NCBI GenBank assembly: GCA_005222975.1
Contig: NJBI01000053.1
Coordinates: forward strand, 1 to 21,208
Length of the DNA stretch: 21,208 nt
Reading direction: 5' to 3'
DNA from: Promethearchaeota archaeon Loki_b31
GTDB taxonomy: Archaea > Asgardarchaeota > Lokiarchaeia > Sigyniarchaeales > SOKP01
Shown here piece by piece: positions 1 to 21,208 of the stretch; the stretch's first letter is position 1; every line of letters begins with the position of its first letter. The position numbers were made by a program, and so were the translations under genes. Below the pieces are notes generated by a model, which saw only the letters and a program-made list of their open reading frames with translations, did no database searches and had not been told where the DNA came from.

Positions 1-168
1 AGGCGTCTACTGCCAAATTAAGAATCCATCCCCCCCTACTTTTTTCTTCAAAGTCTTTAAATTCATTAATGTCGTTAGTTATATTAAGAAAAACTTTTTT
101 TTTGATACTTAACTTGTAAACTTAAGATTTTAATAAAATTAATTAAAAAACATTAAATGATATGATAT

Positions 169-1308
169 ATGAATAAGTTCGAAAAAGCTCAAAAAGTACT
201 TCATGAACTGAAGAGCGATGGTTGGTTAATTGTTTGTAGCGAAGACAGCGATGTTAATTCTCGATTTCTAATAGGTGTTGAATCTCACGCCCGACACTAC
301 ATCTATGTGGCAAAAGATGGGAAACATAAAGTGCTTGCCGTAGAAATGGAAGCACCTATGATTGAGCGTTCTTTAAAAAGCAGAGGAATTGATGTTGATG
401 TAATAGCCTATAGAACTATAAAGGATTTAGTTTCATCGTTAAGTTCAATAATTAATAAACCGCGTATAGCTCTTAATTTTGGGGAAAGTATTTTAAGCGC
501 GGAAAGTACGGTATATGCGGACTATATTCGTGCTGGAGATTATTTTTCGTTGAAAAAGTTGGCTCCTCAAACGGAGTTTATTTCAGCAGCACCTATAATT
601 GTTAATTTAAGGAGCGTTAAATCTTCAGAGGAATTAAATGACTTGCGGAATGTGTGTAAAGCAACTATAGAAATCTTAAATGCGATACCGGATTGGGTTA
701 AAGTTGGTATGACGGAAAAAGAAATCAAAGCAAAAATAGAATACGAATATATGAAGTTAGGAAAACCATCATTTGGAGCGATTGTTGCAACCGGAGCTCA
801 TTCGGCCGATCCTCACCACAACACATCCATGAAAAAAATTGAACAAGGAGTTTTATTAATAGATACTGGACTACAAATTGATGAGATGTGTTCTGACATA
901 ACTTGGACATTTTGGGTCGGTAAACATCCTACGGAAGAATTTATTCACGCATATCACGCTCTTTATGAATCTAAACAAGTGGCAAATAAATACTTTACTG
1001 ACGGTACCCCAAACAATATGTCCGCTAAAAAATGTCGCGAATATTTATCAGAAGAGGGCTACGATCATGAAAAACTATTTATCCATGGATTAGGGCATGC
1101 GTTAGGTTTTGAAGCGCATGACATTGGAGGAAGAATAAGTTGGAAAATGCTTGACAAATATAAACTTAAAGAAAATATGGTATACACTAACGAACCAGGT
1201 TTATACTGGTTAGGTAAGTGGGGAATAAGATTAGAAGACGATATAATAATTGGTAAAAATGAATGCGAGCAAGTTACTTCTGTCTCAAAAGAACCAATTC
1301 AAATATAA
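169..1308 (+). CDS. Xaa-Pro aminopeptidase/prolidase (peptidase M24B family)
   Basis: 379-aa ORF with pita-bread fold metal ligands in order: LIDTG...CSDIT, HGLGH, TNEPG, IRLEDD. Also has the 'LRSVKS..EL' linker and DPHH motif. Confidence 0.93.
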   Translation: MNKFEKAQKVLHELKSDGWLIVCSEDSDVNSRFLIGVESHARHYIYVAKDGKHKVLAVEMEAPMIERSLKSRGIDVDVIAYRTIKDLVSSLSSIINKPRIALNFGESILSAESTVYADYIRAGDYFSLKKLAPQTEFISAAPIIVNLRSVKSSEELNDLRNVCKATIEILNAIPDWVKVGMTEKEIKAKIEYEYMKLGKPSFGAIVATGAHSADPHHNTSMKKIEQGVLLIDTGLQIDEMCSDITWTFWVGKHPTEEFIHAYHALYESKQVANKYFTDGTPNNMSAKKCREYLSEEGYDHEKLFIHGLGHALGFEAHDIGGRISWKMLDKYKLKENMVYTNEPGLYWLGKWGIRLEDDIIIGKNECEQVTSVSKEPIQI

Positions 1309-1322
1309 TTAAAAGAAAAGCT

Positions 1323-2630
1323 TTATAATTTTATAGAGAATGGAAAATCTTTTGTTTCTTCTATTTTGTTTTGATCAGAGTCCATAAATTTTATATTTAT
1401 TTTAATTATGTAGTCTCCTGCTTCAATGGGTTTTAGACTAATTTCCCATTTTAAATCTTCATTCGTCTTCAACGAAAAGATCTGTTTTTTCGTGGTACCC
1501 CTCATAACTTTCAAATCTTCAGGAAATTCGACATCAATTTTTATATCTAACGCTTCTCCTACGCCTTTATTCTCAACCACAATTTCTAAGGGAAATGTTT
1601 GACCAATAAGAGGAGGTCTTAAGTTCTTAATCGATGTGTTTAATGTGGTAGGAGGAGAAATTAGATGTGGTTTTATCGATTGAGTTTCATAAATAAATAT
1701 CAAATTATTATTTAACTCACACGTTAAAAACATAGGACCTATTCTTGGATTATCGACTTGAAAATGTGGTTTAAAGGTGAACTCTAAGTGCGATTGTTTT
1801 CCAACTTCAATTCGGAAGGGAGCTTTTGGTTTTTTACTAATAGACAAATTATCTGAGAGATTTATCAATATTTTTGTTATATTGAATTCTTCTAATTCAT
1901 AATATAAAAAAGAGTCTTTTAAAATTTGTAAGAGGTTTGAAGTATCAAAACCCAAATTCAAATTTATAATTTCTTTAGTCGTGTATGTTCCTTTATCTAA
2001 TTTAAATGTGGTGTTTATTAAAAGCTTAAATTTTGTTAATAGTAATACGTTCTTTAACAATTTTAATTCAGCATCTCTAAATTTATAACGCCCAACATTA
2101 TTTTTAATTTTATCGAGATATTTTGGATCGTCATCTCTTAGCGCTATTGTTAGTTCAGAAACGAGCTTTATTAGAGAATGTTCTTTAAAATATTCTTTAT
2201 CAACTCTTTTTTTAGTTCTTTTTATAAAATCTAAACCCTCATCAGGAGAACCTTTAACAAACGAGCATAAATTCGATAATACCGAAAATATTACGAAATT
2301 TGAATTCCTATCGCTTTTATTTTTCAATTTAGGAATATAGTTAATGACCTCTTTATAAATTTGGTTAGCTTCTACAAACTTACTATTATGTAGACAAGCC
2401 TCTCCAGATTGTCTTAATAACTCTATACTAGTGTTAAATTTCTCTAATATTATAAACGCTTTTGCACCATTAATGAAACAGACTTTTGCTTTTTCAAATT
2501 CATTTAACTTAAGATACGAATTTCCCGCTACATGGTACTTATTACCAGCTTTTTTAAATTGTCTAGCTTTAAACAGTTGCTCAGCTCTTAAAAATTGATT
2601 TTCGGCAACTAATCTTTGGTCCTTTCCCAT
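1323..2630 (-). CDS. Hypothetical protein: N-terminal TPR/alpha-SNAP-like helical repeats plus C-terminal Ig-like beta-sandwich domain(s)
   Basis: 435-aa ORF. The N-terminus has helical-repeat patterning (AEQLFKARQFKKAGNKYHVAGNSYLKLNEFEKAKVCF). The C-terminus has a CARDB/DUF11/BatD-like strand pattern (GQTFPLEIVVENKG...FPEDLKV...LKPIEAGDYII). Domain calls are by eye. Confidence 0.65.
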   Translation of the reverse strand: MGKDQRLVAENQFLRAEQLFKARQFKKAGNKYHVAGNSYLKLNEFEKAKVCFINGAKAFIILEKFNTSIELLRQSGEACLHNSKFVEANQIYKEVINYIPKLKNKSDRNSNFVIFSVLSNLCSFVKGSPDEGLDFIKRTKKRVDKEYFKEHSLIKLVSELTIALRDDDPKYLDKIKNNVGRYKFRDAELKLLKNVLLLTKFKLLINTTFKLDKGTYTTKEIINLNLGFDTSNLLQILKDSFLYYELEEFNITKILINLSDNLSISKKPKAPFRIEVGKQSHLEFTFKPHFQVDNPRIGPMFLTCELNNNLIFIYETQSIKPHLISPPTTLNTSIKNLRPPLIGQTFPLEIVVENKGVGEALDIKIDVEFPEDLKVMRGTTKKQIFSLKTNEDLKWEISLKPIEAGDYIIKINIKFMDSDQNKIEETKDFPFSIKL

Positions 2631-2744
2631 TAAAAATCACATTTTAAAATCCCATTTAAAAATCACTATTATTATTATAAATTCATTGTGAAATTAAAAA
2701 TTAAGTGAATAGTCTGAATTATCTATTATTATCTTACAAATAAT

Positions 2745-2769
2745 AAAAAATTAAAAAAATTAAAAAAAA
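2745..2769 (-). terminator. Probable archaeal oligo-U terminator region downstream of the hdrA-mvhD operon
   Basis: Three consecutive T6-T8 runs on the minus strand downstream of mvhD. T-runs are common in this AT-rich DNA, so support is weak. Confidence 0.4.
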
Positions 2770-2921
2770 GATTTATAATTGTGGATTAAAAAGCCATTAG
2801 GATAAGGATAAAGGTCACCATAATAATTGTTCCGCTAACACCACCTGGTGTCACCCATGTAAATATTACAAATTATTTATTTGGAATAAATAATAAAAAA
2901 TTATTATAGGAATAATAATTT

Positions 2922-2987
2922 CCGAAACCATAGCTAATGGTTCGTCATCTTGCGACTAATATTTTCTCGCAAGAGTCATTCCTTCGG
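2922..2987 (-). promoter_or_regulatory. Eukaryote-like (Loki-type) SECIS element in the 3' UTR of hdrA-mvhD
   Basis: Minus-strand RNA reads CCGAA-GGA-AUGAC-UCUUGCGA-GAAAAUAUUAG-UCGCAAGA-UGAC-GA-ACCAU-UAGCU-AUGGU-UUCGG. It has an AUGA/GA tandem G.A core (2979-2976 and 2946-2945), a perfect 8-bp upper helix (2974-2967 with 2955-2948), an 11-nt apical loop containing AAAA, and a lower helix CCGAA/UUCGG. It lies directly after genes with four in-frame TGAs. Confidence 0.9.
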
Positions 2988-2988
2988 T

Positions 2989-3462
2989 TTAATTTTTCTT
3001 TTGTTTTTCTTTTGAATCTTTTTTGTTCTTTTCGGAACGCAGAGATTCTTTAATTGGATTGCTGCCTAAATTTTCGATTATTTCTGAGATTCTGGTGACT
3101 TCTTCTTGAAATTTTTGACCTTCAGCTGCGCTACAATGAAACATTTGGATTCTATCAGGGGAAACACCCGTAGTTTTTAAAATTTCTCTCGCATACTTCA
3201 CATTTTTTGCAGCTACTAAATTACCCGTTTCATAATCGCATTCTCCTTCGTATCATCCAGCAACAATTACTCCGTCGGCACCCTTCCCAATCGCGCGCAT
3301 CATAAGTGAAGGCGTTACGCGTCCAGTACAGTTGATTCTTATAGGTCTAATCGTAGAAGGGTATTGAGCGCGTATCGTACCAGCCATATCTCCAGCACCA
3401 TAACCTCATTTCCAGCACATAAATGCTAAAATCTTTATTTGGTCTTTATCGTTTGTCGCCAC
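2989..3462 (-). CDS. mvhD: Selenocysteine-containing hydrogenase iron-sulfur subunit D (MvhD/VhuD/FlpD family), 157 aa, Sec at residues 19 and 70
   Basis: Manual translation from GTG at 3462 gives MATNDKDQIKILAFMCWK*GYGAGDMAGTIRAQYPSTIRPIRINCTGRVTPSLMMRAIGKGADGVIVAG*YEGECDYETGN, in frame with the 2989..3201 ORF. TGA at 3408-3406 and 3255-3253 replace Cys in the MvhD motifs CxxC and GADGVxVxGC..G.C. SD GAGGTG is at 3474-3469. Confidence 0.95.
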
Positions 3463-3468
3463 TTCTTA

Positions 3469-3474
3469 CACCTC
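3469..3474 (-). promoter_or_regulatory. Shine-Dalgarno site (GAGGTG) for mvhD
   Basis: GAGGTG in the 13-nt gap between the hdrA TAG and the mvhD GTG, 6 nt upstream of the start. Confidence 0.75.
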
Positions 3475-3475
3475 T

Positions 3476-5449
3476 CTATATCTCTTCTAAAATAGCATCG
3501 ATTTGTTTTTCATATTGAGGTTCACGGTAGTATCTTAGCGTAATCGCCTCAGAAGGACAATTGGCTAAGCATGAACCGCATCCACGGCATAATATCTCGT
3601 TTACTTCTGCTCCGTCAGCTAAAGTCTTAATCGCATCGTAAGGACAATTTAATTCACACAGTCCACACTTCGCACATCTATCTTTGTCTACAGTAGCTCG
3701 AATTAATAAAATCCTATATTTATCCTTCCACATCAATCGTGCTAAAGAAGATGCTGCTGCTCTCCCTTGAGCTATTGATTCAGCTATAGATTTAGGGCTT
3801 TGAGAAGCTCCTGCAAGTACGATACCCGGAATTTTTGTGTCAATTGGATTTAATCGAGAGTGAAATTCCTTGAAGAATCCATCTTGGCTCGTTTCAAGCT
3901 TTAAGATTCTTCTAATTTTTTCTACTCCCTTTGCGGGCACCATAGCACACGATAGAACCACCATATCGTACTCAACTTCTTTTAATCTTGTGCTACTAAG
4001 TGTGTTTTGGATAATTATTTTAAGATTTTGAGTTTCTGGGTCTTCTTGAATTTTTGAGACATTAGTTCTAATGTATCTAATACCTTCTTTTCGTGATGCG
4101 GTGTAATACTCTTCATAATCTTTTCCAGAGGCTCGAATATCTATGTAGGCAACAGAGATTTCCATTTCAGGATAGTGTTGTTTTATAAGTTTAGTATTTT
4201 TAATTGAAATCATACAACATACTCCGGCACTGCAATAAGTATTCATGTTTAAATCTCTCGACCCGACACATTGAATAAATAGTACTTTTTCAGGTTTTTT
4301 TCCGTCAGAAGGGCGAACTAGATGTCCAACAGTTGGTCCGTTAGGTGCAAGCATCCTTTCTAACTTCATTTGGGTTATTACATTTGGATAAACATTGTAA
4401 CCTAAATAACCCGTTTCTGGTTCGTACTCGTCCCATCCTGTAGCTACTATTATTGAGCCAACTTCAACATCTACAATTTCATCTTCTTGATCAAAATCAA
4501 TTGCTTTAACTTCACAAACACCTTTGCACAATTCACATTTAATGCATCTCGTCATATCAATTTGGGCTATCGAGGGTACGGCTTGAGCAAAGGAAACGTA
4601 AATTGCTTTTCTCGGGTTCATTCCTTCGTTAAATTCGTCGTATCCGTAAGCGGGACACACATCAAAGCAAGCACCGCAGCCATTGCAGTCGTTATTAACA
4701 TACCTTGCCCTTTTACGGATTTTAACATTGAAGTTTCCAACAAATCCAGAAACATCTTCCACTTCACTATAAGTATATACATTTAACCCTGGAGTTCTTG
4801 CTGCTTCGAGCATAACAGGACCAAGGATTCATATACTGCAATCGTCAGTGGGAAATGTTCGGTCTAACATAGCCATTTTTCCTCCAGTTGTCGGATTTTT
4901 CTCAACCAAATGGACTTCAAAACCTTCTTCAGCCAAATCTATTCCTGCTGATAATCCTGCTACGCCACCACCAATAATTAAGGCTTTCTTAGTGATATCT
5001 ACCTCTTTGACTAATATTTTTTCTAAAACCCTAGCCCTAGCAACACCAGACCGAATAACATCCTCAGCGGTTCTTTGTGCCCCTGGTTTATCTTGTCTGT
5101 GGACAAAACTCGCGTGTTCTCGTATGTTAACGAATTCCAAGTAAGAAGGGTCCAAACCCATAGATTCTAGTACGCTTTTAAAAACAGGTTCGTGAGTTTT
5201 TGGGGTGCAAGATACCATAACTAACCTATTAGCGTTGCTCTCGATCATTTTTTCTTTAATGAATTCGGCTCCGGGTTGTGTGCACATTGCTAAGTAATCT
5301 AAAGCTTCAACTACATTTGGAAGCGTTTTTGAAAATTCTGATAGAGCTTTTGTATCGATTATTTCGGCAATATTAATACCTCATTGGCATACTGCCACGA
5401 AGATTCTTGGTTCATCATTTGTAATTTTAGTTTCTATAGTTTCTACCAT
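3476..5449 (-). CDS. hdrA: Selenocysteine-containing heterodisulfide reductase subunit A (FAD, Fe-S), 657 aa, Sec at residues 23 and 207
   Basis: ORF-track pieces 4829..5287 and 3476..4813 share one frame and join through TGA 4831-4829 (LDRTFPTDDCSI*ILGPVM). The frame extends upstream through TGA 5383-5381 (EPRIFVAVCQ*GINIA, compare HdrA CxCGxNI) to ATG 5449. It contains GGGVAG (FAD), ferredoxin-type CxxCxxC motifs, QCVGSRD and YCSxxCC. Confidence 0.96.
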
Positions 5450-5600
5450 TGCATATCATTCCTTTTGTTCCTTTTTGTTAGTTTCCTCCAATAATTTGTA
5501 ATAATTATTATTATGAATCTAAATATTTTATTCTAATTTAAAATAACTGATTAAAAAAATTAACTTTAAATCAAAAATCTTTTATGTGTTTTTTAAGTAA

Positions 5601-6083
5601 TTGAATAAAAAAAGTTCGATTAAATCAAATTTAAATAGAACTTCTACGGTTATTGAGATAGAGATGTTATTAAATTTATTACAAATGGGAGGGTTTCTAG
5701 ATGAGGTGATTTTGCTTCTAAGCCTTATGGCTGCTTTTGCGGGTGGAGATATCTTGTTATTAAAGTTCGGGTTAGCAATAACTAAAGCTCGAGAAAGAAC
5801 AAGAATGAAATGGGTGGCGGTAAGTTTTCTAATTCAATTTGGAGTAATTTTTCTTATTAGTTCTCCCTTGTTTTTGTTAGGATTCTCAGGGGAGTTCGAT
5901 GGAGCCCCCGGAGTAATCATCCCAATAATAATACTTTGTACTTTTATTGACTTAAACGTAATTAATGTCATACATCAAGTTGGCCTTAAACGTTCGTTAG
6001 TCGTAGTATTGATAATAATCCTTCCAATCGTCTTTATTATGGTTAATATGGGATTCGTTCTCTCAATGTCCACAAGATTTTAA
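5601..6083 (+). CDS. Hypothetical integral membrane protein (about 4 TM helices); true start probably a downstream ATG
   Basis: 160-aa ORF with about four hydrophobic stretches, filling the gap between hdrA and pyrF. The first ~20 codons look like AT-rich upstream sequence. Confidence 0.7.
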   Translation: MNKKSSIKSNLNRTSTVIEIEMLLNLLQMGGFLDEVILLLSLMAAFAGGDILLLKFGLAITKARERTRMKWVAVSFLIQFGVIFLISSPLFLLGFSGEFDGAPGVIIPIIILCTFIDLNVINVIHQVGLKRSLVVVLIIILPIVFIMVNMGFVLSMSTRF

Positions 6084-6093
6084 TAATTTACTT

Positions 6094-7014
6094 TCACAAA
6101 TTAACTTCTTTGTTAATTTTTTTGTTCATGTCAATGATTTCGTCTCTCGCAGCTTCACCAAATCTGTCTGCGGGGTATTTTTCATTTTTAAAATAAGCAT
6201 ATGTTATTCCCCTTGACGAGTTAACTATCCCCCCTAACCCGTTTTCATTAAAGCCACTTTTTATATCTCTTGCTGCAGCACCTTGAGCTCCAAAACCAGG
6301 CATTAATATATAGGAATTTTTGACTATTTTCCTTATTGTTTTTAATTCTTGTGGGTAAGTTGCTCCTACTACTACTCCCAAATTATGAAAATTAGAAATT
6401 TGTTCAAGGTTTTGCCCCCACTTAGAAACTAGTTTTGCCATGTGGATATAATTTCTTTCCAGTGTTATATGATCTACGATAACTTCAACATCAGAGTCGG
6501 GAACATTAAGGATCCTAGCGCTAAAGATATCTTGAAAATCTTTACTACTAGGGTTTGAAGTTTTTACTAGGATAAATAGACCTTTCTCTTTATAACTTAA
6601 ATAAGGTTTAATCCCATCAAATCCAAGGTATGCGATTATTGTACAAGCGTCAGCATTATAAACTTTAAACGTGGAATACGCGTACGCTTCCGAAGTTGAA
6701 CCAATATCGTTACGCTTTGAATCTAAAATGACAAGTAAATCTTTTTTATGGGCGTATTTTATCGTTTCTTTCAACGCTGTTAACGCCTCATATTTCTCGT
6801 AAAATGCGATCTGCGGTTTTACAACGGGGATTAAATCAGATGTATGATCAATAAGATTTTTGTTAAATTCTAGAATTATTTTACTCGGATCTTTTAACTC
6901 ATCTATTAAATACTTAGGAATTTCGCCTTGCTTATCCATCCGGGGATCAAGTCCCATACAAACTACGCTTTTCTTATCCTTTATAGACTGAATTAATCGT
7001 TCAATAAAATGCAT
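6094..7014 (-). CDS. pyrF: Orotidine-5'-phosphate decarboxylase (long, subfamily-2 type)
   Basis: VCMGLDP, VKPQIAFYE, the catalytic DxKxxDIxxT (LDSKRNDIGST), VKTSNP, VVGATYP, LMPGFGAQG and VNSSRGI motifs. Confidence 0.96.
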   Translation of the reverse strand: MHFIERLIQSIKDKKSVVCMGLDPRMDKQGEIPKYLIDELKDPSKIILEFNKNLIDHTSDLIPVVKPQIAFYEKYEALTALKETIKYAHKKDLLVILDSKRNDIGSTSEAYAYSTFKVYNADACTIIAYLGFDGIKPYLSYKEKGLFILVKTSNPSSKDFQDIFSARILNVPDSDVEVIVDHITLERNYIHMAKLVSKWGQNLEQISNFHNLGVVVGATYPQELKTIRKIVKNSYILMPGFGAQGAAARDIKSGFNENGLGGIVNSSRGITYAYFKNEKYPADRFGEAARDEIIDMNKKINKEVNL

Positions 7015-7147
7015 ATCTTAATTTGGGAACCTTTTGATTTTTTTAAATAATATTGGCAATACAATTGGTAATTATTGGCAATGGATTCATTAATTAACTT
7101 TCTTATTTTAAAATTTATTATATTCCAAAAATATAAAAGATTTTTTT

Positions 7148-10100
7148 TTATTTAATAAGATAAAACTTATTTTTAAGGGGATTATTAATTTCTAATTGCT
7201 TCCAAACATTAGATAATTCACTCCAACATTTTTCAGCTAAATTTTTATTCGCTTTATAAGCGGAATTGATTAAAATTTGCAATAGTTTTTCCCGTATTTT
7301 GTTATCGTATTTTTCATTCAATATAAACTGTGATAAAGTTGGTAAAGCCTGTCTATACATAAATGGTTTTATTAGATTTAAATCTTCATCTGACAGGATT
7401 TTTGGAAAAGAGTCTAAAAATCTTTTAAAGTCTATATTGACAAATGAAACATTCGCATGAGGACAGCTACTTATATTATAATTATCTCTTAATAAATTTT
7501 TTTCTACATAATCATAGATCTCTTTATGTGTATGATCTGGATTTTGAACAAGAACTAAATATTCTAAATTTTTTATAAGTAATTCAATTCTCTTATATTT
7601 CTTTTCTGACTTTCGACTTTTCCAGACTTCTAAAGTATTAAGCATTAAGGTACGAGACAATTCTGATTCAGTTTTGTAAAGTTTTCTTGCGAGAAAGACT
7701 ATTGTCCCATAATGGAGCTTTGGATTAGGATCAATTAATATTTCTTTTAAAGAAATTAAATCCTCGTTATTCAAATGAAAATGGTCAGATAGATTCCTTG
7801 CAGCAAATCTACGAGTATTTATAGGATCTTCATCTTCATTAGTTATTAATGAAATTAAATATTTTTTTGCTTTTTCATTAAGTGGACCACATAATGGTGC
7901 TATTTCATATTTAACTTCAGAAGGTATTTCATTATCCCTCAATAATTTCTCTATTAACGAAATTCTATTTTCTGTTTGAAGAAATCCCATACTTAAAGCA
8001 ATTCTCGATCTAATAAAATCAGGAATTTGAGAATCTTTTAAAATTTTAATAATTTTATCCAAAACCTTGTCTTGTCCAATCTCAATGAGTTTATTAGCAA
8101 TATATCTTAATCTATAGGTAGATTCTTTAAATTTTTTTAAAAAGGGCTCTTTTAAGGAGAGTTCGAGCAATTTCTCCAATATTGTTATAGCATCTTCAAT
8201 TTGTATATAATTTAATACATTTAGACTATATACATTAAAGTCTTTGTCATTTAGGTAATGGTTTTCAAGAATTACAATAGACTCTTTAACACTTATAATA
8301 TTAAAAATAAATTTAATAACATAAGAATCTAAATTTAATTTCTTATCCTTATACAATAATTCTGCTAAAGCATTTTTTGCGGAATCTAACTTTATTTTTG
8401 CTAAATAATTAATAGCCTTCTTCTTTAAATAATTATATGATGGTTCTTCTTTATTTGCTATAGTTTTTAATTTAGAAATTATCTTCTCTCTTAATCCAAG
8501 GTCTTTTATAAATTTCAAACCTCGAGAGATGCATTCTGCTATAATGAAAAGTTTATCATAAAGAATATTATCTTTTAATTCTAATATTTCCATTAATAAA
8601 TTAGTTGCATCTCCCAATTCTGCATAAAAATATAAGACTTGCCTCCAAAAAGGATTTTCAATGTGATTTATAATTTCTTCATAACCATTTTCTCGATCTC
8701 TTAATGCGCTTGCAACAAAAAACTCTTGAAACGATATATGAGGAAAAGCATAGTAATTCTCTAGTGTCCAAGAACATAATAATCCTGTTTGGATCCTTAT
8801 AAAATCAAATGTTGCTTTCGCTTTAACACTATTAATTCCAACAATAGGTAATTTTTTGGCAATATTTTTAATCAATCTATCTTGTTCAAAACAAGCAATA
8901 CCTTTTCGATGATATAATAGAGAGATTTCATTTAATATATCTTTAATTTTATCAGGTGTTAGGTTTTCTACTTCTGAATAGCGACTTATTCTTCTGGTAG
9001 CATCCCATTCCTCTAATAATATGTTTACAGCTCTTTTATATAATTCTGATATTTTTTGAGGTAAATTCATAGTACGATCAAAATTTATACATATAAGCGA
9101 TAGAAGCAATGGATTTTTCGAGAGATCCCTAAGATTTGATTCTCTTACTTGATTAATTAATTTATTTCCAACCTCAAATTCCTTGGAAAACCACTTCCGA
9201 ATGAAAGAGTTAATCATTCTTCCAGTTAAGGGCAAAATTTCATAATTCTTAAAAATTACAGTAATTTCTGTAAAAACTGAAATTAGAGATTCTCTTCGAA
9301 CACTACAAATAACTTTATTTTCAGGATTAAAACGAATAATTTCCTGTAATTCTGAATCAATTTGTTTTAATTTTTTCCTAGCCATCTCTGGATTTTCTAT
9401 ATCTAATTCATCTAATCCATCAACAAAAATAACTAATCTACCAGAATATAGAAAAAAATCAAAAATCAGATTGATTTTGCTTGAGTCTTCAATTACTTTT
9501 AGTTCTTGGTAAAGAAAATCTTTAATTTTAAGGTCTTGAGCAATTATTCTTCTAATTGGAATAAATATAGGTAAAAATAAATCCTCATTCTTACAAATAT
9601 CTAAACACAATCTTTTTAATTCTGTTGATTTTCCAGTTCCAGGATATCCTATTATAAGTATGTGATTCTCACTTTCAAATATTTCTTTTAATAGAAAAAG
9701 TATATCATATCTCTCATACTCTTCTGGATGTTTTTCAAGAGAAAAATCTTTTTCAATTTCACTTTCACTAATTTTCCTATATTCTTTAAGATATAGTTGA
9801 ACATAGAGATCGCTTATTTTTAGTTCTCTATTAAAGCTTAAGAGTGAAATTTTATTTAGAAAATCATAATATTTTCTTTTATATTCATTTAAATATTCTA
9901 AAATTGTAGCTTCGTTAAGACTAAACCTCTTTATTTCATTTTCCTCACAAAATTTCTTTATAGCCTCTAATGAAATAGTTGCGTTTAATTTATGTAACTC
10001 TCTAATTGAAAGATTTTTTAATGAATAACTACCAAGATGAGAGATTCCAGCAAAATTTCTTATTTGATATATTTTGAAATCATACTTTTCCCAGGTTATA

Positions 10101-10414
10101 TAAAATGGAACCCATAAATTAGTCGAATAGAATCTCGCTTGTTGTTCAACAAATTCATTATCTATTTTCTTAGTTTCTATGACAATTAAACTTGTTTTTT
10201 CACAATGATCTCTATCTCCAAAAAAAACAACATCCGCTTCAGGTTTTCTACCTCTTTTATGGGGAGAATAACCTTTTAATGGAAAACTTAATTCAAAATT
10301 ATCATCATTATATCCCAGAAGTTTAAAGAATGGAATCACTAATTTTACTCTAATATCATCCTCAGAACCTAAAGGAATTCTAATTAATTTATTAATTTTT
10401 TCTAATAAATTCAT
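7148..10414 (-). CDS. Nuclease-NACHT (STAND NTPase)-HEAT-like repeat protein; putative NLR-like defence protein
   Basis: N-terminal HsdR_N-like PD-(D/E)xK domain (SEDDIRVKLVIPFFKLLGY...ADVV...IETKK...QARFY). Walker A GYPGTGKST, Walker B LVIFVDGLDE, NPLLLSLIC and FPHISFQEFFVA are NACHT motifs. The C-terminus is long, Leu-rich and helical. Confidence 0.85.
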   Translation of the reverse strand: MNLLEKINKLIRIPLGSEDDIRVKLVIPFFKLLGYNDDNFELSFPLKGYSPHKRGRKPEADVVFFGDRDHCEKTSLIVIETKKIDNEFVEQQARFYSTNLWVPFYITWEKYDFKIYQIRNFAGISHLGSYSLKNLSIRELHKLNATISLEAIKKFCEENEIKRFSLNEATILEYLNEYKRKYYDFLNKISLLSFNRELKISDLYVQLYLKEYRKISESEIEKDFSLEKHPEEYERYDILFLLKEIFESENHILIIGYPGTGKSTELKRLCLDICKNEDLFLPIFIPIRRIIAQDLKIKDFLYQELKVIEDSSKINLIFDFFLYSGRLVIFVDGLDELDIENPEMARKKLKQIDSELQEIIRFNPENKVICSVRRESLISVFTEITVIFKNYEILPLTGRMINSFIRKWFSKEFEVGNKLINQVRESNLRDLSKNPLLLSLICINFDRTMNLPQKISELYKRAVNILLEEWDATRRISRYSEVENLTPDKIKDILNEISLLYHRKGIACFEQDRLIKNIAKKLPIVGINSVKAKATFDFIRIQTGLLCSWTLENYYAFPHISFQEFFVASALRDRENGYEEIINHIENPFWRQVLYFYAELGDATNLLMEILELKDNILYDKLFIIAECISRGLKFIKDLGLREKIISKLKTIANKEEPSYNYLKKKAINYLAKIKLDSAKNALAELLYKDKKLNLDSYVIKFIFNIISVKESIVILENHYLNDKDFNVYSLNVLNYIQIEDAITILEKLLELSLKEPFLKKFKESTYRLRYIANKLIEIGQDKVLDKIIKILKDSQIPDFIRSRIALSMGFLQTENRISLIEKLLRDNEIPSEVKYEIAPLCGPLNEKAKKYLISLITNEDEDPINTRRFAARNLSDHFHLNNEDLISLKEILIDPNPKLHYGTIVFLARKLYKTESELSRTLMLNTLEVWKSRKSEKKYKRIELLIKNLEYLVLVQNPDHTHKEIYDYVEKNLLRDNYNISSCPHANVSFVNIDFKRFLDSFPKILSDEDLNLIKPFMYRQALPTLSQFILNEKYDNKIREKLLQILINSAYKANKNLAEKCWSELSNVWKQLEINNPLKNKFYLIK

Positions 10415-10740
10415 AATTAACCAATTGAATAATTAGGATTTTAATAGAACTTAAATAATATTAAAATTTCTGATTATCTTTATAGAATATTTAGCTTATT
10501 AATATATATATCATTTATTTAATCTTATTTTTATTCACATTTGAATGTGTGATTAATTAATTCTCTCCACTTTTTTATTTTAAATTCAACCCATTCTCCA
10601 AAAACATAAATAATTAAATCTTTCCAAGTATTGATAATAATATAAATATAAAATTTGATACAACTCCAAAATTATTCAAATTAATAATACTTTTCTTTAA
10701 ATCATTTCAAATTTATACACTAATGTATTAATTATTTCTC

Positions 10741-12102
10741 TTAACTTCCGTATTCATCAATAACATTATAGATTTCGTCAATTAATTCTTTGATATCAAT
10801 TATTTTTTGTTCTTCTGTTGCCATATTTTTAATAGAAACTTTATCATTCTCAGATTCTTTTGGTCCTATTATCAATACGATTAAAACACCGAGCTCATTA
10901 GCTTTTTTTAGTTGGTTTTTTAAATTTTTAAACCTGTAATCTATTATGCACGGAAAATCCTCATCTCTAACCATTTTTGCTAATTTTAACGCATAATTAG
11001 ACACATTATCGTTAATAGAGGCAATATAAATAGTATCAGTATAATCTTTTTCTTTAATTTCTTCAGGAATTAAATTATATGTTTTTAAGAATAATGAAAA
11101 CATTAACACGCCCATTCCAAACCCTATTCCTGATATTTTTTCGTCTGAAAATAGGGATAACAAGTCGTCGTAGCGCCCTCCTCCAAAAATGCTTCTGATG
11201 TTATCTTTTCCAGTATCAAATACTTCGAATACAATACCAGTATAATAATCCAGACCTCTAACAACGCTTGAAGAAAATGTACAATATTCTGTGATGTTTG
11301 CTTCTGAAAGTAATAAATTAAAATTTACTAATTCAACATAACCGCGAGAATTATAAAACTCTTCGGGGATGTCCTCGAACTTATTTAATAAATCCTCTAA
11401 AGATGTAGACTCTTTTAGTTTAAAAATGCCTTGGACGATTATTTCGTCTTGGAAAGAATCAAGAACAAATTTCTCATATTCTGATTCCTCCATTTTATCA
11501 GATTTATCTAAAACCTTATAAACAAGTTGTAACTTGTCTTTAGGTACGTTTAGTATCAGTTCACACACAGAATCGATAAATCGTCGATTATTATAAAAGA
11601 CTTGAAATTGGTCTGATGTGGCTCCAAATTCTAAAAAGATATCAACTACTACATTGAATATTTCGAGTTCTGCATAGAGACCATTTTCTCCCAAGATGTC
11701 CATGTTAATTTGCTTGAATTCCCTTCTACGGCCTTTTTGTGGGCGTTCGTACCTATAACATGTAGGTACTGAAAACCACCTTATGGGTTTTTTAAGTTCT
11801 TGACTTTTTGCCGTGATCATTCGTGCTAACGATGGAGTAAGTTCTGGAATTAGTATTAACTTTTCTCCTTTTTTCTTCTCAACAATGAAGGATTGTTCAT
11901 TTACTAACTCGTCTGAAGATTTAGCAGCAAAAATCTCAATTGATTCTAATCTTGGACTTTCAAATTCTTCATAACTATACAGTTCCGCAACATCTCGAAT
12001 TGTATTAATTATCCAGTTTATTTCACGTAAATCGGGCGGATAATAATCTTTCATTCCTCTTAGTGGCTTTGTTGAAAATTTCTTAGACATAATATTATTC
12101 AA
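10741..12102 (-). CDS. hisS: Histidyl-tRNA synthetase (start probably ATG 12090)
   Basis: PLRGMKDY, PELTPSLAR, YRYERPQKGRRREFKQ, VRGLDYYTG, GGGRYDDL and GFGMG motifs, plus the C-terminal anticodon-binding domain. Confidence 0.97.
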   Translation of the reverse strand: MNNIMSKKFSTKPLRGMKDYYPPDLREINWIINTIRDVAELYSYEEFESPRLESIEIFAAKSSDELVNEQSFIVEKKKGEKLILIPELTPSLARMITAKSQELKKPIRWFSVPTCYRYERPQKGRRREFKQINMDILGENGLYAELEIFNVVVDIFLEFGATSDQFQVFYNNRRFIDSVCELILNVPKDKLQLVYKVLDKSDKMEESEYEKFVLDSFQDEIIVQGIFKLKESTSLEDLLNKFEDIPEEFYNSRGYVELVNFNLLLSEANITEYCTFSSSVVRGLDYYTGIVFEVFDTGKDNIRSIFGGGRYDDLLSLFSDEKISGIGFGMGVLMFSLFLKTYNLIPEEIKEKDYTDTIYIASINDNVSNYALKLAKMVRDEDFPCIIDYRFKNLKNQLKKANELGVLIVLIIGPKESENDKVSIKNMATEEQKIIDIKELIDEIYNVIDEYGS

Positions 12103-12250
12103 TTAAATTAACGCTAGAGTTATTTAAAAAAACGATCATTTACAAATATTTTTTTCGATTTTATTCGACTAAAACAATCTATTTTTGATTTCTCTGATTA
12201 AGAGATTTTGAGAAGAAAATCTATTAAAATAATTGAGCTTAAAATTAATT

Positions 12251-12628
12251 ATGTCAAGTATTGAAATTATTAATCCTGGAACTCCCGTTGCGGGACCTTA
12301 TAGCCCGGGAATAAAAGCAGGTAATTTACTATTTGTTTCTGGTCAAGGATCGGCTCAGCCTGCAACTGATATTAAAGAACAGACTTTAGCTGTGTTAACC
12401 AATATAAAAAAAATCGTAGAAGCTACTGGAGGTAAAATTTCGAACATTGTCAATACAACCGTATTTTTAAAAAATATTAAAGAATTTAGCGAAATGAACA
12501 GCGTTTATAAAAAATTTTTTAATGACAACGGAGTTTCTGAATTTTATCCTGCGAGGGCAACAGTGGAAGTATCAAATTTACCTCTTGCTAGTATGTTAAT
12601 AGAAATAAGTGCGATAGTAGCACTGTGA
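12251..12628 (+). CDS. ridA: RidA/YjgF/UK114 family reactive imine deaminase
   Basis: GPYSPG, LLFVSGQ, FSEMNSVY, PARATVEV (catalytic Arg) and LIEISA motifs. Start placed at ATG 12251 rather than TTG 12233. Confidence 0.92.
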   Translation: MSSIEIINPGTPVAGPYSPGIKAGNLLFVSGQGSAQPATDIKEQTLAVLTNIKKIVEATGGKISNIVNTTVFLKNIKEFSEMNSVYKKFFNDNGVSEFYPARATVEVSNLPLASMLIEISAIVAL

Positions 12629-12770
12629 ATAAATTAATTATCTTTTTTTTTCTCTTAAATATTATTTCAAATTTTGGGTTTTATCACAGCCAATTCCTTA
12701 TTAACAAAGTCTAAAAAGTAATTTTCATGTATTATCAATTAATTATTAAATTTGACAGGTTGAAAATATA

Positions 12771-13955
12771 TTGATTTTATCCACTAGTTATGAGGAATTA
12801 AAAGATTTAGTTAAAGATAAAAAACTTCCTATGGTAATCTGCGATCTCGATGCTTTCAATCAGAATTTAGAAAGGGTTGGGAATTATTTAACGAGAGTGA
12901 AAAAAAGTTTAAGGTTATGCACTAAATCAGTTAGAGTTCCTGAATTGGTAAATAAAGTTGAAAAAGAAGACTTTGTTAACGGGATATTTACTTATAATTC
13001 AGCTGAAGCTTTGTTTTACGCTGAAAATTATAAAACTAAAGATATTTTGTTGGGTTATCCCACGATGTCTAAGGTGGATGTTGATGAATTATGCAAAGCA
13101 GCTAGCATAGACGGTGTAAGCATTACAGTTATGGTTGACGATATAAAACAGATAAATTTGTTAGAAGAATTTGCAGTTAAAAATAACGTTGAATTTGATA
13201 CATTGATTGAAATAGATGTTGCAGACAAATTATTTGGAAGAAATGTTGGCGTTTATAGAAGCCCAATAAGGGAACCCGAAGCAGCAGTGAAACTGGCACA
13301 AATAATAAGTAAAGCAAATAATTTGCATTTTAGAGGAATTATGGGCTACGAAGCTCAAAATGCTAGTATAGGCGATGATAAAGCATTGTTTAGATTTGCA
13401 AAAAAAAGATCTAGGAAACACGTAAATATTTGGCGCCAAAACTTTGTAGACGCCCTTGATAACGCCGGGTTTCAACCTGAAGTTGTTAACGGTGGAGGAT
13501 CGGGGTGTTTTCAAGAAACTGCTGCTGAAACCTCTATAACAGAAATTGGTATAGGGTCTTTGCTTTTTAAATCGCATATCTTCGATACAATTAATTCTTT
13601 GAACGAGTTTTTACCATCTCTTTTTTTCGTTATTCAAATTGTTAGAAAAACAAAAGAAAATATTGCAACTGCTTTTTCAGGAGGTTATGTAAGTTCTGGG
13701 AGCGTAAGAGCATTGCCCATTCCTGTTATCCCAAAGAATATTTTAACATCTAAAGACGAAGAATTCGGAGAAGTGCAAACGCCCTTTACTTTCAATCCTA
13801 AGCAATTAGATTTAGATCTTGGAGACCCGATATTTTGTAGATTTGGTAAAGCAGGGGAGCCTTTAGAGCATTTTAATCAAGTTTATATTTATAAGAATAG
13901 TGAAATAATAGACACTTATAAAACCTATAGAGGTTATGGCAAAAGGTTTTCTTAA
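12771..13955 (+). CDS. PLP fold-type III enzyme (alanine racemase-like; D-serine dehydratase/D-threonine aldolase-like amino acid deaminase/aldolase)
   Basis: RLCTKSVRVPEL (PLP Lys), GIMGYEAQ, NGGGSG, EIGIGS, GEVQTP, KAGEPLEHFN and TYRGYG motifs. Confidence 0.85.
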   Translation: MILSTSYEELKDLVKDKKLPMVICDLDAFNQNLERVGNYLTRVKKSLRLCTKSVRVPELVNKVEKEDFVNGIFTYNSAEALFYAENYKTKDILLGYPTMSKVDVDELCKAASIDGVSITVMVDDIKQINLLEEFAVKNNVEFDTLIEIDVADKLFGRNVGVYRSPIREPEAAVKLAQIISKANNLHFRGIMGYEAQNASIGDDKALFRFAKKRSRKHVNIWRQNFVDALDNAGFQPEVVNGGGSGCFQETAAETSITEIGIGSLLFKSHIFDTINSLNEFLPSLFFVIQIVRKTKENIATAFSGGYVSSGSVRALPIPVIPKNILTSKDEEFGEVQTPFTFNPKQLDLDLGDPIFCRFGKAGEPLEHFNQVYIYKNSEIIDTYKTYRGYGKRFS

Positions 13956-14001
13956 AATATCATTTTTTTTTAAAAGAAAAAGAAAAAAAATTGAAATTGA
14001 C

Positions 14002-15837
14002 TTAAAATAAATCCTTAATGACAAAATCTAAATTGAGATCTGTTAATGTGTCTTTGAGAGGATAACCAGTTTCAGGATTCCAACCCATTTTTTCACAATA
14101 TCCTTTGTAATCCTCTAAATAATCTACAGTTACTGTTCTTTCAGGTAATTTATTCTTAATGATATCTATACCTTCTCGTAGTGTGAATGCTTGTCTCAAA
14201 GTTTGAATTCTTTGACCTGTTTTAATCGCTTCGGCGATGTCTAAGTCCCATCCAACAACTGCTTTAACTAATTCAAATAGAGGATATTTCTGAAAAACAT
14301 ATGCAAATTCACATAGTCCAAGACTATTAGTATATTGCATTATCGCAGTAAAAAGCTTTTCAGCTTCACTTCTATCATCGCCAGGACGCTTAAATTTTCT
14401 TGGTAATGTTAATCCTTCGAATAATCCATTTGGTTTAACTATCGGTCCCATTACAAAAAAATCCAAACTTGCTGTAGTATGTCTACCTGGCGTTGGATCG
14501 TAAGCGAAAGTAGTTCCCATGTTTTTATAATATTTTGGTGAATGCATACCTAATTCTTGGCCTAAGGAGTGCATAGCGTATTCCGATCCTCTCCCTAATT
14601 TTTCTGCTGCTATTTTAGAACCATCTGCCAGTAAATCCCCAATTCCTTCCCGATTTATCATTTTTTTTAGTAGCGTAATTATAGATTCTGAATTTCCCCA
14701 AGTCAATTCAAGTCCGTCAGTATCATCCTTAGAAATTAAATTATTTTCGTAACATTCGATTGCAAATGCAATAGTCGCCCCAGCAGAAATAGTATCTATT
14801 CCAGCTCGATTACATATGTCGTTAGCTTTAAAAATTGACATTAGATCGTCGTTAAGCAATAAGTGTCCAAAACTGGAACAAGTTTCATATTCAGGACGGT
14901 GAGTCTCTTCTAAACCCACTTCTGGAACTTTCATAATCGCACCACACCGCACTGGGCATGAGAAGCATCCGTAGGGTTTTTCTTTATATTTATCTATTTC
15001 ATTACCAGAAATTTTAGTCAATTTATCATCTGGAAAATCTTCTTTAGTACCCCCCCAATTTTTGCAAGGAGTATCTCCTATTTTAAATAAAATTTCATTT
15101 CCCATTGTAGTTCCTAACGTTTTATACCCTAAAATTCCAGCTGCAGTAGAAGTATTAATTCCATCATTATAATCTTTTGTATGTTGAATAAGAGCATCTT
15201 TATCGAAGACAGTAATTTTTTTTCCTCCCTTAAGAACAATTGCTTTAAGTTTTTTGGAACCCATAACAGCTCCAAATCCAGATCTCCCTGCAACCCTAGC
15301 TTTATCATTAACAATTCCAGATATTAAACTTAAATTTTCTCCTGCCTGACCAATACTAGCAATTTGAACGCTTCCATGCTTTTCTTTTAGTTTATCTTCT
15401 GTTTGCACAACATCTAAACCCCATAAATCTGAAGCATCTAAAATTTGCTTATCATCTTCCAAAATTGTTATGTATTTTGGACTGTTAGCCATGCCTTTAA
15501 TTAAAATTGCATCATACCCACATTTCTTAATTTCTGGACCAAAATAGCCTCCACAATTTGAGTCGCCCCAAGTTTTTGTTAGCGGTGATTTACCCGCAAC
15601 CATGAAACGTCCTGTTAAAGGCGCTACTGTTCCGGTTAATAGCCCAGGAAAAAATCCAAATACGGATTCTGGACTGAGAGCATCTGTTTTTAGAGGTACA
15701 TTTTCATAAATGAGTTTGATTGCTATACCATATCCTCCTATATATTGTCGATATAACTCTTCTGGTAAATCTTCTTCCTTAAAAGTCCCATCAGTAAGAT
15801 TTACCCATAATATTTTTCCCATATAACCATTTGGCAT
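14002..15837 (-). CDS. aor: Tungsten-dependent aldehyde:ferredoxin oxidoreductase family protein
   Basis: GYMGKILWVNLT, KSPLT, DSNCGG, AGRSGFGAVMGSKKLKAI, CFSCPVRC, PEYET and GIDTISAG motifs. Confidence 0.93.
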   Translation of the reverse strand: MPNGYMGKILWVNLTDGTFKEEDLPEELYRQYIGGYGIAIKLIYENVPLKTDALSPESVFGFFPGLLTGTVAPLTGRFMVAGKSPLTKTWGDSNCGGYFGPEIKKCGYDAILIKGMANSPKYITILEDDKQILDASDLWGLDVVQTEDKLKEKHGSVQIASIGQAGENLSLISGIVNDKARVAGRSGFGAVMGSKKLKAIVLKGGKKITVFDKDALIQHTKDYNDGINTSTAAGILGYKTLGTTMGNEILFKIGDTPCKNWGGTKEDFPDDKLTKISGNEIDKYKEKPYGCFSCPVRCGAIMKVPEVGLEETHRPEYETCSSFGHLLLNDDLMSIFKANDICNRAGIDTISAGATIAFAIECYENNLISKDDTDGLELTWGNSESIITLLKKMINREGIGDLLADGSKIAAEKLGRGSEYAMHSLGQELGMHSPKYYKNMGTTFAYDPTPGRHTTASLDFFVMGPIVKPNGLFEGLTLPRKFKRPGDDRSEAEKLFTAIMQYTNSLGLCEFAYVFQKYPLFELVKAVVGWDLDIAEAIKTGQRIQTLRQAFTLREGIDIIKNKLPERTVTVDYLEDYKGYCEKMGWNPETGYPLKDTLTDLNLDFVIKDLF

Positions 15838-15952
15838 TCTTATTAACTCTTTTTAAAAATTTTAATAAATTCATAAACAATTATTAAATACAATAAATGT
15901 TAAGAAAGTTTAAAAACATTATAAAACAGAATTTGAAAATTATTAATCTAAG

Positions 15953-16240
15953 ATGTCTGATCTAGAACATAAATTCATTATTATGCATTTGGATGATAAT
16001 TGCGCTACGGCTTTAATAGATATTTCCAAAGACACTGAATTAAAATCAAACGAAATTTTCATAAGAATAAATCAAAATATTCCAATGGGGCATAAATTCT
16101 CACTGAAAGATATTAATAAAGGAGAATTAATAAAAAAATACGGTCAAATTATTGGTATAACTACTCAAGATATAAAAACGGGTGATTGGATTCACACACA
16201 CAATCTAAAAAGTTACTATTTGGAGGTGGCTAAAAAATAA
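15953..16240 (+). CDS. SAF-domain small subunit of UxaA/GarD/SuyA family (altronate dehydratase or sulfolactate sulfo-lyase alpha-like)
   Basis: DNCATAL, IPMGHKFSL, IKKYGQIIG and GDWIHTHNL motifs. Confidence 0.9.
   Translation: MSDLEHKFIIMHLDDNCATALIDISKDTELKSNEIFIRINQNIPMGHKFSLKDINKGELIKKYGQIIGITTQDIKTGDWIHTHNLKSYYLEVAKK
16222..16228 (+). promoter_or_regulatory. Strong Shine-Dalgarno site GGAGGTG upstream of ATA 16237
   Basis: GGAGGTG lies 8 nt before ATA at 16237, within the end of the SAF gene. Confidence 0.7.
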
Positions 16241-17421
16241 CCGAAGAATTCTTTGGATACCAAAGACCTAAAGGAAGGGTAGGCATTCGTAATAAAGTAG
16301 CTGTTATATCTTCAGTAGTATGCGTTAATCGCGTCACAAGACAAATTGCGAACCAAATTGAAAATGCGGTTGCTATAACGCACCCGCTAGGTTGCGGTCA
16401 ATTTGGTCCAGATTTTAATTATACAGTTCGAACTTTATCTGGTTTAGGAATAAACCCAAATATTTATGGGGTTATTGTAGTTGGTTTAGGTTGTGAGAAT
16501 ATCACCAGTAAATTATTGGCAAGAAAAATTAAACAATCAAAAAAACCAGTGGAATTTTTTGATGTCCAAGACATTCAAGGAGGAACAACCGCAGCAATTG
16601 AAAAAGGCATTAAAATTGGAAAAAAAATGTCAGAAGCTGCAAAAGAATTAAAACGTGAACTATTCGACTTCTCTCACCTCGTATTAGGTTTAGAATGTGG
16701 GAGTTCTGACTCAATATCTGGAATATCTGCAAATCCCTCTTTGGGAATTGTCTCTGATAAAGTCGTAAAATTAGGAGGCACATCTATTCTTCCTGAATTT
16801 ACAGAATGGATAGGTACAGAACATTTACTAATTGAAAGGGCAGTAAATAAAAACGTAGCTGAAAAAATCCATTCCACTTTAAATCGATTTCTAGAAGGAA
16901 CTAAAAGACTCGGAATAGATTTCCGAGGAATTCAACCAACACCGGGAAATATAAAAGGTGGACTGACTACAATCGAGGAAAAATCATTAGGCACCATCGC
17001 CAAAGCAGGAAATGCACCTATCCAAGGATTATTAGAATATTCAGAGCAACCAAAAGGAAGGGGTTTGTGGTTGATGATTGAACCAGGATTAGATATAGAA
17101 TCAATGACGGGGCTTGCTGCTGCGGGAGCACAGGTAATTATCATGACAACAGGTCGAGGAAGTCCATGTGGGAATCCAGTTGCCCCTGTAATCAAAGTTT
17201 GTGGGAATAAGCGAAGTTGTGAATGGATGGCAGGTAATATCGATATTGATGCAAGTAAGATTTTTACGGAAAATAAAAAAATTGAGGATATCGCTAAAGT
17301 ACTATGGACTAAACTAAAATCAACCTGCAATGGGGAAAAAACTTACGCTGAAATTCTAGGTTTTGAAGATTTGGCAATTTTGAGAGCAAATACAATCCTT
17401 TCAACAATGTATCAGCTATAG
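16237..17421 (+). CDS. UxaA/SuyB family large subunit (altronate/galactarate dehydratase or sulfolactate sulfo-lyase beta-like), 394 aa; non-canonical ATA start
   Basis: The frame of 16516..17421 stays open for 93 codons upstream and encodes the conserved N-terminus FFGYQRPKGRVGIRN...SSVVC...HPLGCGQ...NPN...VGLGCE. Downstream motifs are LECGSSD, PGNIKGGLTTIEEKSLG and TTGRGSP. An in-frame TAA lies at 16231-16233. Confidence 0.88.
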   Translation: MTEEFFGYQRPKGRVGIRNKVAVISSVVCVNRVTRQIANQIENAVAITHPLGCGQFGPDFNYTVRTLSGLGINPNIYGVIVVGLGCENITSKLLARKIKQSKKPVEFFDVQDIQGGTTAAIEKGIKIGKKMSEAAKELKRELFDFSHLVLGLECGSSDSISGISANPSLGIVSDKVVKLGGTSILPEFTEWIGTEHLLIERAVNKNVAEKIHSTLNRFLEGTKRLGIDFRGIQPTPGNIKGGLTTIEEKSLGTIAKAGNAPIQGLLEYSEQPKGRGLWLMIEPGLDIESMTGLAAAGAQVIIMTTGRGSPCGNPVAPVIKVCGNKRSCEWMAGNIDIDASKIFTENKKIEDIAKVLWTKLKSTCNGEKTYAEILGFEDLAILRANTILSTMYQL

Positions 17422-17572
17422 GTTTTGCACAGAACTAATAATCCTTTTTAAACTTAACATAAAATGCATTTAGATTTTTATGAGCTACGATTTTCAAGTC
17501 GAAAATAAGTAAGTTTTTTTTGTAAAGAAAATTTTCCAAAAAAGTTTATAACAATATCTTTTTTCTGATTAT

Positions 17573-18202
17573 TTGGTGATTTTGATAATAATAAATAAAT
17601 ATCTCTCAGAAAAAGAACTTTCACTAATTTTTAACTTGTTAAAACATCCATTGCGGAGAGGGATTCTTAAACAATTATCTAAAAGTCCACAAGCTTACTC
17701 ACAGATTTTGAAAAATCTTAATATTCCGGAAAGTAGTATTTTAAACTATCATTTAAGAGAAATGGACGATTTACTGATTAAAAAAGATGTTAATGGAAAA
17801 TATATATTAAATGAAATCGGTGAAATTTGTTTGCAACTTATACTTAGAGTCAAGGAAAAAGAGGATGTTCGTAGTTTCAATAAACTTCAGCTATTGATAG
17901 AAAATTTAAAATCAATAATATTTTTGTTTCAAATAATATTCTTGCCACTCGTAGTTTTTTTAGCATTAGAACTTTACTTGTTAAATATTATTAATTTTTC
18001 ATCTATTCTTGGAATGTTTGCTTCAGGTGCGACTTTTAGTATATTAATATCAACTGGTGTTTTAAATAAAAAAAAAGAATCTGAGAGCATATCGGTGGAT
18101 AAATTTGGAAAGAAAGAGAAATTTGGGATGTTTTCCGTGCTATTTACTATTTGGATACTTACTTCAATAATAGTTAGTTTATTATTTTATTATTTTAATT
18201 AG
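17573..18202 (+). CDS. Winged-helix (ArsR-like) DNA-binding protein with C-terminal transmembrane helices
   Basis: LKHPLRRGILKQL...YSQIL...SSILNYHLREM...GKYILNEIGE wHTH pattern, followed by about three hydrophobic segments. Start codon uncertain. Confidence 0.75.
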   Translation: MVILIIINKYLSEKELSLIFNLLKHPLRRGILKQLSKSPQAYSQILKNLNIPESSILNYHLREMDDLLIKKDVNGKYILNEIGEICLQLILRVKEKEDVRSFNKLQLLIENLKSIIFLFQIIFLPLVVFLALELYLLNIINFSSILGMFASGATFSILISTGVLNKKKESESISVDKFGKKEKFGMFSVLFTIWILTSIIVSLLFYYFN

Positions 18203-18317
18203 CTATTTGTTATATTGCGATATAGGATTATTAAATCAAACCAATTTTATATTACTTTAAATGTTGATATTGAATCACTGAATTTTGCACCCAAACAAAA
18301 ATAATCTTATTCTAAAA

Positions 18318-19622
18318 TTAAATGAATGGGTTCTTATCTCTGAATATTTTATCTTTATATTCTTTTAACGAAGGAGGACAAAGCTCTTTTTCAGTAGCTT
18401 CTTTTTTAAGTGTTTTCATGATTTCTGCTAAATCAACTCCCACAGGACACCAATTCGTACAATTTTCGCAACCTGTACATAAAAATAAACCATCTTTAAC
18501 AGCAGCTTCGATTCCATTATGAATATAATCTCGAACAATATTTATTGCTCCAATGCCGTATTTTGATGCATATATATTACCAAATGCTCGAGAAGCTGTG
18601 CATACATAATCACAACTTTTACATGCGATACATTTTAAAATATCTTTTAAAAAAAGATTTTCTTTTGCTGCTTTAATTCTCCAGTCATCTACAAATATTA
18701 TAACTACTTCTTTCGCACCATACATCCCAAATACGCGTTTTCCTTGAATATCAGAAGTATTTGATGCCGCGGATATAAAACTAATATAAGCTCCATCTAC
18801 ACTATTTATTCTCTCATGTATTTTAGCTACAATTAGAGCATCAAAAACATTTGGAACGATTTTTTGTATTCCTACTACAACGATGTGTTTCTCAGTCGCC
18901 CTAGTTAACAGACTAATATTTCCCTCGTTCTCAACTAAAATAATGGAACCATCGTTAGCAGCAATTGCATTTGCCGATGTAAGAGAAACTTTAACATCGT
19001 TAAGTAATTCGGGACGATAATTCTTCCGGTAATAAGCTACTATTGCTTCTGCTTTCGCGTCTACATCTATTCCATATTTTTCCTTCATTTTTGCGACGAT
19101 TTCTTTTTCAGTAAATTGAACTCCAGGAGCTAAGGTGAAACTTGGATGTTTATAATCAAATAGTTGACATAGAACGTCGCCTAAATCCGTTTCTTTAATT
19201 TCTATATTATTTTTCTTTAAAACATCAATTATTCCTATATCCTTTGCTTCCAAAGATTTTGATTTGTATAAAACTTTATTATCTCCTAACTCTTCCATAA
19301 AGATTTTTTGGGCTTCTTCGTTTGTTTTGGTGTAATAAACCTTAAATTTATTAGTCTTACGCATCACCTCTATGCATTTTTTTACATATTCCTCAATATT
19401 TTCAACGAAATCTTCGCGTATTTTGGTAAGATGTTCTTTGTGTTCTTCAACAAATTCTCTACTAGTATCTTCGTAAAAATATCGTAAATCGAAGGAACGA
19501 TACTTACCTAAGCTTGCTAACTTCCAAATATCTCTAAACTTGCTGTAAACTGAGTCTTTATCGTTTAATTGTTCTATTTTTTCTTTTACTTCTTCATATA
19601 GCTCATTTCCTTTCTTACTCAT
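18318..19622 (-). CDS. LUD-domain/4Fe-4S protein (LutB/LldF-like lactate-utilisation type)
   Basis: KSKS, ETDLGD, LVENEGNI, HIVVVGIQKIVP and YGAKEV motifs, with C-terminal CIACKSC...C and CTGCENCTNWCPVG. Confidence 0.88.
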   Translation of the reverse strand: MSKKGNELYEEVKEKIEQLNDKDSVYSKFRDIWKLASLGKYRSFDLRYFYEDTSREFVEEHKEHLTKIREDFVENIEEYVKKCIEVMRKTNKFKVYYTKTNEEAQKIFMEELGDNKVLYKSKSLEAKDIGIIDVLKKNNIEIKETDLGDVLCQLFDYKHPSFTLAPGVQFTEKEIVAKMKEKYGIDVDAKAEAIVAYYRKNYRPELLNDVKVSLTSANAIAANDGSIILVENEGNISLLTRATEKHIVVVGIQKIVPNVFDALIVAKIHERINSVDGAYISFISAASNTSDIQGKRVFGMYGAKEVVIIFVDDWRIKAAKENLFLKDILKCIACKSCDYVCTASRAFGNIYASKYGIGAINIVRDYIHNGIEAAVKDGLFLCTGCENCTNWCPVGVDLAEIMKTLKKEATEKELCPPSLKEYKDKIFRDKNPFI

Positions 19623-20356
19623 ATTAAGGGGTCCTCCTGGTTCATTACTTTGATTATAAAATCCTCAAATTTAATTACGGGTTTCCTAATATTATTTTCT
19701 TCTCGTATTCTATATAAAGCGGTATAACAGAATGGACAAGCTGTTAACAAAGCTTTTCCTTTCCTCATTTGATTGAAAATAGATTTAGCGTTGTAATCGC
19801 TATTTTCTTTAAAAATGGCATAGACACCTCCACCAGCCCCACAACAAATGCTATTAATTTTAGTATTTTCCATTTCAAATAATTCTATATTTTCAATTGA
19901 GTTGATGATTTCTCTTGGTTCTTCGATGACTGGTGGAATCGCGTTTCGTAGATGACAAGCATCGTGATAATTGACAGTTAATTTTTTTCCAGAATGCTTT
20001 AAATTCAACTTCTTTAAATTCTCAGGTATAGCCATAAATTGTAAAAGGTGTTTAACTTCGATGTTGAAATCAGAGCCTAAATATTGTTTATAATATCGAG
20101 TTAAGTAATTATAACAACCTGCGCAAATCGTAACAATTTTAGAAACATCATTTGATTTAAACCAATTATTCACAAATTCTACATGTTTCTTTAATTCTTC
20201 GTCGCTGGAAATGTGATAAGATAACGCGCCGCAACAAGGGACATCATCAAGGATTTCGTATTCATCGTCAAGGAATTTAATGATCTTTATTCCATTTTCG
20301 CAAGTTTCTTTATATTTTGAGCTTGATAAACACCCTAAATAAATTAACTTTCTCAT
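19619..20356 (-). CDS. CCG-domain Fe-S oxidoreductase (LutA/GlpC/HdrB-like)
   Basis: YLGC, CCGA, TICAGC, YHDACHL, CCGAGGG and TACPFC motifs. ATGA overlap with the downstream LUD gene. Confidence 0.9.
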   Translation of the reverse strand: MRKLIYLGCLSSSKYKETCENGIKIIKFLDDEYEILDDVPCCGALSYHISSDEELKKHVEFVNNWFKSNDVSKIVTICAGCYNYLTRYYKQYLGSDFNIEVKHLLQFMAIPENLKKLNLKHSGKKLTVNYHDACHLRNAIPPVIEEPREIINSIENIELFEMENTKINSICCGAGGGVYAIFKENSDYNAKSIFNQMRKGKALLTACPFCYTALYRIREENNIRKPVIKFEDFIIKVMNQEDPLI

Positions 20357-20512
20357 AATTTAATTAACTTTTTAGTTTTAATTAAGATTTGATGTTATTT
20401 TATTTAAGAATAATTGTAGAAAGACTTAAAATAAATTAAATTGAAATTTATAACGATAAAAATATTTAAATAAAATATCAGATAAAAACTGAGTTGGTCT
20501 AAAATTCCAAAA

Positions 20513-20782
20513 TTGTTAGAGAACAAAGAGAAGAATTTTTCATTATTCCTCAATAAAAATAGGTGTGGCGGTTGTCAAGTCTGTGTCTATTTGTGCCCAA
20601 CGGGTATTTTAGAGATGGGGGATGAGTTAAATATGAGAATTGCATATATTCCACGAGTTAAAGAGGGGAAAGCAAAATATTGTACAGCGTGTAAGCGATG
20701 CGAATATGGATGTCCAGATTGGTGTATATACATTTTGCAAGAATCAGAAAATGAAAATGTGGCTAATAAAGCCAAAGTATAA
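20513..20782 (+). CDS. 2x[4Fe-4S] ferredoxin, delta subunit of 2-oxoacid:ferredoxin oxidoreductase
   Basis: CGGCQVCVYLCP and CTACKRCEYGCPD motifs; immediately upstream of the alpha subunit. Confidence 0.88.
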   Translation: MLENKEKNFSLFLNKNRCGGCQVCVYLCPTGILEMGDELNMRIAYIPRVKEGKAKYCTACKRCEYGCPDWCIYILQESENENVANKAKV

Positions 20783-20797
20783 CAAGGTGAAAAAAAA

Positions 20798-21208
20798 ATG
20801 GATATAGAAAATAGTAAAAGATTCTTACCAGAAGGTAAACATCTAATGATGGGAAATATAGCGATGTCCGAAGGCGCTATAGCTGCTGGATTGAAATTCT
20901 TTGGAGGTTACCCTATCACGCCAAGTACGGAAGTTATTGAACACCTTTCTGTTAGATTGCCACAAATTGGAGGTGTTTGTATGCAAATGGAGGACGAAAT
21001 AGCATCTATTAATTCTGTAATCGGGGCTTCTTTAGTCGGTGCTAAGGCTATGACAGCAACTTCTGGTCCTGGTCTTTCTTTAATGACCGAAACTATCTCT
21101 ATGGCAGCAAATCTAGAAATCCCGTTTGTTTTTTGTGATGTACAGCGTAATGGTCCCGGGACGGGATATGTAACAGAACCGCATCATAATGATCTAGGGT
21201 TAATGCGC
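20798..21208 (+). CDS. 2-oxoacid:ferredoxin oxidoreductase alpha subunit (KorA/VorA-like), 3' truncated by window edge
   Basis: Absent from the ORF track. Manual translation gives MDIENSKRFLPEGKHLMMGNIAMSEGAIAAGLKFFGGYPITPSTE...MQMEDEIAS...TATSGPGLSLM...DVQRNGPGTG. SD AAGGTGA is at 20784-20790. Confidence 0.93.
   Translation, partial: MDIENSKRFLPEGKHLMMGNIAMSEGAIAAGLKFFGGYPITPSTEVIEHLSVRLPQIGGVCMQMEDEIASINSVIGASLVGAKAMTATSGPGLSLMTETISMAANLEIPFVFCDVQRNGPGTGYVTEPHHNDLGLMR

Follow-up and report, generated by a model that had tools for sequence, protein, structure and literature searches.

Tandem hdrA-vhuD gene pairs with a single lokiSECIS have been described in Lokiarchaeota (Mariotti et al. 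2016, PMC4989117) and were surveyed again across hundreds of Asgard genomes, extending them to 227 Sec-using ones (Huang et al. 2024, PMC11227280). In the published pairs, the two genes follow each other on one strand with a very short spacer, HdrA proteins with several Sec always include the canonical site, VhuD has two Sec, and a single element is located close to the vhuD stop, with no element in the vicinity of hdrA. The hdrA stop is never UGA, and the tRNA-Sec, which adjoins Sec machinery genes, carries a 31-nt intron in its T-loop. The main text of PMC4989117 defines the lokiSECIS by an AUGA directly before a 9-bp stem, an 11-nt loop whose first five nucleotides are A-rich and whose last is a G, usually after an A, and a GA directly 3' of the stem, which is AA in VhuU. 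Methanococcales and Methanopyrus have orthologues of these selenoproteins in which the Sec positions agree (9sfi_K carries Sec at each of the two VhuD sites), with the same synteny and a 3'-UTR SECIS. However, their SECIS is of the canonical archaeal GAA_A internal loop type, unlike the lokiSECIS of the locus described here, and, as we understand the main text of Mariotti et al. (PMC4989117), their hdrA has an element of its own, whose degeneration in Lokiarchaeota is proposed there. A lokiarchaeal SECIS has been put to a functional test in only one published study, which used Methanococcus maripaludis and obtained a negative result (PMC11881835); proof of function is thus still awaited for any Asgard SECIS.

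The locus analyzed here belongs to an Asgard (Promethearchaeota/Lokiarchaeia) archaeon and consists of adjacent hdrA and mvhD (vhuD) genes, with two predicted UGA Sec codons each, and one eukaryote-like SECIS downstream (Table 1). It lies on the minus strand of the window, that is, the whole 21 kb stretch of DNA examined, which comes from a metagenome-assembled genome (92% complete, 6% contamination). Gene order, strand, spacer, Sec sites, the single element near the mvhD stop, the hdrA stop and the tRNA-Sec intron all agree with the published pairs; nothing essential separates the locus from them, and it represents another genome of the same kind. The initial annotation of the window implied that a hybrid of operon and eukaryotic SECIS logic was novel, but this was already the conclusion drawn in the main text of Mariotti et al. 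2016 (PMC4989117). The arrangement is known, and the window adds an instance, not a discovery. Its value lies in annotation, as gene callers split both genes, and in small additions: counts of one SECIS per pair, solitary Sec-hdrA genes as natural controls and a structural model that covers more of the element. The coordinates first given, including those of the four TGAs, are all correct, reading TGA as U giving full-length HdrA and MvhD, and the predicted fragmentation by standard annotation is seen in table-11 ORFs of 152, 445 and 70 aa.

Table 1. Features of the hdrA-mvhD locus, in positions of the window.
Feature	Position	Strand	Description
hdrA	3476..5449	-	657 codons, ATG 5449 to TAG 3478-3476; HdrA-type flavoprotein, FAD/NAD fold and 4Fe-4S ferredoxin domains
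UGA codon 23 of hdrA	5381..5383	-	motif C-Q-U-G-I-N; opposite Cys13 of 5odc_A; predicted to be read as Sec
UGA codon 207 of hdrA	4829..4831	-	motif D-D-C-S-I-U-I-L-G; opposite Cys197 of 5odc_A; canonical HdrA Sec site
Intercistronic spacer	3463..3475	-	13 nt, contains Shine-Dalgarno-like GAGGTG
mvhD/vhuD	2989..3462	-	157 codons, GTG 3462 to TAA 2991-2989; FlpD family iron-sulfur subunit
UGA codon 19 of mvhD	3406..3408	-	motif C-W-K-U-G-Y-G; faces X (Sec) in 9sfi_K, Cys in 9sw2_D
UGA codon 70 of mvhD	3253..3255	-	motif V-A-G-U-Y-E-G-E-C; faces X (Sec) in 9sfi_K, Cys in 9sw2_D
Lower helix 5' strand CCGAA	2983..2987	-	pairs with 2926-2922; RNAalifold consensus of 16 orthologues
lokiSECIS core	2945..2979	-	AUGA 2979-2976, upper stem, loop 2966-2956, GA 2946-2945; pattern scan
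3' side hairpin ACCAU-UAGCU-AUGGU	2927..2941	-	between core GA and lower helix 3' strand; MFE and alifold structures
Lower helix 3' strand UUCGG	2922..2926	-	RNAalifold consensus of 16 orthologues
First T6 run past operon	2895..2900	-	candidate archaeal oligo-T terminator; role inferred

Based on Pfam and on an end-to-end alignment with PDB 5odc_A (E 1.5e-202, residues 12-654 to 2-650), the architecture of HdrA is complete, comprising an N-terminal domain, an FAD fold (Pyr_redox_2/FAD folds in Pfam) and inserted and C-terminal ferredoxin domains (Fer4 families). Its NCBIfam scores, 771.9 bits for HdrA2 and 593.8 bits for HdrA, lie below the curated cut-offs (1100 bits for HdrA2). MvhD matches Pfam PF02662 (FlpD, 145.1 bits), NCBIfam VhuD (152.5 bits, below the cut-off of 215) and the VhuD chain 9sfi_K (E 1e-35), and bears the marks of a VhuD/MvhD selenoprotein, namely an FlpD domain in which two predicted Sec are separated by about 50 codons. 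In the fused HdrA2 of Methanosarcina-type methanogens (NCBIfam NF040770, 777 positions) both proteins form one polypeptide, whereas here there are two Sec-bearing cistrons, HdrA matching positions 1-643 and MvhD 641-774 of that family with scores below the 1100-bit cut-off. Each of the four UGAs faces Cys or Sec in the HdrA and MvhD/VhuD structures when the read-through translations are aligned, in agreement with the claim that all lie at conserved Cys positions. Cys197 of HdrA has been described as a ligand of the N-terminal FeS cluster of the partner protomer (PMC9012536), and U207 would stand in for this cysteine.

The AUGA of the lokiSECIS starts 9 nt past the mvhD TAA. Its upper stem has nine positions (2975-2967 with 2955-2947), eight of them Watson-Crick pairs and one a C.U next to the core, and its A-rich apical loop of 11 nt (2966-2956) reads GAAAAUAUUAG. 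All the sequence and structure features given by Mariotti et al. 2016 are present: the AUGA, the 9-bp stem, the 11-nt loop with A-rich first five nucleotides and final G, and the GA. The AUGA and the terminal loop G are invariant in 32 aligned elements. Across 31 distinct elements, 93% of stem cells are paired, a figure that is partly by construction because the elements were chosen by a pattern demanding 7-8 stem pairs; nevertheless, neither the compensatory changes, seen at 9/9 pairs (covariation score 0.883 vs 0.237 shuffled), nor the homologous position of the elements in the orthologous set results from this selection.

Around this core, a lower helix and a 3' side hairpin complete a three-way junction spanning 2993..2916. 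In two junction alignments that were fitted to the model structure, one of them with 73 distinct orthologues, the lower helix is 95.9% and the side hairpin 95.4% paired in the 73 orthologues, the latter with AU/UA/CG exchange at one pair, and across gene families all five pairs of each helix change on both sides. The side hairpin is often closed by a GCAA-type loop. The junction occurs on every selenoprotein mRNA type examined, beyond hdrA-mvhD, and we found no description of the lower helix and side hairpin in the main texts of PMC4989117 and PMC11227280. We tentatively suggest, from the structural modeling, that the Asgard SECIS may be a three-way junction in which these two parts are required for the signal in addition to the AUGA-stem-loop-GA hairpin, perhaps to make a tertiary contact or to engage a SECIS-binding factor. 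If this were true, half of the element would be absent from the published pattern models, and a minimal hairpin might be predicted to fail in heterologous tests. The fuller model could inform the design of a functional test.

The element past mvhD had been singled out in the initial annotation as the only convincing SECIS, and this view holds. A covariance model (R1) gave 58 bits (E 3.9e-12) at the lokiSECIS, its sole significant match in the 21 kb on both strands, and with its filters off no second element appeared in the whole window, where the next best match scored 12.5 bits. That match (5009-5023, inside hdrA) is an A/U-rich copy of the loop with no stem, no AUGA and a fold z of -0.14, and was ascribed to chance. 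RNAalifold, run along an alignment of the operon from 16 species, gave strong structure only at 3001-2917 (E -15.6 vs -0.7 shuffled). The synonymous-site scan of hdrA showed no significant window, no 15-codon window being depressed beyond z -2.74. Exactly one SECIS, always just past mvhD, was found by R1 in 74 of the 74 related loci that reach far enough, with no R1 match in hdrA or in the 1.5 kb upstream of it. Thus R1, RNAalifold and the synonymous-site scan detected no SECIS internal to or upstream of hdrA, a result that holds for elements resembling the lokiSECIS or conserved in structure or sequence, as such searches would miss a signal within hdrA that is short or mediated by a protein. 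The 13-nt spacer, whose length was confirmed, leaves no room for an hdrA-specific 3' SECIS, and its AGAGGTG-type motif is kept in 15 orthologous hdrA-mvhD junctions. R1 is tuned to the genus and at E up to 0.1 reports no element past mvhD in locus L075, which lies outside it; inspection of the L075 sequence nevertheless reveals, by eye, a three-way junction resembling that of the lokiSECIS.

In this genome, all four Sec-containing hdrA-mvhD pairs carry one SECIS past mvhD, and none of the three Cys-only hdrA homologues carries any. The order hdrA-mvhD-SECIS recurs in G032, a complete genome in a single contig. Three solitary Sec-hdrA genes without a downstream mvhD (two on contig C108 of genome G026, one on contig C71 of G013) have a lokiSECIS that overlaps the hdrA stop or lies 7 to 13 nt past it, an arrangement for which we found no description in the main texts of PMC4989117 and PMC11227280. 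Two further loci (L161 and L162) were left uninterpreted, as their stop-to-stop reading crossed probable UGA stops. Since a solitary Sec-hdrA carries its own SECIS, a Sec-hdrA would need such an element in cis; within the pair, the element that follows mvhD is the sole candidate. On these sequence comparisons, hdrA and mvhD probably constitute a two-gene selenoprotein unit, in which one mRNA would have its four UGAs read as Sec with the 3'-UTR lokiSECIS as the sole signal; the sharing of one SECIS by both cistrons, proposed earlier, is supported by the 74 single-element pairs and by the solitary controls.

It is improbable that hdrA has instead a recoding signal of its own of another type, for instance a local structure within the coding region, an element in the 5' UTR or the surrounding sequence, with the 3' SECIS serving mvhD only. 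There is precedent for this outside the lineage, as bacterial SECIS elements lie within the coding sequence and that of Methanocaldococcus fdhA lies in the 5' UTR. Within hdrA, a weak conserved helix (4228-4139, alifold z -5.8) is located near a mild synonymous dip (4204-4160, z -2.06). However, its UGUUGU/ACAACA strands are explained by conserved Cys-Cys-Met and Lys-Gln-His codons, and the helix, which shows no covariation, has a 32-nt loop and lacks an AUGA/GA core, was rejected as a SECIS. The lack of a significant synonymous window and of any R1 match in or upstream of hdrA speaks against such a signal as well, and the solitary genes, with a standard lokiSECIS at or past the stop, indicate that hdrA UGAs depend on an element of this kind. 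RNAz, as reported in the main text of Mariotti et al. 2016 (PMC4989117), likewise detected nothing else.

In the shared-SECIS reading, hdrA and mvhD would be transcribed on one mRNA ending at the oligo-T run just past the SECIS, and the four UGAs would be decoded by Sec-tRNASec delivered by an EFSec of archaeal/eukaryotic type. The kink-turn-type lokiSECIS in the 3' UTR would act on the mvhD UGAs at 0.27 and 0.43 kb and, across the hdrA stop, on the hdrA UGAs at 1.85 and 2.4 kb, distances that bear out the range of about 0.27 to 2.4 kb originally estimated. Some protein would have to bridge the SECIS and EFSec; SBP2 is not known from archaea, and L7Ae-family K-turn binders and the C-terminal domain of EFSec are candidates for the factor that binds the SECIS. 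A difficulty for this reading is the place of the first hdrA UGA, 69 nt away from the start codon but 2.4 kb short of the SECIS: if transcription and translation are coupled, the ribosome would have to wait, or the two would have to be uncoupled. The products would be the HdrA flavoprotein and the MvhD electron-input subunit.

The conservation of the UGAs bears on whether they are read as Sec at all. Codon counts refer to 80 species-level relatives, with denominators of 77, 78 or 80 depending on the position. At residue 23 of HdrA, TGA occurs in 16/16 same-genus orthologues and in 75/77 relatives, the remaining two having Cys; at residue 207 it occurs in 80/80, and the two mvhD TGAs are kept in about 20 same-genus orthologues. 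Loss of the TGAs had been named as evidence against recoding, and they turn out to be kept across 75-80 related species, beyond what chance would give. It is very unlikely that the hdrA UGAs terminate translation or are read without a SECIS, by near-cognate Cys or Trp insertion, in which case the main product would be something other than full-length Sec-HdrA. The failure of a Loki SECIS in M. maripaludis (PMC11881835) would fit this possibility, but there are exactly two Cys positions at which TGA is kept, whereas at the synonymous sites around them 48% of pairwise codon comparisons show a difference, and residue 56, with TGA in 31 relatives and Cys in 46, shows the direct Cys/Sec exchange typical of true Sec sites. 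Besides, the hdrA stop is TAA or TAG in 78/78 relatives and never TGA, as expected if any UGA within range of the SECIS is recoded, and with termination at codon 23 the product would be just 22 residues long, so that the conservation of 634 codons, at 77-98% identity, would serve no purpose. That the TGAs are assembly or sequencing errors, mark a pseudogene or are sense codons throughout the genome is, in spite of the metagenomic origin, completeness and contamination of the source, already refuted by the same TGAs in independent assemblies of those 75-80 species, by their match to Sec in the solved VhuD structure (9sfi_K) and, as the initial annotation had argued against a genome-wide code change, by the use of TGA as the ordinary stop of pyrF (6094..7014), ridA (12233..12628), the CCG-domain gene (19619..20356) and, across the genome, 11% of long ORFs (145 of 1307).

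The search for Sec machinery suggested at the outset recovered a tRNA-Sec, SepSecS and two SelD genes in this genome. SepSecS scores 475 bits with TIGR03531 (above the cut-off of 225), and the two SelD genes, in tandem and above the cut-off, have one in-frame TGA each. An EFSec/SelB-like gene (best family selB, 227.6 bits vs cut-off 242) and a PSTK-like gene (best family selen_PSTK, 140.6 bits vs 290.5) lie below curated cut-offs that were not trained on Asgard sequences. The tRNA-Sec candidate (C59:31980-32135), 33 nt before the SepSecS ATG, obtains 28 bits with Rfam (C59:32015-32131; cut-off 47), a low score due to an insert of 31 nt in its T-loop. Inspected by eye, the candidate shows the 9/4 fold, its acceptor stem having 9 bp (GGCCCCCGG with CUGGGGGCC) and its T stem 4 bp, together with G73, CCA and an anticodon loop CUUCAAA with the UCA anticodon. 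ARAGORN without introns reported nothing at this candidate; its intron-mode tRNA-SeC at C59:34501-34681 (90-nt intron) has a poor anticodon stem and was discarded in favor of the far better candidate above.

Compared with the eukaryotic type I SECIS (Rfam SECIS_1), the element shares the AUGA...GA non-Watson-Crick core, the unpaired loop A's, the lower helix and the 3'-UTR site, and long-range action on several UGAs, as in multi-UGA mRNAs such as that of SelP, is proposed here likewise. However, its upper stem is shorter, there is an extra 3' hairpin in the internal loop, and the mRNA would be bicistronic. SECIS_1 gives no match at E up to 10, so the element resembles the eukaryotic SECIS and is not a member by model. 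When the window was searched in full against Rfam with E values of up to 10, no SECIS family was found, the three matches returned being weak and unrelated; the miss is expected, as Mariotti et al. 2016 (PMC4989117) likewise found that the lokiSECIS is missed by existing SECIS models. No other case is known in which the recoding of UGAs in two cistrons, over more than 2 kb, has been ascribed to one SECIS, and the locus illustrates it in a clean and strongly conserved form. Its lineage is the archaeal one closest to eukaryotes, and the biology, recognized since 2016, bears on the origin of the eukaryotic SECIS system.

Concerning transcription signals, a sigma-70 promoter scan remained at shuffle level (11 promoter-like sites vs 10.7 expected), its model being inapplicable to archaea. 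Sense-strand runs of at least five T occur once in hdrA (5184-5180) and are absent from 5179 to 2901; the candidate terminator run at 2900-2895 then follows, and four further such runs lie past it, by position 2745.

Translation of the minus strand with TGA read as selenocysteine (Sec, U) confirmed every coordinate of the initial annotation and yielded two adjacent genes, hdrA and mvhD, from a stretch that translation table 11 breaks into ORFs of 152, 445 and 70 amino acids. Judged from the predicted proteins, the family assignments are clear. Pfam searches identified ferredoxin and FAD/NAD folds in HdrA and FlpD in MvhD (145 bits), and the best NCBIfam families were HdrA2/HdrA and VhuD, respectively, at scores below the curated cut-offs; the two proteins cover consecutive segments of the fused HdrA2 NCBIfam model. 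HdrA could be aligned over its whole length to chain 5odc_A, a solved structure (E 1.5e-202), in which Cys13 lies opposite U23 and Cys197 opposite U207. In MvhD, U19 and U70 are opposite Cys in 9sw2_D and opposite residues written X (Sec) in the VhuD chain 9sfi_K, so the four TGAs do lie at conserved Cys positions, as had been claimed. No hdrB, hdrC, mvhA or mvhG gene was found within the window, and the ORFs flanking the operon, at 1323-2630 (minus strand, 435 aa) and 5601-6083 (plus strand, 160 aa), showed no significant Pfam family.

Features of the hdrA-mvhD operon and related elements (window coordinates unless a locus or contig is named; G000 is the genome of the window)
Feature	Position	Strand	Details
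hdrA	ATG 5449 to TAG 3478-3476	-	657 codons, TGA read as U
hdrA U codon 23	5383-5381	-	in-frame TGA
hdrA U codon 207	4831-4829	-	in-frame TGA
hdrA/mvhD spacer		-	13 nt, includes GAGGTG
mvhD	GTG 3462 to TAA 2991-2989	-	157 codons, TGA read as U
mvhD U codon 19	3408-3406	-	in-frame TGA
mvhD U codon 70	3255-3253	-	in-frame TGA
lokiSECIS	2979..2945	-	AUGA, 9-position stem, 11-nt loop GAAAAUAUUAG, GA
Lower helix	CCGAA 2987-2983 with UUCGG 2926-2922	-	flanks lokiSECIS core
Side hairpin	2941-2927	-	between core GA and 3' strand of lower helix
lokiSECIS of solitary Sec-hdrA	L160 (G026 C108) 7551-7591 and 16586-16627	both -	
lokiSECIS of solitary Sec-hdrA	L163 (G013 C71) 2142-2182		
tRNA-Sec gene	G000 C59:31980-32135 (L004:1267-1422)	+	33 nt before SepSecS start codon

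The in-frame TGAs are neither an error nor a change of the code: the same TGAs occur in independent assemblies and TGA is a normal stop elsewhere. In the window, pyrF, ridA and the CCG-domain gene end in TGA, in agreement with the initial annotation, as do 145 of the 1307 ORFs of at least 300 codons genome-wide. Within the genus, both TGAs are kept in all of about 20 mvhD orthologues (78-95% identical) and in 16/16 hdrA orthologues (codons 23 and 207), the latter with synonymous sites unlike in 48% of pairwise comparisons. Among 80 species-level relatives from public genomes (Promethearchaeota/Promethearchaeia MAGs, Lokiarchaeia-type Asgard archaea), hdrA carries TGA at residue 207 in 80/80 and at residue 23 in 75/77. 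At residue 56, a TGT (Cys) codon in the window (5284-5282), 31 of 77 relatives have TGA and the other 46 have Cys, so that orthologous HdrA has two to three Sec within the genus. The hdrA stop is TAA or TAG in 78/78 relatives, and Mariotti et al. 2016 (PMC4989117) noted that it is never UGA. The hdrA-mvhD pair is a real, conserved selenoprotein gene pair.

The lokiSECIS begins, at its AUGA, 9 nt 3' of the mvhD stop and has every feature that Mariotti et al. (PMC4989117) describe for this element; the Rfam SECIS models did not match it. A set of 32 elements (20 orthologues, four that follow further mvhD copies of related genomes, and eight others from G000) revealed compensatory changes at 9/9 stem pairs. 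Stem covariation was 0.883, compared with 0.237 after shuffling and no more than 0.205 when partners were slid, and pairing reached 93%, a figure partly due to construction because the collecting pattern demanded 7-8 pairs, which leaves the covariation unaffected.

The initial annotation had found only one convincing SECIS, after mvhD, and our searches agree. R1, a covariance model of the SECIS core tuned to the genus, was run unfiltered on the entire window and found this single element (58 bits); the second-best match, at 5009-5023 (12.5 bits), is a loop look-alike without a stem. Among 80 related loci, each spanning about 5 kb, all 74 that extend past mvhD have exactly one R1 match, invariably just 3' of mvhD, and the six without a match stop short of the SECIS position. 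An RNAalifold scan of a 16-species whole-operon alignment located strong conserved structure at 3001-2917 only; a weak helix at 4228-4139 shows no covariation and consists of codons for Cys-Cys-Met and Lys-Gln-His that are themselves conserved. Synonymous variation was not depressed beyond z -2.74 in any 15-codon window of hdrA (about 650). By these three approaches, therefore, no hdrA-specific element was found, and RNAz likewise gave none in the 2016 study (Mariotti et al., PMC4989117).

G000 carries four Sec-containing hdrA-mvhD pairs (contigs C17, C23, C61 and C90) with one lokiSECIS after each mvhD, and none of its three full-length Cys-only hdrA homologues has one. Stronger evidence comes from three Sec-hdrA genes that lack a downstream mvhD, two in G026 C108 and one in C71 of the same-genus genome G013, and in all three a lokiSECIS of their own overlaps the stop or sits 7 to 13 nt after it. 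Thus Sec-hdrA accompanies a SECIS in cis, and where mvhD lies within about 13 nt of it the post-mvhD lokiSECIS is the sole element. From this we infer that one SECIS is shared by hdrA and mvhD. The sense strand has no T5 run from 5179 to 2901 and a T6 run at 2900-2895, a pattern that would fit, suggestively, a single transcription unit ending right after the SECIS. The solitary Sec-hdrA genes are exceptions to the published rule that hdrA always neighbours frhD/vhuD in Asgard genomes.

A gene pair with a single SECIS is of an already known kind. Mariotti et al. 2016 (PMC4989117) described a single lokiSECIS downstream of VhuD only and proposed that this one element serves as many as six UGAs within about 2 kb of a polycistronic mRNA, and Huang et al. 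2024 (PMC11227280) reported the same arrangement across Asgard genomes; the initial annotation was therefore right in a reading that was already in print. A 2026 review singles out isolate 'bin41', one of the relatives found here, for having the largest selenoproteome that Huang et al. 2024 identified in archaea. One Asgard SECIS assayed in M. maripaludis was non-functional, and function has been demonstrated for no Asgard SECIS in the literature (PMC11881835).

What may be new is a three-way junction that surrounds every lokiSECIS inspected in this analysis; published models comprise core, upper stem and apical loop only. With the upper stem held fixed in the fold, 14 of 16 elements, drawn from various genes and genomes, formed the junction, with flank-shuffle z-scores of -1.1 to -4.4 over the 16. 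An alignment of several gene families, fitted to the model, has changes on both sides at all 5+5 pairs of the lower helix and side hairpin. Over 73 distinct orthologues, pairing in these helices reaches 95-96%, and AU, UA and CG pairs replace one another. The layout also occurs in other families of the order, one complete genome included. No mention of the side hairpin was found in the main texts on the lokiSECIS or in the running text covered by a literature search.

Concerning the Sec machinery of G000, tRNA-Sec, SepSecS (profile score above its cut-off) and two SelD genes with one TGA each were found; SelB/EFSec-like and PSTK-like genes have those families as best matches at scores below the cut-offs. 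The acceptor stem of the tRNA-Sec has 9 bp and its T stem 4 bp; the anticodon loop reads CUUCAAA, position 73 is G, and the T-loop holds an insert of 31 nt like the one described in Lokiarchaeum. The gene measures 156 nt vs about 90 nt for the mature RNA, and the D-arm region (GUCGGA ... UCUGAC) contains an apparent second insert of about 30 nt. Should the latter be genuine, this tRNA-Sec would have two introns, which would explain its Rfam score of only 28 bits. An ARAGORN tRNA-Sec call elsewhere on C59 is probably false.

Other small ORFs of G000 also precede lokiSECIS elements. At C34:17931-18122 (minus strand; L068:185-373), an ORF of 63 codons has a hydrophobic helix at its N-terminus, carries the motif G-G-I-U-P-C and is followed 9 nt later by an element (17887-17921) closely resembling that of the window. 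This ORF had no Pfam match and may encode a small membrane selenoprotein that belongs to none of the families listed for Asgard archaea. The 120-codon ORF at C46:32017-32379 (plus strand; L069:118-477), likewise without a Pfam match, contains a pair of neighbouring in-frame TGAs (G-C-U-U-E), and its stop is followed after 8 nt by a lokiSECIS (32388-32422). Four in-frame TGAs occur in a 69-codon zinc-ribbon-like ORF (CPFC...CQNC) at C28:15537-15746 (plus strand; L072:138-344), whose Pfam matches were limited to weak Zn-ribbon ones (E about 0.005) and which has a lokiSECIS 20 nt downstream (15767-15801). A VhuU-like ORF at C87:124782-124934 (plus strand; L070; motif D-C-U-L-S-C-A-A-H) uses as its stop the UGA within the AUGA of its SECIS (124931-124965), and AA replaces GA after the stem, both as in VhuU.1 of Mariotti 2016 (PMC4989117). 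In the window itself, the stretch between pyrF and hisS (7148-10414, minus strand) encodes a NACHT/STAND NTPase of 1088 aa that has HEAT repeats. Within the aldehyde:ferredoxin oxidoreductase gene, a snoRNA-like match of C/D-box type at 14662-14734 (minus strand) is weak (Rfam snoR25, 31 bits, E 0.21) and probably due to chance.
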